Assembly: GCA_036845805.1 (NCBI GenBank)
Contig: DAIUDD010000001.1
Coordinates: 628 to 64,627, forward strand
Direction of reading: 5' to 3'
DNA from: Patescibacteria group bacterium
GTDB taxonomy: Bacteria; Patescibacteriota; Patescibacteriia; UBA2196
DNA length: 64,000 nt
Shown here: positions 1 through 64,000 of the stretch, in pieces
How the letters are laid out: each line of letters begins with the position of its first letter
How positions within the stretch are numbered: the stretch's first letter is position 1
Program-made: the position numbers and the translations under genes
Notes under the pieces: model-generated
Seen by the model: the letters and a program-made list of their open reading frames with translations, nothing else
What the model was told of the DNA's origin: nothing
Database searches by the model: none

Positions 1-63
1 ATTTATAAAACAAAAGTCAAGATTAATCAAAAAAAATCCCCGAACAAAAGTTCAGGGATTTTT

Positions 64-140
64 TGGTGCGCATGGGAGGACTTGAACCTCCGACCCCGTC
101 ATTATCAGTGACGTGCTCTAACCAACTGAGCTACATGCGC
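64..140 (-). tRNA. tRNA-Ile (anticodon GAT), CCA encoded
   Basis: The reverse complement folds as a cloverleaf: acceptor GCGCATG/CATGCGC, anticodon loop CTGATAA, T-loop TTCAAGT, terminal ACCA. Confidence 0.85.
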
Positions 141-179
141 ATAATAAAAACAATTTTAAATTTAGATCTTTATTTTTCC

Positions 180-249
180 GTCATCCTGAGCGATTAGCAA
201 AGGAATTCTTTTAAATTGTATCGAGATTCTTCGCTTCGCTCAGAATGAC
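180..249. repeat. Empty hairpin element (GTCATCC...GAATGAC family), MITE-like
   Basis: Left arm gtcatcctgagcgattagcaaaggaattctt pairs imperfectly with right arm agattcttcgcttcgctcagaatgac around a 13-nt AT loop. The termini are the same type as the GIY-YIG element that starts 30 bp downstream. Confidence 0.7.
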
Positions 250-279
250 AAAAGAAGTTGATATTATTATAACATGTCT

Positions 280-658
280 GTCATCCTGAACGATTAGTGA
301 AGGATCTCTCCTTTATACCTCATCAAATAAATCTTTAAAAGTTGGATTAAAATCTTTTATTAATTTTAATTTCTTTTTTCTTACCCAACCCTTAATTTCT
401 TTTTCTCTCCCAATAGCATCAGCCGGATTATTATAAGTTTCATAGTAGACTAATTTTTTGATATTGTATCTGGCGGTAAAACCTTTGATAATCTTATATT
501 TATGTTGCCAAACTCTAGCCTTTAAATTATTGGTTATACCAGTATAAAGGGTTAAAGAAATATTGGTCATGATATAGACAGAATAGAATTTATTGTGATG
601 TTTTTTATACTTAAAACTATACTTCTGCATAGAGATTCTTCGTTCCGCTCAGAATGAC
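280..658. mobile_element. Palindromic element carrying a GIY-YIG nuclease gene between ~30-bp terminal inverted repeats
   Basis: Left TIR gtcatcctgaacgattagtgaaggatctctcc (280-311) is the inverted complement of right TIR agagattcttcgttccgctcagaatgac (631-658). The ORF stop lies 1 nt inside the left TIR and the ORF start lies immediately next to the right TIR. Confidence 0.6.
313..630 (-). CDS. GIY-YIG nuclease family protein (UPF0213-like)
   Basis: 105 aa. The N-terminus YSVYIMTN...LYTGITNNLKARVWQHK is the GIY-YIG motif. Confidence 0.8.
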   Translation of the reverse strand: MQKYSFKYKKHHNKFYSVYIMTNISLTLYTGITNNLKARVWQHKYKIIKGFTARYNIKKLVYYETYNNPADAIGREKEIKGWVRKKKLKLIKDFNPTFKDLFDEV

Positions 659-667
659 AAACAATGA

Positions 668-744
668 TGGTGGGCGGCACAGGAATTGAACCTGTGACCT
701 TTACAATGTCAATGTAACGCTCTAACCAGCTGAGCTAGCCGCCC
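668..744 (-). tRNA. tRNA-Val (anticodon GAC), CCA encoded
   Basis: The reverse complement is GGGCGGC...GCCGCCCACCA, with anticodon stem TTACA/TGTAA, loop TTGACAT and T-loop TTCAATT. Confidence 0.85.
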
Positions 745-830
745 ATTTATTTTACATTATAAATGTTTTTTTAAAAAACGACAAGATTAAAATTACCGTC
801 TTTTTTATAATTTGTCAATTTAGTCTTCAG

Positions 831-1856
831 GTGATAAAATTTAAGCATATGACTGACCGCTTGATTGGCGCCGAAGAGCGCGAGGATGACCAGAATTTAG
901 ATCTGACTTTACGGCCAAAAAACTTGGCTGAATTTGTTGGTCAAAATAAAATCAAGGAAAATCTGCAGATTTTTATTGAAGCTGCTAAAAAAAGGGGTGA
1001 AGCCTTGGAACATACTTTACTTTATGGCGCGCCTGGTTTGGGTAAAACTACTCTGGCACATATTTTGGCCAAAGAAATGAATACCGGCGTTCGCGTCACT
1101 TCTGGTCCAGCCATTGAGCGCGCCGGCGACTTAGCGGCCATTTTAACCAATTTGGAACCCGGTGATTTTTTATTTATTGATGAAATTCATCGCCTTAATA
1201 AAAATATTGAAGAAGTATTATATCCAGCCATGGAAGATTATGCTTTGGATATTGTGATTGGCAAAGGTCCGTCAGCTCGGACACTTCGTCTTGATTTGCC
1301 TCGCTTTACTTTGGTTGGCGCCACCACTCGGCTTAGTTTATTGTCTTCGCCCTTGCGCGATCGTTTTGGTTCCACCTATCGGATTGATTATTATGAACCA
1401 GACGAATTGCAGCAAATTATTTTACGTTCGGCCAAAATTTTAAACTGCCAAATTGATTCTGCCGCCGCCGGCGAAATAGGGGAGCGCTGTCGCCGTACGC
1501 CCCGTATTGCCAACCGTTTGCTAAAACGGGTGCGTGATTATGCCGATGTTAAAGGCAATGGTCAAATTACGCCTGAAATTTGTCATAGTGCCCTGGACAT
1601 GCTCCGAGTTGATCGCTTAGGTTTGGATGAAATTGATCGCGAGATTTTAAAAGTGATTATTGAAAAATTTAATGGCGGACCAGTCGGCCTTAACACTGTG
1701 GCTGCTGCCACGGGCGAAGAAATGGCTACTATTGAAGATATTTATGAACCGTTTTTAATGCGTCTTGGTTTTTTAGCGCGCACCTCGCGCGGCCGCACCG
1801 TAACTGATTTGGCTTATGAACACCTTGGGTATGAAAAAAATAAAAAATTAATTTAA
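831..1856 (+). CDS. ruvB: Holliday junction branch migration helicase RuvB
   Basis: Walker [19 protein letters not shown] and an AAA+ fold with the RuvB C-terminal winged helix; length is typical. Confidence 0.95.
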
Positions 1857-1861
1857 TAAAT

Positions 1862-2000
1862 TTCCAAGAAACAATAATCAAGAAACAAATAAATTCCAAT
1901 AAGCAATAACCAGTTTTTAATAAAATATTTTGAAAATTATAATTTAGAGCTTGTAATTTATTTGGAAATTGTATCTTGGTAATTGGTAATTTAATCCCTA
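1862..2000. repeat. AT-rich ~130-bp imperfect palindromic intergenic repeat, copy 1 of 3
   Basis: tccaagaaacaataatcaagaaacaaataaattccaataagcaataacc ... aatttatttggaaattgtatcttggtaattggtaatt. Related copies lie at 33541-33680 and, reverse-complemented, at 15190-15340. Confidence 0.6.
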
Positions 2001-2569
2001 TGCCTTACTTAACTCTTTTTCCTGGTCAGGAGCCTGATGAAAAAATAATCATGGTTTTGCGCCGTCATGGTTGGATTTTGTTTAAGACTATTATTTTTTA
2101 TCTTTTTTTAGCTGTTTTGCCTTTTTTCTTTCGTTACCTTATTGCCCGCAATGGTGTTTTTGAAACCGATTTTGGGCCAGTTGGTTTTTATTTGGTTTTA
2201 AGTTTATATTATTTTGTCTGGACAACTTTTTTCTTTCGTTCCTGGCTTGATTATTATCTAGATATTTGGGTGATTACTTCCGAGCATATTGTTAATATTG
2301 AACAAAAAGGTTTATTTTCCCGGGAGATTTCTTCTTTCCAACTTTATCGCATTCAAGATGTCTCGGCCGAGGTGAGAGGTATTTTGGCTACCTTTTTTCA
2401 TTTTGGCAACGTTCATGTGCAAACCGCTGGCGCGGAATCAAATTTTGTTTTTAAACAGATTCCCGAACCATATACGGTAACCAAAAAATTAATGGATTTG
2501 GTTAATATTAAAAAGAAAAATTTAGCCCGCACCAATCCGGTTTTAGACAAGCTTGATAATAATGAATAA
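1976..2569 (+). CDS. Membrane protein with bacterial PH (YdbS/YdbT-like, DUF304) domain
   Basis: Two N-terminal TM segments, then EHIVNIEQKGLFSREISSFQLYRIQDVS...GNVHVQTAG, typical of a bPH_2 domain. The true start may be the ATG at 2000. Confidence 0.5.
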   Translation: MVIGNLIPMPYLTLFPGQEPDEKIIMVLRRHGWILFKTIIFYLFLAVLPFFFRYLIARNGVFETDFGPVGFYLVLSLYYFVWTTFFFRSWLDYYLDIWVITSEHIVNIEQKGLFSREISSFQLYRIQDVSAEVRGILATFFHFGNVHVQTAGAESNFVFKQIPEPYTVTKKLMDLVNIKKKNLARTNPVLDKLDNNE

Positions 2570-2718
2570 AATTTTTTTTGAGCAAATAAAAACTCCGCTG
2601 GTTATTAAATGCGGGGTTTTTTGTTTTTTACTTTTTCATCATTGACATTTTTTGTAAATTTGCTATTTTTAAACCAAAACATTCTTTTACATTGAACTTA
2701 AAAATTGGAGAACTTTTC

Positions 2719-3294
2719 ATGAAAAAGCGCCAAAAAATTGTTTATTCAAAAGAGGGGTATAAATTTGTGGTGGCAGAAGAACCGCCGACAACATTCAAAG
2801 ACTCCACCTGGTATTGCTGGGTGGGGCCAAAGGAGCGACCAACTTTTTGGAGCGAAGAAGGCGGCCAAGATTTTCTGCTTGATGGCAAAGCCCATTTAAG
2901 TATTTTGGGCGATGCCAATAAAGCATCGTTTGCCGATAGTCCGGAACCGGGGCGAATGTGGTATTGGCGCTATGATATAAAGTACTTTCGAGAGTGTTCA
3001 CTGTCCTTAACAGGCAAGCGACAAACAGTGGTATTTTCGAAAGACGGCCAAGTCTTTCGGGTGGGCAGTAAGCCGCCAAAAAAGTTTAGGGCCAATCGCT
3101 GGTATTGTTGGTTAGGCCCAAAAAGGCGCCAACCAGGGTGGAACCTAAGTGGCGATATGAATTTTGTGCTTGATAGTAAAGCACACCTCTGTTGTAAAGC
3201 AGAGGATCACTATGCCGCGTTTGTCGATTCTCCCGATCCAGATCGTCTTTGGAATTGGGGAGAATCAATTGAACACTTTCGACAGTGCAAGTAA
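2719..3294 (+). CDS. Hypothetical protein of two tandem ~95-aa repeats (GC-rich)
   Basis: Internal duplication, both repeats ending in Cys: KIVYSKEGYKF..WYCWVGPKERP..DGKAHL..FADSPEPGRMWYW..YFREC matches TVVFSKDGQVF..WYCWLGPKRRQ..DSKAHL..FVDSPDPDRLWNW..HFRQC. RBS ttggag precedes the ATG at 2719. GC is well above background. Confidence 0.5.
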   Translation: MKKRQKIVYSKEGYKFVVAEEPPTTFKDSTWYCWVGPKERPTFWSEEGGQDFLLDGKAHLSILGDANKASFADSPEPGRMWYWRYDIKYFRECSLSLTGKRQTVVFSKDGQVFRVGSKPPKKFRANRWYCWLGPKRRQPGWNLSGDMNFVLDSKAHLCCKAEDHYAAFVDSPDPDRLWNWGESIEHFRQCK

Positions 3295-3329
3295 TTTTTT
3301 TCCCCGACTCTTAAGAGGAGAACAATTCA

Positions 3330-3569
3330 ATGGAAAAAACACAAAAGAGAAAAGTCCAATTTTCTTTTTCAGCCGAAACCGTAAGAGTTTTGTTTTGGCT
3401 GAAGCAAATAACTGGCGCCGCCTCCTGGTCCGAGGTGGTCAGAAACGCTTTGTATGTTTATTGGCAAATAGTCAAAATGATTATTGCTGGAGGAGAAATT
3501 TTTCACTTTGACAAGTCTGGGAAACAAACAAAATTGATTTTTCCCAATATTCACACAAACAGTGAATAA
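3330..3569 (+). CDS. Small protein, possible ribbon-helix-helix DNA-binding fold
   Basis: RBS agaggag 7 nt upstream. The N-terminal beta-strand plus helix pattern KVQFSFSAETVRVLFWLKQITGAASWSEVVRNALYVY resembles RHH. A terminator hairpin gccactttaggaaaggtggc with T-tract follows. Confidence 0.3.
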   Translation: MEKTQKRKVQFSFSAETVRVLFWLKQITGAASWSEVVRNALYVYWQIVKMIIAGGEIFHFDKSGKQTKLIFPNIHTNSE

Positions 3570-3612
3570 AGGGGCCCATACTATTTATTATTAGCCACTT
3601 TAGGAAAGGTGG

Positions 3613-3660
3613 CTTTTTTATTTGCCAAAAGATGTTTAAAGTGGGAAAATTAAGGTATAA
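3613..3660. repeat. ~45-bp direct repeat, copy 1 (tttatttgccaaaagatgtttaaagtggaaaattaa)
   Basis: A near-identical copy lies at 4483-4530. Each follows a terminator hairpin, and together they flank the TonB-like gene. Confidence 0.7.
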
Positions 3661-3701
3661 AAATATTAACAGGCAAGACTCAAAATAAAAGGAGGTGAGC
3701 T

Positions 3702-4436
3702 GTGAAAACTTCAATGGTTGGTATTGGCGCGGTGGAGCTGAAGGCCGTAGCCCAAAAATATATGCTGTGGGCCTTGGTCATTGCTTCACTCATTCATTTG
3801 TCGGTGGTCGGCGCATACTGGGGATCGATTTATCTGGCCAAAGATGAGGAGCCGGTGCGTACTGTCAGAATCATGAAATACACTGACTTGGTTCAGCCGC
3901 CTTCTATTGATCCGACCAGAAATGTGGTGGCGCCAAATGTAGCCATGGCCTCGCCCACGGCTAGGCCCAGCTTGGGAATCCCCGTGCCCGTGCCCGATGC
4001 CGAAGTGAGCCCGGATCAAACTTTTGCTAGTCAACAAGAAATGAATGTCGCCACTGGTCCAGTCACTGATGTGGCCGGATCTGGAGCAGTGCAGATAGAA
4101 AGAGATGTACAAGTTGAAAATATTACCGAAGAGGCACCGCCGCCAGATTTTGTACCGTTTGAGAAAGAACCACAGGTGATCAAACGGATAGAACCGGTTT
4201 ATCCGGAACTGGCGCGCAAAGCCGGTCTCGAAGGCATGGTCTGGGTCAAGCTCTGGGTAGACAAAGAAGGCAAAGTGAAGGATGTGGTTGTCCTGAAAAG
4301 TGCGTCAGAAATTTTCAACCAGCCAGCGATTGAGGCAGCCAAACAATGGATCTTCACGCCAGCCCTCATGAAAACCGGGCCAGTCTCGGTGTGGATCTCT
4401 CTGTCTTTCAGCTTCAAGCTGACGGCGACTAATTGA
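3702..4436 (+). CDS. TonB C-terminal domain protein (energy transducer TonB-like), GC-rich
   Basis: GTG start with aggagg RBS. N-terminal TM segment, Pro-rich linker, and C-terminus PQVIKRIEPVYPELARKAGLEGMVWVKLWVDKEGKVKDVVVLKSASEIFNQPAIEAAKQWIFTPA, the TonB_C fold signature. Confidence 0.65.
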   Translation: MKTSMVGIGAVELKAVAQKYMLWALVIASLIHLSVVGAYWGSIYLAKDEEPVRTVRIMKYTDLVQPPSIDPTRNVVAPNVAMASPTARPSLGIPVPVPDAEVSPDQTFASQQEMNVATGPVTDVAGSGAVQIERDVQVENITEEAPPPDFVPFEKEPQVIKRIEPVYPELARKAGLEGMVWVKLWVDKEGKVKDVVVLKSASEIFNQPAIEAAKQWIFTPALMKTGPVSVWISLSFSFKLTATN

Positions 4437-4482
4437 TTGATCCAATAGAAAAAAGTGGCCGCTCTTTGGGGGAGGAGCGGTT

Positions 4483-4530
4483 TTTTATTTGCCAAAAGAT
4501 GTTTAAAGTGGAAAAATTAAAGTAGTTGGG
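4483..4530. repeat. ~45-bp direct repeat, copy 2
   Basis: ttttttatttgccaaaagatgtttaaagtggaaaaattaaagta, closely matching 3613-3660. Confidence 0.7.
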
Positions 4531-4546
4531 CTAATCAATATATTTT

Positions 4547-4951
4547 ATGTCTAATAGTTATACTTGGTATCAAAATCTAATTAAGCCATTCTTTGCTCCG
4601 CCGAGCTGGCTTTTTGGCCCAGTCTGGAGTGTGCTTTATATATTAATTATTATTTCCTATGGTTATGTTGGTTTTCTGTTTTTCAAACACAAAATCTCTT
4701 TTTTAATTTTTTTACCTTTTATCTTAAATATTATTTTTAATCTGCTTTTTACGCCGCTTCAGTTTGGCTTGAAAAATAATTTTCTCGCCGCCATTGATAT
4801 TCTCTTGGTTTTAGGCACGCTCATTTGGGCCATAATTGCTATTTTCCCTTATGCCAAATGGGTAAGCTATATTAATTTGCCATATTTGCTTTGGGTTTGT
4901 TTTGCCACCGTGTTACAACTTTCGATTACGGTTCTAAATTGGAACCGATGA
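4547..4951 (+). CDS. TspO/MBR (tryptophan-rich sensory protein) family membrane protein
   Basis: WYQNLIKPFFAPPSWLFGPVWSVLYILI matches the TspO N-terminal consensus; several TM segments follow. Confidence 0.55.
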   Translation: MSNSYTWYQNLIKPFFAPPSWLFGPVWSVLYILIIISYGYVGFLFFKHKISFLIFLPFILNIIFNLLFTPLQFGLKNNFLAAIDILLVLGTLIWAIIAIFPYAKWVSYINLPYLLWVCFATVLQLSITVLNWNR

Positions 4952-5011
4952 AAATTTGTATCATGTATTATGTATCATGGATAATGGAAAATAAAAAAGT
5001 TATATAAATAT

Positions 5012-8000
5012 ATGTTTAGGATTCTTTGGTCATTAATTAACCTTAATGCCAGGAAAATATTTTCGCTGACACTTTTTTGTGCCAGCGTTTTTGTTTTTAT
5101 TGTGTTATTATTTTCTAATTATGTTCAAGCCGCCAGCACGGAAGTTTATGGGGTAATGACTACCGATCAGGTTTGGGATAAGGCTCATTCACCCTATGTG
5201 ATTAGTTGGCGCGGTAATGGTTTGATTATTCAAGCAAAATTAACTATTTTGCCTGGCACAGTAATTAAAATTTATGCTAATCGCAATTGGAACGAATATT
5301 TCGGTTTAAAAATTGATGGCGCTAATGGTGGCCAATTGATTGCCGAAGGTACTATCGAAGAACCAATAATTTTTACTTCTTGGTATGATGACGAAATAAT
5401 GGGTGATACCAATAATGACGCTACTTGGTATCAAGCGCCCCAATCCGGTGATTATCGCGCACTTAATTTTTATCAAACAAATAATTCTCATTTAGAAAAT
5501 GTCATTATTAAATATGGTGGCACAGCTCGTAATAATAACAGTACAATTTTGGTAGATAATTCCATTATTAATTTTAATAATTTGAAATTAATAAAAAATT
5601 TGCAGCCAGGAATTGTACTCAAAAACAATAGTCAGGCCACAATAGAAAATCTTGAGGCCGTCGAAAATAAAAATGAAATTTTGCAACTTTATGACGCCAG
5701 TAAGGCAATTTTTGATAATTCTTTAGTGCATAATAATTTTGGTAATAGTGTAATTAAAATTTCTGCCGCGGCTGATTTGTCTGGCACTAATAATTCTTTT
5801 ATTGATAATAGTAATCAAAAAATAATTATTAGCCCCTACGATATTAATCAAACGGTAACTTGGCGAAAATTTGATTTACCATATTATTTAGAAGGACAAA
5901 TTAAAATTACACCCACTGGCCAATTAAATATTAATGCTGGAGTAGAAGCACATTTTGGTTATTATTACAGCCGACTTTTTAATTTAGGCGAATTAAATAT
6001 TATGGGAGCCGCGGCTGCTCCAGTTGTTTTTACTTCTTTCTCTAATAATGCCAGCATTAATAATGATTTTTGGGGTGGCGTGGTTTTTGAAGCGGGCAGC
6101 CGCGGTCAAATTAATTATTTAACCATTAAAGACGCTGGCACTTATGCCGCTGATTGGACCGGTAGTACTTATTTAACTAATGAATATAATGCTTTACGCA
6201 TTACTTCAGCGCATCCAGAATTTAATCATTTAACCATTGATAGCAGTAAAATTAATGGTTTAAACATTACTGATTCTAGCGCACCAGTTATTAATCACTG
6301 TGATATAAAAAATAATTTACAATGGGGTGCAATTAGCAATTCTTCTGCTTTGGTAACTTTTAATAAGTGTTCTTTTATTAACAATACTGCTGGTGCCTTA
6401 CGAAATGATAGCCAAGTGGTGGTTGATGCGCGTGATAGTTGGTGGGGGAGCGAGACTGGACCGAAAACCGGCATTCATTCGCAAGGTCAAGGCTCTCAAA
6501 TTCAAGGCTTGGTTGTTTATGAACCATGGCAGGGCAAAGAAAATTTGCCATTTTCTGATTTAGAACCGGTTATTGTGATCCCGGGCATTACTGGTTCATG
6601 GCAAAAATATATTGTCGCTGGTGAATGGCGCTTGGATCCATTTTTTCATACTTATGATAATTTATTAGCTGCTTTGCGTCAGATTGGTTATCAAGATGAT
6701 GTTAATTTGTTTCCTTTTCCCTATCAATGGCGCCAAGATAATAATTTAACAGCCATTGATTTAAAAAACAAAATCCAAACAGTAAAAAATATTACTGGTA
6801 AAAACAAAGTTGATCTAATAGCTCATTCCATGGGTGGTTTAATAGCACGCGCCTACATTCAAAGCGCCGATTATATGAATGATGTAGATCAGTTAATATT
6901 TCTTGGCACCCCGCAAACTGGTTCGGTTAATGCCTATGTGCCGTGGATGAGTGGCTTAAATTTAGTCAAAGGCAAGAGTGATATTTTTCCACGTTTAACA
7001 AATAAAATTTTTCAGATCGAAGCAGATTATTATGGCTATAATGATTTATTTAATTATGTTCAGGACAAAATTAAAAGTGTAGCACAATTATTGCCAATTT
7101 TTGATTATTTAATTGACAATGAAACAAATATTTTAAGAATTTATCCTGATAATTATCCAGCCAATACTTTTTTAGAAAATTTAAACCAAGCAGCTAATGT
7201 TTTAAAATTAAAACAGCGCGTGCAAATGACTAATGTGGTTAGTAAAACCACCATTACCAATACCGTGGAATTTTTAAAAGTAATGCCTTATCTTGGCGCT
7301 GATGGTAAATGGCCATATGGTTATCCTAATAATTATGATAATGCTAGCGGCGATCATGGTTTAATTATGGGTGAAGGTGATGAAACCGTACCTTTAAAAA
7401 GCGCGGCTGATTTGGATATTTATCCTTTTATTCAAAGTGATGCTAAACACGTTAATTTGCCTACTACTAATCAAAATGACGTTATTTACGCTTTAACTGG
7501 TAAGCAGCCTACCACTATTGTGGAACAAAATAATTTTAATGGTTCAAGCGTCATCAAAGCCTTTTTATTATTTACTTTACATTCACCCATTGATATTGAA
7601 ATCATTGATCCTAGTGGTAATAAAATTGGCAAGGATTTTAATAATAATCTTGAAATTAATAATATTCCCGGCGGTTTTTATTCTGGTTTTGACGGTCCGA
7701 CTGAATTTATTTTTATTCCTAATCCTTTGGCTGGCGAATATAAAATAAATTTACAAGGCACTGCTGATGGCGCTTATGGCGTGGAAATAAATTATAATAA
7801 TGAAAACCAAGAAAAAAATATTATTTTTGAAAGCACTATTCGCGCCGGCGAACTAATTAATTTAACCAGTAATTTGGAACCAGCCAATTTAGATAATTGG
7901 CAAATAAAAACTTCGGTTGATATTAACCAAATTATTAATCTAGCCGAAAATATTTGGTATAAATATTTATGGGCAAAGAAAATTGTTTTGGTTTCTTTAC

Positions 8001-8188
8001 AAAGCATTAAAAAAGATTATGAAATTTTATCAACCGCCATTAAATATGATAGAATTAAATTAAGCATCAGATTAAAAATCGCGGCTTTAAAATTAGTGCT
8101 TAAAACTTATCAAAACCAAGGCCTTATTAAAATCACTGATTATCAAATTTTAATTAATAATTTAAATTATTTATTAAGTAAATTGTAA
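5012..8188 (+). CDS. Large secreted/membrane-anchored protein: beta-helix repeat region plus alpha/beta-hydrolase (lipase-like, GHSMGG) domain
   Basis: N-terminal signal/TM. Repetitive N/S/T-rich segments typical of a right-handed beta-helix. Nucleophile elbow LIAHSMGGLIARAY as in PGAP1-like/lipase class 2. 1058 aa. Confidence 0.55.
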   Translation: MFRILWSLINLNARKIFSLTLFCASVFVFIVLLFSNYVQAASTEVYGVMTTDQVWDKAHSPYVISWRGNGLIIQAKLTILPGTVIKIYANRNWNEYFGLKIDGANGGQLIAEGTIEEPIIFTSWYDDEIMGDTNNDATWYQAPQSGDYRALNFYQTNNSHLENVIIKYGGTARNNNSTILVDNSIINFNNLKLIKNLQPGIVLKNNSQATIENLEAVENKNEILQLYDASKAIFDNSLVHNNFGNSVIKISAAADLSGTNNSFIDNSNQKIIISPYDINQTVTWRKFDLPYYLEGQIKITPTGQLNINAGVEAHFGYYYSRLFNLGELNIMGAAAAPVVFTSFSNNASINNDFWGGVVFEAGSRGQINYLTIKDAGTYAADWTGSTYLTNEYNALRITSAHPEFNHLTIDSSKINGLNITDSSAPVINHCDIKNNLQWGAISNSSALVTFNKCSFINNTAGALRNDSQVVVDARDSWWGSETGPKTGIHSQGQGSQIQGLVVYEPWQGKENLPFSDLEPVIVIPGITGSWQKYIVAGEWRLDPFFHTYDNLLAALRQIGYQDDVNLFPFPYQWRQDNNLTAIDLKNKIQTVKNITGKNKVDLIAHSMGGLIARAYIQSADYMNDVDQLIFLGTPQTGSVNAYVPWMSGLNLVKGKSDIFPRLTNKIFQIEADYYGYNDLFNYVQDKIKSVAQLLPIFDYLIDNETNILRIYPDNYPANTFLENLNQAANVLKLKQRVQMTNVVSKTTITNTVEFLKVMPYLGADGKWPYGYPNNYDNASGDHGLIMGEGDETVPLKSAADLDIYPFIQSDAKHVNLPTTNQNDVIYALTGKQPTTIVEQNNFNGSSVIKAFLLFTLHSPIDIEIIDPSGNKIGKDFNNNLEINNIPGGFYSGFDGPTEFIFIPNPLAGEYKINLQGTADGAYGVEINYNNENQEKNIIFESTIRAGELINLTSNLEPANLDNWQIKTSVDINQIINLAENIWYKYLWAKKIVLVSLQSIKKDYEILSTAIKYDRIKLSIRLKIAALKLVLKTYQNQGLIKITDYQILINNLNYLLSKL

Positions 8189-8214
8189 AATTTTCTTAAT
8201 AGAAAAATAAAAAT

Positions 8215-8466
8215 ATGTATGATACAAATTCCATGGCTTTTTTAGGTATAGTGTTAATATTAGTTTCCTTAATAATAGCTATTATTTTATATTTTGTTCT
8301 AAAAAAATTTATTAATAAACATCTATCTTTGACAATTGTTTTAATGGCTTTTGGGTATTTTTGGCGTGACCTCGATCCTTATAATTATCCTTTTTATCTT
8401 GCCGCTCTTATCTTTTTTCTTCTCTTCCTCTTCCACCTATTCACTCGCCGGAAAAATCACCGCTAG
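8215..8466 (+). CDS. Small hypothetical membrane protein
   Basis: 83 aa with two hydrophobic helices. Confidence 0.35.
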   Translation: MYDTNSMAFLGIVLILVSLIIAIILYFVLKKFINKHLSLTIVLMAFGYFWRDLDPYNYPFYLAALIFFLLFLFHLFTRRKNHR

Positions 8467-8687
8467 CCATAGTAAATTAAAGTTTAGCCAGCCAAGACGC
8501 AGTTTTTTAATCTTTATCAAATCTTAAAAATATTTTTGGTTGATTTAAAAAACGCCACTTTAAAAAATGACTTAGTAGAAGCCGGTTCTGTTATGGCAAA
8601 AATTGAACACGAAGTTGAATTAGAAAAAAAATTACGCGCCCATAGTCACAGTGCCCGCGGCCCTTATGCTAAATGGGGTTCAAGTGT

Positions 8688-8717
8688 TTGACATCTTTTC
8701 TATTTATGCTATAATTA
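8688..8717 (+). promoter_or_regulatory. Near-consensus sigma70 promoter (TTGACA-16-TATAAT)
   Basis: ttgacatcttttctatttatgctataat lies directly upstream of the acidic-peptide gene. Confidence 0.6.
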
Positions 8718-8747
8718 TTGCACTTGTTAATAATTAACCTATTTTTT

Positions 8748-8912
8748 ATGTCTGATCTCGATCAACAACAAAATCCTATGCCTCAAGATGAAGAAGTAAA
8801 AGAAAATGAAGGCATGGAAGGTTTAGAAGATTTATCAGAAACCCCAGCCGAAGAAGAAACAGCTCCAGAAGCTGATGATATGGCTGGTGATGATATGAAT
8901 GCTGAAGTATAA
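8748..8912 (+). CDS. Small highly acidic protein (54 aa)
   Basis: MSDLDQQQNPMPQDEEVKENEGMEGLEDLSETPAEEETAPEADDMAGDDMNAEV. A consensus promoter sits upstream and a terminator hairpin downstream (8927-8958). Confidence 0.45.
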   Translation: MSDLDQQQNPMPQDEEVKENEGMEGLEDLSETPAEEETAPEADDMAGDDMNAEV

Positions 8913-9071
8913 ACTTTAAGTTTATGTAAAAAATACGCTCCGATATTCATCGGGGCGTATTTTATTTTCCCTCTTGACAAAATTTTTTAAATATGCTAAG
9001 CTGCTGTTCAAAGGTCAACCTTAATTATAAGGTTGAAATTCAAAATCATTATTTTTTGGAGGAAAAATCAG

Positions 9072-9349
9072 TGAAAAAAAAGAAACCGGCTTTGCGATGG
9101 AGAGTGTGGCTCAGTTTGTCCTTTTTCGTTTTGGGGCTAGTTGTTCAGCTAGTCTACAAAACCGTGGAAGGACCGACACTGGGTGCCATCGCCGCACAGC
9201 AGGCTCAGAACAGCGATGTGGCTTATGCCAAATCGCACTTTTTCATCAACATGGTCACGATTCCCGGCGCCGTCTGGACTGGAATTTTTATCATCCTGGC
9301 TCTGACATGGATCACATACGCCGTGGCTTTTTATCGGACCGCGAAGTGA
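9072..9349 (+). CDS. Small membrane protein (GC-rich)
   Basis: GTG start with ggagg RBS, two TM helices, and upstream promoter ttgaca-17-taagct at 8974. The ORF-track start at 8993 is probably an upstream extension. Confidence 0.4.
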
Positions 9350-9374
9350 ACCAAAACAAAGGAGTGGAAAAGCT

Positions 9375-10373
9375 ATGAAAAAGAGTATGTTGGTCGTCAC
9401 CATGGTCGTGCTGTTTTCGATCCTTTTCGCTTGCGCGCCATATAAAACTCCGATCTTTGTGGAGATCCAGCCCAACGAAACGGCGTTCCTAGTACCCATG
9501 GAAGGAGCCACAAAAGATAATCAAGCTGCTTTTATGAGTGAAGATTATCTCCGTGATGCCAAGGTGGCTTTAAAGAGAATAGAAATTCCTCAACGCCAAG
9601 TGAGCACAGGACGTATGTGGTGGAGTGAAAAATGGATCCCCACGATGCGCGTTATTGTTGTCAATCGCACACCCGTTACTCGTGAATGGACAGTTGATTC
9701 AAACACCGGGACAAGCACGAAAAACGAAGCTTTGGCTACATCATCCAAGGAGTCCATTCCATTTTATGTCGGTTTAACCATTACCGCCTCAATTTTGGAA
9801 GAAGATGCTCCTCGTTTTTTATACCGATACGCCGGTTCGTCATTGGCGGATGTATTGGATAATAACGTTCGAGGCACCACTCTTGCCAAACTTTCCGATA
9901 ATTTTGGAAAGCTAACGGTTGATCAATGCCGGCTTAATAAGAGTGAAATCGTTGGCAAAATTTTTCAGGAAGTCTCCCTGAAGTATAAAGAAGAAGGTGG
10001 AATAACTATTGATGCCATGGGCACCTCCGGGTCATTAGTTTTCTTGGATGAAAATATTCAAACGCGTGTTAACGCAGTGTTCATTGCTGAACAAAACATC
10101 CAAGTGCAAATGAATGAAAAACTGGCACAGGAGGAAACCAATAAAAAGGTTAAGTCCATTGCCGAGACGCGCCTTTATGAGGCCCAGAAATTCGCGGCAG
10201 CCCAGAATGCCACCAACGATATGGTAAAACTGGAAATCCAAAAAATGGGTGCCCAGGCCATGCTCAATGTTTCCGAAGGCATGAGAGACGGCAAGCTCCA
10301 ATTGCCATCCAACATGCTGCCGATTGGTAGTCAACTCCTTTTCGGGATTGACTCCAAGCCGGCTCAAAAGTAG
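9375..10373 (+). CDS. Lipoprotein with coiled-coil C-terminal region (possibly SPFH/band-7-like), GC-rich
   Basis: Signal peptide with lipobox LFAC, then a long Ala/Gln/Glu-rich region EAQKFAAAQNATNDMVKLEIQKMGAQAM. A terminator follows at 10396-10430. Confidence 0.35.
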   Translation: MKKSMLVVTMVVLFSILFACAPYKTPIFVEIQPNETAFLVPMEGATKDNQAAFMSEDYLRDAKVALKRIEIPQRQVSTGRMWWSEKWIPTMRVIVVNRTPVTREWTVDSNTGTSTKNEALATSSKESIPFYVGLTITASILEEDAPRFLYRYAGSSLADVLDNNVRGTTLAKLSDNFGKLTVDQCRLNKSEIVGKIFQEVSLKYKEEGGITIDAMGTSGSLVFLDENIQTRVNAVFIAEQNIQVQMNEKLAQEETNKKVKSIAETRLYEAQKFAAAQNATNDMVKLEIQKMGAQAMLNVSEGMRDGKLQLPSNMLPIGSQLLFGIDSKPAQK

Positions 10374-10479
10374 CCGACGATAAAGTCGCGCTACGCCCCC
10401 AGCTCTCTTCGGAGAACTGGGTTTTTTATTTTATTTACATTGACATTTACCTCTTAAAACCGCTAAAATTAAGCTAACT

Positions 10480-11712
10480 ATGAATTTAATTACTTCCTTT
10501 AAAACCGCAGTCAAAATCTTACGCACTAATCGGCGCCGGACTTTTTTAACCGTGCTTGGCATTATTATTGGCGTGGCCGCCGTGATTATTATTATGTCGG
10601 TTGGCGCTGGCGCTCAAAGTTTAATTTTTGATCAATTTAGTTCTTTTGGCTCTAATTTAATTAGCGTCATGCCCGGTTTTAGCGATGAAAAAGGACCGCC
10701 TGCCTCTGTTATGGGTATTGTCGTTACCACCTTAAAACAAAGCGATGCGGAAGAATTAAAAAAAATTAAAGAAATAGAAAGCGTGGCCAGTTATGTTCGT
10801 GGCATTGATACTATTACTTGGCAAAACCGCGAGGTTGATGCCACTTTTGTTGGCACCAACGTTGATTATGTGGCAGTGGAATCAGTTAAAATTGAACGCG
10901 GTAATTTTTTTGATGAAAGCGATGAAAAAAGTTTAGCGCGCGTGGCGGTTTTAGGCTATCAGGTGGCCGAAGATTTATTTGGCAATCAAAATCCGGTTGG
11001 CGAAGAAATAAAAATAAAACGTGAACGTTTTCGAGTGATTGGCGTCGTAGCCAAAAGGGGAGTGGAAGCGTTTCAAAATCAAGACAATTTAGTTTTCGTG
11101 CCACTGTTAACCGCTCAAAAAATATTACTGGGCATTGATCATGTTAATATGATTCGCGCGCGCGTTTTTAATGATAGCGATGTGCCAGTAGCTATTGAAC
11201 AAATCGAACAAATTTTACGCGCCAATCATGATATTTTTAGTCAAGATGAAGATGATTTTAGTGTTCGTGCCGCTATTCAAGCCCTTGATGCTTTAAAACA
11301 AGTAACCGATGCTCTGACTTTGTTTTTAGCCGCCATTGCCGCTATTTCGCTTTTAGTCGGCGGAGTCGGTATTATGAATATTATGCTCGCCTCAGTAACT
11401 GAACGGACCAAAGAGATTGGTTTGCGCAAAGCCATCGGCGCCACTGCCAATGGCATTCAAAATCAATTTTTAACCGAAGCCGTGGTGATTACAGTCGTGG
11501 GCGGCGCTACTGGTATTGCTTTTGGTTTTTTATTTTCTGGCCTGATTGCTTTGGTGGCTAATTATTTAGGTTATAATTGGCAATTTGTTATTACCCTTTC
11601 TTCTGTTTTATTAGGTCTTGGTGTGTCTTCCTTGGTTGGCATTATTTTTGGCTGGTATCCAGCTCGCCGCGCCGCTCGTCTCGAACCTGTCGAAGCACTG
11701 CGGTATGAATAA
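10480..11712 (+). CDS. ABC transporter permease, MacB/FtsX family
   Basis: N-terminal TM, MacB periplasmic domain, and C-terminal FtsX four-helix region (LLVGGVGIMNIMLASVTERTKEIGLRKAIGA). Confidence 0.85.
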   Translation: MNLITSFKTAVKILRTNRRRTFLTVLGIIIGVAAVIIIMSVGAGAQSLIFDQFSSFGSNLISVMPGFSDEKGPPASVMGIVVTTLKQSDAEELKKIKEIESVASYVRGIDTITWQNREVDATFVGTNVDYVAVESVKIERGNFFDESDEKSLARVAVLGYQVAEDLFGNQNPVGEEIKIKRERFRVIGVVAKRGVEAFQNQDNLVFVPLLTAQKILLGIDHVNMIRARVFNDSDVPVAIEQIEQILRANHDIFSQDEDDFSVRAAIQALDALKQVTDALTLFLAAIAAISLLVGGVGIMNIMLASVTERTKEIGLRKAIGATANGIQNQFLTEAVVITVVGGATGIAFGFLFSGLIALVANYLGYNWQFVITLSSVLLGLGVSSLVGIIFGWYPARRAARLEPVEALRYE

Positions 11713-11831
11713 TAAAAATTTAAAATTCAAAAATCAAAAATTAAAATTACAATTTAAAATCATTAAAATTTTTAAAAAATTTTAATACTTTAATTTTGAC
11801 TTTTGCCTTTTAACTTTTGTTTTTATTTTTT

Positions 11832-13079
11832 ATGTCTTTTCTCTCTACTCTCCATATTGCTTATCGTGCTATCAGATTGCACAAAGTCCGTTCGGTTTTA
11901 ACCGTACTCGGTCTTTTAATTGGCGTCATGTCTATTATTATTGTCATGAATGTCGGGCAGGGTTTAAAAGGTTTAATTTTAGATTATATAAAAATTTTTG
12001 GCTCGGATTATGTGCAAGTGGAAACAAAAGTTCCTACTACCGCTAGAAATTCAGCTGACAACGCTACTAGCATGGCCCAAGGCGTGACCGTTACCACTAT
12101 GAAAATTTCTGATGCCGAGGCGGTTGGTCGTCATCCTAATGTCAAAGGCTACTATGCTGGTCAGATGGGCCAGGCCGTGGCTTCCTATTTAGACGAGAAA
12201 AAAACCGCCATGCTTTGGGGTATTTCCAGCAGTTTTTTTACTTTATCTGAAGCCAAGGTGGAAGCGGGTCGCGAATTTAGTGATGAAGAGGATCGTTCTC
12301 AGGCACGGGTAGTTGTTTTGGGCGCCAACTTAAAAGAGAAACTTTTTGGTTCTGATGACGCTTTGGAAAAATATATAAAAATTGGTAATAAAAATTTTAA
12401 AGTTATTGGCGTTTTGGAAAAACAAGGCGGCAGCATGTTTTTTGACATGGATTCAATTGTTTTTATGCCGGTCAGAACTTTGCAAAAACAAATTATGGGT
12501 GTTGATCATATTCAATTTTTTACTGTTTATTTAAAAGATGCCAGTCAGGCCTATGCCACCGCTGCCGAGATCGAAGATATTTTAAGAGCCGAACATAAAA
12601 TTACTGATCCTAAAAAAGATGACTTTTCTGTCACCACTATGGACGAGGCCATGGGCATGTTAAATACTGTCACTGGTGGCATTTCACTTTTGCTTGTTGC
12701 TATTGCCGCTATTTCTTTAATTGTCGGTGGGGTCGGTATTATGAATATTATGTATGTTTCGGTGACTGAGCGTACTTATGAAATTGGTTTAAGAAAAGCC
12801 TTGGGCGCCACTAGCAAAAATATTTTATGGCAATTTTTATGGGAAGCGATTTTTTTAACTTTTTTAGGCGGTTTGATTGGTGTTTTTCTGGGTACGATTT
12901 TTAGTTTTCTCGGCGCCATAGCCGCTAAATCCGCCGGCTTTGATTTGGGCTTGAATTTTTCTTTAACTGGTTTTATTTTAGGCACGGTTTTTTCCGCCAC
13001 GGTCGGTTTGATTTTTGGCGTTTATCCGGCGCGCAAAGCCGCCGCTTTGGATCCGGTCGAAGCGTTGAGACAAGAATAA
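11832..13079 (+). CDS. ABC transporter permease, MacB/FtsX family (paralog)
   Basis: Same architecture, with LIVGGVGIMNIMYVSVTERTYEIGLRKALGA. ATG at 11832 preferred over the upstream TTG. Confidence 0.85.
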   Translation: MSFLSTLHIAYRAIRLHKVRSVLTVLGLLIGVMSIIIVMNVGQGLKGLILDYIKIFGSDYVQVETKVPTTARNSADNATSMAQGVTVTTMKISDAEAVGRHPNVKGYYAGQMGQAVASYLDEKKTAMLWGISSSFFTLSEAKVEAGREFSDEEDRSQARVVVLGANLKEKLFGSDDALEKYIKIGNKNFKVIGVLEKQGGSMFFDMDSIVFMPVRTLQKQIMGVDHIQFFTVYLKDASQAYATAAEIEDILRAEHKITDPKKDDFSVTTMDEAMGMLNTVTGGISLLLVAIAAISLIVGGVGIMNIMYVSVTERTYEIGLRKALGATSKNILWQFLWEAIFLTFLGGLIGVFLGTIFSFLGAIAAKSAGFDLGLNFSLTGFILGTVFSATVGLIFGVYPARKAAALDPVEALRQE

Positions 13080-13253
13080 AATGTATTATGATTTTTGTAG
13101 GGGTGGGTTTAAAACCCACCCTTTTGTTTTTATCAATATTTCAATATTTTATTTGTAGAGACAAAAAATTTTTGCCCTCCTTGCTCCATTTTTATTGAAG
13201 GCGGGGTTCCGGAACCCCGCCTTCACAACAGGACAGCTCCAGAGCCGCTCTAC

Positions 13254-13280
13254 ATTTTTTGTAACTCTGGTCTTCCCGCC
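13254..13280. repeat. Direct repeat ttttttgtaacYctggtctt, copy 1; copy 2 at 13590-13615
   Basis: tacattttttgtaactctggtcttcccgcc matches attatttttttgtaaccctggtctttaacc; the pair flanks the putative ncRNA locus. Confidence 0.5.
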
Positions 13281-13350
13281 CCGCCGTCTGGCAGGTAGAC
13301 CGGATTTTTTTAAAGCTTGACAAAAAAAACGCTTATGCTAAGATAGTTTT

Positions 13351-13548
13351 AGAAAGATTTTTAAAAAGGCACATCGTCCCAGCGGGTGTGTGCTAGTACT
13401 GCGAACAGCTGGGTATGGGACAGAGGTAGCCTTACTCTGCTCCAGAACGGCTATAAGGCTGCAGCCCGTCTAAGGTGTGCCCTTGCTGGACGGGAATAAG
13501 ATGGCGCGGCACAACGCCCAGGCGAAACATGCCTGGGCTTTTTTTATT
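13351..13548 (+). ncRNA. Candidate structured small RNA (~200 nt, GC-rich) with its own promoter and intrinsic terminator; identity unknown
   Basis: Promoter ttgaca-16-taagat at 13317-13344. Multiple internal hairpins (ggctgcagcc, gggacagagg/ctctgctcc, cgtcccagc/gctggacg). Terminator cccaggcgaaacatgcctggg plus T7 at 13516-13546. No ORF. Confidence 0.45.
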
Positions 13549-13685
13549 CTGTCATAATTATATACTTCATTTTTTTATTTTTGATTTATAATTATTTTTT
13601 TGTAACCCTGGTCTTTAACCGGAGTTTTTAAAAATAAAAAAGCCGAGGTGTGCGCCTCGGCTGTATTGCTACTAACTATGTTAGA

Positions 13686-14237
13686 TTAGAAGAGGAAATC
13701 CAACCCCACATAGCTTTTGTCTTTCATCAAGGTCCCCCAGACCTTAATTTTTTTAGAGGAAAACTCGACGCGCGGGCCAGTACGACGGCCAACGCCAACG
13801 ACCGTTTCGTTGAGGGCACCAACGCCGAGCGTTTTCCAAACTTGGCAATTGGCGATTTGGCGATGCCAGTAGCCGTTTCCGGCTTCATAGAAGCCGATGA
13901 ATGAGATCGGTCCCTTCCCCAACCAAATAAAACTCCCATAACGGTTGGGGTCGGCACCGTTTTGGATGCCGTAGGCCAGGCCCATTTGGCACCAAGATGT
14001 CGGCGCGAGCGACGGACCCGCGTAAGCCTCGGCCCAATATTGACTGATGAGGGCCCATCCCCACCAGCCAATTTTGCCAACCAGAGATCCGCCAACCGAA
14101 ATGTCGATCTGGTTGGCAACCTTGAGGTCACTTCCCGCGGGTTTGGTAAGGCCCGATTGGACCTCAACGAAATTCTGCGCGGTCGCCACTGCAACCAGCG
14201 CCAGAATCATCGCCAAAACTTCCATCATTTTTTTCAT
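13686..14237 (-). CDS. Small outer-membrane beta-barrel protein (OmpW/OmpX-like), GC-rich
   Basis: Signal peptide MKKMMEVLAMILALVAVATA-QNF. Alternating hydrophobic strands and a C-terminus YVGLDFLF with terminal Phe (BAM beta-signal). Terminator gccgaggtgtgcgcctcggc on the minus strand. 183 aa. Confidence 0.6.
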   Translation of the reverse strand: MKKMMEVLAMILALVAVATAQNFVEVQSGLTKPAGSDLKVANQIDISVGGSLVGKIGWWGWALISQYWAEAYAGPSLAPTSWCQMGLAYGIQNGADPNRYGSFIWLGKGPISFIGFYEAGNGYWHRQIANCQVWKTLGVGALNETVVGVGRRTGPRVEFSSKKIKVWGTLMKDKSYVGLDFLF

Positions 14238-14482
14238 TTTTCCCTCCTTGGGAATTAAATTATTATCTGTGATTTATATTTAAAATTATTTTTTCATTTA
14301 AAAAAACTCTTCCACAAAGAAGAGCGCATATTGGCCGAAATTAGCCAAATTATTTCTCTTCTCTTGTAACTATATTATAGCAAATTCACAGAAAATGTCA
14401 ATACCTAATCTGTGTATAAAACAAAAAAATGACTTTCATTAGCCATTTTTTTATATTTTATTTTTATCTCTATAAATCTTTT

Positions 14483-15190
14483 TTATTTAATTAATCCTGC
14501 CTTTCTCCTTTCTATTACTTTTTCATCACTCATAATTTCTCCGTCTTTTAATTTAATAATCCGCTCGGCATATTCGGCCGTATATTGTTCATGAGTGACT
14601 AAAATAATTGTTTTGCCTTGCTCATGTAATTTGTTTAAAATTTGCATCACCTGTTCGCCAGATTTTGAATCCAAATTACCGGTTGGTTCGTCCGCAAAAA
14701 TAAGTGCTGGTTGATTAACCAAAGCTCGGGCAATGGCCACCCTTTGTTTTTCCCCGCCCGATAATTGGTTAGAAAGATTTTCTATTCTGTGTGTTAAATC
14801 CACTGCTTCGACTGCTTGCCTCGACATTTTTTCTTTTTCTGCTGGTGTTAAATTGGGCGTGTAAGTCAGCGGCAATTTAACATTTTCTAAAACCGAAGTG
14901 CGCGGCAATAAATTAAATTGCTGAAAAACAAAACCAATTTCCGCATTGCGCAAGGCCGCTAATTTTTCATCACTAAATTCCGCTGTATTTTCGCCCTTAA
15001 AAATATAGGCGCCCTTGGTCGGTCGGTCTAAGAAACCCAAAATATGCATTAAGGTCGATTTGCCTGAACCAGATTTTCCCATAATCGCCACAAACTCGCC
15101 TTGATTGATGGAAAAATTTAAATCAAACAAAACTGGCGTCACCACTTCATCATTCACATAATCTTTAAATAAGTTTTTAGCTTCGATTAA
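14483..15190 (-). CDS. ABC transporter ATP-binding protein (MacB/LolD-type ATPase)
   Basis: Walker A GKSGSGKST, signature LSGGEKQRVAIARAL, Walker B LIFADEPT. Probable start at MLIEAKNLFKDY. Confidence 0.9.
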   Translation of the reverse strand, partial: LIEAKNLFKDYVNDEVVTPVLFDLNFSINQGEFVAIMGKSGSGKSTLMHILGFLDRPTKGAYIFKGENTAEFSDEKLAALRNAEIGFVFQQFNLLPRTSVLENVKLPLTYTPNLTPAEKEKMSRQAVEAVDLTHRIENLSNQLSGGEKQRVAIARALVNQPALIFADEPTGNLDSKSGEQVMQILNKLHEQGKTIILVTHEQYTAEYAERIIKLKDGEIMSDEKVIERRKAGLIK

Positions 15191-15340
15191 CATTTTTTTA
15201 ATTTCCAAGATACAATTTTCAATTTCCAAATAAGTATCAAATTTCAATAACCAAATTTAAATTATTGGGGATTATAATTTGATTTTTGTAATTTATTTGG
15301 AAATTGTTTCTTGATTATTGGAATTTACTAAAGGTTAATT
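15190..15340. repeat. AT-rich palindromic intergenic repeat, copy 3 (reverse orientation)
   Basis: ccaagatacaattttcaatttccaaataag...tttatttggaaattgtttcttgattattggaatttac sits between the HlyD stop and the ATPase start. Confidence 0.55.
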
Positions 15341-17029
15341 TTTTACAAACGTTATTACTTCTTCTCCCGCCTGCAAACCAGAAATAATTTCTATGCCCTC
15401 ATTACCTTTTAAACCAATTATTACTGTTTTATCTGCAGTGATATTTTTTTTAGCATCAACCAAAACAGTGACATATTTATCGCCATTTTGACTTTTCACT
15501 GCTCTTCCCGGCACCACCAAAACCTGATCTTTTTTAGCTGTGCAAATGGTTACATTAGCGGTCATGCCCGGCTTGACGCCGATTGCTGTTTGATCATTAA
15601 ATTGTACTGTCACTTTATAATAAACCACGTCTTGGATTTCTGTTTCGGCCGGATCAACAAAAACCACCTGGCCCATAAATTTTTGATCTGGCCCAAAAGC
15701 GTCCAAGGTAATTTCTACTTCTTGGCCGACTTGCACTTTGGCAATATCCGATTCGGGAATATCTACTTTTATTTCCAAATTGGTTTTGCCAATCATTTCT
15801 AAAACCGGTGTAGTTAATAATGATTGTTCGCCCACTGAAAAATTTTTCTTGGTAATAGTGCCATCAACCGGCGCAACAATTATCGCATCATTAAAATTGG
15901 CGCGGGCTAAAGCTAAACTGGCGCTGGCTTGCGCCACTCGTGCTTCGGCTGATTTAATATCATAGCTTTGGGCCGGTTTCTTTTTTAGCAGCAATTCTGC
16001 CTCGGCAATGGTCAGGGCTTTTTGAGCGCTCGCCACCGAATTTTCAGCTGAAGCAATTAGATCTTCGTAATAACTTATTTTATTAAGCCAGCTGGCTTTA
16101 GCACTTTGCAAGGTGGAATTGGCTGTATTAATGGCGGTTTGTCTGGTTTTGATATTAGTTTTTAAAGCGTCTAATTCGGTTTCGCTTAAATCAGCAGAAG
16201 TGGTCGTGGCGCCTAAGACATCTAAAGTATCAGCCAAGGCGGTAGCAATTTTGTTAAGCACATTTTTTAAATTGTCACTTATAATTTTCAAATCTTCCGT
16301 ACCAACTGTCAGCTCTAAAGTGTTAATAGTATTTTTTATTTCCTCATAAGCTGTTTGGGCCACAATTTTATTTGTTTCGGCAATATTTAATAACTCTTTG
16401 TTTTTTATTGATAAGGTTCCTTGAGCATCAGTATCATTTAAAGAATTATCAATTTCTTCCAAAGCCGCTTGGGCCGTAACCAATTCATTTTTAAGTGTGG
16501 TAATCAAAGCGTCTTTCAAATTATTTATTTCCACCGCCCCTTTGCTTTTGGTAGTATTTAAATTACTTTCCGCGTTTAATAATTCTTGTTCTTTTTGTAC
16601 TACTCTATCTTCATAAACTTTAATATCTTCAGCCGTGGCCCCGGCTTTTATTTTTTCATAATCAGCTTGAGCTTGTCTGACCGCTGCTTCCGCGTTAGTA
16701 ATTTGACTAGCTAAAGCGCCAGTATCTAAACTGGCTAATTTTTGATTTGCCACCACCTTGTCACCGGCTTTGACTAGAATTTCTTTAATCCGACCAGTAG
16801 TTTTAAAGTTTAAATTAATGGCTTGGGCTGAAGCCACTTGTCCGGTTACATCTACGGTTTGTTTTAAAGTCATAATTTCTACTTTGGCCGTGGTATAGGT
16901 GATGGTTTGGCCGGATTTTTTAGCGCGATAAACTAGACCGATAATTATAATTAAAATTATTAAGCCGATAATCACAAATTTTTTGCGGAATATTTTTAGC
17001 ATATTTTTATAAAAAATTATTATTGCCAT
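15335..17029 (-). CDS. HlyD/MacA-family periplasmic adaptor (membrane fusion protein)
   Basis: N-terminal TM, long coiled coil, and C-terminal beta-barrel/lipoyl-like region (VAPVDGTITKKNFSVGEQ...). 564 aa. Confidence 0.8.
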   Translation of the reverse strand: MAIIIFYKNMLKIFRKKFVIIGLIILIIIIGLVYRAKKSGQTITYTTAKVEIMTLKQTVDVTGQVASAQAINLNFKTTGRIKEILVKAGDKVVANQKLASLDTGALASQITNAEAAVRQAQADYEKIKAGATAEDIKVYEDRVVQKEQELLNAESNLNTTKSKGAVEINNLKDALITTLKNELVTAQAALEEIDNSLNDTDAQGTLSIKNKELLNIAETNKIVAQTAYEEIKNTINTLELTVGTEDLKIISDNLKNVLNKIATALADTLDVLGATTTSADLSETELDALKTNIKTRQTAINTANSTLQSAKASWLNKISYYEDLIASAENSVASAQKALTIAEAELLLKKKPAQSYDIKSAEARVAQASASLALARANFNDAIIVAPVDGTITKKNFSVGEQSLLTTPVLEMIGKTNLEIKVDIPESDIAKVQVGQEVEITLDAFGPDQKFMGQVVFVDPAETEIQDVVYYKVTVQFNDQTAIGVKPGMTANVTICTAKKDQVLVVPGRAVKSQNGDKYVTVLVDAKKNITADKTVIIGLKGNEGIEIISGLQAGEEVITFVKN

Positions 17030-17286
17030 ATTATAGCTAATTTTACATCTTTTTGCAAGTTTTTTATAAATTTGACAAAGTATTTTTATTGTGCTATTAT
17101 TTTTTTACAAAATTAAGAAGTTCTTTAAAAAATAGCCCAAAAACGGGTTAATTTTGTTAAATAAAAAGGAGGTTAAAGGAAAAGAAAAAAATGTTTTTCC
17201 TGCAGGAAACTACTTTTGGGTGGGGATTTTTAATTCGTGAGTTATGTTATGTAAAGAAAAAAGAAAGTTGTAAAACGGAGGTTAAG

Positions 17287-19422
17287 ATGAAAAAGTTTTT
17301 GTTGTTTTTTGCGGTTGTACTGGCGTTTGCTACTTTGTTGTTAGCAGCGCCTCCTGGTGGCAATTCCGGCGCCATTTGGACCACCCGCGGAGACTGCGGT
17401 GATGAAACCAAAGACGCCAATCACTACAAAATTGGTGATCATATTTTTCTCAATGGGCACCAGTTTGATCCCGGCGAGTATGAATGGGAAATAAAAGGCC
17501 AGCCGGGCAATGCTAGTTGCGATCACGGCGACGTCGTCGCGAGTGGTGCATTTACCATTAGCGAAGAAGACAGTGGCGGGTTTTGCTTCGAGGCATATAC
17601 TGTGGCCGAAGATGACTGCGGCGAATATCAAGTCAAATTCGGCAACAAAGGCGACAATTATCGGGTTGAATTGCCACCACCCCCGCCTAACCCTGCCATC
17701 GACATCGAAAAGCTGGTACAAGGTGAAGACGCCGACGTGCCCACCGGTCCTGTTGTGACCGTCGGTGCAACCGTCACGTTTTCATTCATCATCACCAACA
17801 TCGGCGATGTGCCTTTGACCAACATCGTGGTCACGGATAATATCTATGGCACGATCACCCTGCCCAAGACCAGCCTGGAGGCTGGCGAATCCATGACCGG
17901 TTCGACGACCGCAATGGCCGTCGCGGGCCAGCACACCAACACCGCCACGGTGACGGGCAACTACGAAGCGCAGACCGTGACGGACGCGGATCCCGCCAAC
18001 TACTGGGGCGAAACAATGATCGAGCACCATCCTGGCATCGACCTCGAGAAACTGGTACAGGGTGAGGATGCGGATACGCCCACCGGCCCGAATGTGACAG
18101 TTGGCGCCATGGTAACCTTCCAGTTCGTTGTCACCAACACCGGCGATGTGCCGTTGACCAACATTGTGGTCACGGATGATGTCTATGGTACGATAACCAT
18201 GCCAAAGAGCAGTCTGGCTGTGGGTGAATCCATGACCGGCTCGACTGCCGCGGTGGCCGTCGCAGGCCAGCACACCAATATGGCAACCGTCACTGGTAAT
18301 TATGAAACACAAACCGTGACGGATCAGGACCCAGGTAATTACTGGGGAGAGACAAAGCGGCTGCCCCTTGGGGTACACGTGGAGTGCGTGGACAAATATG
18401 TTTTCCGTGATACATATCGGGTACACTTTATTGTTAATAACGCAAACCCGTATGAAGTTCAAATTGGGCTCGGAGCATTTAACAATATTGCTCCAATTGA
18501 GTATGATGGAAAACAGCCAACATCTTTTGGGCCAGGCAAAACCGAATATTTTCTTGAGGTGCCCAATGATGTTTTAGTGAGCTGGTTTCTCGATGTTGAT
18601 TTTGCCATGGCATCAAGAAACTCGGAAATCTGCAAATACGCCGGTACCGACGATGTTGTTGTCGCCGGAATCGGTGTGTATAAAGACGTCAATACAAATG
18701 GTCTATACGATGTCGGGGAGGATTGGATAGAGGCTGATGACCGTGGATTCATGGCTGAGGTTTACATGATTAACGCTTGGACAGGCGAGGTCGTTGGTTC
18801 ACATGCATTGTCTCCGACATTGTTCTTCCGTGCTGGGCGGTATGTTAATTACAGTTTCCGCCAAAAATGGGGCGAGTTTTATATTTTGGCGAAAACTAAA
18901 ATGCCGACCCCATCAGGATATAGGCTTTATCCAAATTACCGAGTCGTGCGCACCAGCGAGTTTCCGGAGCCGTTTTACTCGCTGGAAAATGATTTCGGCC
19001 TAGTGCCGGAATCATTTGAAGGTCCGCTGGACGGCCCATACTTGCCGATGTTGGCGGAATATTTGCCAGCGAGCGCAACTTTGGCTTATCGGGCGCAGTC
19101 ACAGCAGGCTAAGGGTAAGCTGAAAACCGAAGAAGGGATTGGGATCGCGGCTTTGCCCACCGAATTCCAACTGGAGCAGAACTATCCCAACCCGTTCAAT
19201 CCGACCACTACGATCGCCTATGATCTGCCGGCAAGCGGCCAGGTGACGTTGAAGATTTACGATGTATCCGGCCGTGAGGTTGCTGCGCTGGTGAATGAAC
19301 AGCAGCCCGCCGGCCACTACTCGGTCACCTGGCGTGCCGATCACCTCGCCAGTGGCATTTATTTCTATTGCCTCCAGGCCGGGTCGTTCAGTCAGACCAA
19401 ACGTCTGGTTCTAACTAAATAA
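17287..19422 (+). CDS. Secreted protein with two DUF11/conserved-repeat domains and a T9SS C-terminal sorting domain (Por_Secre_tail), GC-rich
   Basis: Signal peptide MKKFLLFFAVVLAFATLLLA. Two tandem repeats at about 80% identity (IDIEKLVQGEDADVPTGP...TNIVVTD). C-terminus NYPNPFNPTTTIAYDLPASGQVTLKIYDVSGREVAALVNEQQPAGHYSVTWRA..ASGIYFYCLQAGSFSQTKRLVLTK matches the type-A T9SS CTD. Confidence 0.75.
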   Translation: MKKFLLFFAVVLAFATLLLAAPPGGNSGAIWTTRGDCGDETKDANHYKIGDHIFLNGHQFDPGEYEWEIKGQPGNASCDHGDVVASGAFTISEEDSGGFCFEAYTVAEDDCGEYQVKFGNKGDNYRVELPPPPPNPAIDIEKLVQGEDADVPTGPVVTVGATVTFSFIITNIGDVPLTNIVVTDNIYGTITLPKTSLEAGESMTGSTTAMAVAGQHTNTATVTGNYEAQTVTDADPANYWGETMIEHHPGIDLEKLVQGEDADTPTGPNVTVGAMVTFQFVVTNTGDVPLTNIVVTDDVYGTITMPKSSLAVGESMTGSTAAVAVAGQHTNMATVTGNYETQTVTDQDPGNYWGETKRLPLGVHVECVDKYVFRDTYRVHFIVNNANPYEVQIGLGAFNNIAPIEYDGKQPTSFGPGKTEYFLEVPNDVLVSWFLDVDFAMASRNSEICKYAGTDDVVVAGIGVYKDVNTNGLYDVGEDWIEADDRGFMAEVYMINAWTGEVVGSHALSPTLFFRAGRYVNYSFRQKWGEFYILAKTKMPTPSGYRLYPNYRVVRTSEFPEPFYSLENDFGLVPESFEGPLDGPYLPMLAEYLPASATLAYRAQSQQAKGKLKTEEGIGIAALPTEFQLEQNYPNPFNPTTTIAYDLPASGQVTLKIYDVSGREVAALVNEQQPAGHYSVTWRADHLASGIYFYCLQAGSFSQTKRLVLTK

Positions 19423-19468
19423 AATAACAAATCGTCTTTTGGAGGAAAGACGATTACATCTCATTAAG

Positions 19469-19505
19469 CCCGCGGACTTTGTCTTGCGGGCTTTTTATTT
19501 TTAGT
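19469..19505 (+). terminator. Intrinsic terminator
   Basis: agcccgcggactttgtcttgcgggcttttt. Confidence 0.6.
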
Positions 19506-19544
19506 TTCTGATTCCTGTTTATTTTGTTATAATAACAACAACAT

Positions 19545-20978
19545 ATGTTTAATTTAAAAACAGAACAACCGCTTAGCAAATTAGCCTTAATTATTCTTAT
19601 TGGCTTTTTTTTATTATCTCACTTTTATTTCGCCCTCATGTATGAGACGCCGGGTAGCGACACCTATATTTATGGCACTTACGCGCTGTGTTGGTATCAG
19701 TCATTGGGCGCTAATCAGTCTGTTTATGAAATTAATGAAAAACCAATTGAGTACCCACCGTTGTCTGTGCTCTGGATGTCTTTGCCTGCAGTTTTTATTA
19801 ACCAACCGACTTTTGTCGCTTCAGAATTTTTGGCTCAAAATCCGTCCTTGGTTGATTGGCATTCTATTTTTAAATTTTGGTATTGGCTTTTTGACGTTTT
19901 TATTTTCTTAATTGTTTTATTGCTTTTTAAAAAACCTCATAAATTTTTAAAAATCGAACCGCCTAATTTAATCTTATTTATTATTTTTGGTTTGTTATTA
20001 TTAAATTTTCTTTATGATCGCCTTGATTTTTGGCTGGCGGGTTTAATTTTTTTGGCCTTTATTGCCCTTATTAGCCGCCAAACTTATTGGCTGTCATTTT
20101 TTTTATTAGCAATCGCTATTAATTTTAAACTCATTCCAATTTTTTTAGCTCCCATTTTTCTCATTGGCTCTTTGCCGCTTGAATATTTTAAAAATTTTTC
20201 TGCTAATTTTTTTGATCAAAAAATTTGGCTGGCGCTTTTTAAGCGCGGTCTGGTTTTAGTTATTTTAACTGCAGTTATTTTTCTGCCTTTTTATTTCTAT
20301 GATTCAAATCATGTGTTTGATTTTTTTACCTATCATCAAAGCCGCGGCTTGCAATTAGAGTCTTTTTTTAGCTCTTTGCTTTTAATTGGTTCTTGGTTTA
20401 ATGTGCCGCTCCACATTTATCACGATTTTGGCGCCTATAATCTACAAGCGCCCGGCGTTTCTTTTTTGGCCAAGATTTCTTTGCCACTAATTTGTTTTTT
20501 GGTTTTGGTTCTGGCTTGGCGGTTTTTATTGTCTTTTAAAAAAATATTTTCAAAAATTAATGTTTTTTCTTTTGGGAAAGCCCACCATCTGGCTCAATTT
20601 CAGCCGCAAATATTTTTAAAACTGGTTATTGTTGTCCTGCTGGTGGTTATGATTTTTTCCAAAGTCCTTTCCCCTCAATATTTGTTGTGGCTGGTGCCGC
20701 TCTATCCTTTTTTGGCTGTTAAAAACAAAGATAACGTTTTAGCCCTTATCTTCTTCATTTTTTCTCTTTTTTTAACCAATCTAATTTATCCCTATCTTTA
20801 TTCCTATTTTATCCACGGCCAAATTTTATTAGCGAGTGGCGTTACTATTTGGAGCAGCCCCACCACCACGGCCATTATTGTTTTATTAGCTCGCAATATT
20901 TTACTTATCATTACCGCCCTTTTTTTAATTAAAAGTATTTCTAAAGATATTAAAAACATTAACCATCTTGCTAATTAA
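19545..20978 (+). CDS. Polytopic membrane protein, putative GT-C type glycosyltransferase (DUF2029/GT87-like)
   Basis: 477 aa with more than 10 TM helices and no soluble domain. The family call is tentative. Confidence 0.35.
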   Translation: MFNLKTEQPLSKLALIILIGFFLLSHFYFALMYETPGSDTYIYGTYALCWYQSLGANQSVYEINEKPIEYPPLSVLWMSLPAVFINQPTFVASEFLAQNPSLVDWHSIFKFWYWLFDVFIFLIVLLLFKKPHKFLKIEPPNLILFIIFGLLLLNFLYDRLDFWLAGLIFLAFIALISRQTYWLSFFLLAIAINFKLIPIFLAPIFLIGSLPLEYFKNFSANFFDQKIWLALFKRGLVLVILTAVIFLPFYFYDSNHVFDFFTYHQSRGLQLESFFSSLLLIGSWFNVPLHIYHDFGAYNLQAPGVSFLAKISLPLICFLVLVLAWRFLLSFKKIFSKINVFSFGKAHHLAQFQPQIFLKLVIVVLLVVMIFSKVLSPQYLLWLVPLYPFLAVKNKDNVLALIFFIFSLFLTNLIYPYLYSYFIHGQILLASGVTIWSSPTTTAIIVLLARNILLIITALFLIKSISKDIKNINHLAN

Positions 20979-21020
20979 TATTTTTTTCTTTATTTTTTAT
21001 TACTTATTATTATTTATCCT

Positions 21021-21245
21021 ATGCTTCTTAATATTAAAGTCATTCCTAAATCCAGTCTTAACCAAGTCATTAAACAAACTGATGGCAGTTATAAAATTAA
21101 AATTACTACTGCTCCAGAGCAGGGGAGGGCCAATAAAAAAGTTATTGCTCTTTTGGCCAAAGAATTGAAAGTTTCCAAATCTTCCCTAGAAATTGTTCAA
21201 GGCTTGACTAGCCGAAATAAATTAGTTAAAATAAATAATAATTAA
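21021..21245 (+). CDS. YggU/DUF167 family protein
   Basis: LNIKVIPKSSLNQV...KIKITTAPEQGRANKKVIALLAKELKVSKSSLEIVQGLTSRNKLVKI matches UPF0235. Confidence 0.7.
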   Translation: MLLNIKVIPKSSLNQVIKQTDGSYKIKITTAPEQGRANKKVIALLAKELKVSKSSLEIVQGLTSRNKLVKINNN

Positions 21246-21298
21246 AAATAAACATTAATTTTGATTTTTGATTTTTAAATTTTGAATTTAATTTTATT

Positions 21299-21373
21299 GC
21301 GGGTATCGTATAATAGTTATTATGCGTCCTTGCCAAGGACGAGAAACGGGTGCGATTCCCGTTACCCGCTCCA
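21299..21373 (+). tRNA. Candidate tRNA-Gly (anticodon GCC), atypical D- and T-loops, CCA encoded
   Basis: Acceptor GCGGGTA/TACCCGC, anticodon stem CGTCC/GGACG, loop TTGCCAA, T-stem ACGGG/CCCGT, terminal TCCA. The D-stem has only 3 bp, and positions G19 and U55 are non-canonical. Confidence 0.5.
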
Positions 21374-21444
21374 AGAAATCATCTGTTTTTGCAGGTGGTT
21401 TTTTGTTTTTATCAAAAAATCAAAAATATCAATAAAAAAAGGGC

Positions 21445-21600
21445 GATGCTAAGCATCACCCTCGACGACTTTTGGTGTTACTAAATCACCTCAGCCAACT
21501 TCACCCGGGCTTTAGTGATTTCCAGCTCCTTCGTTGTGGTTCAACAACGCAGTAGCTACGGTCGCCAAATTTTGGGCAATCAAGTGAGCCTCCTTTGTTT
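21445..21600 (-). ncRNA. GC-rich structured transcript on minus strand (possible small ORF of 23 aa plus structured 3' part), unknown function
   Basis: On the minus strand, aaaggagg-5nt-TTG opens a 23-codon ORF. Hairpins aaatcac/gtgattt and cgttgttg/cacaacg follow. Terminator gggtgatgcttagcatcgccc plus T7 at the 21441 end. Confidence 0.3.
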
Positions 21601-21724
21601 GGTTAATTTAACTATATTACTTTTTAAAAAATAACGCAAGTATTTATTCGCAAGCGTTTATGTTTTTTATTTGACATTTCTTTATTTTTTCCATAAAATA
21701 AAAACAGTTTAAAAAATATTTTCT

Positions 21725-21808
21725 GCCCAGGTGGTGAAACTGGTATACACTCAAGACTTAAAATCTTGCGGTCGCAAGACCATGCGGGTTCGACCCCCGC
21801 CCTGGGCA
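21725..21808 (+). tRNA. tRNA-Leu (anticodon TAA), long variable arm, no encoded CCA
   Basis: GCCCAGG...CCTGGGCA, anticodon loop CTTAAAA, variable stem GGTC/GACC, T-loop TTCGACC. Promoter ttgaca-17-taaaat at 21671-21699. Confidence 0.85.
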
Positions 21809-21902
21809 AATTTAATTAGCTAATTTTATTTAGCTATTTTTATTTGCCAAAATAAGCTTTTTATTATAAAATTAAATATATTCTGTGACCAGTTATTAAT
21901 CT

Positions 21903-23321
21903 TTGATGGTTAAAAATATTATGAAAAAGACAAATCGAACCTCTTTAGAGGCAGATAAAATGGATAAATTAATTTCCTTAGCCAAACGTCGTGGCTTTAT
22001 TTTTCAGTCCTCGGAAATTTATGGCGGATTTGGCGCCTACGACTACGGTCCCTTAGGTGTGGAATTAAAAAATAATATCAAACGCGCTTGGTGGCGCATG
22101 TTTGTGACTGAACGGCCGGACATGTTTGGAGTGGATGCCGCTATTATTATGCACCCGCGTGTTTGGGAAGCTTCTGGCCACTTGAAAAATTTTTCTGACG
22201 CCCTGGTTGATTGCAAGAAATGCCACAAACGTTTTCGCGCTGACCATGTCTTGGAATTGGAAAATTTAAAACCTGGTTTTGATAAAGAAAAAAATAAAGA
22301 ACCGGAAAAAATGATTTGTCCAGAATGTGGCGGCGAATTAACAGCTGCGCGTCAGTTTAATTTAATGTTTAAAACTTTTATTGGGCCAGTTGAAGAAGAG
22401 GGCAGTGTTAGCTATCTGCGGCCAGAAACTGCTGGCGGCATTTTTACTAATTATAAAAATATCCTACAAGCCACTCGTACCAAGATTCCTTTTGGCATCG
22501 CCCAGATTGGCAAGGCTTTCCGCAATGAAATTACCACGGAAAATTATATTTTTCGCACCCGCGAATTTGAACAAATGGAAGTGGAATATTTTATTCATCC
22601 TAAAAACTGGGAAAAGAGTTTTGAGCAGTGGCAGAAACTAATGGAAGAGTGGTGCGCTTTTTTAGGCATTAAAAAAGAAAATTTAAAACTTCATGAAATT
22701 TCTGATAATGACCGCGCTTTTTATTCTAAGCGCACTATTGATTTTGAATACGAGTATCCGTTTGGGGTTAAAGAATTATATGGCTTGGCCTATCGCACTG
22801 ATTATGATTTAAGCCAGCATCAAAAATTTTCTGGCGAAGATTTAACTTATACTGATCCAGAAAGCAATGAAAAATTTTTACCGCATGTGATCGAACCATC
22901 GCTTGGTGTTGATCGCAGTGTGCTAGTGGCTTTATTAGAAGCTTATAGCGAAGTAGCAGCCCGGAGTGGGGAAGATGATGCTAAACATGAAACCGAAGTA
23001 GTTTTAAAATTGCCTTATGAACTGGCCCCAATTAAAGTCGCTATTTTGCCTTTATCTAAAAAAGAACCGCTGATTAATTTGGCTAAAGAAATTGAAAATG
23101 ATTTAAGAAAAACAGGCCTTATGATTCAATACGATGAAACCGGTTCGATTGGCAAACGTTATCGTCGTCAAGATGAAATTGGCACGCCCTTTTGTGTGAC
23201 TGTGGACTTTGACAGTTTAGAGGATAAAAAAGTGACAGTGCGTGACCGCGACACAATGCAACAAGAGCGCATCGCCATTGAAGATTTGGGAGAATGTCTA
23301 GAAAATAAATTAAGAAGCTAA
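21903..23321 (+). CDS. glyQS: Glycine--tRNA ligase (single-chain GlyQS type)
   Basis: RRGFIFQSSEIYGGFGAYDYGPLGVELK, class II motifs, and a C-terminal anticodon-binding domain. The start may be a downstream Met (MKKT or MDKL). Confidence 0.9.
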   Translation: MMVKNIMKKTNRTSLEADKMDKLISLAKRRGFIFQSSEIYGGFGAYDYGPLGVELKNNIKRAWWRMFVTERPDMFGVDAAIIMHPRVWEASGHLKNFSDALVDCKKCHKRFRADHVLELENLKPGFDKEKNKEPEKMICPECGGELTAARQFNLMFKTFIGPVEEEGSVSYLRPETAGGIFTNYKNILQATRTKIPFGIAQIGKAFRNEITTENYIFRTREFEQMEVEYFIHPKNWEKSFEQWQKLMEEWCAFLGIKKENLKLHEISDNDRAFYSKRTIDFEYEYPFGVKELYGLAYRTDYDLSQHQKFSGEDLTYTDPESNEKFLPHVIEPSLGVDRSVLVALLEAYSEVAARSGEDDAKHETEVVLKLPYELAPIKVAILPLSKKEPLINLAKEIENDLRKTGLMIQYDETGSIGKRYRRQDEIGTPFCVTVDFDSLEDKKVTVRDRDTMQQERIAIEDLGECLENKLRS

Positions 23322-23337
23322 GGGTTTTTTGTCCCCT

Positions 23338-23432
23338 CCTTTTCAAGGAGGGGCGGACTCTGATGAAATCAGAGCCGGGGAGGTTAATATATTCGCCGAT
23401 AGGCGTTTTGTCATCCCGCGTCCACGGGATCC
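23338..23432. repeat. Cluster of three hairpins: cccctccttttcaaggagggg, ctctgatgaaatcagag, gtcatcccgcgtccacgggatcc (GTCAT family)
   Basis: Perfect stems, located between the glyS stop and the true start of the next gene. The ORF-track N-terminal extension (23363) reads through them. Confidence 0.6.
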
Positions 23433-23446
23433 ATAAAATAATAAAT

Positions 23447-23944
23447 ATGCGCAAAGCTTTAATTGTGATTGATATTCAAAGAGGATTCCTAAATCCTTTA
23501 ACCAAAAACCTGCCCGCTAAAATAAAAAAATTTTTAGAGTTAAATAAAAATAATTTTAATTTAATTTTATTTACCCAATATTTCAATCGTCCTAACAGCC
23601 CCTTTGTTAAATTTTTAAATTGGCGTGGTTTTATAGATAAAAAAGAAAATGATTTGTGTGAAGAAATAAAACCATTAATCAATAAAAATAATTTATTTAA
23701 GAAATATACTTATAGCAGTTTTGTGGATAATAAATTATTAAATATTTTAAAGAAAAATAAAATCGGCGAAGTTTATTTAATGGGCATTTCTACTGAAAAT
23801 TGCGTGCTTACTTTCTCCCGTGACGCCTTTGATCGCGGATTTAAAGTGGTGGTTTTAAAAAATTATTGCGCCAGCGCTGATAGTAAAAAACTACACCAAG
23901 CCGCCCTAGAAATCATCAAAAACAATATCGGACAAGTAAAATAA
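23447..23944 (+). CDS. Isochorismatase-family cysteine hydrolase
   Basis: MRKALIVIDIQRGF... and ISTENCV in an alpha/beta fold typical of the family. Confidence 0.6.
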   Translation: MRKALIVIDIQRGFLNPLTKNLPAKIKKFLELNKNNFNLILFTQYFNRPNSPFVKFLNWRGFIDKKENDLCEEIKPLINKNNLFKKYTYSSFVDNKLLNILKKNKIGEVYLMGISTENCVLTFSRDAFDRGFKVVVLKNYCASADSKKLHQAALEIIKNNIGQVK

Positions 23945-23996
23945 TTTTTAATATACTTTTTTACCAATTACTTATTACCAATTACATATTACACAC

Positions 23997-25262
23997 ATGC
24001 AAAAATATACTTTAAAAAACGGCACGCGCGTTATTTTAACCCCCCAAAAAGAAACCCAAGCGGTAACTGTTTTAGTTTTGTATGGGGTTGGCTCTCGTTA
24101 TGAAAGCGAAGAGGTGGCTGGCATCTCACATTTTTTAGAGCACATGATGTTTAAAGGCACTACTCGCCGGCCAAACACCTTGGCTTTGTCCAAAGAATTA
24201 GATCAAGTCGGCGCGCAATTCAATGCTTTCACTGGCAAAGATCACACGGGTTATTGGATTAAGGTGAATGGCGAGCATTTAGAATTGGCTTTGGATATGC
24301 TTTCTGATATGTTGTACAATTCCAAATTAGAAACTACTGAAATTGAACGGGAAAAAGGCACGATTATTGAAGAAATTAATATGTATGAAGATACACCCAT
24401 GCGTCACGTGGAAACATTATTGGAAGAAATAGTTTTTAAGGGTAATTTTTTGGGGCGCGATATTGCCGGTTCTAAAAAATCCGTCAAAAATACCACTCGT
24501 GAAAAAATGTTGGCTTATTTAAAAAACCACTACACTCCTTTAAATTGTGTTATTAGTATCGCCGGTAATTTAAATTTAGCACTTACTAAAAAAATGTTAC
24601 TTAAATATTTTGGCCAGCGCGCCAATCGCGATGAAAAAAATAAATTTTTACCTTTTGTTAGTTCACAAAAAAAACCGCAGCTTAAATTACAATATAAAAA
24701 AACTGAGCAAGTCCATCTAACTTTTGGGTTTCTGGGCCCCCAATTAAATGATCACGATTTAGTCGCCGCTCAATTATTGTCTGTCATTCTTGGCGGTTCG
24801 ATGAGTTCGCGTCTGTTTATTAATATTCGCGAGCGCCACGGGCTTTGTTATTATATCCGCGCCACCCATGATGCTCTTGAAGATACTGGTCTTTTTACTA
24901 TTGCTGCTGGTTTAGATAAAAAAAGAATTAACCAAGCCATTACTCTAATTTTGAAAGAAGTTCAGTTGATAAAAAACAAAGGGATCACACCTGCCGAACT
25001 AAATAAAGCCCAAGAATTTTTAAAAGGGCACTTGATTTTAGAAATGGAAGATTCGGCTAATGTTTCCGAGTGGTACGCCCGTCAAGAATTATTTTTAAAT
25101 AAATCCAAGACTCCGGAACAGAAAATCAAAGAAGTCATGGCGGTTACTAAAAACCAGGTTGATTTGGTTGCAAAAAAAATTTTTAAAAATGAAAAAATTA
25201 ACTTGGCTTTAATCGGCCCTTACCAGACTACCAAAGAATTTGAAAAACTTCTTTCTCTTTAA
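23997..25262 (+). CDS. M16 family zinc peptidase (insulinase-like)
   Basis: Inverted zinc motif HFLEHMMFKGT (HxxEH), a downstream E, and a two-domain length of 421 aa. Confidence 0.85.
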   Translation: MQKYTLKNGTRVILTPQKETQAVTVLVLYGVGSRYESEEVAGISHFLEHMMFKGTTRRPNTLALSKELDQVGAQFNAFTGKDHTGYWIKVNGEHLELALDMLSDMLYNSKLETTEIEREKGTIIEEINMYEDTPMRHVETLLEEIVFKGNFLGRDIAGSKKSVKNTTREKMLAYLKNHYTPLNCVISIAGNLNLALTKKMLLKYFGQRANRDEKNKFLPFVSSQKKPQLKLQYKKTEQVHLTFGFLGPQLNDHDLVAAQLLSVILGGSMSSRLFINIRERHGLCYYIRATHDALEDTGLFTIAAGLDKKRINQAITLILKEVQLIKNKGITPAELNKAQEFLKGHLILEMEDSANVSEWYARQELFLNKSKTPEQKIKEVMAVTKNQVDLVAKKIFKNEKINLALIGPYQTTKEFEKLLSL

Positions 25263-25410
25263 ATTACAAATTTTTATTTTTCCGCGTCAGTCCGCGTTAA
25301 GTCAGCGTATGTCAGCGATAAAATCGTTTTTATCGCAAACTGACATGGACAACACACTAAACTACGCAGAAAAAATATTTTTTATATTTTAAAATTAAAT
25401 TTTAAATTTT

Positions 25411-26454
25411 ATGACTTCTAACTCCCATGCTCCCGTGTCCTACGTGTCCATCATTCGGGTGATGGCGGTGATTTTGGGTTTATTTTTTCTTTATTTGATT
25501 CGTGAGGTTGTGGCATTAGTTTTTATTTCGGTCGTGGCCGCTGCCGCGCTTGATCCCTTTGTTGATTATCTGCAAAAACATAAAGTGCCTCGAGCCTTGT
25601 CCATCGTGATGATTTATTTGGTTGTTTTATCTCTTTTTAGTATTGTGGTTGTTTTGCTTATTCCTCCTGTGTCCGAACAGGTTGGTCAATTGGCTCGCAA
25701 TTTGCCGGCCTATTATGAAAAAGTGGCTTTGGGTTTCAATAGTTTACGTGATGGCACTAATACTGACGTACCCGCCACACTGCCGGAAGCTTTATCTGGC
25801 TTAAGCACCAATTTAGCCTCTGCCACCAGTGGTTTGTTTTCTACCCTAACCGGAATTTTTGGCGGTTTAATTTCTTTTTTGTCATTTTTGGTTATTACTT
25901 TTTACTTATTAGTGCAAAAAGACGGTTTAAAATTTTTCCTTCGTTATTTAGCTCCGCCGCAACATCAGGATTATATCATGGGCTTAATTGATCGTGTCGA
26001 AAAAAGAGTAGGTATGTGGCTTCGTGGGCAATTGATTTTGTGCTTGATCGTGGGTTTGGCTGTTTATCTCGGTTTAACAATTTTGGGCGTTAAATATGCA
26101 TTATTGTTAGGCGTCATTGCCGCCTTAACCGAAATTATTCCCTATGTCGGTCCTTTTATTGGCGCCATCCCTGGTATTTTTATTGCTTTTTCTGATTCCT
26201 TAACTAAAGTGATTTTAGTGGTCGTCGTTTATTTTATTGTGCAGCAGTTAGAAAATTATGTTTTAACCCCACGGGTGATGCAGCGCACCACCGGATTAAA
26301 TGCCGTGGTGGTAATGGTTGGAATTTTAATTGGTGCCAAACTTGGTGGCATTGTCGGCGCCCTTTTGGCCGTGCCAGTTATTTCTATGGCCGAGGTTATT
26401 TTATTAGATATTTTTCCCCATTGGCGCCAACTGCAAGCAGAAAAAACAAAATAA
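25411..26454 (+). CDS. AI-2E family transporter (PerM/UPF0118)
   Basis: 347 aa with about 8 TM helices and the characteristic Gly-rich C-terminal helices. Confidence 0.6.
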   Translation: MTSNSHAPVSYVSIIRVMAVILGLFFLYLIREVVALVFISVVAAAALDPFVDYLQKHKVPRALSIVMIYLVVLSLFSIVVVLLIPPVSEQVGQLARNLPAYYEKVALGFNSLRDGTNTDVPATLPEALSGLSTNLASATSGLFSTLTGIFGGLISFLSFLVITFYLLVQKDGLKFFLRYLAPPQHQDYIMGLIDRVEKRVGMWLRGQLILCLIVGLAVYLGLTILGVKYALLLGVIAALTEIIPYVGPFIGAIPGIFIAFSDSLTKVILVVVVYFIVQQLENYVLTPRVMQRTTGLNAVVVMVGILIGAKLGGIVGALLAVPVISMAEVILLDIFPHWRQLQAEKTK

Positions 26455-26563
26455 AATTTTATACAAAATTTGAATGTTAATTATTTTTAATTATTAAATG
26501 TTTTAATGTTTTTTTATTTTTTTCCATAATTCATAATTCTTAATTTATAATTCACGGCTTTCT

Positions 26564-27256
26564 ATGCTCTACCTTGTTGCCACTCCGATTGGTAATTTAA
26601 AAGATATCACTCTTCGCGCTTTGGAAATTTTAAAGAGTGTTGATTTCATTTTATGCGAGGATACTCGTGTGACCAGAAAACTTCTCGATCATTATGAAAT
26701 AAAAAATAAAAAATTGATTGCTTATCATCATCATACTGATGCTAAAAAAACTGCCGAAATCATTGAATTAATTAAAAATAATAATGTGGCTTTGGTCACC
26801 GATGCGGGCACCCCTGGTATTTCCGATCCCGGCAATATTTTAATTGCCGCGCTTGCAGGGACAGGTTTTGACCTGTCCGCTGTGTCTGTCATTCCTATTC
26901 CCGGTCCCTCTGCTTTAATTACCGCACTTTCTATTTCTGGCTTACCTACAGATAAATTTATTTTTAAAGGTTTTGTGCCGCACAAAAAAGGCCGGGAAAC
27001 TTTTTTAAGACAAGTTTTAGAAGCCAAAGAGACAGTTGTTTTTTATGAATCATGTCATCGAATAATAAAGTGTCTAGAACAATTAAATTTATTTTGTAGG
27101 GACAGGTCTCGACCTGTCCAAATGGTTGTCTGCCGCGAACTGACCAAAAAATTTGAAACTATTTATCGCGGCACTGCCGAAGAAATCCTCGCGCAAATAA
27201 AAAAGGAGTTCCCGAACGGAACCCCAAAAGGTGAATTTGTGATCATTTCACAATAA
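26564..27256 (+). CDS. rsmI: 16S rRNA (cytidine1402-2'-O)-methyltransferase RsmI, with two in-frame palindromic insertions
   Basis: LYLVATPIGNLKDIT, ILCEDTR, DAGTPGISDPG, FYESCHR and RELTKKFE. Insertions at 26858-26878 and 27096-27119 encode GTGFDLS and CRDRSRPVQ. Confidence 0.85.
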   Translation: MLYLVATPIGNLKDITLRALEILKSVDFILCEDTRVTRKLLDHYEIKNKKLIAYHHHTDAKKTAEIIELIKNNNVALVTDAGTPGISDPGNILIAALAGTGFDLSAVSVIPIPGPSALITALSISGLPTDKFIFKGFVPHKKGRETFLRQVLEAKETVVFYESCHRIIKCLEQLNLFCRDRSRPVQMVVCRELTKKFETIYRGTAEEILAQIKKEFPNGTPKGEFVIISQ

Positions 27257-27449
27257 AAATTGAAAAAAAACGGAAATGTTGGTTTATTAACAATAAACCA
27301 GCTATTATACCTATATAACACCACCCCCGAAGATCAATAATTGGGGGGCGACCAGCAAACTCTGGTCCATCTTTCTCGTTTATTTTGTTTATAACGAGAC
27401 CTACAAACCCAGAGATTAGGCAACCAATCCCTATTAGACAAAGTTTCAT
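27243..27449 (-). CDS. Small membrane protein (68 aa)
   Basis: ggagg RBS 6 nt before the ATG on the minus strand; two TM helices. Confidence 0.35.
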   Translation of the reverse strand: MKLCLIGIGCLISGFVGLVINKINEKDGPEFAGRPPIIDLRGWCYIGIIAGLLLINQHFRFFSIFIVK

Positions 27450-27470
27450 GTTTCCTCCACCATTATTTTT

Positions 27471-28958
27471 ATGTTAAATAAATTCTATCTTACCACCACC
27501 CTGCCATATGTCAATAGCGAACCGCATATTGGTTTTGCTTTGGAAATTATTCAAGCCGATACCATTGCCCGTTGGCAGCGTTTGAATGACAATGAAGTAT
27601 TTTTTAATACTGGCACTGATGAGCATGGTTTAAAAATTTATCGAAAAGCCATGGAAGAGGGCAAAGAACCGCAAGAATATTGTGACGAATATGCGGCCAA
27701 ATTTGATAATTTAAAAAACGCGCTGAATTTAAGTTATAATAATTTTATCCGCACGACCGACAAGCATCATCTAAAAGCAGCGCAAGAATTTTGGCAACGT
27801 TGTGAAAAAAACGGCGACATTTACAAAAAAAACTATCAGGTTAAATATTGTGTCGGCTGCGAATTGGAAAAAACCGAATCGGAATTAGAAAATGACAAAT
27901 GTCCGATTCATCCTAATTTAGAATTAGAATTAATTAATGAAGAAAATTATTTTTTTCGTTTTAGTAAATATCAACAGCCGCTTTTAGATTTATATCATAA
28001 AAATCCAGAATTTGTGGTGCCGGCGCATCGGCTAACCGAAATTAAAAATTTTGTCGCCGCTGGTTTGGAAGATTTTAGCATCTCCCGCCTTAAAGAAAAA
28101 ATGCCTTGGGGTATTAGCGTGCCGGGCGATGAAAATCATGTGATGTATGTTTGGTTTGATGCTCTGATCAATTATATTTCCTGTTTGGGTTGGCCCGAAG
28201 ATGAAAAAAAATTTCAAGAATTTTGGCCAGGGTGTCAGGTTGCGGGCAAAGACAATTTGCGCCAGCAATCGGCCATGTGGCAAGCCATGTTAATGTCTGC
28301 TGGCTTACCGCCATCCAAGCAAATATTTATTCATGGTTTTATTACGGCCAATGGTGAAAAAATGAGTAAATCTCTGGGCAATGTGATTAATCCATTTGAA
28401 TTAGTTAAAAAATTTGGCACTGATGCCGTGCGTTATTATTTGCTGGCTAAAATTTCTCCTTTTGAAGATGGCGATTATACTGAAGAAAAATTTAAAGAAG
28501 CTTATATTGCCGATCTTTGTAATGGTCTTGGCAATCTGGTTTCGCGTGTTTCCAATTTAATTGAAAAGAATGATATTCAAATAGAATGTCATCCTGAGCG
28601 ATTAGCGAAGGATCCCGCATCTTTTCTGTCATCCTCGCGAACGCGAGGATCCCATGGTTTTAAAGATGATCAACTGTCTAAATCATTCTCTGAAAAATTA
28701 GAAAACTATAAATTTAACGAAGCCTTGGAAATTCTTTGGAATAAACTGCGCGCCTGCGATGAAACAGTCACTAAAACTGAACCATGGAAAATTAAAGATC
28801 AAGATAGATTAAAAGAAATTTTAGAACCAATTGCAGAAGATATTTTAAATGTGGCAATTTTACTCCAACCTTTTATGCCCGAAACCGCGGAAAAAATTAA
28901 GGCTACTTTTACCGCAGAAAAAATTAAAAAAAGCGAGCCCTTATTTCCCAGAATATAA
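27471..28958 (+). CDS. metG: Methionine--tRNA ligase, carrying a 66-bp in-frame repeat-element insertion
   Basis: Class I HIGH region (PYVNSEPHIGFA), KMSKS, and zinc knuckles CxxC. The insertion CHPERLAKDPASFLSSSRTRGSHG is encoded by element 28588-28653. Confidence 0.9.
   Translation: MLNKFYLTTTLPYVNSEPHIGFALEIIQADTIARWQRLNDNEVFFNTGTDEHGLKIYRKAMEEGKEPQEYCDEYAAKFDNLKNALNLSYNNFIRTTDKHHLKAAQEFWQRCEKNGDIYKKNYQVKYCVGCELEKTESELENDKCPIHPNLELELINEENYFFRFSKYQQPLLDLYHKNPEFVVPAHRLTEIKNFVAAGLEDFSISRLKEKMPWGISVPGDENHVMYVWFDALINYISCLGWPEDEKKFQEFWPGCQVAGKDNLRQQSAMWQAMLMSAGLPPSKQIFIHGFITANGEKMSKSLGNVINPFELVKKFGTDAVRYYLLAKISPFEDGDYTEEKFKEAYIADLCNGLGNLVSRVSNLIEKNDIQIECHPERLAKDPASFLSSSRTRGSHGFKDDQLSKSFSEKLENYKFNEALEILWNKLRACDETVTKTEPWKIKDQDRLKEILEPIAEDILNVAILLQPFMPETAEKIKATFTAEKIKKSEPLFPRI
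28588..28653 (+). repeat. GTCAT-family double hairpin element inside metG, read in-frame
   Basis: gtcatcctgagcgattagcgaaggatccc + gtcatcctcgcgaacgcgaggatccc. The first unit nearly matches the left arm of the element at 180-210. Confidence 0.7.
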
Positions 28959-29033
28959 TATATTTTGTCATTCCCGACCCGATCGGGAATCAAGAAATTT
29001 TAAAATTTAAAATTTTAAATTTAAAATTATTCT

Positions 29034-29552
29034 ATGACTATTCTCGACCTAATCTTAATTCTCATTATTTTCTTTTTTGTTTTTTCAGGTTTTTGGTTTG
29101 GCTTAATCCACGCGCTTGGCGCTTTAATTGGTACTATTGCCGGTGTCTTAGTGGCTGGTCAGTATTTTGAAAAATTGGCCGTGACGATCGGTCCGATTTT
29201 CGGTAGCAATAACAATTTGGCGCGCATCATTTCTTTTTTAATTATTTTTGTGGTGGTTAATCGCTTGGTCGGTTTGGTTTTTTGGCTGATTAATAAAATT
29301 TTCAATGTGATTGCCATTATTCCGTTTTTAAAAACCATCAATCGTTTGGCTGGCGCCATCTTGGGTTTTTTAGAAGGCGCCATTGTTTTGGGCGTCGTCT
29401 TAATAATGATTGGCAAATTTCCTTTCGCTGGTTTTATTATTCCGGCCGTGGAAGCCTCGAGCGTAGCCAAATGGTTGACTAGTATTGGTAAAATTTTTGT
29501 CCCGCTTTTGCCAGAACTTGTGCGCCAAGCACGAAGCTATCTGAATTTTTAA
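29034..29552 (+). CDS. cvpA: CvpA family membrane protein
   Basis: MTILDLILILIIFFFVFSGFWFGLIHALGALIG and four TM helices. Confidence 0.7.
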   Translation: MTILDLILILIIFFFVFSGFWFGLIHALGALIGTIAGVLVAGQYFEKLAVTIGPIFGSNNNLARIISFLIIFVVVNRLVGLVFWLINKIFNVIAIIPFLKTINRLAGAILGFLEGAIVLGVVLIMIGKFPFAGFIIPAVEASSVAKWLTSIGKIFVPLLPELVRQARSYLNF

Positions 29553-29562
29553 TTTTTAAATT

Positions 29563-29642
29563 GTCATGCTGAACTTGATTCAGCATCCCTTTACTTTGAG
29601 ATAATTTTTGATATTTAGATCCCGAAACAAGTTCGGGATGAC
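29563..29642 (+). repeat. GTCAT-family element (two hairpins; termini gtcat...atgac) immediately upstream of tatD
   Basis: gtcatgctgaacttgattcagcatccc ... agatcccgaaacaagttcgggatgac. Confidence 0.65.
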
Positions 29643-29658
29643 AGAACAGGGTTTTGTT

Positions 29659-30624
29659 ATGACCATAATCGACTCCCACTGCCATCTTAATTTTCCCGAA
29701 TATAAAGATGATCAGGAAAATATCATTGCCGATTGCCTAAAAAAAGGGATCGGCCTTATTAACATTGGCACCAGTTTAAAAACTTCGACCGAAGTTTTTA
29801 ATTTAGCCAATCAATACCCAAATAAACCAATCTACGCCGCGATTGGTCTTTATCCCTCACATTGTTCTGATACTGATTATGACGCGCACGAGCAAGCCTT
29901 AAAAGATCCGGACATTTTTTTTAACCCAGCTTTATATCAGAAATTAATTGATGCTGATATAAATAAAAAAATTGTGGCGGTGGGTGAAATTGGTTTGGAA
30001 TATAGTTATGTGCCCTCTGGCCGTGATCTTGCAGAAATAAAAAGTTTGCAAAGACAGGGTTTTATTGATCAATTAAATTTTGCCGGGAAAAATAATCTGC
30101 CAGTAATTCTCCATGCCCGCGGGTCAAAGGAAAAACCAGATGACGCATATGAAGATATGTTAGAAATTTTAACCGCCTTTTTGTCATCCTCGCGAAAGCG
30201 AGGATCCCATGGTTTAGGTGATGAAACACAAGATTCCCGCTGGAGTTTACCCCGTACCGCGATACGGGGCGGGAATGACAGTAACCTAAAAGGCGTTCTT
30301 CATTGTTTTAGTTCAACAATCGAAATCGCTCAAAAATTTCTTGATTTAGGTTTTTATCTTGGTTTTACCGGTATTATTACTTTTAAAAATAAATCTGTTG
30401 ACAATTTGCGGAAAGTTGTTAAACTAATTTCCTTGGAGAAAATTTTAGTCGAAACCGATGCCCCGTATTTAACCCCCGAACCACATCGCGGGGAAATTAA
30501 TAAGCCGCAAAATGTTACTCTAGTGGCGCAAAAAATTGCTGAGCTTAAAAACATTTCTTATGGGGAAGTGTGTAAAATAACCACAAACAATGTTAAAAAT
30601 TTGTTTTTATGTTTTAATGTTTAA
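29659..30624 (+). CDS. tatD: TatD family metal-dependent hydrolase, with a 97-bp in-frame element insertion
   Basis: IDSHCHLNF, VGEIGLEY, ILHARGS, VLHCFSST and ILVETDAPYL. The ~31-aa insertion LSSSRKRGSHG...RGGNDSNLK is encoded by 30183-30279. The start should be the MTIID Met, not the ORF-track 29608. Confidence 0.85.
   Translation: MTIIDSHCHLNFPEYKDDQENIIADCLKKGIGLINIGTSLKTSTEVFNLANQYPNKPIYAAIGLYPSHCSDTDYDAHEQALKDPDIFFNPALYQKLIDADINKKIVAVGEIGLEYSYVPSGRDLAEIKSLQRQGFIDQLNFAGKNNLPVILHARGSKEKPDDAYEDMLEILTAFLSSSRKRGSHGLGDETQDSRWSLPRTAIRGGNDSNLKGVLHCFSSTIEIAQKFLDLGFYLGFTGIITFKNKSVDNLRKVVKLISLEKILVETDAPYLTPEPHRGEINKPQNVTLVAQKIAELKNISYGEVCKITTNNVKNLFLCFNV
30183..30279 (+). repeat. GTCAT-family composite element inside tatD, in-frame
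   Basis: gtcatcctcgcgaaagcgaggatccc...aagattcccgc...ccccgtaccgcgatacgggg cgggaatgac has the same architecture as 56513-56593. Confidence 0.7.
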
Positions 30625-30642
30625 ATGTTTTAATAACTTTTT

Positions 30643-30984
30643 ATGCCTTTTCATCAAGAAAAATTAAATAAATTATTTTTACATGAATTGTCTGAGATTA
30701 TTGCCAACTATCTAGAATTTCCTGCCGGCACGTTAGTGACATTAATGCACGTGGAGGTGGCCAAGAATTTAAGCCAGGCCAAAATTTGGCTTTCGGTTTT
30801 GCCTTTTTCTAAATCGGCAGCAGCGGTTTCTGTTTTAATTAAAAATCAACAGCTTTTGGTCGAACACCTCAATCAACGCATTAAATTACGGCGCCTGCCG
30901 AAATTTATTTTTTTAATTGATGATACCGAAGAAAAAGCTGCGGCCATGGAAAAACAAATCAGCAAATTGTTTACCAATGATTAA
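30643..30984 (+). CDS. rbfA: Ribosome-binding factor A
   Basis: LTLMHVEVAKNLSQAKIWLSVLP...RLPKFIFLIDDTEEK matches the RbfA KH-like fold. Confidence 0.7.
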   Translation: MPFHQEKLNKLFLHELSEIIANYLEFPAGTLVTLMHVEVAKNLSQAKIWLSVLPFSKSAAAVSVLIKNQQLLVEHLNQRIKLRRLPKFIFLIDDTEEKAAAMEKQISKLFTND

Positions 30985-31102
30985 TTGTTTTAATATTTTT
31001 ATTCCTAAATCATAAATCTTAATTCGTAATTCCTTTCCTTTTGATATTTCTAATGCTTGACACTTTGACACTTTTAGCCAGTCATGATATTCTTCATCAA
31101 TT

Positions 31103-32089
31103 ATGAAAGATATCATTAAAAAACAAATTTTCGCCGATGTTTTAAAAGCTATAAATCAAGCCAAGCAAATTCTTGTTGTTACTCATCATAGTCCTGACGG
31201 CGATGCCCTTGGTTCGTTATCTGCTTTTTATAGCTGGATTCGGATGTTTAAAAAAAGTGTCACTTTGTTTGTGGCGGAAAAAATTCCCGCTGTTTTTTAT
31301 TTTCTCCCCTTTATGGGCCAGATAGAAACTGATTGGCACAATTTGCTGAATCACAATTACGATTTAATTATTATTTTGGATTGTGGCGAAGAAAAACGCG
31401 CCGGCCTTACTGAATATTTTTCTTATCTTAAATCTCGGCCCACTATTATCAATATTGATCATCACCAATCGAACAACTCTTTTGGCAATATTAATTTAAT
31501 TGATTTAGATGCATCTTCCACCACTGAGATTTTGACCGAATTTTTTATTTATCAAAAAACAGATTTTAACAAAAATCTCGCCACCACTCTGCTTTTTGGT
31601 ATTATGCAAGACACTGATTTTTTAGCCCATAACAATACCACTGAGCGCACCATTTATCTGGCCGGCGAGCTAATTAAACATGGTGCCAGCTTGCATCGCA
31701 TCGTCTTATCTAATAAAAAAAATTTACCTCCCAATGGTTTAAGGCTCTGGGGTAAAATTTTATCACGTTTAACATTTGATGAATCAACCGGTCTTGGCAT
31801 CACCGCTATTTTTTTAGAAGATTGGCAGGAAGATTTTTCCGATGACGAAATTTTTAGCTCTCTTAGTAATTTTTTAAACGCGGTTAATGATGTTAAGGGC
31901 ATCATGGTTTTAAAAGAGCAAGCCGGTAATCTGGTAAAGGGCAGTTTGCGCACCACCAAAGATGAAATTGATGTTTCCGTAATTGCTTCTCAATACGGTG
32001 GCGGTGGTCATAAACGTTCAGCTGGCTTTATCACTTCCGGTCGAATTGTTAAAACAGAAAAAAATATTTGGCAAATAGAAAAAATTTAA
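31103..32089 (+). CDS. DHH/DHHA1 phosphoesterase (NrnA-like nanoRNase/pAp phosphatase)
   Basis: LVVTHHSPDGDALGS, IDHH, and DHHA1 GGGGH. Confidence 0.8.
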   Translation: MKDIIKKQIFADVLKAINQAKQILVVTHHSPDGDALGSLSAFYSWIRMFKKSVTLFVAEKIPAVFYFLPFMGQIETDWHNLLNHNYDLIIILDCGEEKRAGLTEYFSYLKSRPTIINIDHHQSNNSFGNINLIDLDASSTTEILTEFFIYQKTDFNKNLATTLLFGIMQDTDFLAHNNTTERTIYLAGELIKHGASLHRIVLSNKKNLPPNGLRLWGKILSRLTFDESTGLGITAIFLEDWQEDFSDDEIFSSLSNFLNAVNDVKGIMVLKEQAGNLVKGSLRTTKDEIDVSVIASQYGGGGHKRSAGFITSGRIVKTEKNIWQIEKI

Positions 32090-32274
32090 TTATCACTCCC
32101 TCTCCTTACGAAGGAGAGGGGTGGGGCGAGGTTAATTTTTTTGACTCTTTACCAAACATCTTTTTTGTCGTAAAATCAAAATTATATAAATGTTGGTTCA
32201 AGGTTGGCATTGGAACTAAAATATTTCACTTTAATTTGTTTTAAATTTAAAATTTTATTATTAATTTTAATTCT

Positions 32275-32853
32275 ATGTATCTTATACCGACTGTCGTGGA
32301 AAAATCTAACTTTGGCGAACGCGCCTATGATATTTATTCCCGACTTTTAAAAGAGCGTATTATTTTTTTGGGCGCGCCCATCGATGATGCAGTAGCCAAT
32401 ACCGTTATTGCCCAATTATTGTTTTTAGCTTCCGAAGATCCTAAAAAGGATATTAAGCTTTATATTAATTCGCCCGGTGGCTCTGTTTCTGCTGGTTTAG
32501 CTATCTATGATACCATGCAATATATTAAAAACGATGTCTCGACCATTTGCGTTGGCACCGCTGCTTCCATGGGCGCGGTTTTATTAGCTGCTGGCGCGCC
32601 GGGTAAACGCTTGGCTTTGCCTAATTCCGAAATTCTTTTGCACCAAGTGATGGGCGGGGCTGAAGGCCAAGCGATTGATGTTAAAATTAGAGCCGAGCAT
32701 ATTTTAAAAATCAAAGATCGGATTAATAAAATTTTATCCGTCCACACCAATCAACCTTTGGATAAAATTGAAAAAGATACTGACCGTGATTATTTTATGA
32801 GTGCGGAAGAAGCCAAAAAATTTGGTCTGATTGATAAAGTGATTAAGCAATAA
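32275..32853 (+). CDS. clpP: ATP-dependent Clp protease proteolytic subunit
   Basis: [12 protein letters not shown], catalytic [14 protein letters not shown], and the His and Asp downstream. Confidence 0.95.
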
Positions 32854-32859
32854 TTTTTT

Positions 32860-33555
32860 ATGCCCGAGCGCCTGCAAAAAATTTTATCACGCTTAGGCAT
32901 TGCTTCTCGTCGCGAAGCCGAGAAGCTTATTTTATCTGGCCATGTCTTGGTTAATGGCCAGCGCCCAAAATTGGGTGACAAGGCCGATGAAACTCAAGAT
33001 AAAATAGTAGTCAATAATTGTTTGATTAATAGCGGGTCAAAAAATAAAGAAAGTAAAAATAATTTTATTTATTATTTATTAAATAAGCCGGTTGGCTATA
33101 TTTGTTCCCGACGGCGCAAAAAGGGGGAGCGCTTAGCCATTGATTTGGTGCCAGAAAATCCGCGCGTTTGGACTGTTGGCCGTCTGGACAAAGACTCTTC
33201 TGGATTATTAATTTTAACCAATGATGGCCGTCTGACCGAAGAGTTAACTCATCCTAAATTTGAACACGAAAAAGAATATTTGGTCGAAGTGGACAGAAAA
33301 ATAAAATCAGACTTTTTTGTCAAAATGAAAAGCGGCGTTAAATTAACTGAAGGATTGGCTTGCGCTGACAAAATTAAACCGCTTGGTACTAATAAATTTT
33401 TATTAACTATCCATCAAGGCTGGAAGCGCCAAATTCGGCGCATGTGTTATGCTTTGGGTTATTCGGTCAAATCTTTAACCCGCGTGCGGATTGGCCAGTG
33501 GCGCCTAGAAAATTTAGCAGCAGGGAAGTATCGAATAATTTCCAAGATACAATAA
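32860..33555 (+). CDS. rRNA pseudouridine synthase (RsuA/RluB family) with S4 domain
   Basis: N-terminal S4 domain (RLQKILSRLGIASRREAEKLI) and catalytic VGRLDKDSSGLLILTNDG. Confidence 0.85.
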   Translation: MPERLQKILSRLGIASRREAEKLILSGHVLVNGQRPKLGDKADETQDKIVVNNCLINSGSKNKESKNNFIYYLLNKPVGYICSRRRKKGERLAIDLVPENPRVWTVGRLDKDSSGLLILTNDGRLTEELTHPKFEHEKEYLVEVDRKIKSDFFVKMKSGVKLTEGLACADKIKPLGTNKFLLTIHQGWKRQIRRMCYALGYSVKSLTRVRIGQWRLENLAAGKYRIISKIQ

Positions 33556-33680
33556 CCAAGAAACAAATAAATTCCAACAATCAAATCACAATAAAAGATA
33601 TTTTGGCAATAATAATTTGGTCATTGTTTATTGAAAATTATTTGGAAATTGTATCTTGGAAATTGGAAATTATTTTAAAA
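33541..33680. repeat. AT-rich palindromic intergenic repeat, copy 2
   Basis: tccaagatacaataaccaagaaacaaataaattccaacaa...ttatttggaaattgtatcttggaaattggaaatt overlaps the last codons of the pseudouridine synthase ORF. Confidence 0.55.
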
Positions 33681-33681
33681 T

Positions 33682-34137
33682 ATGTATCTTTATCTTAACA
33701 CCACCGACCATAATTTTATTCATCTGGCCCTAATTAAACCCACTGGCCAGATTTTAGTGACCAAAAAAATTTCTGCGCCCTATCAGCAGTCAGAAAAATT
33801 ATTACTTAATATTCAAAAAATTTTAACCAGCGCCAAATTTCCCTTAACAAAAATCGCGGGCATAATTGTAATCAAAGGACCCGGTGGCTTTACTTCCTTG
33901 CGCATTGGTCTTGGTGTGGCCAACGCCTTGGCCTGGTCCTTACAAATTCCGATTGTGGGCGTGGAGTCAAAGTGTCAGAGTGTCAAAGTGTCAAAGTGTC
34001 AGGGTTTGTCCGCCAAATTGATGGACGAAGATAAACTTATTAGACAAGGACTACTTAAATTAAAAAAAACAAAATATTTCAAACCAATTATGCCAAAATA
34101 TGGCAGTGAACCGCATATTACTATCAAAAATAAATAA
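33682..34137 (+). CDS. tsaB: tRNA threonylcarbamoyladenosine biosynthesis protein TsaB, with in-frame tandem heptamer repeat
   Basis: IKGPGGFTSLRIGLGVANALAWSLQIPIVGV. Then (agtgtca)x5 at 33966-34004 encodes SKCQSVKVSKCQ. Confidence 0.75.
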   Translation: MYLYLNTTDHNFIHLALIKPTGQILVTKKISAPYQQSEKLLLNIQKILTSAKFPLTKIAGIIVIKGPGGFTSLRIGLGVANALAWSLQIPIVGVESKCQSVKVSKCQGLSAKLMDEDKLIRQGLLKLKKTKYFKPIMPKYGSEPHITIKNK

Positions 34138-34249
34138 TTATAGAAATTATTTTCAGATTAACTTGAATTTAATTTTTGTCCGTATTTCTTGTCAGGTTTT
34201 ATTGTTTTTCACTTGACCATTTGTATTGTTTTGCTAAAATAAAAAATAT

Positions 34250-34595
34250 TTATTGAGTAGGCTGGGGACAAAAACATTCCTCTGATGAAGCTTTCAGGGC
34301 CAATTAGTGCCAAAACCGGAGGGAGGAATGTTCCCCAGCACTATTTAATATCACAGGTGTAGCTCAATGTCAGAGCCGTTGACTGGTAGTAGCCAATTGG
34401 TTAGTGGTTCGAATCAACTTGCCCACTCAAAACCGCCATCTAAACAGGATGGCATACCGGGTGTGGCCCACTCTTAACTTAGGTCCGGGGTCGCCGAGAT
34501 ATAATGCAACAAATAACCCCTTTTTACGAGTGAGAGTGTGGCCACACCATTTTTTCAGCCCGATCTCAACACCGAGACGGGCTTTTTATTTTTTA
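34250..34595 (+). ncRNA. Candidate ~345-nt GC-rich structured RNA upstream of secD; class unresolved
   Basis: Promoter ttgacc-16-taaaat at 34213-34240. Long hairpin gctggggac...cattcctc / gagggaggaatgttccccagc. A T-arm-like ggttcgaatc but no complete cloverleaf. Terminator cccgatctcaacaccgagacggg plus T-tract near 34590. Confidence 0.35.
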
Positions 34596-34650
34596 ATTTC
34601 TCTAATATTTTATTCCTTTAGTCCTCTATTTTTTTCTTCTCTGTGTTTTT

Positions 34651-34705
34651 ATTCTTAAATCACCTGCCCGCTATCGCTACGCTCAAGCGTTGCTGGCGGG
34701 TAAAT
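34651..34705 (+). repeat. Conserved GC-rich box, copy 1; identical copy at 38856-38910
   Basis: cttaaatcacctgcccgctatcgctacgctcaagcgttgctggcgggtaaat is identical in both copies, each about 75-100 bp upstream of a start codon (secD and ORF 38963). Confidence 0.75.
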
Positions 34706-34778
34706 CTTAAATCTTTTCTCTCTTTTGTCTTACTATTTGACACATTTTTGCCTTTATTCTAAAATATAAGTAATCTTT

Positions 34779-36464
34779 ATGAATTTATCTCAAGCAACTA
34801 AAACTCGCTATAAATTAGCAGCTATTTTTGTCTTAGCTGTTTTTTGCGCACTGGTTGTTTATCCAAAAGTTCCGGCTGGGACGCCGTTGGAGAGTTTTTG
34901 GAATAAGACTAAATTTAAGCTCGGCCTAGATTTACAAGGTGGCGCTCATTTAGTTTTTCAAGCCGATACTTCACAAATTGATGCTCGGGATCAAGCTTCG
35001 GCTGTGGCTGGCACACGCGATGTCATTGAAAAACGCGTTAATGCTTTTGGTGTATCCGAACCAGTGGTGCAAACTAATCAAGTTGGCGACAGCTATCGCG
35101 TTATTGTGGAGTTGGCTGGTGTTAAAGATGTTAAAGAAGCTATTAAATCCATTGGCGAAATGCCCCTTTTGGAATTTAAGGAATTAAATCCAGAACAAAA
35201 AACAACCTTAACCCCAGAAGAAACTAAACAATTGGAAGAATATAATAACAATGCCAAAAAGAAAGCGGAAGAAATTTTAGCCCAAACCCTAAAACCAGGT
35301 GCTGATTTTAATCAGCTTGCCATTCAATACTCCGAAGACGAAGGTTCCAAAAACAGCGGTGGTGATTTGGGTTTTGCTAAACCCGGCATGTTTGTCACCG
35401 AATTTAATGATGTTATTTTTAATAAACAAAAAAACCCTGGCATTTATCCGCAAATTGTGCAAACCCAGTTTGGTTATCATATTATTAAAAAAATCGCCAC
35501 GCGCGGGGAAGGGGAGAATCTGGAAGTTAATGCCGCGCACATTTTAATTAAAACCAAATCTGAAACCGATTATCAACAATTAGATCAATGGTTAAATACT
35601 AAGCTTTCCGGCCGTCATCTAAAACGCTCCGAAGTGCAATTTGATCAAAACTCTGGCGAACCGCAAGTTGGTTTGGAATTTAATGATGAAGGCAAGGATC
35701 TGTTTGCTGACATTACCACCAGAAATGTGGGTAAACCTGTCGCCATTTTTTTAGACGGCGAAGCCATTTCTGTGCCCAATGTTAATGAACCAATTAAAGA
35801 GGGGCGAGCTGTTATTTCTGGTCGTTTTAATATTAAAGAAGCTAAACAACTGGTTGAACGTCTCAACGCCGGCGCCTTGCCTGTGCCAATTACTTTAATT
35901 TCCCAAGAAACCGTGGGCGCTTCTTTGGGTCAAGAATCTCTCGATAAAAGTTTGTTTGCTGGTTTGATTGGCATTTTAGCCGTGGCTCTTTTTATGATTA
36001 TTTTTTATCGCTTACCTGGTTTAATGGCCGTCATCGCCTTGGCTGTTTATGCTTTGATTAACTTGGCAATTTTTCAATTATTTTCCATTACTCTAACTTT
36101 GGCTGGTATTGCTGGTTTTGTTTTATCGGTCGGCATGGCTGTTGACGCCAATGTCTTAATTTTTGAGCGCTTAAAAGAAGAACTCCGCCATGGCCGCGAA
36201 TTAACCTCGGCTATTGATGAGGGTTTTAAACGCGCTTGGACTTCTATTCGTGATTCTAATATTTCTTCTTTAATTACCTGTGTCATTTTATATTGGATTG
36301 GCTCTTCCATGGTCAAGGGTTTTGCTTTGACCTTATTTATTGGTATTGTTGTTTCTTTGTTTTCAGCCATTACCGTTACCAGAATTTTATTAAAAATTTT
36401 GGTCGGTAAAAGTTTAAAAGAAAAAAAATGGCTCTTTGGCATCCATCAACATAATACTGCCTAA
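34779..36464 (+). CDS. secD: Protein translocase subunit SecD with an inserted parvulin-type PPIase-like domain
   Basis: C-terminal SecD TM bundle (GASLGQESL...LTLAGIAGFVLSVGMAVDANVLIFERL). The periplasmic segment DFNQLAIQYSEDEGSKNSGGDLGFAKPGMFVTEFNDVIFN...QFGYHIIKK resembles a PpiC/PrsA rotamase domain. Confidence 0.8.
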   Translation: MNLSQATKTRYKLAAIFVLAVFCALVVYPKVPAGTPLESFWNKTKFKLGLDLQGGAHLVFQADTSQIDARDQASAVAGTRDVIEKRVNAFGVSEPVVQTNQVGDSYRVIVELAGVKDVKEAIKSIGEMPLLEFKELNPEQKTTLTPEETKQLEEYNNNAKKKAEEILAQTLKPGADFNQLAIQYSEDEGSKNSGGDLGFAKPGMFVTEFNDVIFNKQKNPGIYPQIVQTQFGYHIIKKIATRGEGENLEVNAAHILIKTKSETDYQQLDQWLNTKLSGRHLKRSEVQFDQNSGEPQVGLEFNDEGKDLFADITTRNVGKPVAIFLDGEAISVPNVNEPIKEGRAVISGRFNIKEAKQLVERLNAGALPVPITLISQETVGASLGQESLDKSLFAGLIGILAVALFMIIFYRLPGLMAVIALAVYALINLAIFQLFSITLTLAGIAGFVLSVGMAVDANVLIFERLKEELRHGRELTSAIDEGFKRAWTSIRDSNISSLITCVILYWIGSSMVKGFALTLFIGIVVSLFSAITVTRILLKILVGKSLKEKKWLFGIHQHNTA

Positions 36465-36472
36465 GTTAATAT

Positions 36473-37399
36473 ATGCATTTAGCTATCGTTAAAAATCGCA
36501 ATAAATTCTTTATCTTCTCTGGGGTTTTAGTAATCCTCAGTATTATTAGTATTGCTGTTTGGGGTTTGAATTTTGGCATTGATTTTACCGGCGGTTCTCT
36601 TTTGGAAATTAAAATTAATAATGCCGAATTAATGAGTGCTTCTGATTTTTCCAACAAAATTACTACTCTCATGCCAACCTTGGGTGAAGTCCGCGTTCAA
36701 CCCTCTTCCGATGGCGGATATCTTATTCGTTTAAAACATCTGAGTGAAGAAGAACATCAGCAATTATTAAGAATGGCAACCGAAATTTTTAATGATCAAA
36801 ACAAAGACGTGCAAATTGAAGAAAAAAGGTTTGAATCTATCGGTCCGGTTATCGGTCAAGAATTAAAGGTTAAAGCTGTTTGGGCCATAATTTTGGCCAT
36901 GATCATGATTATTCTCTATATTGCCTATTCTTTCCGTCACGTTAGTAAACCAGTGGCTTCTTGGAAATATGGCGTCGGTGCTGTTATTGCTTTATTTCAT
37001 GATATTATTATTGTTACCGGTATTTTTGCTGCCCTCGGGCATTTTTTTGGCTATGAGATTGATTTATTATTTGTTTCCGCCCTTTTAACCATTTTAGGTT
37101 TTTCTGTTCATGATACCATTGTCGTTTATGATCGCACGCGGGAAAATTTAATTCATAATCCACAAAAAACTTTTGAGGATACCGTTGATAAAGCCACTAA
37201 TGATACCATCACTCGTTCCATTAACACTTCCTTAACCGTGTTTTTTGTTTTACTGGCCATGTATTTATTAGGTGGTGATTCTACTCGTAATTTTGTACTC
37301 GCTCTTTTAATTGGCGTCTTTTTCGGCACTTATTCTTCAATTTTTGTTGCCTCAACCCTGCTTGTTGTCTGGCATAAACTTGGCCTTAAGAAAAAATAA
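36473..37399 (+). CDS. secF: Protein translocase subunit SecF
   Basis: INFGIDFTGG and six TM helices, located immediately after secD. Confidence 0.9.
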   Translation: MHLAIVKNRNKFFIFSGVLVILSIISIAVWGLNFGIDFTGGSLLEIKINNAELMSASDFSNKITTLMPTLGEVRVQPSSDGGYLIRLKHLSEEEHQQLLRMATEIFNDQNKDVQIEEKRFESIGPVIGQELKVKAVWAIILAMIMIILYIAYSFRHVSKPVASWKYGVGAVIALFHDIIIVTGIFAALGHFFGYEIDLLFVSALLTILGFSVHDTIVVYDRTRENLIHNPQKTFEDTVDKATNDTITRSINTSLTVFFVLLAMYLLGGDSTRNFVLALLIGVFFGTYSSIFVASTLLVVWHKLGLKKK

Positions 37400-37436
37400 T
37401 TTCGGTCATCATCTGTCTCTATTTTTAAGGCGGCAC

Positions 37437-37472
37437 GTCGACGTGCCGCCTTCCTTTATTTATTAATTTTTT
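37437..37472 (+). terminator. Intrinsic terminator after secF
   Basis: Perfect palindrome aaggcggcacgtcgacgtgccgcctt followed by a T-rich run. Confidence 0.6.
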
Positions 37473-37617
37473 GTCTTTTCCTTGTCACTCACCTTAATTT
37501 CTCTCGCCCGCCAAGTGGCTGAAGGCGAAACCAGTGGCGAGCAGGCAATTTCTTTATTTCTCAATTTATTTTTTATTCATTTGACATTTTTTTCTAATTA
37601 TTGTATGATGATTATAT

Positions 37618-38754
37618 ATGACAGATCAAATACTCGATAATTTAATAAATTTTAGCCAAAATCAGGCAAAAAATCAGTTTTCTGCTCCAGAAATAGTTGA
37701 TTCTATTTTGGCCTTAATTAGTGACCGTGAGGCCAGTATTTTGCGTCAGCGCTATGGTTTAAATAATCAAAAAACACGTACTCTCGAAGCAATTGGTCAA
37801 AGTTTAAATTTAACTCGGGAGCGGGTTCGCCAAATAGAAAATCAGGCTGTCAAAAATATCTTAAAAAATAAGCGCTACGAAGAAATAGTCGCCCCTTTTC
37901 AGCGTTTAATTTTTTCTCTGGTTGCCGAACACGGCGGCTTAATGTCCGAAGATTGTTTAATTTCTAAATTAAAAGAAATGTCTATTGGCCAGCCAGACGT
38001 AGTGCCCTTTCTTAAATTTTTGTTAGCCAACTTTGTTACCGGTTTAGAACGTTTAGAGCAAGGTAATTTTAAGCCTGGTTGGCGTTCTTTAGATTTAACT
38101 TTGGAATGGGTGCAAAATATCCTTAATACTTTTGAAAAAATTTTAAACGAAAAAAATCAAATTATGGCGCACAGTGAATTAATGGATGCTTTTAAACAAA
38201 GTGAATTTTATCAAAGTGAACAAAATCACTGGCAAGAATTATTAGCAGCTAATAATCGTAATTTAGAGCAAGTAATCAATTCCTACCTTCTAGCTAGTCC
38301 CAAGTTTGCTCAAACCCCCTTTAATCAGTGGGGCCTGACCAGCTGGGGCAGTGCTTCTCCCCGTCGGATTAATGGTAAAATTTATTTATTGATGCTCCAT
38401 AAAAAACAACCGATGCATTTTACCGAAATTGCTGATTTGATTAATAAACACTGGAGTGATGAACGCCAAGTTAAAACCGCCACCGTGCACAATGAATTAA
38501 TTTTTGATCCGCGTTTTGTTTTAATTGGCCGTGGTCTTTATGGCTTGAAAGATTGGGGTTATCAAGAAGGTAATGTAGCGGATATTGTAATTGAAGTCTT
38601 AAAAAATAGCACGACCCCATTAAGTGAAGCTGAAATAATTAAGCAAGTAAAAGATAAAAAACAGGTTAAGGAAGCCACTATTAGATTAGTTTTAAAGAAT
38701 AAAGATAAATTTGAAAAATCCGCAGATAATACTTATCATTTAAAAGCCAGTTAA
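37618..38754 (+). CDS. DNA-binding protein: sigma-70 region-4-like HTH plus two C-terminal HARE-HTH-like winged helices
   Basis: ILRQRYGLNNQKTRTLEAIGQSLNLTRERVRQIENQAVKNI is sigma region 4. C-terminal MHFTEIADLINKH...GRGLYGLKDWGY and IVIEVLKNSTTPLSEAEII...YHLK are HARE-HTH-like. Confidence 0.45.
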   Translation: MTDQILDNLINFSQNQAKNQFSAPEIVDSILALISDREASILRQRYGLNNQKTRTLEAIGQSLNLTRERVRQIENQAVKNILKNKRYEEIVAPFQRLIFSLVAEHGGLMSEDCLISKLKEMSIGQPDVVPFLKFLLANFVTGLERLEQGNFKPGWRSLDLTLEWVQNILNTFEKILNEKNQIMAHSELMDAFKQSEFYQSEQNHWQELLAANNRNLEQVINSYLLASPKFAQTPFNQWGLTSWGSASPRRINGKIYLLMLHKKQPMHFTEIADLINKHWSDERQVKTATVHNELIFDPRFVLIGRGLYGLKDWGYQEGNVADIVIEVLKNSTTPLSEAEIIKQVKDKKQVKEATIRLVLKNKDKFEKSADNTYHLKAS

Positions 38755-38855
38755 TTAACATGGCTGCCGAGCAATCGGTGTCTTTTCTATTTAATATTTT
38801 TGAAGGCGAGGTTCCAGAACCTCGCCTTCATTGTTTATTAGCCATCTATTCTTAA

Positions 38856-38910
38856 ATCTTAAATCACCTGCCCGCTATCGCTACGCTCAAGCGTTGCTGG
38901 CGGGTAAATT
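38856..38910 (+). repeat. Conserved GC-rich box, copy 2
   Basis: Identical 51-mer to 34651-34705; a palindrome gaaggcgaggttccagaacctcgccttc lies just upstream at 38806-38833. Confidence 0.75.
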
Positions 38911-38962
38911 TTAGATTTTTCTCTTGTTTTTATTTTAATGTTTTTATGTTATAATATTAACT

Positions 38963-40402
38963 ATGGAAATACTCCTAAATTATTTATCCAATTGGGGACT
39001 GAAAAGCGATAATCCTTGGGATGTTTTTGCTTTTATTTTTACCCACGGTGGTTTTATTTTGGTTTTTTGGGTTTTAATTACTGGGTTTATGCTTGTTTGG
39101 TTAGAATGGCGCCAGGGAAAATTTTCTAGTCAGTTAAAATGGGTTTATCTGGCCATTGATGTCCCGCGCAATAACGAACAATCTCCCAAGGCAGTGGAGC
39201 AAATTTTTAATCAACTTTGGGGTATTATTAAAGGCCCAACTTTTGTCGAAAAATGGCTTGATGGTTATGGCCAGGTTAATTATAGTCTAGAATTAGTTTC
39301 CATTGATGGTTACGTGCAATTTGTTATCAGGTGTCTAGCTGGTGTCAGAGATGTGGTCGAGGCTGCTATTTATGCCCAATACCCTGAAGCACAGATTACT
39401 GAAATTGAAGATTATGCGAAAAATTTTACACCAGATAATTTTAAAGAATTGGGTTATGATTTATGGGGCGCGCAAATTGGCATTATTAAAGACGAAATGT
39501 ATCCCATTCGCACTTACCCTGTTTTTGAACACGCCATTACTAAAACCAAAGAATCAATTGGTATTATCGATCCCCTGGCCGCGCTTTTAGAAATTTTTAG
39601 CCGTTTTAATAAAGGTGAACAAGGTTGGTTGCAAATTACCATTCGACCAGTCGATGATTCTTGGAAAGAAAAGTGTTTAAAAGAAGTTCAAAAAATAATT
39701 GGTGCTCCTACTAAACCGCCAGCGCCGGGTTTGGTTGATCAGTTGCTAGACATGCCGGTTTCTGCGGTTAGTAAATTTGCTGATCAAATGTTTATTCCCG
39801 CTTCTGTTAAAAGTGACGAAAAAAAACAAGACGTACCTTCCAAAATGTTATATTTATCACCGGGTGAAAGACAGACAGTTGAAGCCATTGATAATAAAGC
39901 CACCAAAACCGGTTTCAAAGCGAAAATTCGTTATATTTATCTCTATAAAAAAGAGGTTGGTAATAAATCAAAGGGTGTTTCGGGAGTAATGGGGGCGCTT
40001 AAACAATTCAGTGCTCTAAATTCTAATGGATTTAAACCGCTTGGACCAACCGTCACCAATTCTAATCTTATTTTTAAATCTTTGCGTGAAAAAAAGAAGC
40101 TTGAATTACAGAGAAAAATTTTAAAATCTTATAAATCGAGAAGTTCGGGTTCCGGCATTAGCGAGAAAGGTTATTTTATTTTAAACACGGAAGAACTAGC
40201 TACTCTTTATCACTTTCCCTATAAGGGCGTGGCTGGCACTTCGGTCAAGGCTGTTAGCGCTAAGCGAGCCGAAGCGCCTTATACTTTGCCTTATGACGAG
40301 GAAAAAGAAGAGACAAAATCGAATAGCGCTCCCACGGTTAATAAAGCAGACAATCTGGGCGTAGCTGATAAGTTGTCAGCACCAGATAATTTACCCATGT
40401 AA
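38963..40402 (+). CDS. Membrane-anchored hypothetical protein (479 aa)
   Basis: N-terminal TM hairpin then a large soluble domain with no recognisable motif; located 9 bp upstream of a TraG/VirD4-like ATPase gene. Confidence 0.35.
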   Translation: MEILLNYLSNWGLKSDNPWDVFAFIFTHGGFILVFWVLITGFMLVWLEWRQGKFSSQLKWVYLAIDVPRNNEQSPKAVEQIFNQLWGIIKGPTFVEKWLDGYGQVNYSLELVSIDGYVQFVIRCLAGVRDVVEAAIYAQYPEAQITEIEDYAKNFTPDNFKELGYDLWGAQIGIIKDEMYPIRTYPVFEHAITKTKESIGIIDPLAALLEIFSRFNKGEQGWLQITIRPVDDSWKEKCLKEVQKIIGAPTKPPAPGLVDQLLDMPVSAVSKFADQMFIPASVKSDEKKQDVPSKMLYLSPGERQTVEAIDNKATKTGFKAKIRYIYLYKKEVGNKSKGVSGVMGALKQFSALNSNGFKPLGPTVTNSNLIFKSLREKKKLELQRKILKSYKSRSSGSGISEKGYFILNTEELATLYHFPYKGVAGTSVKAVSAKRAEAPYTLPYDEEKEETKSNSAPTVNKADNLGVADKLSAPDNLPM

Positions 40403-40411
40403 TTTTATTTT

Positions 40412-42145
40412 ATGGTTAATAATAATGAAGAAATTACTTATTTTGCGCGGACTAATTACCGCAATCAGAATAAAAAATTCGGCATCAAATTAGATGATCG
40501 CCGTCGGCATATGTATGTGTTGGGAAAAACCGGTGTGGGTAAAACCACTTTATTGAAAAACATGATTATTCAAGATATTGATAATGGCCATGGTTTGGCC
40601 TATATTGATCCACATGGTGATGATGTCCAAGAAGTTTTAGAGTGTATTCCCGCTCATCGCACTAATGATGTTATCTATTTTAATCCGGCCGATTTGTCTT
40701 ATCCGATTGCATTTAATATTTTGGAAAACATCAATCCCGATTATAAGCATTTGGTCTCTGATGGTTTGATGGGTGTTTTTACTAAAATTTGGGCCAACAT
40801 GTGGTCAGCCAGAATGGAGTATATTTTACGTAATTGTATTTTGGCGCTTTTAGATTCACCCGGCAATACTCTGCTTGGTATTATGCGTCTTTTAGTCGAT
40901 AAAGAATTTCGTCGAAAAATTGTCGAAAAAATTCAAGACCCAGTGGTCAAAACTTTTTGGGTAGAAGAATACGCCAATTATAATGAACGTTTCCGTACCG
41001 AGGCGATTGCGCCTATTCAAAATAAAGTTGGACAGTTTTTATCTTCAGCGGTAATAAGAAACATTGTCGGTCAGCCCAAATCCACTATTGATATCCGTGA
41101 TTTTATGGATAACGACAAAGTTCTTTTAATGAATTTATCTAAAGGAAAAATTGGTGAAGATAATTCCAATTTGCTTGGCGCCATGATGATTACTAAAATT
41201 CAATTAGCGGCCATGAGTCGAGTTGATATTACCGAGGCCGAACGGAGTGATTTTTTCCTCTATGTTGATGAAATGCAAAATTTTGTCACCGAATCTTTTG
41301 CCGATATTTTATCTGAAGCCAGAAAATATCATTTGGGTTTAATTTTATCTCATCAATATATTGCTCAACTATCAACTCCCGAAAGCACCAAGGTTCGTGA
41401 TGCTGTTTTTGGCAACGTGGGCACCATTGTTTGTTTTCGTGTTGGTGCTGATGATGCTAAATTTTTAATTAAAGAATTTGAACCATATTTAACCGAAGAA
41501 GATTTGGTTAATATTAATAATCGGGAAATTTATTTAAAATTAATGATCGACGGTGTTAATTCCCGTCCTTTTTCTGCCTCCACTTTGGCGCCATTTTCCA
41601 TTGGCCGGCGGAGCGATAAGACCGCCGAAAAAGTGATCAAGGTTTCTCGCGAGCGTTATGCTAATCCCAGAGAAGAAGTCGAAGAGAAAATTATGCGCTG
41701 GCTTAATTTAGATGAAACCTTTAAAGCTCAAGCGGCTGAAGGCAAGCTCGCTGGTGACGAAGCCATTTTTCGTGCCAAAACCTCGAGTGAAAAAAAATCG
41801 ACCGAAATCGTTAAATCCAACAAAAAAAATGTCGAGCTTAAAGCCGTTTGTGATAATTGCGGGGCTGGCACTGTCCTATCTTTTATTCCGAAACCAAATT
41901 TAAATATTTTTTGTAAAGATTGTTTGAAAAAATTTAAGGATGGAAAAATTGATGTGGCTAAACTAACTTTTCATAATAGTGAATTATTTGCTAATTTAAA
42001 TCAAAACAAGCCCGCTCCTACAGAAACGCCGCCTGTTATTACCCAAGTTAAAGAAGTTTCTCTTACTGATTTAAACCGTCTGGCTGTTGAAGAAAAATCG
42101 GCTCAACCCCAAGACTTAAATCCAGGCCAGCGAGTAAAATTATAA
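40412..42145 (+). CDS. P-loop NTPase related to TraG/VirD4/TraD coupling proteins (AAA_10/DUF87 clan) with C-terminal zinc ribbon
   Basis: Walker A VLGKTGVGKTTLL followed by YIDPHGD, Walker B FFLYVDEMQNF, and a C-terminal CDNCG...CKDC. Confidence 0.45.
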   Translation: MVNNNEEITYFARTNYRNQNKKFGIKLDDRRRHMYVLGKTGVGKTTLLKNMIIQDIDNGHGLAYIDPHGDDVQEVLECIPAHRTNDVIYFNPADLSYPIAFNILENINPDYKHLVSDGLMGVFTKIWANMWSARMEYILRNCILALLDSPGNTLLGIMRLLVDKEFRRKIVEKIQDPVVKTFWVEEYANYNERFRTEAIAPIQNKVGQFLSSAVIRNIVGQPKSTIDIRDFMDNDKVLLMNLSKGKIGEDNSNLLGAMMITKIQLAAMSRVDITEAERSDFFLYVDEMQNFVTESFADILSEARKYHLGLILSHQYIAQLSTPESTKVRDAVFGNVGTIVCFRVGADDAKFLIKEFEPYLTEEDLVNINNREIYLKLMIDGVNSRPFSASTLAPFSIGRRSDKTAEKVIKVSRERYANPREEVEEKIMRWLNLDETFKAQAAEGKLAGDEAIFRAKTSSEKKSTEIVKSNKKNVELKAVCDNCGAGTVLSFIPKPNLNIFCKDCLKKFKDGKIDVAKLTFHNSELFANLNQNKPAPTETPPVITQVKEVSLTDLNRLAVEEKSAQPQDLNPGQRVKL

Positions 42146-42264
42146 ATAATAATAACAAATCAGAAATTAGAAGCTCTAAATTTTAAATAAATTATAGTTT
42201 TTAATTTTTAATATTAAAATTTAAATATTGTTTAGAATTTCGAATTTAAGATTTGGAATTTTTT

Positions 42265-42693
42265 ATGAAAATCCTTGCTCTCGACTATGGCGTTAAAAAT
42301 ATTGGCCTTGCCCTCACCGATGTTGAGGGCAATTTTGCTTTTGCCTATGACACCTTGCGCGTAGAGACACAAAATTTTGCGTCTCTACAAAAAATAATTG
42401 CTGATTTAAAAAATATTTGTGCTAAAGAAAAAGTGGAGAAAATAATTATTGGCTTGCCCGTACAATTATCTGGAGAAAATAGTTCTGCTACTGTGGCCGT
42501 GTTTGAGTTTGTTAAACAACTAGAGCAGGGGATAGGTTTGCCAGTAGAAACCATTGATGAGCGCTGGAGCACCATGCAAGCTCACAAAATTAGTAGGGAC
42601 AGGTCGCGACCTGTCCGTGCCAATAATATCGATGCTCTTTCCGCCCAAATTTTATTGCAAGGGTATTTAGAAAAAATAAGAATTACTAATTAA
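42265..42693 (+). CDS. ruvX: Putative pre-16S rRNA nuclease / Holliday junction resolvase-like RuvX (YqgF), with in-frame 24-bp palindrome
   Basis: MKILALDYGVKNIGLALTD and RNase H-like fold. The insertion SRDRSRPVR is encoded by 42593-42616. Confidence 0.8.
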   Translation: MKILALDYGVKNIGLALTDVEGNFAFAYDTLRVETQNFASLQKIIADLKNICAKEKVEKIIIGLPVQLSGENSSATVAVFEFVKQLEQGIGLPVETIDERWSTMQAHKISRDRSRPVRANNIDALSAQILLQGYLEKIRITN

Positions 42694-42756
42694 TACAAAT
42701 ATACTAATATACTAATATTTTTAAATTTGTATATTCGTAATTTTTTGTCATTCCAG

Positions 42757-42796
42757 CGAGCTTTAAGTTGCCAGTGGCAAGTTAAAGCTGGAATCC
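42757..42796. repeat. GTCAT-family long hairpin
   Basis: gtcattccagcgagctttaagttgccagtggcaagttaaagctggaatcc forms a ~20-bp stem with one mismatch. Confidence 0.6.
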
Positions 42797-42844
42797 AGAA
42801 AAAACAAAAATAAAAAAGCCGCCGATTGCTCGACGGCCAAAGCG

Positions 42845-43042
42845 CTAGAATATTATTTTGGACATTTTTGTGGCCAAAAAAGTAGCCACAACGATCGAGA
42901 TGGTCCCGATCAAACAAATAACCAAAATAATCCAGCTAATCTTGTATATTTTTTGAAATTTGTGGCGGTTTGGCATTACCGCCGCCACCACCACCGCCGC
43001 GGCTATTCCGACCGCTCGAAACAACTCGAAAAGATTATCCAT
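42845..43042 (-). CDS. Small hydrophobic protein (65 aa), GC-rich
   Basis: Two TM helices (AAAVVVAAV..., IILVICLIGTISIVVATFLA); GC is well above background. Confidence 0.3.
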   Translation of the reverse strand: MDNLFELFRAVGIAAAVVVAAVMPNRHKFQKIYKISWIILVICLIGTISIVVATFLATKMSKIIF

Positions 43043-43092
43043 AAAATCCTCCTCCTTTTTATCAATTTAAATAGTAGCATATTATTATTATT

Positions 43093-44187
43093 ATGTCAAT
43101 AGTAAATAATTTAAAATACATTTTTCCATTTCTTTTTTCGCTAATATTAGCGCTTATTTTAACTCCCTTAATTAAAAAATTAGCGGAAAAATTTAAAATT
43201 TTAGACGAGCCAAAAAGCGAAAGAAAAACACATCAAAAACCAACTCCGTTACTTGGCGGTCTCTCTGTTTTTTTAGCATTTTTAATTACTTTAATAATTG
43301 TTTGGTTTTTGGGCTGGCTTAATGATGGAGTTTTAAAGTCAACACAAATTTTTGGAATAATTTTTGGCAGTTCAATTTTAATTATTGGTGGTTTTTTAGA
43401 CGATAAATATAATTTAAAACCTTGGCAATCTTTTTTATTTCCGCTCTTAGCCGTCATCATCGCCATTTTCTTTGGCATTGCTATTAAATATGTGACTAAT
43501 CCTTTTATCGCGGGCACTGGTCCCTATGGCCGCGCTTTATTTTATTTTGATTGGTTAAATTTGCCTGCCATTTCTTTTGGTGCTGTTTTTTCTTTCTTTT
43601 GGCTGCTTGGCATGATTTATACCACTAAATTTTTAGATGGCCTTGATGGGCTTGTTACTGGTGTTGGCACCCTTGGCGCCGTGATTTTATTTATCGTTTC
43701 TCTTTTTTGGGACGTGCCCTTAAGCGGCACTTCTTTAATTTGCTTAATTTTAGCTGGCGCGCTCTTGGGTTTTTTAAAATATAATTTTTATCCAGCTAAA
43801 ATTTTTTTAGGCGAAGGCGGTTCCACTTTAATTGGTTTTCTTTTGGGCATATTGGCCATTATTTCCGGTGGCAAGATTGCCACCGCACTTTTAATTATGG
43901 GCATTCCAGTTTTAGACGTGTTGTTTGTAATTTTTCAGCGCTTATTTTCTCGCCGCCATATTTATGAAGGCGATCGCAAACACTTGCATTTTCGTTTTCT
44001 TGACGCCGGTTTTTCCCAGCGCCAAACTGTTTTTTTGTTATATTTTTTGACTTTAATTTTTGGCAGCTCAGCTATTTTTTTGCAAAGCCAGTCCAAAGTC
44101 ATTGCCATTGGCGTGCTTTTTTTGGTAATGATTAGTTTAGTTATTGCTGTGTCAATAAAATATAATAACAAGAATTACGATTTATGA
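43093..44187 (+). CDS. Polyprenyl-phosphate N-acetylhexosamine-1-phosphate transferase (MraY/WecA, glycosyltransferase family 4)
   Basis: 10-11 TM helices and NTKFLDGLDGL (NxxNxxDGIDGL-type) motif; HQKPTPLLGG. Confidence 0.8.
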   Translation: MSIVNNLKYIFPFLFSLILALILTPLIKKLAEKFKILDEPKSERKTHQKPTPLLGGLSVFLAFLITLIIVWFLGWLNDGVLKSTQIFGIIFGSSILIIGGFLDDKYNLKPWQSFLFPLLAVIIAIFFGIAIKYVTNPFIAGTGPYGRALFYFDWLNLPAISFGAVFSFFWLLGMIYTTKFLDGLDGLVTGVGTLGAVILFIVSLFWDVPLSGTSLICLILAGALLGFLKYNFYPAKIFLGEGGSTLIGFLLGILAIISGGKIATALLIMGIPVLDVLFVIFQRLFSRRHIYEGDRKHLHFRFLDAGFSQRQTVFLLYFLTLIFGSSAIFLQSQSKVIAIGVLFLVMISLVIAVSIKYNNKNYDL

Positions 44188-44239
44188 TTTTTTATTCTTA
44201 AATCGTAATTCTTAAATCTTAAATCGTTTTTTAAGTAAT

Positions 44240-44267
44240 TTGACTTTTTTTCGCCTTTTGCTATAAT
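44240..44267 (+). promoter_or_regulatory. sigma70-like promoter upstream of rplU (TTGACT-16-TATAAT)
   Basis: ttgactttttttcgccttttgctataat. Confidence 0.5.
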
Positions 44268-44288
44268 TAGCTTAATTAATGTATTTTT

Positions 44289-44615
44289 ATGTCGCAATTA
44301 GCAGTCATTAAAACCGGTGGTAAACAATATGTGGTCAAACCCGGCAGTGTCCTAAAAATAGAGAAAATAATCGGTGGAAAAGACACTTCTTTGATTTTTA
44401 ACGACGTCTTAATGTTGGCCGATGAAAAAGATCATAGTGTTACTCTTGGCAACCCGCTAGTTAAAAATGCTTCTGTTTCTGCCTCGGTCATGGAGCAGGG
44501 CCGCGCTAAAAAAATTCGCGTGGTGCACTATAAAGCCAAGACCAGGGAGCACAAAGTCTATGGCCACCGCCAGCCGTTTACCAAAATAAAAATCGAAAAG
44601 ATAATTACTAGTTAA
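44289..44615 (+). CDS. rplU: 50S ribosomal protein L21
   Basis: AVIKTGGKQYVVKPG...HYKAKTREHKVYGHRQPFTKIKI. Confidence 0.9.
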   Translation: MSQLAVIKTGGKQYVVKPGSVLKIEKIIGGKDTSLIFNDVLMLADEKDHSVTLGNPLVKNASVSASVMEQGRAKKIRVVHYKAKTREHKVYGHRQPFTKIKIEKIITS

Positions 44616-44633
44616 TTTTTAAAACCATGATTT

Positions 44634-45407
44634 GTGTCATGGTTTTTGCTTAAAAATATGAAAAATTATCACGAAAATGATTTTCCTTCAACCGCTGAAA
44701 TATTACAGCATGGCGATGAAGCATATCAGGGTGATTTTTTTGTCAATAAAAATGACCAATTAAAAAATAAACCAAAAGGAAGAAATAGAGCTCATCAGCA
44801 AAACCTTACTGAGCAATTTCCTGATGAAGCGGATGCATCAATGGAGGACCAGATTCTTGAAAGAATAGATAATGGACAAGAAGAAAAAGAAGATTTTGAC
44901 AAAATAAAAAGCAACGCCCCTGGCGGCATTAGAACTTGGCATGCGCCTGATCTAAAAATTAATTCACCCGAAATCAGTCCAGATAAGTGGCCAGAACTTA
45001 TTGATAATTATCAATTATCAAAAGGCGTGATTGATGGTTTAAAAACCAAAGAATTAACTGAACTTAGTTGGTATTTAACTATTCAGGCAGACGCCGAAGA
45101 ATTTTTTAATCGCTTGGGAAAAGCCGCAAAAAAATATGGCAAAGAAAGTCCAGAATACAAAAAAGCCAGAACAGCTTGGGACAGAGCAAAAGAAAAAGAT
45201 TTATTGAATTCTTTTCACAAAGAACAATCAGACAGCTTGGCGCCAGCCGAAATTAATGTGGCTTATAGTCTGCCATACATAATAAGAAAACATAATTTAG
45301 GTACCTTAAAAAAAAGTCATCGCGAATTTTTGTTAGGTTATGTTGATCGTCTGCTAAAAAAGCGTTCAGTAAAAATTCCGTTAGTAAAAGATAGAATAGT
45401 GGCATAA
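44634..45407 (+). CDS. Hypothetical protein (257 aa, acidic N-terminal half)
   Basis: No recognisable motif. Followed by bidirectional terminator ccccggctttggccgggg at 45412-45441. Confidence 0.4.
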   Translation: MSWFLLKNMKNYHENDFPSTAEILQHGDEAYQGDFFVNKNDQLKNKPKGRNRAHQQNLTEQFPDEADASMEDQILERIDNGQEEKEDFDKIKSNAPGGIRTWHAPDLKINSPEISPDKWPELIDNYQLSKGVIDGLKTKELTELSWYLTIQADAEEFFNRLGKAAKKYGKESPEYKKARTAWDRAKEKDLLNSFHKEQSDSLAPAEINVAYSLPYIIRKHNLGTLKKSHREFLLGYVDRLLKKRSVKIPLVKDRIVA

Positions 45408-45441
45408 TTAAAAACCCCGGCTTTGGCCGGGGGTTTTTTTA

Positions 45442-45771
45442 TTATTTCTCTAACCATTTTAATTTATTGCTTTGACAGTGGGGACATTTTTCCCCTGTTA
45501 TTTTTGTACCTTTTCTTGCCAAACTCGTTTTTTTACATTGGCCACAAAAGATGTAATTATAGTTTCTTATCTGCCATTTTTCCACTTGTATGGCTGCGTA
45601 ATATCCAATTATCGCGGCTATTAATGACAAATAAGAGAACCATTCTTTGTTTATATACATGCTGAGTAAAAAAAACACGATCAGCACCATTATGCCCCCA
45701 AAAAATGCCCAGTTAAAACTGCCTTTTACTATTTTCTTCATCTTCGTTTCCTCTTTTTTTAAACTTGCCAT
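45442..45771 (-). CDS. Small membrane protein with C-terminal 4-Cys zinc ribbon (paralog A)
   Basis: Two TM helices, then CGQC...CPHC. Confidence 0.45.
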   Translation of the reverse strand: MASLKKEETKMKKIVKGSFNWAFFGGIMVLIVFFLLSMYINKEWFSYLSLIAAIIGYYAAIQVEKWQIRNYNYIFCGQCKKTSLARKGTKITGEKCPHCQSNKLKWLEK

Positions 45772-46088
45772 TTTTGTACAACAACTTTTTCTTCATCACA
45801 GAATGGGCAACGACCCATATTATTTCCTTTTTTTAGTTTCCATGACTGGCCCCCACAATTAATACAAACGGCCTGACTGTATTTTTTGCTCACATAAATG
45901 ATGCGTGTATATATTGGCACAAAAATTAACAAACTAAGTCCGGCAGTAATTTCTAAAATTTTTATTTTTTTTAAATCCTGCTCGGTTTGTATCAACAAAA
46001 TCAAAGCAACTATTAAAAAAAACATTAGTCCCAAAAGTAAAAATTTTTCTGGGCAATCCATTTTGTATCTTTTAATTACGCTTTTCAT
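45759..46088 (-). CDS. Small membrane protein with C-terminal 4-Cys zinc ribbon (paralog B)
   Basis: Two TM helices, then CINCGG...CPFCDE; overlaps paralog A by 13 nt. Confidence 0.45.
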   Translation of the reverse strand: MKSVIKRYKMDCPEKFLLLGLMFFLIVALILLIQTEQDLKKIKILEITAGLSLLIFVPIYTRIIYVSKKYSQAVCINCGGQSWKLKKGNNMGRCPFCDEEKVVVQKWQV

Positions 46089-46109
46089 TTTTCCTCCCGC
46101 ATTTATTTT

Positions 46110-46715
46110 TTAAACAACAGTGCGGCCCTTAAACGCATTTGTTAGTGTGATCTCATCAGCATATTCTAAATCTCCTCCTTGGGGCAAACCGCGGGCTAAT
46201 CTGGTGATTTTTATGTTAGGATAACTCTTTTTTAATATTTTTGTCAAGTATAGCGCTGTAGTTTCGCCTTCAATTGTGGGATTTAAAGCCAAAATAATTT
46301 CTTTTATTTTTTGGCTATTAATTCTTTCAAATAATTTTTTAATATTTAATTTTTCTGGCATAATCCCTTCAATTGGATTAAGATAACCCTCTAAAATATG
46401 ATACACGCCGCCAAAGGCATGAGTTTTTTCTAAAGCCACCACATCTTGTTGTTCCGCTACCACCGTGATTACGCTTTGGTCACGATTTTTATCAGCACAA
46501 ATCAAACACAGTTCTTTTTCTGACCAATTGTGGCATTGATGGCATTTTTTTATTGCTTCGCCTGCATTTAAAATTGCTGCCGCCAAATTTTGACTAAAAA
46601 TTGGTTCTTGATTTAATAAATAAAAAACCAGCCGTTCTGCTGTTTTGGGCCCAATGCCAGGCAGACGGGAAAAAAGTTCAATTATTTTATTTAAATTATT
46701 TGGCCATTGATTCAT
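46110..46715 (-). CDS. recR: Recombination protein RecR
   Basis: LPGIGPKTAERL HhH, zinc finger CHQCHNW...CLIC, and Toprim domain. Confidence 0.9.
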   Translation of the reverse strand: MNQWPNNLNKIIELFSRLPGIGPKTAERLVFYLLNQEPIFSQNLAAAILNAGEAIKKCHQCHNWSEKELCLICADKNRDQSVITVVAEQQDVVALEKTHAFGGVYHILEGYLNPIEGIMPEKLNIKKLFERINSQKIKEIILALNPTIEGETTALYLTKILKKSYPNIKITRLARGLPQGGDLEYADEITLTNAFKGRTVV

Positions 46716-46804
46716 AAAATTATCTTGACAAGTGAAATTTTATTTGTTATAATATTTTAGCATTCATTCTTTTTTTATTGCCCATTACATTTTTGGAGGT
46801 GACC

Positions 46805-47143
46805 ATGAGTGATTTTGGCGAATATTTTAAGAAAATCGTGATTATTTCTTTAATTTTCATTTCTTGTTTGTGTCAGTCATTAGTGGCCCACAAACTACAT
46901 TCTTGGGCTCAACACAACAAGAATTTGTATAAAATTTTAGAAATCACGGACTTGGTCGGTTTCATTAGTAGCGGGGGGGAATCATTTGGCTACGCCAATC
47001 AATACAAGTGGTCATATGCCAGATGGTTAAATAATCCAAAAAGAACCACCATAGAGAAGTTACTGTTTTGGAAAGTCGGTATTCTGTATGACGCAACCAA
47101 CCCGCCAGATGAATATCAATACCCGCCGCTTTTTAAAGAGTAA
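46805..47143 (+). CDS. Hypothetical secreted/membrane protein
   Basis: ggagg RBS, N-terminal hydrophobic segment, and terminator at 47148-47185. Confidence 0.35.
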   Translation: MSDFGEYFKKIVIISLIFISCLCQSLVAHKLHSWAQHNKNLYKILEITDLVGFISSGGESFGYANQYKWSYARWLNNPKRTTIEKLLFWKVGILYDATNPPDEYQYPPLFKE

Positions 47144-47183
47144 ATTTTGAGACAGGGAACGCAACGGTTTCCTGTCTTTTTGT

Positions 47184-47438
47184 TTACATCCTCATCATCT
47201 CTTCGGCCATTAATCTTTGCACCTTGCCAGAAACATCATTAAAAGCCTTAATTAAATTTTGTTCCTGATTTGCGATGTCTAATTCTGGATTAAGTTTAAG
47301 ATTAATTATTTCTTGCGAGCCATTCATGGTAATAATAACTCCATTACTTTCTCCTGTTACCTGTTTGCCTGCTAGGACATTTTTTAATTCTTTGGCGCGC
47401 GATTGCAATTGATATAGATCTTTAATTTGATTAAACAT
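47184..47438 (-). CDS. ybaB: Nucleoid-associated protein YbaB/EbfC
   Basis: 84 aa; LQSRAKELKN...GESNGVIITMNGSQEII matches DUF149. Adjacent to recR. Confidence 0.8.
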   Translation of the reverse strand: MFNQIKDLYQLQSRAKELKNVLAGKQVTGESNGVIITMNGSQEIINLKLNPELDIANQEQNLIKAFNDVSGKVQRLMAEEMMRM

Positions 47439-47458
47439 ATTTTGTTAATTGTTTTTTA

Positions 47459-48853
47459 TTAATTATTTTCTGGTGTTCCTTCTCTTTTGGTTTCCAAATT
47501 CTTAAAAGTTGCTTTGGTCTCATCAAAATATAAAGAGATCATGCCGGTGGGGCCATTTCTGTGTTTGGCAATATAAACATCAGCTTCATTGCCGCGCACC
47601 GAGTCTTGCTTATACATTTTATCACGATAGATAAACAATACCACATCCGCATCTTGTTCAATCGAGCCAGATTCTCTTAAATCCGCTAGTTTGGGAATGG
47701 CGGTGGGCCGGTTTTCCACCTGGCGCGATAATTGTGAGAGTGCCAAAAGGGGCACATTAATTTCTCTGGCCACCGCTTTTAAACCGCGGGAAATTTCCGA
47801 AACCACTTGCACTCGATTATCAGAATCATTCGCTCCCGAACCTTCCATCAGCTGTAAATAATCCAGGACAATAAAACCCACCCCATGTTCTGCCTGCAAT
47901 CTTCTGGCCTTGGTGCGTATTTCCATCACATTGGCCGTGGGCGAGTCATCAATAAAAATTTTTGCTTCTGCCAATTGTCCCATGGCGTGCCCAATTTTAG
48001 AAAAATCAGATTCACCACCAAAATCCTCGCGGTCTGATAAGCGGCCGGTGCGCATTTTCCACATATCCACGTCTGCTTGGGCGCAAAGCATTCGATCCAC
48101 CAATTCTTCTTTCGACATTTCCAGAGAAAAAACCCCAACTGGTATTTTTTGTTGCACTGCAATTTGGCGCGCCAAATCCAAAGCCAAAGAGGTTTTGCCC
48201 ATCGACGGCCTGGCCGCTAAAATAATTAAATTTGATTTTTGTAAACCGGCCAATTTTTGGTCTAATTCAAAAAAACCAGTTGGTAAACCACGTAATTTAC
48301 CTGCTTCCCGGTGTAATTCGTCAATCCGATCAAAAGCCTCACTCAATAATTCCTTGATCGAGCTAAATTGATTTTTTAAAAATTGTTGCGAGACGTTATA
48401 AAGCTTGCTTTCAGCTTTGTCTAAAATATTTTGTATTTCTTCTTCTTCTTGATAACCCAATTGCACAATTTCCGTGGCCGCGTGAATTAATCGATTTAAG
48501 GTTGATTTTTTTTGGATTATTTTGGCATAATAGACCACGTGGGATGCCGTGGGCACCATATTAGCCAGAGAAGCCAAATAACTGCGGTCGCCAATTTGTT
48601 CTAATTGTCCCTTTTCTTCCAATCTTGAAGCCAAACTCAAAATATCAACCGGTTCTCTTTTTTCATATAATTCGAGCATCGCCTGATAGATTTTTGCATG
48701 GGCGTCTTTATAAAAATCAGCCGGTGTTAGAAAATCAGCGATTTTAATAATCGCGTCTTTATCAATTAACAGTGCGCCCAAAACCGATTGTTCGGCTTCA
48801 ATGTTTTGTGGCGGCAAACGGTCGCCCAAATTAGTTTTTTTATTTTCTGGCAT
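47459..48853 (-). CDS. dnaB: Replicative DNA helicase DnaB
   Basis: N-terminal DnaB domain, Walker A ARPSMGKTSLAL, Walker B FIVLDYLQLM, SRQVENR. Confidence 0.95.
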   Translation of the reverse strand: MPENKKTNLGDRLPPQNIEAEQSVLGALLIDKDAIIKIADFLTPADFYKDAHAKIYQAMLELYEKREPVDILSLASRLEEKGQLEQIGDRSYLASLANMVPTASHVVYYAKIIQKKSTLNRLIHAATEIVQLGYQEEEEIQNILDKAESKLYNVSQQFLKNQFSSIKELLSEAFDRIDELHREAGKLRGLPTGFFELDQKLAGLQKSNLIILAARPSMGKTSLALDLARQIAVQQKIPVGVFSLEMSKEELVDRMLCAQADVDMWKMRTGRLSDREDFGGESDFSKIGHAMGQLAEAKIFIDDSPTANVMEIRTKARRLQAEHGVGFIVLDYLQLMEGSGANDSDNRVQVVSEISRGLKAVAREINVPLLALSQLSRQVENRPTAIPKLADLRESGSIEQDADVVLFIYRDKMYKQDSVRGNEADVYIAKHRNGPTGMISLYFDETKATFKNLETKREGTPENN

Positions 48854-48952
48854 GCTTATACTTTAACTGATTTTTTTATTCAAAGCAAGCTGTCTTTTTT
48901 GCACAAGCTGTCAACTTTTAATGCACACGGTTATGGTTTATAATTAAATTAT

Positions 48953-50605
48953 ATGAACCTAAAAAATCATGCCAATTTGCTTATTTTAATTATTTCTGGC
49001 CTTGTTTTTTTCTTTATTTATAGTCTTTTGCCAGGTAGTCAGTTATTAAATAATATTAAAAATGATTACAATTTAAATTATAAATTTAATACCCCTGATG
49101 AGGTAATTAATTATTATTTTTCCGTCTCTTACGCCCAGACTGGTAATTTATATTATCTCGAACCACTCAATGTTTTTATGCACCGGGTAATTTTTCCGCG
49201 CTGGGCCTTGGTCGTCGGTAATAAAATTACTCCGGGTAATTTTTTAGGTCTTGATTTAATTTTTGGCTCCGTCGCTAAAGTTTTTGGTTTAGGAATAATT
49301 CCTTTTTTAACCCCACTTTTTGCTTTTGGCCTAGTGCTTTTTTGCTATTTTTTATTTCGTCTCTTTTGGTCAGAGAAAATAGCTTTCTTGTCTTGTTTGT
49401 TAATTTATATTTTTCCGCCTTTTTGGTATTACGCCAGCCGCACCTTGTTCCCTAATATTTTATTTTTATTTTGTCTAATTGCGGCGCTTTATTTTTTTAT
49501 TAAATTAATTTCCGGCGAGAACTTTGATGCCAATCGTAAAAATGTGTTTTTATCGGTCTTGGGTGGTCTTTTTTTAGGCGCTGCTTTAATTGGGCGTACT
49601 TCCGAAATTGTCTGGCTCTTTTTTCTTTTTTTATTATTATTAATTTTTTGGCACCCACCGCTTAAAAAGGTTTATCCTTTTTTGTTATTAATTATCTTTG
49701 TGGCGGCGCTCTGTTTTGTGCCAGTTTTTTATCATCATAAAATTTTATACGATAATTATTTTTCTACCGGCTATCCCTTAGATACCGTTAGTAATAATTT
49801 AGAAACCAACACCATTTCACAAATTGCTTGGTTAAAAGCCCTATTTTTGCCTTTTGGTTTGCATTTAAAAAATATTATTTTAGTTATTTATCATTATCTT
49901 TTAAAAATGCTTTGGTCCTGGTTTATTTTTTGGCTTATCGGTTTTGTATTTTTTATTAAAAATAAACCCAGTTTAAAAGAGAAAAAATTTTTAATTTTAT
50001 CCTTGGTGCCAAGTTATCTTTTAATTTATTATGGCTCTTGGCAATTTTATGATGCTACCGTGCCTGGCTTAATCAGTTTAGGTTCGTCCTATGTGCGCTA
50101 TTTTTTACCCTTATTTATTTTTAATTTGCCTTTTGTGGCTTGGCTTTTGTTTTTTGTCAAAGCCAAAATTAAAAATAAATATCTGTCTTTTTCTTTTATT
50201 TTTTTAGTCATCATTTGTTTATTTTTTTGGTCCTTAAATCTTGTTTGGTTTAAAGGTCCAGAATCTCTTTCACCACTTAAAAAACAACTTTTGATTTCTC
50301 AAACATTGGCCGTGGAAGTTGTTAAAAATACTAAACCCCATGACTTGATTTTAGTTTCTGCTTCGGCTGATAAAATAATTTTTCCTGAACATCAGCGCTT
50401 AATTGTGCCGCAAAATGGCGTGGAATGGCCAGAAATCAGGCGTCTATTAGCTGTTACCTCTAATAGCAATGTTTATTATTTTACGCCGGAAAATTCTGAT
50501 GTTATGGAATTAAATGAACAAATTTTTAAACCGCAAAATTTAAATTTAATAAACCCAGTTTATTTATCTCAGGGCTTTTTAGCGCAAATAAAATTAATTA
50601 AATAA
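48953..50605 (+). CDS. Polytopic membrane glycosyltransferase-like protein (PMT/ArnT GT39/GT83-like)
   Basis: 550 aa, about 12 TM helices, and an N-terminal periplasmic loop with acidic motif. Tentative. Confidence 0.4.
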   Translation: MNLKNHANLLILIISGLVFFFIYSLLPGSQLLNNIKNDYNLNYKFNTPDEVINYYFSVSYAQTGNLYYLEPLNVFMHRVIFPRWALVVGNKITPGNFLGLDLIFGSVAKVFGLGIIPFLTPLFAFGLVLFCYFLFRLFWSEKIAFLSCLLIYIFPPFWYYASRTLFPNILFLFCLIAALYFFIKLISGENFDANRKNVFLSVLGGLFLGAALIGRTSEIVWLFFLFLLLLIFWHPPLKKVYPFLLLIIFVAALCFVPVFYHHKILYDNYFSTGYPLDTVSNNLETNTISQIAWLKALFLPFGLHLKNIILVIYHYLLKMLWSWFIFWLIGFVFFIKNKPSLKEKKFLILSLVPSYLLIYYGSWQFYDATVPGLISLGSSYVRYFLPLFIFNLPFVAWLLFFVKAKIKNKYLSFSFIFLVIICLFFWSLNLVWFKGPESLSPLKKQLLISQTLAVEVVKNTKPHDLILVSASADKIIFPEHQRLIVPQNGVEWPEIRRLLAVTSNSNVYYFTPENSDVMELNEQIFKPQNLNLINPVYLSQGFLAQIKLIK

Positions 50606-50610
50606 AATAT

Positions 50611-51024
50611 ATGTCCGACCCCAATTGTATTTTTTGTAAAATTATAACTGGCGAAATTCCTTCGGAAAAAATTTATGAAGATGAAAAATGTTTGGCGTTT
50701 TTGGATATTCGTCCCGTGGTGCCTGGCCATGTTTTAGTCGTGCCCAAAAATCATTGCCGTAATATTTTTGATGCCACGCCTGAGGATATTACGAGCTTAT
50801 TTTTGGTTGTAAAAAAAATCAGCACCGCTTTAAAACAAGCGCTGAACTGTGATGGTGTTAATATCCAAAACAATAATGAATCAGCCGCTGGTCAGGTGAT
50901 TATGCACCTTCATATCCACCTCATTCCTCGCTACCAAGACGACAATTTGCATTTATGGCCCGGTACTGACTATGAACCTGGGCAGATTTCCCTCATCGCA
51001 GAAAAAATAAGAAAAGAGATTTAA
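50611..51024 (+). CDS. HIT family (histidine triad) hydrolase
   Basis: CIFCKII and HLHIHLIP (HxHxHxx). Confidence 0.9.
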   Translation: MSDPNCIFCKIITGEIPSEKIYEDEKCLAFLDIRPVVPGHVLVVPKNHCRNIFDATPEDITSLFLVVKKISTALKQALNCDGVNIQNNNESAAGQVIMHLHIHLIPRYQDDNLHLWPGTDYEPGQISLIAEKIRKEI

Positions 51025-51082
51025 TTTTTTATCTCCTCCTTTTTAAGGAGGAGTGGTCCGATATAAAATCGGACCGAGGTGG

Positions 51083-51475
51083 TTATTTTTTATGAATAAT
51101 CAACTTTTTAATCAAAAATATCAGAAAGAACGTAGAAAATTACTTAGAAGATCAATGCCCAAAGGCGAAGCAGTTTTATGGAGTAAAATTAAAAACAATC
51201 AGCTTGGTTATAAATTTAGAAGACAGCAAGGAATTGATAAATATGTAGTAGATTTCTATTGTCCAGAATTAAAATTAATTTTGGAAATTGATGGCGGGAC
51301 ACATCAATTAAACGGGGCTTTTATATATGATGAACAAAGACAAAAATATCTAGAATCTAAAGGTTTAATAGTTAAAAGATATAGTAATGATTTTATTCTT
51401 AATACTTTGAATGCCGTTTTAGACGATTTATATGCTTTTTGTTCTGATTTAAAAAACAAAATTAAAAATACATAA
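51083..51475 (+). CDS. DUF559 endonuclease-domain protein (Vsr/restriction-endonuclease-like fold)
   Basis: EAVLWSKIKNNQLGYKFRRQQGIDKYVVDFYCPELKLILEIDGGTH. Flanked by ctcctcctttttaaggaggag and cccctccttgaaaaggagggg hairpins. Confidence 0.65.
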   Translation, partial: LFFMNNQLFNQKYQKERRKLLRRSMPKGEAVLWSKIKNNQLGYKFRRQQGIDKYVVDFYCPELKLILEIDGGTHQLNGAFIYDEQRQKYLESKGLIVKRYSNDFILNTLNAVLDDLYAFCSDLKNKIKNT

Positions 51476-51614
51476 CCACCCCCCCGACAGTGCTATGCTT
51501 GTCGGATACCCCTCCTTGAAAAGGAGGGGATAGAATCTCCCCGAATCAAAAAAACCCATATACCAATGGGTTTTGTTATTCATAATTCTTAATTCATTAT
51601 TCCAAATTCATATC

Positions 51615-53006
51615 TTACTCAATTAGTGCCTGATATAAATTATTGTCATCGCTAAAATAAAGTCGATCGCCATCTTGATTAATAAAAATCATTTTAGCCG
51701 GGTAATTATTAATTAAATTGATTTGGACTTTTTCTCCCACCAAAGTTTCAATCACTTTTATTTCTTCTCCTGTCGCAAATACCACATGAGTTGGCACTGG
51801 ATACCATCGAGCTTGATTAATAGTTTGCGAGAGACGAGTGATAATTTTTTCTTCTTTATCTTTAATATTATAAACGGAAAATTCCCATTGATTGCCCATT
51901 AAAATATCCTGATTATTAATGGCTACATATTCTACCTCCGGAAAAACTTTTATTTTTTCTGTTAAATCAGCGCTGTTAATCAAATACAAGATCTTGTTTT
52001 TTGTTTCTCTAATTAAAATATATTCATTAATCATGCCGCTGATTTCATAATTACTGCTTAGGGGTAGGCCTTTAATATTAAGAGTATCGTTGTTATCTAA
52101 AAATTCACTCTTTTTAATTATTATTTCTTCTTTTTCCCTGCTTAAATAAAACAACTGATTTTTATCAGCCCAGCAATCAATTACTGGATTTTCTGTGGCC
52201 AGATTAGAAGTTTTATTAAGGGCCAGATCCAGACGTTTTATTTTTTGTTCAGCCACCATTAATAAATTTTCACTATTGTTTTGTTTAGACCAATGCCAAG
52301 CGCTAATTTCTCCGGTGATCAAATCTTCGAGATTAATAATTTTTTTAGCCAAAGTATCAAAAACAAAAAGACGCTGTTTTTTATTAAAGGCTATATACTG
52401 CTCAGTCGGCGAAATACTAATTTTGTCTGGTTTAAAATTTAATTCTAAAATCGGGCGCACTTCGGCTTTATCCAAATCAAGCAAAGCTAACTGATATTTT
52501 TCTTCTTCAAAATAAAGTAAGGCGACGCTTTTTTCTGTTGGTTCGCTGGCCAAAATTATTTTATGAGGCCAGATTTTTTCTACCGCTGGGTTTTCTTTAA
52601 ACAAGCGCACATATTGGGCAAAGGTGGTTTGATTAGGATAAACCGTCAATTTTTTTTGCCAACCATTATAATCTTGTTTTTTTAACTCTACTAAATATTC
52701 TCCCGGCAGGAGATTTTTTATTCTCGCTTCCGTGGTATCTTTTTGTTCCTTGCCGTTTAAAAATATTTTAGCTTTATCTGGTTTTGATTCCAAAAAAAGC
52801 ACCCCGGTTTTCTCCATGGTTCTTTTTTTAAAATTATAACGATAACCCTCAGCCATTAAAATCACCAAGGGAGCGGTGATAAAAAAAATCAAAAAAAAGA
52901 TAATATAAAGCACGCGCCGGTATTTTAAAGACATGTTAGCTTTTAATTGTTTTAAATATAAACTCCAAGACAATTTTATTCTATCAAAAAATGCCTTAAA
53001 AATCAA
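51615..53006 (-). CDS. Membrane-anchored PEGA-domain protein with beta-rich repeats
   Basis: N-terminal TM; PEGA-like LESKPDKAKIFLNGKE...LLPGEYLVELKKQDYNGWQKKLTV. Confidence 0.45.
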   Translation of the reverse strand: MIFKAFFDRIKLSWSLYLKQLKANMSLKYRRVLYIIFFLIFFITAPLVILMAEGYRYNFKKRTMEKTGVLFLESKPDKAKIFLNGKEQKDTTEARIKNLLPGEYLVELKKQDYNGWQKKLTVYPNQTTFAQYVRLFKENPAVEKIWPHKIILASEPTEKSVALLYFEEEKYQLALLDLDKAEVRPILELNFKPDKISISPTEQYIAFNKKQRLFVFDTLAKKIINLEDLITGEISAWHWSKQNNSENLLMVAEQKIKRLDLALNKTSNLATENPVIDCWADKNQLFYLSREKEEIIIKKSEFLDNNDTLNIKGLPLSSNYEISGMINEYILIRETKNKILYLINSADLTEKIKVFPEVEYVAINNQDILMGNQWEFSVYNIKDKEEKIITRLSQTINQARWYPVPTHVVFATGEEIKVIETLVGEKVQINLINNYPAKMIFINQDGDRLYFSDDNNLYQALIE

Positions 53007-53068
53007 TTACTTGGCTATTTATTAATAACAAAAATGAGTGATCTTAATATTTTTTCTTTTTTTCCATC

Positions 53069-54358
53069 ATGTGTTATAATATTTTTATTATGTACCCGGA
53101 ATTATCAGTCAATCCACAATCCGAATCAAAATTTAAAAAACGCGTCCCTCTTTGGCTGGCGGTTTTTTTGGTCATTATTGCTTTAACTGCCGGTGTTTTT
53201 TGGGGCGAGGGTATTGCTGATAAAAAAAATAGTGACAATCTGTCGGCCAAAACTTATGGCACGGTTGTAAGCAAAGATGGTCCTTTGCCGGAATATTTAA
53301 CCAAAGATGTTAATTTTAATTTATTTTGGGAAGTGTGGCAGAAGATTCAAAATTTATATATTGATCGGCCGGTTGGCGAAACTAAAATGCTCTATGGCGC
53401 GATGAGTGGATTAGTTGGTTCTTTGGGTGATCCCTATTCTATTTTTTTAGAACCAGTCACCACCAAAAAATTTAGTGATGATTTAAAAGGTAAGTTCGAA
53501 GGCATTGGCGCCGAAATTGGCTTGCGCGATAAGCTTATTACCATTGTTTCTCCACTGCCGGAATCGCCAGCCGAGCGCGCGGGTCTAAAAGCCGGCGATA
53601 AAATCGTCGAAATTAATGGCGAATCAACCGAAAAAATGACCTTGGATGATGCCGTCAATAAAATTCGTGGCGACAAAGGCACTATAGTTAAGTTAAAAAT
53701 TTTCCGTGAAAAAGATAATAATTTTCATGAGTACGACATTACCCGAGATGAAATTAAAATTGTCAGTGTCCGTTTAGAAATAAAAGATAATAATATTGCC
53801 TATCTGCAAGTGACTAATTTTAACGATGATACCGATGTTCGTTTTAAAAAAGCCGTGGAAGAAATTATTTTAAAAAATCCCAAAGGTATAATTTTAGATA
53901 TGCGCAATAATCCCGGTGGTTATTTGGAGCGCGCGGTTGACGTTGCTTCTTATTGGTTAACCAGTGATCAATCTGTGGTTTTGGAAGAGTTTGCCTCTGG
54001 CGAACGGCAAACTTATTTTTCTAAAGGCGTGGGGCAATTAAAAAATTATCCGACCGTTGTTTTGGTTAACGGCGGCTCGGCTTCCGCTTCCGAAATTGTA
54101 GCCGGCGCTCTGCAAGATGCGGGGTTAGCCAAACTGGTGGGAGAAAAGACTTTTGGCAAGGGTTCAGTCCAAACCCTAGAAAATTTATCTGACGGTTCAT
54201 CAGTTAAATTAACCATTGCCCGCTGGTTAACGCCTCTGGGGCGTCAAATTGATGTGGTCGGCATTGAACCAGATGAAAAAATTGAATTAACCGAAGAAGA
54301 TTTTAATCAAGGCAAAGACCCGCAGTTAGATAAAGCGCTGGAAATGCTTTCTCGTTGA
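53069..54358 (+). CDS. ctpA: S41 family C-terminal processing peptidase (CtpA/Prc)
   Basis: PDZ (GLKAGDKIVEING), catalytic GGSASASEIVAGALQD and K in NPGGYLE. Confidence 0.85.
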   Translation: MCYNIFIMYPELSVNPQSESKFKKRVPLWLAVFLVIIALTAGVFWGEGIADKKNSDNLSAKTYGTVVSKDGPLPEYLTKDVNFNLFWEVWQKIQNLYIDRPVGETKMLYGAMSGLVGSLGDPYSIFLEPVTTKKFSDDLKGKFEGIGAEIGLRDKLITIVSPLPESPAERAGLKAGDKIVEINGESTEKMTLDDAVNKIRGDKGTIVKLKIFREKDNNFHEYDITRDEIKIVSVRLEIKDNNIAYLQVTNFNDDTDVRFKKAVEEIILKNPKGIILDMRNNPGGYLERAVDVASYWLTSDQSVVLEEFASGERQTYFSKGVGQLKNYPTVVLVNGGSASASEIVAGALQDAGLAKLVGEKTFGKGSVQTLENLSDGSSVKLTIARWLTPLGRQIDVVGIEPDEKIELTEEDFNQGKDPQLDKALEMLSR

Positions 54359-54359
54359 T

Positions 54360-54445
54360 GTCATTTTGAGAAGCAAAGCGACGAGGAATCCCAATATAAA
54401 TTTAAAAGAGATCCTTCGCCCCGCATTTGCGGTGTTCAGGATGAC
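54360..54445 (+). repeat. GTCAT-family MITE with both arms related to the GIY-YIG element TIRs
   Basis: gtcattttgagaagcaaagcgacgaggaatccc...AT loop...agagatccttcgccccgcatttgcggtgttcaggatgac. Compare with 280-311 and 631-658. Confidence 0.7.
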
Positions 54446-54460
54446 AACCGTTTAGTTTTT

Positions 54461-54907
54461 ATGAAAGTCATTTTACTAAAAAATATTGATAAACTTGGTC
54501 AAAAAAATGACATCAAAAATGTTTCTGATGGTTATGCTTTGAATTATTTATTGCCATTAAAATTAGCCCTGCCGGTTAACGCCGCTAACTTAAAAAATAT
54601 TAATGATCAAGCGCATAAAATTTTGACCACCAAAAATAAACTTGATAATCAATGGGAAAAAATAAGCAAAATTTTAACTAACAAAAAATTTGTAATTAAA
54701 AAAACTACCTCTGATCGGGGTAAATTATTCGCCGCGGTTAATCTTGATGATGTGCTGTTGACTATTAAAAAATCAACCGGGCTGATTATTGAAAAATCTC
54801 AAGCCAGTTTAGAAGGCGCGCACATTAAAGAAACCGGCTCTCATAATGCGATTTTAGTTATTCCGCATCATAAAATTAATTTAACCGTTCAAGTGGAAGC
54901 TGAGTAA
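54461..54907 (+). CDS. rplI: 50S ribosomal protein L9
   Basis: MKVILLKNIDKLGQKNDIKNVSDGYALNYLLP. Confidence 0.85.
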   Translation: MKVILLKNIDKLGQKNDIKNVSDGYALNYLLPLKLALPVNAANLKNINDQAHKILTTKNKLDNQWEKISKILTNKKFVIKKTTSDRGKLFAAVNLDDVLLTIKKSTGLIIEKSQASLEGAHIKETGSHNAILVIPHHKINLTVQVEAE

Positions 54908-55095
54908 TTTTTTATAAATAATAAAAACCGGCCATTAAAGCCGATTTTTGTTTTGATTTTTATCTTTTTCCGCGCTTGCGTCCAAGTTTTTTCTTAGCTA
55001 TTTTTTTCATTTGTTCTTGGCGCGCTTTTTTAGCACTGCATCCACCCATATATTTTTTTATCTCATTCCTTGACCCCCAAAGAATCAAGGAGAGA

Positions 55096-55371
55096 CTATT
55101 TAATAATCGAAACAAATTTAGTTAATTTTAAACTGCCGTCAAATTTTCTTTTTTTCCTAGCATAAAAATGGACTTTGCCCGTCGCGGCGGCAAACAAAGT
55201 ATCATCGCCGCCTTTTTTAACATTTAATCCAGCGTGTATCGGTGTGCCTCTTTGACGCACTAAAATTGAACCGGCATTTACTTGTTGGCCTTCATAACGT
55301 TTAGTCCCTAGTCTTTTAGAAATTGAATCGCGGCCCAACCGAGTCGAACCGCCAGCTTTACGATGTGCCAT
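55096..55371 (-). CDS. rpmA: 50S ribosomal protein L27
   Basis: [43 protein letters not shown]. The ORF-track start at 55410 adds a non-homologous extension. Confidence 0.85.
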
Positions 55372-55586
55372 ATAAAAAATAAGCGAAATTAAACGAACCT
55401 CGAGAACCAAGGACGCTAATTAACGCCAAAATAAATATTTAAATAACGTTTGTATTTTAGCAGAAGGTTAAAGAAGTGTCAAATTGCAGTAATTGGATAA
55501 ATAGGGTATGATTATAATGATTATCAATAATCAAGTTAAATATAAATTTTTGTTTGAAAATTAAAAATTTAAAATTATAAATATAT

Positions 55587-55973
55587 ATGTATAGTCCTAT
55601 CGTTTTAGAACATTTTAAAAATCCACACAATCAGGGCTCCATCGCCGATGCCGATGCCGTTGGTCAAGTTGGCAATCCAGTTTGTGGTGATATTATGAAA
55701 TTATATATCAAATTTAGAGAAGCTGATAAAAGTTTGCCGGTGGCAGAAAGAATTATTGAAGATGTAAAATTTGAAACCTTGGGTTGTGGCGCGGCTATTG
55801 CTTCCACATCGATGTTAACAGATTTAATTAAAGGCAAGACAGTGACCGAGGCACTTAAGGTTTCCAAGCAAGACGTCGCCGAAGCGCTTGGCGGTTTGCC
55901 AGCTGCAAAAATTCATTGCTCAATTTTAGCCACTGAAGCTCTGGAAGAAGCAATTAAGAAACTTAAAAATTAA
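55587..55973 (+). CDS. iscU: Fe-S cluster assembly scaffold IscU/SufU-type (NifU N-terminal domain)
   Basis: NPVCGDIMKLYIKF, LGCGAAIAS and HCSIL conserved Cys. Confidence 0.85.
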   Translation: MYSPIVLEHFKNPHNQGSIADADAVGQVGNPVCGDIMKLYIKFREADKSLPVAERIIEDVKFETLGCGAAIASTSMLTDLIKGKTVTEALKVSKQDVAEALGGLPAAKIHCSILATEALEEAIKKLKN

Positions 55974-56062
55974 GAAATAGATAAATAAAGAAATTAAAGT
56001 AATAAATTAATTAAATTGCGTTAGTTCGCGTAGTTATTCGCGTAAATTCGCGCTAAATTTAT

Positions 56063-56500
56063 ATGAAAAACCCCATTATTCGTTCAATTTATGTTTATCT
56101 TTTTTCTTTGGTCGGTTTAGCCATGTTAGTTATTGGCGCCGCCATGATTATTAATTTGGGTTTAAAAACCTGGATTTTTACTCAAGTTGACAAAGTGGAT
56201 ATTATGAACCAGCAGCCCGTGCCGTTGTATTTTATGAAAGAAGTTTCCACCGTTGAAAATTTACAAGCTTGCCAAGATAAATGTCTTTTAACTGCCAGTG
56301 AAAAAGAACAAATTAAAAATTGGCTTAATGATTATAAGAGCTGGCAAGAACAAGAAAAAAACCGTGATCCAAATTTTTATCGCTTGCAAAATCGCCAACG
56401 TCAGGCGGCTACTGCTATTTCTTTAATTTTAGTTGGCTTGCCATTATGGTTATTTCATTGGGGAGTGATTAAAAAAGATAATAAAGAAAAAAGTGAATAA
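56063..56500 (+). CDS. Hypothetical membrane protein
   Basis: Two TM helices; 145 aa. Confidence 0.35.
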   Translation: MKNPIIRSIYVYLFSLVGLAMLVIGAAMIINLGLKTWIFTQVDKVDIMNQQPVPLYFMKEVSTVENLQACQDKCLLTASEKEQIKNWLNDYKSWQEQEKNRDPNFYRLQNRQRQAATAISLILVGLPLWLFHWGVIKKDNKEKSE

Positions 56501-56512
56501 TTAATTTTTTGT

Positions 56513-56593
56513 GTCATCCCCGCGTAAGCGGGGATCTCGTGAACCAAGAGTTTGTAACAAAGATTCTGGGATTCCCGCTTTCGCGGGAATGAC
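56513..56593 (+). repeat. GTCAT-family composite element (termini gtcatcc...gggaatgac)
   Basis: gtcatccccgcgtaagcggggatc...aagattc...gggattcccgctttcgcgggaatgac. The ORF-track reads it as an N-terminal extension of nfu. Confidence 0.7.
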
Positions 56594-56603
56594 AATAATA
56601 TTT

Positions 56604-56843
56604 ATGTCTACACAAAATATTCAAGAAAAAATACAACAAGAATTAGAATTAATTCGTCCGCATTTACAAATGGATGGTGGCGATGTTGAATTGGTGGAAT
56701 TTAATGAACAAAAAGGCGTTTTAAAATTGCGTCTTCAAGGCGCTTGCGTTGGTTGTCCTATGAGCGCCATGACTTTACAAGAAGGCATTGGCCGCGCTAT
56801 TAAAGAAAAAATACCTGAAGTAAAAGAAGTGATGGCAGTGTAA
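56604..56843 (+). CDS. NifU-like C-terminal domain protein (Nfu)
   Basis: LELIRPHLQMDGGDVELVEF...LQGACVGCPMSAMTLQ. Confidence 0.8.
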   Translation: MSTQNIQEKIQQELELIRPHLQMDGGDVELVEFNEQKGVLKLRLQGACVGCPMSAMTLQEGIGRAIKEKIPEVKEVMAV

Positions 56844-56925
56844 TAATTGAATAACGAATCAAGAATTATGAATTATGGTTTTTAAATTCCATTATTCATT
56901 ATCCATAATACATAATACAAATTTT

Positions 56926-58107
56926 ATGAAAATCTATTTTGATCATGCGGCTACTACCCCGGTTGATAAACAGGTATTAGAAGCAATGCAACCATATTTT
57001 AGTGAAAAATTTGGCAATGCCTCTTCGGTGCATTCTTTTGGCCAGGAAGCTGAACAAGCCGTGAGTGAAGCCAGAAAAAGGGTGGCGGATTTTTTAAATT
57101 GTAATTCCGAAGAAATAATTTTTACTTCTGGCGCCACTGAAGCAGACAATTTGGCAATAATTGGCATTTGTCATCCTGAACTTTTTTCAGGATCTCTTAG
57201 TAAAGAGACAAAACCACACATTATCACCACGGCTTTTGAGCACCCAGCAGTTTTGGAAACCTGCAAATATTTAGAAAAGAAAGGCGTGGAAGTGAGTTAT
57301 GTTAAACCAGACAGCGAAGGCATTATTCATGTTGAAGATATTGAAAAAGAAATTAAAAATAATACCATTTTAATTTCTGTTATGTATGTTAATAATGAAA
57401 TTGGCACGGTGCAACCGATAAAAAACATTGGCGATTTGTTAAAAAAAATAAACGCCGAAAGAACTAATAAAATATATTTTCATACCGATGCAGTGCAAGC
57501 CACACTTTACCAAGATATGAATGTAGAAAATTTAGGTGTAGATTTGATGTCAATTTCTGGTCATAAAATTTATGGGCCAAAAGGCATCGGTGTTTTATAT
57601 GTTAAAAAAAATACACCCCTAAAAAATATACAACATGGCGGTCATCATGAATTTGGCAAAAGAGCGGGCACTTTAAATACTCCGGGTATTGTGGGTATGG
57701 GCCAAGCCATTGAATTAATAAAAGATCATGATCAAGAAAAAATAAAAAACTTACGCGATTATTTGTGGAGCGAATTACAAAAAAATATTTCCGATTTAAA
57801 ATTAAACGGCAGTTTGGAAAAAAGAACTCCAGGCAATTTGAATTTTTCCGTTAATGGTGTGGAAGGCGAGGCACTTTTATTGGGGCTTGATTTGGCAGGT
57901 GTTGCCATTTCTACTGGTTCGGCTTGTTCATCGGGTTCCTTAGAGCCATCGCATGTTTTAATGGCTATTGGCTTAAGCCATGAATTGGCCCATGGCAGTT
58001 TACGAATTACTTTGGGTTATGAAAATACCAAAGAAGAATGCGATCAATTTGTGAAAACTCTGAAGCCTTTGGTGGAAAAATTTAGAGCTATGGCGCCGAA
58101 GGGATGA
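56926..58107 (+). CDS. iscS: Cysteine desulfurase (IscS/NifS family)
   Basis: MKIYFDHAATTP, PLP Lys in SISGHKIYGPKGIG, and catalytic loop SACSSGS. Confidence 0.9.
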   Translation: MKIYFDHAATTPVDKQVLEAMQPYFSEKFGNASSVHSFGQEAEQAVSEARKRVADFLNCNSEEIIFTSGATEADNLAIIGICHPELFSGSLSKETKPHIITTAFEHPAVLETCKYLEKKGVEVSYVKPDSEGIIHVEDIEKEIKNNTILISVMYVNNEIGTVQPIKNIGDLLKKINAERTNKIYFHTDAVQATLYQDMNVENLGVDLMSISGHKIYGPKGIGVLYVKKNTPLKNIQHGGHHEFGKRAGTLNTPGIVGMGQAIELIKDHDQEKIKNLRDYLWSELQKNISDLKLNGSLEKRTPGNLNFSVNGVEGEALLLGLDLAGVAISTGSACSSGSLEPSHVLMAIGLSHELAHGSLRITLGYENTKEECDQFVKTLKPLVEKFRAMAPKG

Positions 58108-58217
58108 ATTATAAATTAAGAATTATTAATTAAGAATAAATATAAAAAAACAAAAATTAAATAAAATTTTTTAGTCTTAAATCGTAAATCTTAATTCTTA
58201 CCTCTTAAATCTTTTTT

Positions 58218-58565
58218 ATGTTCAAATCTTTTTATTTTAAAGACAAAATTATTAAATGGAATTTAATTTTTGGTTTAATCTTTAATTTGCTTCTATGGTG
58301 TTTAATGTATTTTCGCATGCCCATTCAAGTTGAGCCAATTGTTTTGCGTTATAATATCTATGTCGGTATTAATTTAATTGGTCCGTGGTATGCGGCTTAT
58401 TATTTCCCTGGCCTTGGTTTATTGATTTTTTTAATCAATTTTATTTTCGGCCGCCTGCTTTATAAAAAAGATTATCTTTTACCGCGCCTTCTGGCCACAG
58501 TTTCTTTACTTTGCCAAATTATTTTATTATCTATTGGGGCTCTTTTAGTTATTGTTAACAGCTAA
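58218..58565 (+). CDS. Hypothetical membrane protein (115 aa)
   Basis: Three TM helices. Confidence 0.3.
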   Translation: MFKSFYFKDKIIKWNLIFGLIFNLLLWCLMYFRMPIQVEPIVLRYNIYVGINLIGPWYAAYYFPGLGLLIFLINFIFGRLLYKKDYLLPRLLATVSLLCQIILLSIGALLVIVNS

Positions 58566-58570
58566 TTTTT

Positions 58571-59263
58571 ATGAGTGATAATCTCGCAAAAAATTTAATT
58601 ATCAAAGTAGGGGACAGAGAATTTTCGCGTTATCCTCTTAAAACCCATTTAATTACCAAAGATGATCAGCTGGCTGATGTCATTGAAAAATATGTGCTGC
58701 CGGTTTCACAAATTGGCGATATGATTGTGATGTCCGAGCGCATGGTAGCTATTACCCAAGGGCGCCTGATTCACGAAAGCGAAATTAAAGCTTCTTTTCT
58801 GGCAAAATTTTTAATTAAATTTGTAAAAAAGTGGCCTAATGATCCGGGATTTCGCAATGCCAAAAAAATGCAAGTGGCGATTAATATGATTGGCTACCCG
58901 AGAATTTTATTAGCTGCCCTAGTGAGCGCCCTAACCAAGCCTTTTGGCATCCGCGGTCTGTTTTATAAAATCTGCGGCCACGAAGTCGCCGAAATTGACG
59001 GCTTTGCCCAAGGTACTATTCCACCCTATGATCAATATGCGGTTCTTGGGCCAAAAGACCCCGCCGGTGTTTGTGAAGATTTAAAACAGAAATTTAATTT
59101 GGACTTTGCTATTGTCGATGCTAATAATATTGATGTCGCAATTCTCGGCACGAGTAAAAATTTTCCTCTGACTCATGCTGATTTACGCCTTGCTTTTATT
59201 GATAACCCAATTGGTCAAGGTTTAGAGCAAACTCCAATTTGTATTGTAAGAGAAAAAGTATAA
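58571..59263 (+). CDS. CofE-like (F420-0:gamma-glutamyl ligase family) protein
   Basis: GDMIVMSERMVAITQGR and VDANNIDVAILG resemble the CofE/FbiB N-terminal domain. Tentative. Confidence 0.4.
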   Translation: MSDNLAKNLIIKVGDREFSRYPLKTHLITKDDQLADVIEKYVLPVSQIGDMIVMSERMVAITQGRLIHESEIKASFLAKFLIKFVKKWPNDPGFRNAKKMQVAINMIGYPRILLAALVSALTKPFGIRGLFYKICGHEVAEIDGFAQGTIPPYDQYAVLGPKDPAGVCEDLKQKFNLDFAIVDANNIDVAILGTSKNFPLTHADLRLAFIDNPIGQGLEQTPICIVREKV

Positions 59264-59264
59264 T

Positions 59265-59295
59265 GTAGGGACAGGTCGCGACCTGTCCTGTTTTT
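59265..59295 (+). terminator. Intrinsic terminator formed by the 20-bp palindrome GGACAGGTCGCGACCTGTCC plus T-tract
   Basis: gtagggacaggtcgcgacctgtcctgtttttt lies 2 nt after the stop of the 58571-59263 gene. The same palindrome occurs inside rsmI and ruvX. Confidence 0.7.
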
Positions 59296-59494
59296 TATCC
59301 TTGCCTTTTGAAGGCGGGGTAGGGGGTTTATTTTAAAATAAAACACCGCCCCGACAAATGTTGTCGGGACGGTCAAACTCATTTCATGTATGCGGGTGTG
59401 GCAGAAATGTCACAGCCCGTCTCCACCTCTTCCATGGGCTTAATGATTCCTGCCCACAAAAAAAATCGGCAAAGGCGGAGTCGAAATTTTTTTC

Positions 59495-59680
59495 TCACAA
59501 CCACCTCCTCCTGAAGTTTTTGTCCAGCGCCGCGTAGAACGCAACGGCCCACACGACACTGAGAAGTACGTTCCCCACCACGTGGCCGGCGTTGCTAAAC
59601 GGCTCTTGCTGAAAAACGCAGAAGCACAAAAAAAGAGCCATACCAGCCAAGACCGCAATGATTTTTTTGGTCTTCATCAC
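59495..59680 (-). CDS. Small membrane protein (61 aa), GC-rich
   Basis: gggaggg RBS and two TM helices. GC is well above the flanking sequence. Confidence 0.35.
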   Translation of the reverse strand: MMKTKKIIAVLAGMALFLCFCVFQQEPFSNAGHVVGNVLLSVVWAVAFYAALDKNFRRRWL

Positions 59681-59916
59681 ACCCTCCCATATTTTAGTTA
59701 ATGTTTATAATTATAGCACAAAATGAAAAACTTGTCAAGGTCTAATGAATAAGCTAATATTAGCCATTATAATTTTTTTAAATTTAAATAATCTCAATTG
59801 ACAAAACAGGAATCTGTCTTTGTGTTTTTATGTATTTTTTATTATAATACATTATATCAGTTTTTTCCATAAATAAAGCCATTATTAACTCCTAACGCGC
59901 ATTTTACATTAAATTC

Positions 59917-59991
59917 CGGAGTGTGGTATAAAGGCTATTACGCACGCTTCGGGTGCGTGTAATCCCGGTTCAATTCCGGGCACTCCGACCA
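59917..59991 (+). tRNA. tRNA-Pro (anticodon CGG), CCA encoded
   Basis: Acceptor CGGAGTG/CACTCCG, anticodon stem CACGC/GCGTG, loop TTCGGGT (G37), T-arm CCCGG-TTCAATT-CCGGG, terminal ACCA. Confidence 0.75.
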
Positions 59992-60029
59992 AAATAATCT
60001 AATTAACGCCGATTTTTCGGCCTAATAAT

Positions 60030-60158
60030 ATGGAAGACAAATGTGTTGTTTGTGAAGTTGAGTTGCATGATGGCAACACTTGTTCTTGTCACCCAGACCA
60101 TTGTAAGGATTGTTGCTCTTGCGAGCCAGATTGTGGTTGTGGCTGCAAACCAGAATAG
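60030..60158 (+). CDS. Cys-rich 42-aa peptide (metallothionein-like), unannotated in ORF track
   Basis: MEDKCVVCEVELHDGNTCSCHPDHCKDCCSCEPDCGCGCKPE has 12 Cys in 42 residues, in CxxC, CxC and CC motifs. It starts 39 nt after tRNA-Pro. Confidence 0.4.
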   Translation: MEDKCVVCEVELHDGNTCSCHPDHCKDCCSCEPDCGCGCKPE

Positions 60159-60247
60159 TGTTTTAAAAACATAACTTTAATTGGCTGCATTTAACCATTA
60201 ATGCCATTTTTTGTTATTCCCTAAAGTTTTATTATCTTAAATATTTT

Positions 60248-61507
60248 ATGGATCTCTTTACTGATCATTATCAAAAAAATTGGCGCACTACCGCTCCTTT
60301 AGCCGAACGGCTTCGACCAACAAAACTGGAAGATTTTGTTGGGCAAGAAGAAATTGTCGGCCCCAATTCTTTATTACGAAAAGATATTGCTGCCAATCAG
60401 TTAAGTTCTTTAATTTTTTGGGGCCCGCCCGGGAGTGGTAAAACTACGCTAGCGACCGTGATTGCCAATTTGACCAAATCTTTTTTTATTGAAATTTCAG
60501 CCGTCTCTGCTGGCATTACTGATTTACGCACCGCGATTAAGCAAGCCGCTGACCAAATAAAATTTTATCAGCGTCCAACAATTTTATTTGTTGATGAAAT
60601 TCATCGCTGGAATAAAGCCCAGCAAGATGCTCTCTTGCCTTATGTGGAAAAGGGTCTGATAATTTTAATTGGTGCGACCACTGAAAATCCTTCTTTTGAA
60701 GTGATTGCCCCTTTATTGTCTCGGGTTAGAATTTTTACTCTAAAACCTCTCACGCCCTTAAATTTAAAAATTATTATTAATCGAGCCCTAAAAGACGAAA
60801 TTAACGGTCTTGGTAAATATCGGGCCAAAATAGATCCAGCAGCAGAAAATTTTTTAATTCAAACCAGCAATGGTGATGCGCGTGTTATGCTTAATGTTTT
60901 GGAAGTTGCTATTAAAAATTGCGCTTTAGATAAATTTGATGAGCGTCTGATTGATATTAATTTAATTTCCGAAGCTTTTCAACATCCACCACTTAAATAT
61001 GATAAATCTGGCGAAGAACATTATAATGTTATTTCTGCTTTTATTAAATCAATGCGCGGTTCAGATGTTGATGCTGCTCTTTATTGGTTGGCGCGCTTAC
61101 TTACCGCTGGCGAAGATCCAAAATTTATTGCTCGGCGGATGATTATTTTTTCTTCGGAAGATATTGGTAATGCCGACTCTATGGCTCTCGTGGTAGCCAA
61201 TGCCGTTTTTTCGGCTGTAGAAAAAATTGGTTTGCCCGAATGCCGTATTAATTTGGCCCAGGGGGTGGTTTATTTAGCCAAGGCACCCAAGTCTAACAAG
61301 TCCTATCTTGGTCTTTTAAACGCCGAGGCCGAAGTGAAACAAAGTTTAAACTTGCCCGTGCCTTTGCATTTGCGTAATGCCGTCACCAATTTAATGAAAG
61401 AATGGGGTTATGGCGAGAATTATAAATATCCGCATTTGGAAGATGATTCAGCGCAAAAATATCTGCCGGATAAGTTGATTGGCAAAAAATTTTATCATGA
61501 TTTGTAA
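60248..61507 (+). CDS. rarA: Replication-associated recombination protein A (RarA/MgsA AAA+ ATPase)
   Basis: RPTKLEDFVGQEEIVG, Walker A GPPGSGKTTLA, FVDEIHRWNKAQQD and the MgsA C-terminal domain. Confidence 0.9.
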   Translation: MDLFTDHYQKNWRTTAPLAERLRPTKLEDFVGQEEIVGPNSLLRKDIAANQLSSLIFWGPPGSGKTTLATVIANLTKSFFIEISAVSAGITDLRTAIKQAADQIKFYQRPTILFVDEIHRWNKAQQDALLPYVEKGLIILIGATTENPSFEVIAPLLSRVRIFTLKPLTPLNLKIIINRALKDEINGLGKYRAKIDPAAENFLIQTSNGDARVMLNVLEVAIKNCALDKFDERLIDINLISEAFQHPPLKYDKSGEEHYNVISAFIKSMRGSDVDAALYWLARLLTAGEDPKFIARRMIIFSSEDIGNADSMALVVANAVFSAVEKIGLPECRINLAQGVVYLAKAPKSNKSYLGLLNAEAEVKQSLNLPVPLHLRNAVTNLMKEWGYGENYKYPHLEDDSAQKYLPDKLIGKKFYHDL

Positions 61508-61612
61508 CTCCGAACTTTAGTTCGGATAGTTTTTATCATGATTTGTAACTCCGAACTTTAGTTCGGATAGTTGTTATATCTTGTAACTCCGAACTTTAGT
61601 TCGGAATTCATA
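61504..61612 (+). repeat. Three tandem REP hairpins (tgtaactccgaactttagttcgga), including a duplication of the last rarA codons
   Basis: The 41-bp unit tttatcatgatttgtaactccgaactttagttcggatagtt is repeated. Palindromic core ccgaact-tt-agttcgg. A fourth copy lies at 62346-62369. Confidence 0.8.
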
Positions 61613-61616
61613 ATAT

Positions 61617-62093
61617 ATGAAATATCTAAATTTACCCATACGCCCGCGCTTACCACACACAGAATATATCGGTCAAAAAAGATATTTTATTACTATTAAT
61701 TCTTTTAATCGAAAAAACTATTTTGTTGATAAAAAAATAATTTCTTTTATAAAACCTCATTTGTTTGAAAGTTTAAAGAGTTATAATTTTGAAGTTTGGA
61801 TTTTTCTTTTTATGCCCGATCATTTGCATCTATTATTAGAAGCTAAAGATATAAATTGTAATTTAGAAAATTTTATTAAAGATTTTAAACAAAAATCTAG
61901 TTATTGTTTTAAAAAAATTTTTCGGCAAAGATTATGGGCCAAAAGTTATTGGGATCATATTTTAAGAAAAGACGAGGATATTACCGGTATAGTTTATTAT
62001 ATTTTGTATAATCCCGTGAGAAAAGGATTGATTAAGGACTGGAAGGAATATCAATGGTGGGGTTCCACGCTTTTTAAAAAAGATGAATTTTAA
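61617..62093 (+). CDS. REP-associated tyrosine transposase (RAYT; IS200/IS605 TnpA-like, Y1 HUH)
   Basis: HUH motif MPDHLHLLLEA and catalytic Tyr motif YILYNPVRKGL; 158 aa; flanked by REPs. Confidence 0.8.
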   Translation: MKYLNLPIRPRLPHTEYIGQKRYFITINSFNRKNYFVDKKIISFIKPHLFESLKSYNFEVWIFLFMPDHLHLLLEAKDINCNLENFIKDFKQKSSYCFKKIFRQRLWAKSYWDHILRKDEDITGIVYYILYNPVRKGLIKDWKEYQWWGSTLFKKDEF

Positions 62094-62345
62094 TCCCATC
62101 TAAAGATGGGAGTTACATTCCGGCCTAAAGGCCGGAGTTACATTTTAAAAACCACCACGCGTTGACATGATGGTTTTTTTAATCTTCACCTTACCCCCTG
62201 TTAGCGCAAGATCAAAACAGGAAAACCTGCTTAACCTTGACTTAGACTACTCGATCTAGCTAGGAGGAAGCCGTCACTTTGGTCACTAAACAAGGGGAAA
62301 GGTAAAGATTATGATTTTGAACCTTTGTTCAGAAGTATTATGTCT

Positions 62346-62369
62346 TGTAACTCCGAACTTTAGTTCGGA
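62346..62369 (+). repeat. REP copy downstream of the RAYT gene
   Basis: tgtaactccgaactttagttcgga. Confidence 0.8.
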
Positions 62370-62497
62370 CCTTTGTTAATAAAAAAATCCTCCCACCGAA
62401 ACTCCTGATATAAAACATGATTATCTATATAATATAATAATAAAAAATTAATTTGTCAAATTTAAAAAATAAAAAGGGCGCTATTTTCTCGCGCCCT

Positions 62498-63357
62498 CTA
62501 GAAGTCAAGTGGATCATCAAGACACAACTGACCCTGTCCTTCATCTTCGAGTAGATCGTATTCGTCCCCCCCTTTTGGCAGTCGTATTCTTAACAATCCT
62601 TTTCCTCGCGGTTTATGATTTTTTTTCCGGCCGTGATAATGCCGGTGGTTTAAGGCTCTTTCTACATCTCCCCACGTTTCTTGAGAAGTAAAAAGGTCTG
62701 GTTCCGGTGGTTTTTGTGTTAAGCCCGCTGGATTTTTTGCTGGCGGAAACTTTTTTCTTCTGTATCCTGGCGGTTCTAGATCTTTATAAATTACATCTTT
62801 CCAAACCGCCATTTTTAATCTTTCGTGCCATAAAAAATGTTTTCGTGCCGCTAAGCGCATTAGCACAAAAACATCTCTGGCCACCCGAGTTTCCGTGATG
62901 TGGGGTTTGCCCAAAATTCCCCTTTGCCCCGTGCTTGTTATTCGTCGCGGGTTTTTTTGGTCTTTTTGAAAAATCATCCACTGTTTTGTTTTTTGCCAGA
63001 CCACGCCCACCTTTTTTATATCAATTTCTTTTAGGCCTGGCGATCTGACAAATTTTGTTAAAAAGACCTTCCCGTTAATTTCTATGGTCCTGATTTGCCC
63101 CAAATCAAGACCTGATTCTTTTTCCGTTTTCATCTGCCCTTCTTTCAAAAAATCCCGCATTAAAGCGGGGTTTAATCGTTCCACCAATCACGGCCGCGGC
63201 CCCCCTTTCTTTTTTGTGGAGGTGATGGATTTTTTCTTTTCCATTCAGCTCTCTCTCTCTTTCTTTCTTCTTTTTCTTTTTTAATTCTTCTCTCAATTTT
63301 TTTTCGCTCTTCAATTTTTGCGGCTTCCTCTGGAAACAAATCCGCTTGTTTTGTCAT
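62498..63357 (-). pseudogene. GC-rich gene of unknown function, apparently split by a frameshift (KR-rich 61-aa N-terminal ORF plus 229-aa ORF)
   Basis: Strong aaggagg RBS before the ATG at 63357. Frames switch at 63172-63187 next to homopolymers (aaaaaag, gggggg). Lys/Arg-rich N-terminus; GC is well above background. Confidence 0.35.
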
Positions 63358-63435
63358 GTTAACCTCCTTAATTGCATGACAATTTTCATTTTTTAATTTT
63401 TTATTGTATATTTACAATATACCTTTTTTAATAAA

Positions 63436-64000
63436 ATGTCAATCCATTATAATCAAAATTATAATCAAGAAGTTAAACCAGATTTGCCTTATTGGTTGGC
63501 TTTCAATCGCCTTAATGGTCTTGGTGCCATACGTTTAAAAAAAATTTTTAATTTTTTTCACAGCATGGAAATTGCTTGGAATGCCGAAGCTGAAGATTTA
63601 TTAGCCTGTGGCTTGGAGGCAAATTTAGTGGAAGAAATAATTTTAACGCGACACACGGTTAATCCGATGGCCGAATTAGAAAAAATGCTTGCAGAAAATA
63701 TCTCGGCCCTAACTTTGGCCGACGAAGATTACCCAGAATTGTTAAAACAAATTTATGCTGCTCCCGCTATTCTATATTATAAAGGCCAGCTTGATTATAA
63801 AAAAGACTCCTTTTCTTTAGCTGTGGTTGGCACGAGAAAATGCTCCGCTTATGGCCAGCAAATCACCCCAATTTTAGTTGGCGATTTAGCGCAGGCTGGT
63901 TTAACCATCGTTTCTGGTTTGGCTTTGGGTATTGATTCTTTAGCCCATGAAGCGACATTAAAACAAGCTGATCGCACCATTGCTGTTTTGGGCTCTGGCT
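63436..64000 (+). CDS. dprA: DNA processing protein DprA (Smf), 3' partial
   Basis: ILYYKGQLDYKKDSFSLAVVGTRKCSAYGQQITPILVGDLAQAGLTIVSGLALGIDSLAHEATLKQADRTIAVLGSG. The gene runs off the window end. Confidence 0.85.
   Translation, partial: MSIHYNQNYNQEVKPDLPYWLAFNRLNGLGAIRLKKIFNFFHSMEIAWNAEAEDLLACGLEANLVEEIILTRHTVNPMAELEKMLAENISALTLADEDYPELLKQIYAAPAILYYKGQLDYKKDSFSLAVVGTRKCSAYGQQITPILVGDLAQAGLTIVSGLALGIDSLAHEATLKQADRTIAVLGSG

What the first reader, a model, noticed from the sequence alone, without database searches (positions are those of the whole stretch)
54360..54445. Intergenic MITE copy (ctpA-rplI spacer) looks like a deletion derivative of the GIY-YIG element
The 86-bp element retains a left arm gtcattttgagaagcaaagcgacgaggaatccc and a right arm agagatccttcg...ttcaggatgac. 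These match the left TIR (280-311) and right TIR (631-658) of the GIY-YIG element, joined by a short AT loop. That is exactly what an internally deleted non-autonomous copy would look like.
Basis: seen in the sequence. Interest (0 to 1): 0.55.

Follow-up and report, generated by a model that had tools for sequence, protein, structure and literature searches.

The report
Hairpin-repeat pair targeted by Ssn nuclease
The 86-bp spacer element is an inverted pair of short DNA hairpin repeats of the kind recognised by the small GIY-YIG single-strand nuclease Ssn encoded at the start of the window; this system was described in Neisseria in 2025 and is seen here in a candidate-phyla (Kuenenbacteria-like) bacterium, so it is a new example of a known thing and not a new class of transposon.

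Summary
The element at 54360-54445 is real. It sits between an S41/CtpA-like protease gene and rplI. It is not best read as two TIRs. It is an inverted doublet of a ~25-50 nt hairpin unit, (T)GTC / AT-YC-Y stem ... R-GR-AT / C-YC. About 18 copies of this unit lie in the window, and one copy flanks each side of the 105-aa GIY-YIG gene (313-630, minus strand).

The unit matches the Neisseria NTS / "Ssn-related motif". The protein is a clear homolog of Neisseria SsnA (41% identity, E 9e-25, catalytic Tyr/Tyr/Glu kept). SsnA is a site-specific ssDNA nuclease described in Nat Commun 2025 (PMC11893778).

A covariance model built without the two arms finds the right arm (E 1.4e-4). It does not find the decayed left arm on its own (E 9).

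The element is a flipped, diverged copy of the 70-bp doublet at 180-249.

The spacer is empty in four more distant relatives. One relative holds a different doublet there. A 96%-identical relative keeps only the first 10 nt.

The link to the GIY-YIG gene is supported. Origin by internal deletion is not shown: there is no target duplication and no gene remnant.

Units also lie in frame inside the MetRS, TatD and IscS genes.

The parts
54360..54392 (+). D1, left hairpin unit of the doublet (GTCATTTTGAG...GAGGAATCCC); decayed, with a base stem ATTTT/GGAAT that needs two G.T pairs
   Evidence: Sequence read. CM R1 gives 7.8 bits, E 9.1. Nearest units are A2 and B2. The DNA fold is weak, z -0.24.
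54393..54407 (.). AT-rich spacer between the two units
   Evidence: The central segment resembles the spacer of doublet 180-249 in the flipped orientation; 1 of 5000 shuffles reach the score.
54408..54445 (-). D2, right hairpin unit (GTCATCCTGAAC-[CCGCAAATGCGG]-GCGAAGGATCTC on the minus strand), with an extra inner hairpin
   Evidence: CM R1 gives 22.5 bits, E 1.4e-4, with this unit left out of the model. 27/31 identical to B1. DNA fold -6.5 kcal/mol.
313..630 (-). ssnA-like gene: single-domain GIY-YIG nuclease, 105 aa (85 aa from the internal Met)
   Evidence: PF01541, E 7e-12. BLASTP against the N. gonorrhoeae ssnA-locus product gives 41% identity, E 9e-25, with the Tyr/Tyr/Glu equivalents kept. 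It is the only copy in the window.
280..308 (+). B1, the unit flanking the 3' end of ssnA
   Evidence: E 8.6e-9; this unit was part of the model's training set.
633..658 (-). B2, the unit flanking the 5' end of ssnA; it ends 9 nt from tRNA-Val
180..249 (.). Doublet A (A1 at 180-208 +, A2 at 224-249 -), 30 bp from the ssnA element. Its arms are 81% and 90% identical to B1 and B2.
56513..56593 (.). Doublet F (F1 at 56513-56538 +, F2 at 56569-56593 -). F2 contains GTCATTCCCGCGAAAGCGGGAATC, which matches the core (positions 2-25) of the published 28-nt NTS consensus CGTCATTCCCGCGMAVGCGGGAATCYRG. F1 is also present at the same site in the close relative L026.
   Evidence: (z -4.6 and -6.5).
29563..29642 (.). 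Doublet T1/T2, upstream of tatD
30183..30279 (.). Doublet T3/T4, inserted in frame inside tatD (peptide LSSSRKRGSHG...RGGNDSN)
28588..28653 (+). Two direct units, M1 and M2, in frame inside metG (peptide CHPERLAKDPASFLSSSRTRGSHG)
   Evidence: the alignment to solved MetRS structures is less clear-cut.
57170..57196 (+). Single 27-nt unit in frame inside the cysteine desulfurase gene (peptide CHPELFSGS)
   Evidence: a 7-aa gap in PDB 9wep at exactly this place.
28967..28991 (+). Single intergenic unit, 9 nt after the metG stop
23410..23432 (+). Single intergenic unit
42747..42795 (+). Long-stem unit variant. The same inner sequence (AGTTGCCAGTGGCAA) occurs in a unit of Kuenenbacteria locus L002.
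   Evidence: z -6.7. The CM scores it only at E 1.7.

Best explanation
The 86-bp element is an inverted doublet of Ssn-related motifs (SRM, the generalised form of the Neisseria NTS/dRS3 hairpin repeat). Each unit is a strand-specific single-stranded-DNA hairpin with an invariant GTC on the 5' side and a C on the 3' side of the stem. The cognate enzyme is the small single-domain GIY-YIG nuclease encoded at 313-630, a member of the Ssn family. That gene itself sits between two such units.

By analogy with the characterised Neisseria and Wolbachia enzymes, the protein would bind the folded hairpin only when the DNA is single-stranded (incoming transforming DNA, replication or repair intermediates) and nick a few nucleotides 5' of GTC. 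In a doublet, each strand presents one correctly oriented unit, so either strand can be cut, and the cuts fall just outside the element. Here the right unit looks competent and the left unit looks decayed.

The doublet is one copy of a small composite family (ATCC-type unit + AT spacer + ATTC-type unit). The 70-bp element at 180-249 is a better-preserved copy in the opposite orientation. The family has spread or been reshuffled within this Kuenenbacteria-like lineage, including into protein-coding genes.

Shown here: repeat-family membership, hairpin covariation, homology of the protein to SsnA, the association of gene and repeats, and variable occupancy of the site. Inferred: binding and cleavage by this protein, the effect on ssDNA recombination, and the means of spread.
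For: About 18 units in 64 kb share GTC-AT..AT-C. A simple hairpin scan finds 21 against 3.3 +/- 1.8 in shuffles, and the 10-mer motif occurs 9 times against 0.42 expected.

On 17 units, the stem is paired in 91% of cells against 70% in shuffles (0 of 500 reach it). There are 33 double-sided changes against 12.5 expected, and sliding the register drops pairing below 47%.

The model built from those units detects D2 at E 1.4e-4. The same model detects 12 bona fide NTS repeats around N. gonorrhoeae ssnA (E 1e-7 to 4e-3), and units flanking the closest homologous genes in L034, L035 and L036.

Unit F2 contains GTCATTCCCGCGAAAGCGGGAATC, the core of the published NTS consensus CGTCATTCCCGCGMAVGCGGGAATCYRG. 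The invariant positions here, GTC before the stem and C after it, are the ones the paper found critical for cleavage and binding.

The protein is PF01541 only and 105 aa long. It is 41% identical to the product of the NTS-flanked N. gonorrhoeae locus, E 9e-25. Adding 3 to that ORF's numbering reproduces the paper's Y6, Y17, E64 and its 94-aa length, and all three residues are conserved in the window protein.

The site is variable. It is empty in L001/L019, L021 and L022. L002/L020 holds a different doublet. The 96%-identical relative L026 keeps only GTCATTTTGA (P = 4.5e-5 in shuffles of that spacer).
Against: The published degenerate SRM pattern matches only one unit in the window (56512-56539). 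It matches neither arm of this element nor the two units flanking the gene.

The 'class II' units (GTCATYCTGAGCG..GCGAAGRATC), which include the gene flanks and both arms, fold weakly with nearest-neighbour DNA parameters, with z between -1.7 and +0.8.

D1 alone is not significant.

I compared the protein with a N. gonorrhoeae locus, not with the N. meningitidis reference CAX49033.1, and that gonorrhoeae record looks frameshifted at its first codons.

I could not run the CDD cd10448 assignment. No biochemical data exist for this protein or for any CPR homolog.
Confidence: 0.8

Rival explanations
1. One reading: the GIY-YIG gene with its two flanks is an autonomous IS-like transposon. The 86-bp element is a MITE made from it by internal deletion and moved in trans by the GIY-YIG protein.
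For: The doublet has the same outward GTCAT geometry and the same two arm types as the gene-flanking pair. Doublet A beside the gene has arms 81% and 90% identical to the gene flanks. Doublets A and D share their spacer. Occupancy of the site varies among relatives. The authors of PMC11893778 themselves note that NTS-ssnA-NTS looks like an IS.
Against: There is no target-site duplication at any doublet (sequences). The spacers show no similarity to the gene ends. Units also occur singly and in direct tandem, which deletion does not explain. D's arms carry insertions that the gene flanks lack, and D1 is decayed. Against the close relative L026, the difference is not a clean insertion: about 90 nt of AT-rich spacer and the ctpA stop codon also differ. 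Only nicking of ssDNA has been shown for Ssn, not strand transfer. The cuts predicted for a doublet fall on opposite strands.
Confidence: 0.2
2. The doublet is mainly a host regulatory structure: a transcript-level hairpin ending or stabilising the ctpA message, or insulating rplI. Its repeat nature would be incidental. This does not exclude the main explanation.
For: It begins 1 nt after the ctpA stop codon. As RNA the whole doublet folds into one long hairpin, -28.8 kcal/mol, z -2.4. REP elements in enterobacteria act in this way (my own knowledge of the field).
Against: No terminator-like site was found and no T-tract follows the stem. There is no Rfam match. Close and distant relatives do without the element at this site. 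The same units sit inside coding regions, where a terminator would be harmful.
Confidence: 0.1
3. Chance palindrome in an intergenic region with no relation to the GIY-YIG locus.
For: The left arm alone is not distinguishable from chance.
Against: The right arm scores E 1.4e-4 with a model that never saw it. The 10-mer signature is about 20-fold enriched. The spacer is shared with doublet A.
Confidence: 0.01

Closest known systems
Ssn nuclease / NTS-SRM hairpin repeat system (Chenal et al., Nat Commun 2025, PMC11893778)
   Same: A small single-domain GIY-YIG protein homologous to SsnA, with the catalytic residues kept. The gene is flanked on both sides by hairpin repeats of the form GTC-stem-loop-stem-C. 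Many further copies lie in the genome. One unit contains the core of the NTS consensus. A model trained on the window's units finds the Neisseria NTS repeats.
   Different: The host is a CPR/Patescibacteria (Kuenenbacteria-like) bacterium with 37% GC; I found no mention of this group in the paper's main text. Most units fall outside the published degenerate SRM pattern because of longer or mismatched stems and a 'TGAGCG...GCGAAG' class. About 5 of 18 units lie in frame inside genes, against 2% reported for N. meningitidis. No biochemistry exists for this protein.
Neisseria intergenic mosaic elements (NIME: RS segment bounded by inverted dRS3 repeats)
   Same: Two inverted copies of the dRS3/NTS-type hairpin enclose a short spacer in intergenic DNA. 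The N. gonorrhoeae ssnA locus shows such a pair at L033 981-1092.
   Different: The spacer here is only about 15 nt and AT-rich, not a 50-150 bp RS unit. The arm sequences have diverged. The NIME description rests on my own knowledge of the Neisseria literature.
REP / BIME / REPIN with RAYT (TnpA-REP) transposases
   Same: Short strand-specific ssDNA hairpins occur singly and as inverted doublets. The cognate gene is itself flanked by the repeats. Two unit types alternate in doublets, as Y and Z REPs do in BIMEs.
   Different: The associated protein is a GIY-YIG nuclease, not an HUH/Y1 transposase. The conserved 5' signature is GTC, not GTAG.
Rickettsia palindromic elements (RPE)
   Same: Palindromic repeats inserted in frame into housekeeping genes and tolerated as extra peptide loops. 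This applies to the copies in metG, tatD and iscS, not to the 86-bp element itself.
   Different: I did not test sequence relatedness. RPEs are about 100-150 bp and have no demonstrated cognate nuclease.
Classical MITEs (for example Neisseria Correia elements)
   Same: Short, non-coding, inverted termini, multicopy, variable presence.
   Different: No target-site duplication. The termini are independent hairpin units, not transposase-binding TIRs. No transposase is known.

Membership tests
Ssn nuclease family (GIY-YIG, CDD cd10448) | Single-domain GIY-YIG protein of about 94 aa (under 150 aa) | tested here: met
   105 aa (85 aa from the internal Met). PF01541 is the only Pfam hit, covering residues 16-88.
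Ssn nuclease family (GIY-YIG, CDD cd10448) | BLASTP E < 1e-10 with at least 75% coverage against Neisseria SsnA (the paper's criterion) | tested here: met
   37/90 identical, E 9e-25 pairwise, against the NTS-flanked N. gonorrhoeae locus L033 1201-1473. tblastn E is 3e-15 in a 7.3-Gb database. Caveat: this is the gonorrhoeae ortholog, not the N. meningitidis reference CAX49033.1.
Ssn nuclease family (GIY-YIG, CDD cd10448) | Catalytic Tyr, Tyr and Glu (Y6, Y17, E64 in N. meningitidis) | tested here: met
   Y19, Y29 and E76 align with them.
Ssn nuclease family (GIY-YIG, CDD cd10448) | Gene flanked by the hairpin motif on both sides within 500 bp | tested here: met
   Units at 280-308 (+) and 633-658 (-), plus doublet 180-249. 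The published degenerate pattern does not match these two units; my own covariance model does, but they were part of its training set.
Ssn nuclease family (GIY-YIG, CDD cd10448) | Top CDD hit is cd10448 | not testable with these tools
   No CDD library is available here.
Ssn nuclease family (GIY-YIG, CDD cd10448) | Cuts only single-stranded DNA, one strand of the motif, a few nt upstream | not testable with these tools
   Needs purified protein and oligonucleotides.
Ssn-related motif (SRM / NTS) repeat | GTC, then a palindromic stem, then C, with a fixed orientation | tested here: met
   D2 has all of it. D1 has GTC and the 3' C but a weakened stem.
Ssn-related motif (SRM / NTS) repeat | Match to the published pattern HGTCWYN(0-2)YYVSBRHN(0-5)WNVSBRGN(0-2)RNCYNB | tested here: not met
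   Only 56512-56539 matches in the whole window. Neither arm of the element matches.
Ssn-related motif (SRM / NTS) repeat | Hairpin maintained across copies | tested here: met
   5 of 8 stem pairs show double-sided changes. 91% of cells are paired against 70% in shuffles, 0 of 500.
Ssn-related motif (SRM / NTS) repeat | Same family as authentic Neisseria NTS | tested here: met
   The model built from the window and L002 units finds 12 NTS in the N. gonorrhoeae locus, E 1e-7 to 4e-3.
MITE derived by internal deletion of an autonomous element | Termini match those of the autonomous element over their length | tested here: inconclusive
   Only the terminal 11-12 nt and the inner 10-11 nt match. 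The best pairing is crosswise, and the left arm is not significant alone.
MITE derived by internal deletion of an autonomous element | Target-site duplication | tested here: not met
   The flanks are ...GTTGAT|GTCAT and ATGAC|AACCGT. No doublet has a direct repeat at its ends.
MITE derived by internal deletion of an autonomous element | Internal remnant of the parent | tested here: not met
   The spacers of doublets A and D compared with both interior ends of the gene element score no better than shuffles.
MITE derived by internal deletion of an autonomous element | The parent encodes a transposase | not testable with these tools
   Ssn is a nicking ssDNA nuclease, and mobility is only hypothesised in PMC11893778.
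REP/REPIN-RAYT | Associated gene is a Y1 (HUH) RAYT transposase | tested here: not met
   The associated gene is GIY-YIG.
Intrinsic terminator | GC-rich stem followed directly by a T-tract | tested here: not met
   No site found in 54200-54600.

The most novel reading that the evidence does not exclude
In this Kuenenbacteria-like lineage the Ssn hairpin units and their two-unit composites are, or recently were, mobile non-autonomous partners of the GIY-YIG nuclease, a REPIN/RAYT-like relationship built on a different nuclease fold. They insert even in frame into essential genes (metG, tatD, iscS), where they persist as extra peptide loops. That would make Ssn the engine of a previously unrecognised kind of ssDNA-based mobile element in bacteria with minimal genomes.
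Probability: 0.3. Interest if true: 0.7.

Novelty: new member of a known kind. Interest (0 to 1): 0.35.

Why it matters
The finding ties an anonymous intergenic palindrome to a defined enzyme-substrate system.

It extends the Ssn/NTS system to candidate-phyla bacteria, a group reported to take up external DNA (my own knowledge).

It shows that the published search pattern misses most units in an AT-rich genome.

The variable occupancy of the ctpA-rplI spacer and of one loop of TatD gives concrete natural test cases. They bear on the question the 2025 paper left open: whether these repeats are mobile and whether Ssn moves them.

Tried and rejected
The left arm failed and the right arm passed, so I moved to a family-level test.
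- The published SRM pattern gave only one hit in the window, so I built my own covariance model.
- Literature searches for GIY-YIG with REPIN or MITE, and for the motif sequences themselves, returned only unrelated papers or primer matches. The search for GIY-YIG with 'extragenic palindrom' found the key paper. No supplementary files were held for it, and no follow-up papers turned up.
- No solved structure is close to the protein, and there is no NCBIfam hit.
- The terminator/promoter scan and the Rfam search were negative.
- I looked for similarity between the doublet spacers and the ends of the gene as a trace of deletion and found none.
- I looked for a second GIY-YIG gene in the window and found none.
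- I checked whether the hairpins at 23330-23385 belong to another repeat family; they do not.
- Searches for prior reports of in-frame hairpin insertions in Patescibacteria, or of a link between RPEs and GIY-YIG, returned nothing.

Full report
**What is at the coordinates**

Window 54360-54445 reads GTCATTTTGAGAAGCAAAGCGACGAGGAATCCC-AATATAAATTTAAA-AGAGATCCTTCGCCCCGCATTTGCGGTGTTCAGGATGAC. It starts 1 nt after the stop of a 429-aa ORF with Peptidase_S41 and PDZ domains (CtpA-like). It ends 15 nt before a 148-aa ORF with both ribosomal protein L9 domains.

At the start of the window a 105-aa ORF on the minus strand (313..630) hits only PF01541, the GIY-YIG domain, at E 7e-12. It lies between tRNA-Ile (64-140) and tRNA-Val (668-744). 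It is bracketed by GTCATCCTGAACGATTAGTGAAGGATCTC (280-308, +) and GTCATTCTGAGCGGAACGAAGAATCT (633-658, -).

**Is the resemblance more than chance?**

At family level, yes. GTCATYYTGA occurs 9 times in the window against 0.42 expected.

Arm by arm, the answer is mixed:
- Left arm vs 280-311 aligns only over GTCAT, and 1067 of 2000 shuffles do as well.
- Right arm vs 631-658 gives 18 nt with 3 mismatches, reached by 2 of 2000 shuffles.
- The best matches are crosswise. In global comparisons of all units, the right arm is closest to the left flank of the gene (27/31). The left arm is closest to the 249(-)/658(-) type (25/30 and 23/30).

**The 'TIRs' are copies of a free-standing hairpin unit**

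A search for GTCA followed by a stem that closes on ...AT-C found units at these starts: 180+, 249-, 280+, 658-, 23410+, 28588+, 28628+, 28967+, 29563+, 29642-, 30183+, 30279-, 42747+, 54445-, 56513+, 56593- and 57170+. The scan gave 21 hits against 3.3 +/- 1.8 in dinucleotide shuffles.

The unit is (T)GTC, a stem beginning AT-Y-C-Y, a variable upper stem and loop, the stem's return R-G-R-AT, then C-YC.

On an alignment of 17 units (14 from the window and 3 from a Kuenenbacteria locus, excluding both arms of the finding):
- 91% of stem cells pair, against 70% in column shuffles (0 of 500 reach it).
- 5 of 8 pairs show double-sided changes.
- Sliding the partner by one column halves the pairing.

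Many units are strong ssDNA hairpins, with z from -3.4 to -6.7. The 'TGAGCG...GCGAAG' class, which flanks the gene and makes up the finding, folds weakly with standard parameters. From my own knowledge, GCGAAGC-type mini-hairpins and tandem G.A pairs are underestimated by those parameters. That is inference.

A covariance model from the 17 units, run over the whole window with filters off, gave:
- right arm (54406-54448, -): 22.5 bits, E 1.4e-4;
- left arm (54357-54394, +): only 7.8 bits, E 9.1.

The left arm's base stem would need two G.T pairs (ATTTT/GGAAT), as if two C-to-T changes had hit an ATTCC/GGAAT stem. It is a decayed unit, credible only because it sits in the canonical position and orientation beside the right arm.

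**What the system is**

A literature search led to Chenal et al., Nat Commun 2025 (PMC11893778). The paper reports the following:
- The Neisseria dRS3 repeat is part of a longer oriented hairpin, NTS, with consensus CGTCATTCCCGCGMAVGCGGGAATCYRG.
- NTS-like 'Ssn-related motifs' flank the gene of a 94-aa single-domain GIY-YIG protein, SsnA (CDD cd10448), in many phyla.
- SsnA binds the hairpin only as single-stranded DNA, on one strand only, and cuts a few nucleotides upstream.
- The three nucleotides before the palindrome govern cleavage, and the C after it governs binding.
- In N. meningitidis the enzyme lowers the integration of NTS-bearing transforming DNA.

The window unit at 56570-56593 (-) is GTCATTCCCGCGAAAGCGGGAATC, which matches the core of that consensus. 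The invariant positions of the window's units are exactly GTC and the 3' C.

The plasmid collection contains two N. gonorrhoeae chromosomes filed as plasmids. tblastn of the window protein hits one place in each. That locus is surrounded by NTS repeats. Adding 3 to its ORF numbering reproduces the paper's Y6, Y17, E64 and its 94-aa length. It aligns to the window protein at 37/90 identities, E 9e-25, with all three residues conserved.

The model trained on the window's units finds 12 NTS repeats in that Neisseria locus. It also finds units tightly flanking the closest homologous genes in metagenomic contigs L034/L035 (67% identity) and L036.

Caldithrix abyssi homologs are followed by arrays of GTCATTTCGACGA... 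units that end in an inverted doublet.

The protein is therefore an Ssn-family member and the repeats are SRMs. One caveat: the paper's own degenerate pattern matches only one unit in this window.

**The doublet as a unit**

All five doublets in the window, and two in Kuenenbacteria locus L002, have outward-facing GTCAT ends. Each combines an ATCC-type unit with an ATTC-type unit.

The 70-bp doublet at 180-249 lies 30 bp from the gene element. Its arms are 81% and 90% identical to the gene's two flanks. Its centre, TCTTTTAAATTGTATCGAG, matches the reverse complement of the finding's centre, CTCTTTTAAATTTATATTGGG; 1 of 5000 shuffles reach that score. Part of this match is the conserved unit tails.

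The finding is thus a diverged, flipped copy of the same composite element. Neither spacer resembles the ends of the gene, and no doublet has a target-site duplication. Origin by internal deletion is possible but leaves no trace here.

**Relatives**

The organism is a CPR bacterium near Candidatus Kuenenbacteria. The best CtpA matches are 69% (L001, unnamed MAG) and 67% (L002, Kuenenbacteria CG10). Synteny ctpA-rplI-rpmA is conserved.

State of the spacer in each relative:
- L001/L019: AT-rich and empty.
- L021: about 22 nt and empty.
- L022: empty.
- L002/L020: holds a different, longer doublet of the same family.
- L026, a close relative (96% amino-acid identity on the CtpA C-terminus, same gene order): a 129-nt AT-rich spacer with no doublet. 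That spacer does contain GTCATTTTGA, the first 10 nt of the element, on the same strand. The chance of this in shuffles of that spacer is 4.5e-5.

The simplest reading is that the doublet predates the split of the window organism from L026's organism. It was then almost wholly deleted in L026, while the window lineage lost about 90 nt of AT-rich spacer and changed the ctpA stop codon. That ordering is inference.

By contrast, the doublet at 56513-56593 is present at the orthologous site in L026, whose contig breaks inside it.

**Other readings**

No terminator-like or promoter-like site was found and there is no Rfam match. As RNA the doublet would form one long hairpin, -28.8 kcal/mol, z -2.4. 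A secondary effect on the ctpA transcript cannot be excluded.

**How it most likely works**

Shown here:
- family membership of the repeats;
- maintenance of the hairpin across copies;
- homology of the protein to SsnA, with catalytic residues kept;
- the gene-repeat association here and in homologs;
- variable occupancy of the site.

Inferred from PMC11893778: when either strand becomes single-stranded, the unit on that strand folds. The nuclease binds the stem and its 3' C and nicks just 5' of GTC, that is, just outside the doublet. The right unit is probably a good substrate and the left unit a poor one.

The likely consequences are restriction or trimming of incoming or exposed ssDNA, and local recombination and indels. 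These are extrapolated from Neisseria, and the role of DNA uptake in CPR bacteria is from my own knowledge.

Whether Ssn also spreads the repeats is unknown.

**Side observation**

Units lie in frame inside genes:
- metG: two direct units of 66 nt in all, peptide CHPERLAKDPASFLSSSRTRGSHG;
- tatD: a full doublet of about 99 nt, peptide LSSSRKRGSHG...RGGNDSN;
- the cysteine desulfurase gene: one 27-nt unit, peptide CHPELFSGS.

Solved homologs have gaps there for IscS (7 aa) and TatD (about 37 aa). MetRS is less clear.

Among TatD orthologs at 51-64% identity, the same loop is empty in four and filled with different unit-derived peptides in seven.

The paper reports only 2% of NTS inside genes in N. 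meningitidis. I found no report of this behaviour in CPR bacteria in the searchable library.

**Verdict**

The element is a new member (new phylum, divergent unit class) of a system published in 2025. Interest is modest for the element itself. It is higher for the open question of mobility and for the in-frame insertions.

Noticed in passing
window 28588-28653 (metG), 30183-30279 (tatD), 57170-57196 (cysteine desulfurase gene): Hairpin units lie in frame inside three housekeeping genes and add 9 to about 33 residues. In TatD orthologs the same loop is empty in four proteins and filled with different unit-derived peptides in seven.
   Followed up: partly
window 180-249: This 70-bp doublet lies 30 bp from the GIY-YIG element. 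Its arms are 81% and 90% identical to the gene's flanks. It is a better-preserved 'solo' copy than the element in the finding and shares that element's spacer in flipped orientation.
   Followed up: yes
window 64-140, 668-744: The GIY-YIG gene and its flanking units sit between tRNA-Ile(GAT) and tRNA-Val(GAC). The right unit ends 9 nt from tRNA-Val.
   Followed up: no
L026 491-500: The close relative lacks the doublet but keeps GTCATTTTGA, the first 10 nt of the element, on the same strand (P = 4.5e-5 in shuffles). This suggests a deletion of the remaining 76 nt rather than a never-occupied site.
   Followed up: partly
L026 2580-2591: The contig of the close relative ends inside the unit orthologous to 56513. 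Assemblies of these genomes seem to break at the repeats.
   Followed up: no
L018 720-1380 and 1800-2080 (Caldithrix abyssi CP018099): Two tandem GIY-YIG genes are each followed by a direct array of about 37-40 nt GTCATTTCGACGA... units lacking the 3' half of the stem. Each array ends in a complete inverted doublet.
   Followed up: no
whole window: The published degenerate SRM pattern matches only 1 of about 18 units here (56512-56539), so it probably undercounts the repeats in AT-rich or CPR genomes.
   Followed up: yes
window 56511-56843 and 29608-30624; proteins P0011-P0013: Mechanical ORFs and database gene calls run into the repeats and gain spurious N-terminal extensions such as MSSPRKRGSREP... 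. The real starts are probably 56606 (nifU-like) and 29659 (tatD).
   Followed up: partly
window 42747-42795 and 30232-30279; L002 5269-5389: Long-stem unit variants share inner sequences between the window and the Kuenenbacteria genome: AGTTGCCAGTGGCAA, and GTCATTCCCGCC...CTCCAGCGGGAATC. Unit subfamilies are therefore shared across species that are only about 67% identical in CtpA.
   Followed up: no
L033 (NZ_CP119142.1) and NZ_CP119140.1: Two 2.17-Mb N. gonorrhoeae chromosomes are filed as plasmids in the plasmid collection. In the one I read (L033), the ssnA reading frame is out of register with its ATG at the first codons.
   Followed up: no
alignment A4, columns 104-142 (TatD orthologs P0132, P0134, P0135, P0141): Other TatD orthologs carry further short insertions at two more sites (for example NVETRFIASP and EIHPVKSSKAGQPKAEF). 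They may derive from other hairpin repeat types.
   Followed up: no

Follow-up and report, generated by a model that had tools for sequence, protein, structure and literature searches.

A probable REPtron at the rarA 3' end of a Patescibacterial genome: a single-copy RAYT gene bracketed by compact REP hairpins

What is the small tyrosine transposase gene that lies directly behind rarA in this Patescibacterial genome, and how is it related to the hairpins that surround it? The stretch of DNA that we analysed, referred to here as the window, is 64 kb long, and a preliminary description of it had proposed that REP hairpins here flank a REP-associated tyrosine transposase (RAYT), with a duplication of the rarA 3' end. 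Taken together, the family HMM, the fold, the catalytic residues, the inverted hairpins and the recurrence of the same design around homologous RAYTs make it very probable that the locus is a REPtron, that is, a chromosomal single-copy RAYT gene bracketed by its cognate REP hairpins (Table 1). RAYT/REP systems have been characterised mainly in Proteobacteria, Cyanobacteria and Bacteroidetes, and in the literature that we searched none is described from Patescibacteria. The locus adds a REPtron of known type and no new mechanism, and shows one kept intact in a streamlined genome, probably smaller than 1 Mb.

Table 1. Features of the RAYT locus and its immediate surroundings (positions in the window).
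Feature	Positions	Strand	Description
rarA/mgsA	60248-61507	+	419 aa; upstream neighbour; Pfam MgsA_C, AAA_assoc_2, AAA
Tandem duplication	61490-61530 / 61531-61571	+	2 x 41 nt, 100% identity
REP1	61503-61526	+	TGTAAC head, stem TCCGAAC, loop TTTA, stem GTTCGGA
REP2	61544-61567	+	Same sequence as REP1; within second duplication unit
REP3	61582-61605	+	Core identical to REP1; ends 11 nt upstream of RAYT start codon
RAYT (TnpA_REP) gene	61617-62093	+	158 aa; HUH = H69/H71, catalytic Tyr = Y128, conserved N132
REP4	62094-62117	-	Inverted; begins at first base after RAYT stop; TCCCATC taaa GATGGGA GTTACA
REP5	62119-62142	-	Inverted; TCCGGCC taaa GGCCGGA GTTACA
Candidate structured small RNA	62147-62311	-	Long hairpin 62180-62311 and intrinsic terminator 62147-62180
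REP6	62346-62369	+	Identical to REP1-3; 203 nt past REP5, upstream of candidate RNA gene

The identity of the protein is well supported. The ORF contains the motifs D68-H69-L70-H71 and Y127-Y128-I-L-Y-N132-P-V-R-K-G, scores 96.5 bits against the NCBIfam model NF047646 'REP-associated tyrosine transposase' (cutoff 80) and matches PF01797, and its closest sequence match in the PDB is the E. coli TnpA_REP structure 4ER8 (E 3.6e-8), in whose alignment the HUH motif (HMH), Y115 and N119 pair with H69/H71, Y128 and N132. An AlphaFold2 model of the protein (pLDDT 92.9) returned the same structure as its top Foldseek match (TM 0.75, E 7e-11). M66, P67, D68, H69, H71, W107 and R117 do not vary among 25 homologues, at least 90% of which also keep Y128 and N132. 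The RAYT assignment with its HUH and Tyr motifs, which the preliminary description had staked on an alignment with the Y1 transposase family, is thus borne out by family model, fold and catalytic residues.

The same fold and chemistry of single-strand hairpin recognition are common to the IS200/IS605 TnpA proteins (IS608, ISDra2, IS200), and one could read the approximately 560 bp from REP3 through the gene to REP4/5 as a mobile insertion sequence whose subterminal hairpins are its ends. Hairpins do adjoin a Y1 transposase gene of low GC content closely on either side, and presence or absence at the rarA end differs among relatives. However, the IS200 model NF033573 gives the ORF only 28.7 bits (cutoff 55), while the RAYT model is over its own cutoff, and Foldseek places the model further from IS200, IS608 and ISDra2 (TM 0.52-0.57) than from TnpA_REP. 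Moreover, no second copy of the gene occurs in the 64-kb window, IS-type left and right ends are absent, and among the contigs listed (15 carry the gene) the neighbours of the RAYT are unchanged in every contig reaching past it. The flanking hairpins are also mutually inverted, unlike the arrangement in IS200/IS605 elements; in IS608 both ends are read on one strand. The model scores, the fold, the single copy in the window and the orientation of the hairpins together lead us to reject an IS200-type insertion sequence as highly improbable.

The REPtron reading is also supported by the hairpins. Each has TGTAAC as its head, followed by a stem of 7 bp that closes around a TTTA loop. The sequence TGTAACTCCGAACTTTAGTTCGGA occurs in four exact copies, REP1, REP2, REP3 and REP6, all on the plus strand, and none of 100 shuffled sequences matched it. 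REP4 and REP5 retain the head and the loop while their stems are changed in a compensatory manner, so that the locus holds six REPs with one head, one loop and three compensated stem subtypes. The count of three REPs upstream and one downstream in the preliminary description was therefore correct for the exact copies and too low for the total, to which the two inverted copies have to be added; its start at 61504 is also one base late, as the first REP begins at 61503. The layout is one of three direct REPs upstream with their heads distal, two inverted REPs directly downstream and one further direct copy, and REP1-3 and REP4-5 thus bracket the RAYT inversely, with an arm complementarity of 83-85%. 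All six carry GTAA-C where the canonical head is GT[AG]G, so that this genome carries a head variant of the GTAG-tagged REP type. No tail-to-tail REP doublet was found in the 64-kb window.

Might these hairpins instead simply terminate transcription of rarA and the RAYT gene or stabilise their mRNAs, with no functional link to the enzyme? REP1, REP2, REP5 and REP6 do score as terminator-like (a stem and then a T-rich tail), four where 1.2 are expected, and terminator function and REP identity are compatible rather than mutually exclusive. As a complete explanation we nevertheless regard this as extremely unlikely, considering that the conserved 5' TGTA(A/G)C head is no feature of terminators, that the head-stem-loop design recurs with different stems by homologous RAYTs at six other loci, and that it is found even inside a RAYT coding sequence.

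These homologous loci (L080, L082/L083, L084, L085 and L091) encode RAYTs of 33-64% identity, and the hairpins beside them have GTA(G/A)C or GTAGG as the head, a stem of 6-7 bp and TTTA as the loop. Read as tetranucleotide and following base, the heads are GTAG-C, GTAG-G or GTGG-C, with some GTAA-C, and the inverted flanking of the RAYT is repeated in 4/5 loci. We compared 16 REPs across the loci, chosen by a perfect-stem finder so that their percentage of paired positions is high by construction, and found double changes in six of the seven stem pairs, an invariant head GT and loop C-TTTA, and a closing G in 15/16. At L091 REPs also lie in frame within the RAYT gene itself, and doublets occur around or inside this gene (P0012); in-gene REPs are further indicated in its clade relatives P0009-P0011 and P0018, as judged by 'GFSP' peptides.

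A pattern in which the head, the loop and four of the seven stem pairs were fixed and three pairs left free extended the comparison to public sequence collections. It returned 65 distinct instances, in 49 of which the free positions were fully complementary (1.6% would be expected by chance), giving 13 fully complementary stem variants. In related genomes tail-to-tail doublets with a 4-nt gap account for 11/65 instances, and in one Kuenenbacteria MAG the motif lies on seven contigs, with dispersal seen in other uncultured lineages as well. No RAYT gene was found beside these dispersed matches within stretches of up to approximately 15 kb around them. By a test too crude to be relied on, the matches are depleted in long open frames: 51% of them, compared with 78% of random positions, fall within stretches of 120 or more codons that have no stop. 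Some of the matches from other phyla belong to periodic arrays of a different nature. What emerges is a compact REP design, with TGTA(A/G)C as the head, a stem of 7 bp and free sequence, and a C-TTTA-G loop, that accompanies one RAYT clade across many uncultured lineages.

A mode of recognition can be proposed. A REP exposed in single-stranded DNA, for example in the lagging-strand template, would fold into its 7-bp stem with C-G closure and TTTA loop, and the RAYT, as a HUH/Y1 single-strand DNA endonuclease, would recognise the loop, the shape of the stem and the 5' TGTA(A/G)C head together. With a metal held by His69 and His71, Tyr128 would cleave beside the head to give a 5'-phosphotyrosine link, and the strands would then be rejoined. 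The outcome would be that REPs or REP doublets are excised, copied or moved while the RAYT gene stays put. That the enzyme acts on the REPs of its own locus is an inference, as is any present-day mobility in the window genome. The stem variants form in effect a natural mutagenesis series, which suggests that the enzyme probably reads the head and the loop and ignores the interior of the stem; the design should be of use for annotation and as a testable recognition code. In E. coli TnpA_REP the residue Q95 contacts GTAG, and the equivalent position is Ala in the window RAYT and its three closest relatives. We considered whether this Ala is the cause of the GTAA head and rejected the idea, as P0002 and P0004 also have Ala and yet are accompanied by GTAG REPs, and there is no clean correlation.

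The 41-bp tandem duplication re-copies the end of rarA and its stop codon, as had been described. Each unit comprises the last five codons of rarA and the stop, a REP and TAGT, such that TTT TAT CAT GAT TTG TAA (F Y H D L stop) is present in both. The rarA stop (61505-61507) sits within the head of REP1, with the last codon and stop TTG TAA overlapping it. We had suspected a RarA truncated by REP insertion, as MgsA_C matched over 1-149 of 167 positions; this was rejected, since Patescibacterial RarA proteins all end 0-3 residues from the same KK(F/Y)Y motif. The TTTTAT at the start of the unit and the TGTTAT after the second unit match in five of six bases across a hairpin, so that plain replication slippage fits the perfect repeat, and it accounts for it equally as well as a replicative mechanism does. 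Moreover, the duplication is seen in every metagenome contig that spans it and is fixed in all populations sampled. We therefore do not regard it as established that, as the preliminary description suggested, REPs have recently proliferated in a replicative manner. For the local array of identical copies as a whole, this duplication included, slippage or unequal exchange between hairpins is the most likely origin, with RAYT-mediated copying a possible alternative.

Has the REPtron spread its hairpins in this genome? Dispersal is a defining property of REPs, and it was unseen in the approximately 72 kb surveyed, which amount to about 10% of the genome (722 kb or more). Neither the other 61 kb of the window nor 8 kb beyond it contains a copy of this REP, which by a Poisson 95% upper bound still allows approximately 40 copies per Mb. 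The preliminary description had held that its assignment would be weakened if the motif occurred nowhere else in the genome; on this survey the reading of the REPs as a dispersed repeat family in this genome is weakened and not refuted. In related genomes the motif is dispersed. The preliminary description had also counted at least three independent palindromic systems. The GTAG-GGACAGGTC and TGTCATCC families are real and their sequences are unlike the locus REP, whereas their independence is an added step of interpretation, with a single RAYT visible in the window.

The observations on copy number bear on a variant of the REPtron reading in which the system does not proliferate. Here a young or decaying cassette would have been acquired horizontally together with its hairpins, which occur at the locus only; the local copies would have arisen by slippage or gene conversion, and the enzyme would be inactive, silent or not given to spreading REPs. 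The lack of any copy off the locus in about 71 kb, compared with four copies of the GTAG-GGACAGGTC palindrome in the window, is in keeping with this, as are the 100% identity of four of the six REPs and the relatives that show the same synteny without a RAYT (L089) or with a different RAYT at the site (L088). The GC content of the RAYT gene, 0.26 against an ORF mean of 0.386 in the window (approximately 12 points lower; z = -2.3), is the lowest of 42 ORFs and could reflect an acquisition that is recent and not yet productive. Low GC is, however, also typical of the RAYT genes at the five homologous loci tested and is therefore not specific evidence for a recent arrival here. Against this variant, the ORF is intact, with all its catalytic residues, and identical in 15 contigs; three compensated stem subtypes imply a longer history than a single recent amplification; and the survey reached only about a tenth of the genome. 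We accordingly treat a REPtron that does not proliferate as a possible but somewhat doubtful account. The six REPs and the duplication are all present in the eight independently assembled metagenome contigs that cover the entire locus, two further contigs start within the 41-bp duplication, and variation across contigs is at most one SNP in 1.1 kb.

The position at the end of rarA may itself be informative. Synteny around this end is common to three genomes, namely the window with its REPtron, L088 with an unrelated RAYT and L089 with an empty site, and rarA ends in TTGTAA, which equals the REP head, in both of the two RAYT-bearing genomes and in none of four RAYT-less relatives. It is conceivable, although we think it unlikely, that in Kuenenbacteria-like Patescibacteria entire RAYT cassettes have landed repeatedly at the rarA 3' end, directed there by its sequence. 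If true, REPtrons would be mobile as units, now or recently, and targeted by the head, in conflict with the prevailing view that RAYT genes do not move and are inherited vertically. Another possibility is a functional coupling between the RAYT and RarA, a protein of the replication fork.

Among known systems the nearest point of reference for the REPtron proposed here is that of E. coli K-12 (TnpA_REP/RayT, YafM; Y and Z2 REPs; 4ER8), likewise a single-copy HUH/Y1 enzyme of approximately 160 aa that has the DHLH and YI.YNP motifs in common with the window RAYT. Also as here, the E. coli gene is flanked by inverted REPs with more than one stem subtype per REPtron (PMC6006769). The two differ in that the window REP is short, with a 7-bp perfect stem, a 4-nt loop and GTAA one base off the stem, whereas those of E. 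coli carry a GTAG tag and are long, with bulges; in the replacement of Q95 by Ala; in flanks made of direct arrays and one inverted pair rather than three REP doublets; and in the host, a Patescibacterium with a small genome in which dispersal went unobserved over the surveyed part.

In motif and geometry the window system also resembles the Pseudomonas RAYT/REPIN systems (Bertels group 3, equal to Quentin subclass 2.5), whose HUH motif is DH[LF]H and whose REPs have the tetranucleotide 1-2 nt from the stem and a foot and stem of 10-13 nt (PMC6006769); the foot and stem of the window REP measure 4+1+7 = 12 nt, and E100 is replaced by Asp as in subclass 2.5 (4ER8 alignment; PMC6006769). The Tyr motif differs, being YILYNP in the window RAYT and YI[VI]ANP in subclass 2.5, a subclass that is essentially limited to Xanthomonads and Pseudomonads and whose dispersed REPINs number in the hundreds. 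At the level of motifs, YILYNP resembles the YIHYNP-like motif of Quentin subclass 2.2, and DHLH fits DH[LF]H. Subclass 2.4 (Cyanobacteria, Bacteroidetes and others) has REPs inside the gene and an NH[IFV]H motif, and the 158-aa window gene, with DHLH and no insertion, falls outside it; REPs inside the gene are shared with this subclass by relatives in its clade such as P0012. The RAYT of L088, with NHLH, a GTAG-REP doublet in its gene and 23% identity to the window RAYT, fits subclass 2.4 much better.

Between REP5 and REP6 lies a candidate structured RNA, an embedded neighbour that stands outside the REPtron proper and is perhaps the more original item at this locus. The spacer 62143-62345 has no Rfam family, the best scores (Phe_leader, 27.7 bits, gathering threshold 55; SQ1002, 23.5 bits, gathering threshold 128) being noise, and the conserved motif of the RNA had no match in viral contigs. 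We also considered, and rejected, a small conserved plus-strand ORF in the spacer, which L088 lacks. Folding is far more significant on the minus strand (z = -7.07) than on the plus strand (z = -2.24), and homologues of the candidate RNA are found in three other lineages, near dprA, with compensatory changes in 12 of its 38 pairs.

The locus directly 3' of rarA is a correctly recognised REPtron, an already known kind of system with a compact head-variant REP, and the preliminary description's reading of a RAYT gene with flanking REP hairpins is upheld. We consider membership of the window ORF in the RAYT family to be secure because its HMM score, its sequence match to E. coli TnpA_REP (4ER8), its fold and its conserved residues all point to it. 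The protein matches Pfam Y1_Tnp (E 8.6e-11), and the NCBIfam equivalog model NF047646 'REP-associated tyrosine transposase' at 96.5 bits (cutoff 80), and the IS200 NCBIfam model reaches only 28.7, below its cutoff of 55. Its top PDB sequence match is 4ER8, the structure bound to a REP hairpin (E 3.6e-8), whose HUH motif, Y115 and N119 align with H69/H71, Y128 and N132, and an AlphaFold2 model made with 25 homologues as input (pLDDT 92.9) likewise finds 4ER8 first among PDB structures with Foldseek (TM 0.75), followed by the IS200, IS608 and ISDra2 transposases (TM 0.52-0.57). Across the homologue alignment M66, P67, D68, H69, H71, K91, W107 and R117 are invariant, and Y128, I129, N132, P133 and V134 nearly so. 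Compared with the Quentin subclasses (PMC6006769), the window RAYT resembles 2.2 in its DHLH and YILYNP motifs, 2.5 in its short REP (tetranucleotide, one spacing base and 7-bp stem; 4+1+7 = 12) and in an Asp at the E100 position, and 2.4 in that some clade relatives have in-gene REPs. The gene has the lowest GC content of 42 ORFs (0.26; mean 0.386; z = -2.3). Since a deficit of 9-15 GC points relative to the flanks is common to the RAYT genes of five homologous loci from other assemblies (L080, L082, L084, L085 and L088, compared with the window gene; 0.22-0.31 vs 0.35-0.46), low GC characterises the clade and does not point specifically to a recent acquisition.

An exact search of the window with the 24-mer TGTAACTCCGAACTTTAGTTCGGA gave exactly four matches, all on the plus strand (61503, 61544, 61582 and 62346), with a match in 0/100 shuffles. 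These four copies had been described before, but two inverted members were overlooked, a pair that begins at 62094, one base past the RAYT stop codon. Read on their own strand, REP4 and REP5 are unaltered in head (TGTAAC), closing pairs and loop (TTTA), and their stem interiors are fully compensated. The locus thus totals six REPs of three stem subtypes, ordered (+)(+)(+) gene (-)(-), 203 nt, (+). All six, together with the duplication discussed below, are present in 8/8 locus-spanning metagenome contigs from independent assemblies, with no more than one SNP over 1.1 kb, and two additional short contigs start within the duplication.

Features of the REPtron and of neighbouring RNA and palindromic elements (window coordinates unless a locus from another assembly is named)
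Feature	Position	Strand	Remarks
RAYT ORF	61617-62093	+	158 aa; D68-H69-L70-H71 and Y127-Y128-ILYNPVRKG
REP4	62094-62117	inverted	TCCCATC-taaa-GATGGGA-GTTACA; repeat and hairpin scans
REP5	62119-62142	inverted	TCCGGCC-taaa-GGCCGGA-GTTACA; repeat and hairpin scans
Candidate small RNA	62147-62311	-	long hairpin 62180-62311, then intrinsic terminator 62147-62180
RNA homologues	L013 4379-4563; L088 7126-7350; L089 5588-5750	+; -; -	
GGACAGG (canonical GTAG-tagged REP) family	26855-26878, 27096-27119, 42593-42616, 59265-59288		4 dispersed copies
TGTCATCC-tagged palindromes	180, 280, 28587, 28627, 30182, 56512		e.g. TGTCATCCTCGCGAACGCGAGGATC

The same flank design, a GTA(G/A)C or GTAGG head, a 6-7 bp stem and a C-G-closed TTTA loop, recurs at every compared RAYT locus (L080, L082/L083, L084, L085 and L091; RAYT homologues at 33-64% identity), while stem interiors vary (TCAGGTC, TCCCAGC, TCCGGCC, GCAAGGC, GGCAACC, GGCGGTC, CAGGGC, GCAGCGC). 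In 4/5 loci, as in the window, the REP nearest the gene is (+) on the upstream side and (-) on the downstream side. When 16 REPs from these loci were aligned, the head GT and the loop C-TTTA were invariant, the closing G was present in 15/16, two-sided changes affected 6/7 stem pairs, and the covariation score was 0.94 vs 0.24 in shuffles. As the hairpins were chosen by a perfect-stem finder, the percentage paired is true by construction, and the informative part of the alignment is that head and loop stay constant while the stems vary. At L091 a REP doublet and a third REP lie in frame within the RAYT coding sequence and encode the peptide GFSP (from GGC TTT AGC CC), which reappears in insertions of the homologues P0009-P0012 and P0018.

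Elsewhere, the degenerate pattern TGTAACTCCNNNCTTTAGNNNGGA identified 21 stretches in species-representative genomes, including one Kuenenbacteria MAG (7 contigs), Lentimicrobium, Omnitrophica and others, and 48 in metagenome contigs, most at 32-40% GC. The three unconstrained stem positions were fully complementary in 49/65 distinct instances, compared with a chance expectation of 1.6%, and there were 13 fully complementary stem variants; 11/65 were joined tail to tail as doublets, most of them separated by 4 nt. Because of this complementarity, the doublets and the occurrence in other genomes, the family behaves like genuine dispersed REPs and REPINs there; no RAYT lay within the stretches fetched around these copies. 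Other phyla also have the same TGTAACTCC...CTTTAG...GGA hairpin, there within longer periodic repeat units, with an exact 435-bp period at L023 (4696/5131/5566) and in similar arrays at L019, L011, L012 and L025 (Chlorobiota, Lentimicrobium and Omnitrophica), often followed by a second hairpin, GGGGCTTTAGCCCC. In groundwater contigs L039, L045, L056, L061 and L071 the REP is nested in a longer palindrome, CATGTCAACGTGCTTCT-REP-GAGCACGTTGAGCA; the terminator of the window RNA candidate shares the motif CGTTGACATG (62158-62167).

The host, a Patescibacterium, is a relative of Kuenenbacteria, to whose RarA, DprA and TopA its own proteins are 61-68% identical, and the longest contig carrying the RAYT gene is 722 kb. 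Here dispersal is unproven, since outside the locus neither the rest of the window (61 kb) nor 8 kb beyond it (L001) yielded a REP copy, and spread through the genome is undemonstrated; the recent proliferation proposed in the preliminary description is likewise not shown. A Poisson estimate from the surveyed DNA puts the 95% upper limit of REP density at roughly 40 per Mb; for comparison, the GTAG-GGACAGGTC family has 4 copies in the window.

The 41-bp duplication said to re-copy the rarA 3' end was confirmed by a repeat scan as two 41-nt units, 61490-61530 and 61531-61571, that are 100% identical, which argues for a young or homogenised event; it is fixed in every sampled population. Each unit contains TTT TAT CAT GAT TTG TAA, the final five rarA codons and stop, and the REP1 head contains the genuine stop (61505-61507). 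Truncation of RarA was ruled out, as Patescibacterial RarA termini fall within 0-3 residues of a common KK(F/Y)Y motif. Read directly, the unit start TTTTAT matches TGTTAT after the second unit at 5/6 bases, and therefore slippage across the hairpin suffices for the duplication. An origin through RAYT catalysis is possible but nothing found here favours it, and any connection of the local duplication with RAYT activity is undemonstrated, as is the replicative mechanism suggested earlier. Short direct REP arrays are also seen ahead of the P0002 RAYT gene and in L078.

The synteny aminotransferase / F420-ligase-like ... rarA ... dprA-topA is common to the window, L088 and L089. L089 (RarA 69% identical) is an 'empty site' with no RAYT behind rarA; L088 (GCA_040961635.1; RarA 67% identical) has another RAYT there, a 196-aa protein with the motifs NHLH and YIYYNP and 23% identity to the window RAYT. 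Its gene (5261-5851) begins at the first base past the rarA stop and contains an in-frame internal GTAG-REP doublet (5559-5619), the hallmark of subclass 2.4. In both RAYT-bearing genomes rarA ends in TTGTAA (window 61502-61507; L088 5255-5260), which equals the REP head, and the 4/4 RAYT-less relatives examined (L086, L087, L089 and L090) end in GATTAG, GAATAG, AAATAG or GAGTAG. From this ending the rarA 3' end might, at low probability, be read as a landing site for RAYT cassettes; 2 vs 4 genomes are too few for any conclusion.

The three palindrome families of the preliminary description are correct, and their independence remains inference. The GGACAGG family, TGTAGG-GACAGGTC-(2 nt)-GACCTGTC-C with its GTAG tag, has no RAYT of its own visible in the window. 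It is built like the REPs inside the L088-type RAYT gene, TGTAGG-AACGCGCC-TT-GGCGCGTT-C, and is probably part of a second RAYT system with its gene outside the window. The TGTCATCC family is also found 3' of rarA in L086 (5260-5404) and L089 (5270-5380). Separately, a 69-nt repeat (34648-34716 and 38852-38920; 93% identical) holds a palindrome rich in GC (CCTGCCCGC...GCGGGT) with AAATCTTAAATC motifs on its flanks.

Within the span first assigned to the REPtron, but separate from it, is the candidate small RNA. The 203-nt REP5-REP6 spacer folds on the minus strand at -74.8 kcal/mol (z = -7.07; plus strand z = -2.24), and matched no Rfam family at threshold. Counting the window, four Patescibacterial lineages have it near dprA, the homologues being those of Kuenenbacteria, L088 and L089, on the opposite strand where checked; that of Kuenenbacteria is 80% identical over 143 nt, and that of L088 has a promoter, TTGACA-17-TATGAT, directly upstream. 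In an alignment of four sequences 12/38 predicted pairs change on both sides, and the conserved unpaired core AAAGUGA(A/C)GGC..CCUCCUAGC(C/U)AGAUC(G/A)AGUAG holds an anti-Shine-Dalgarno-like CCUCC. The spacer seems to contain a small RNA gene, as yet undescribed, with REPs settled around it. Between this candidate and dprA lie two basic proteins of 229 aa (62498-63187, minus strand; no match in Pfam or NCBIfam scans) and 61 aa (63172-63357, minus strand), and just 3' of the 229-aa gene TTGACA-17-TATATT (62459-62431, minus strand) makes a strong sigma-70-like promoter.
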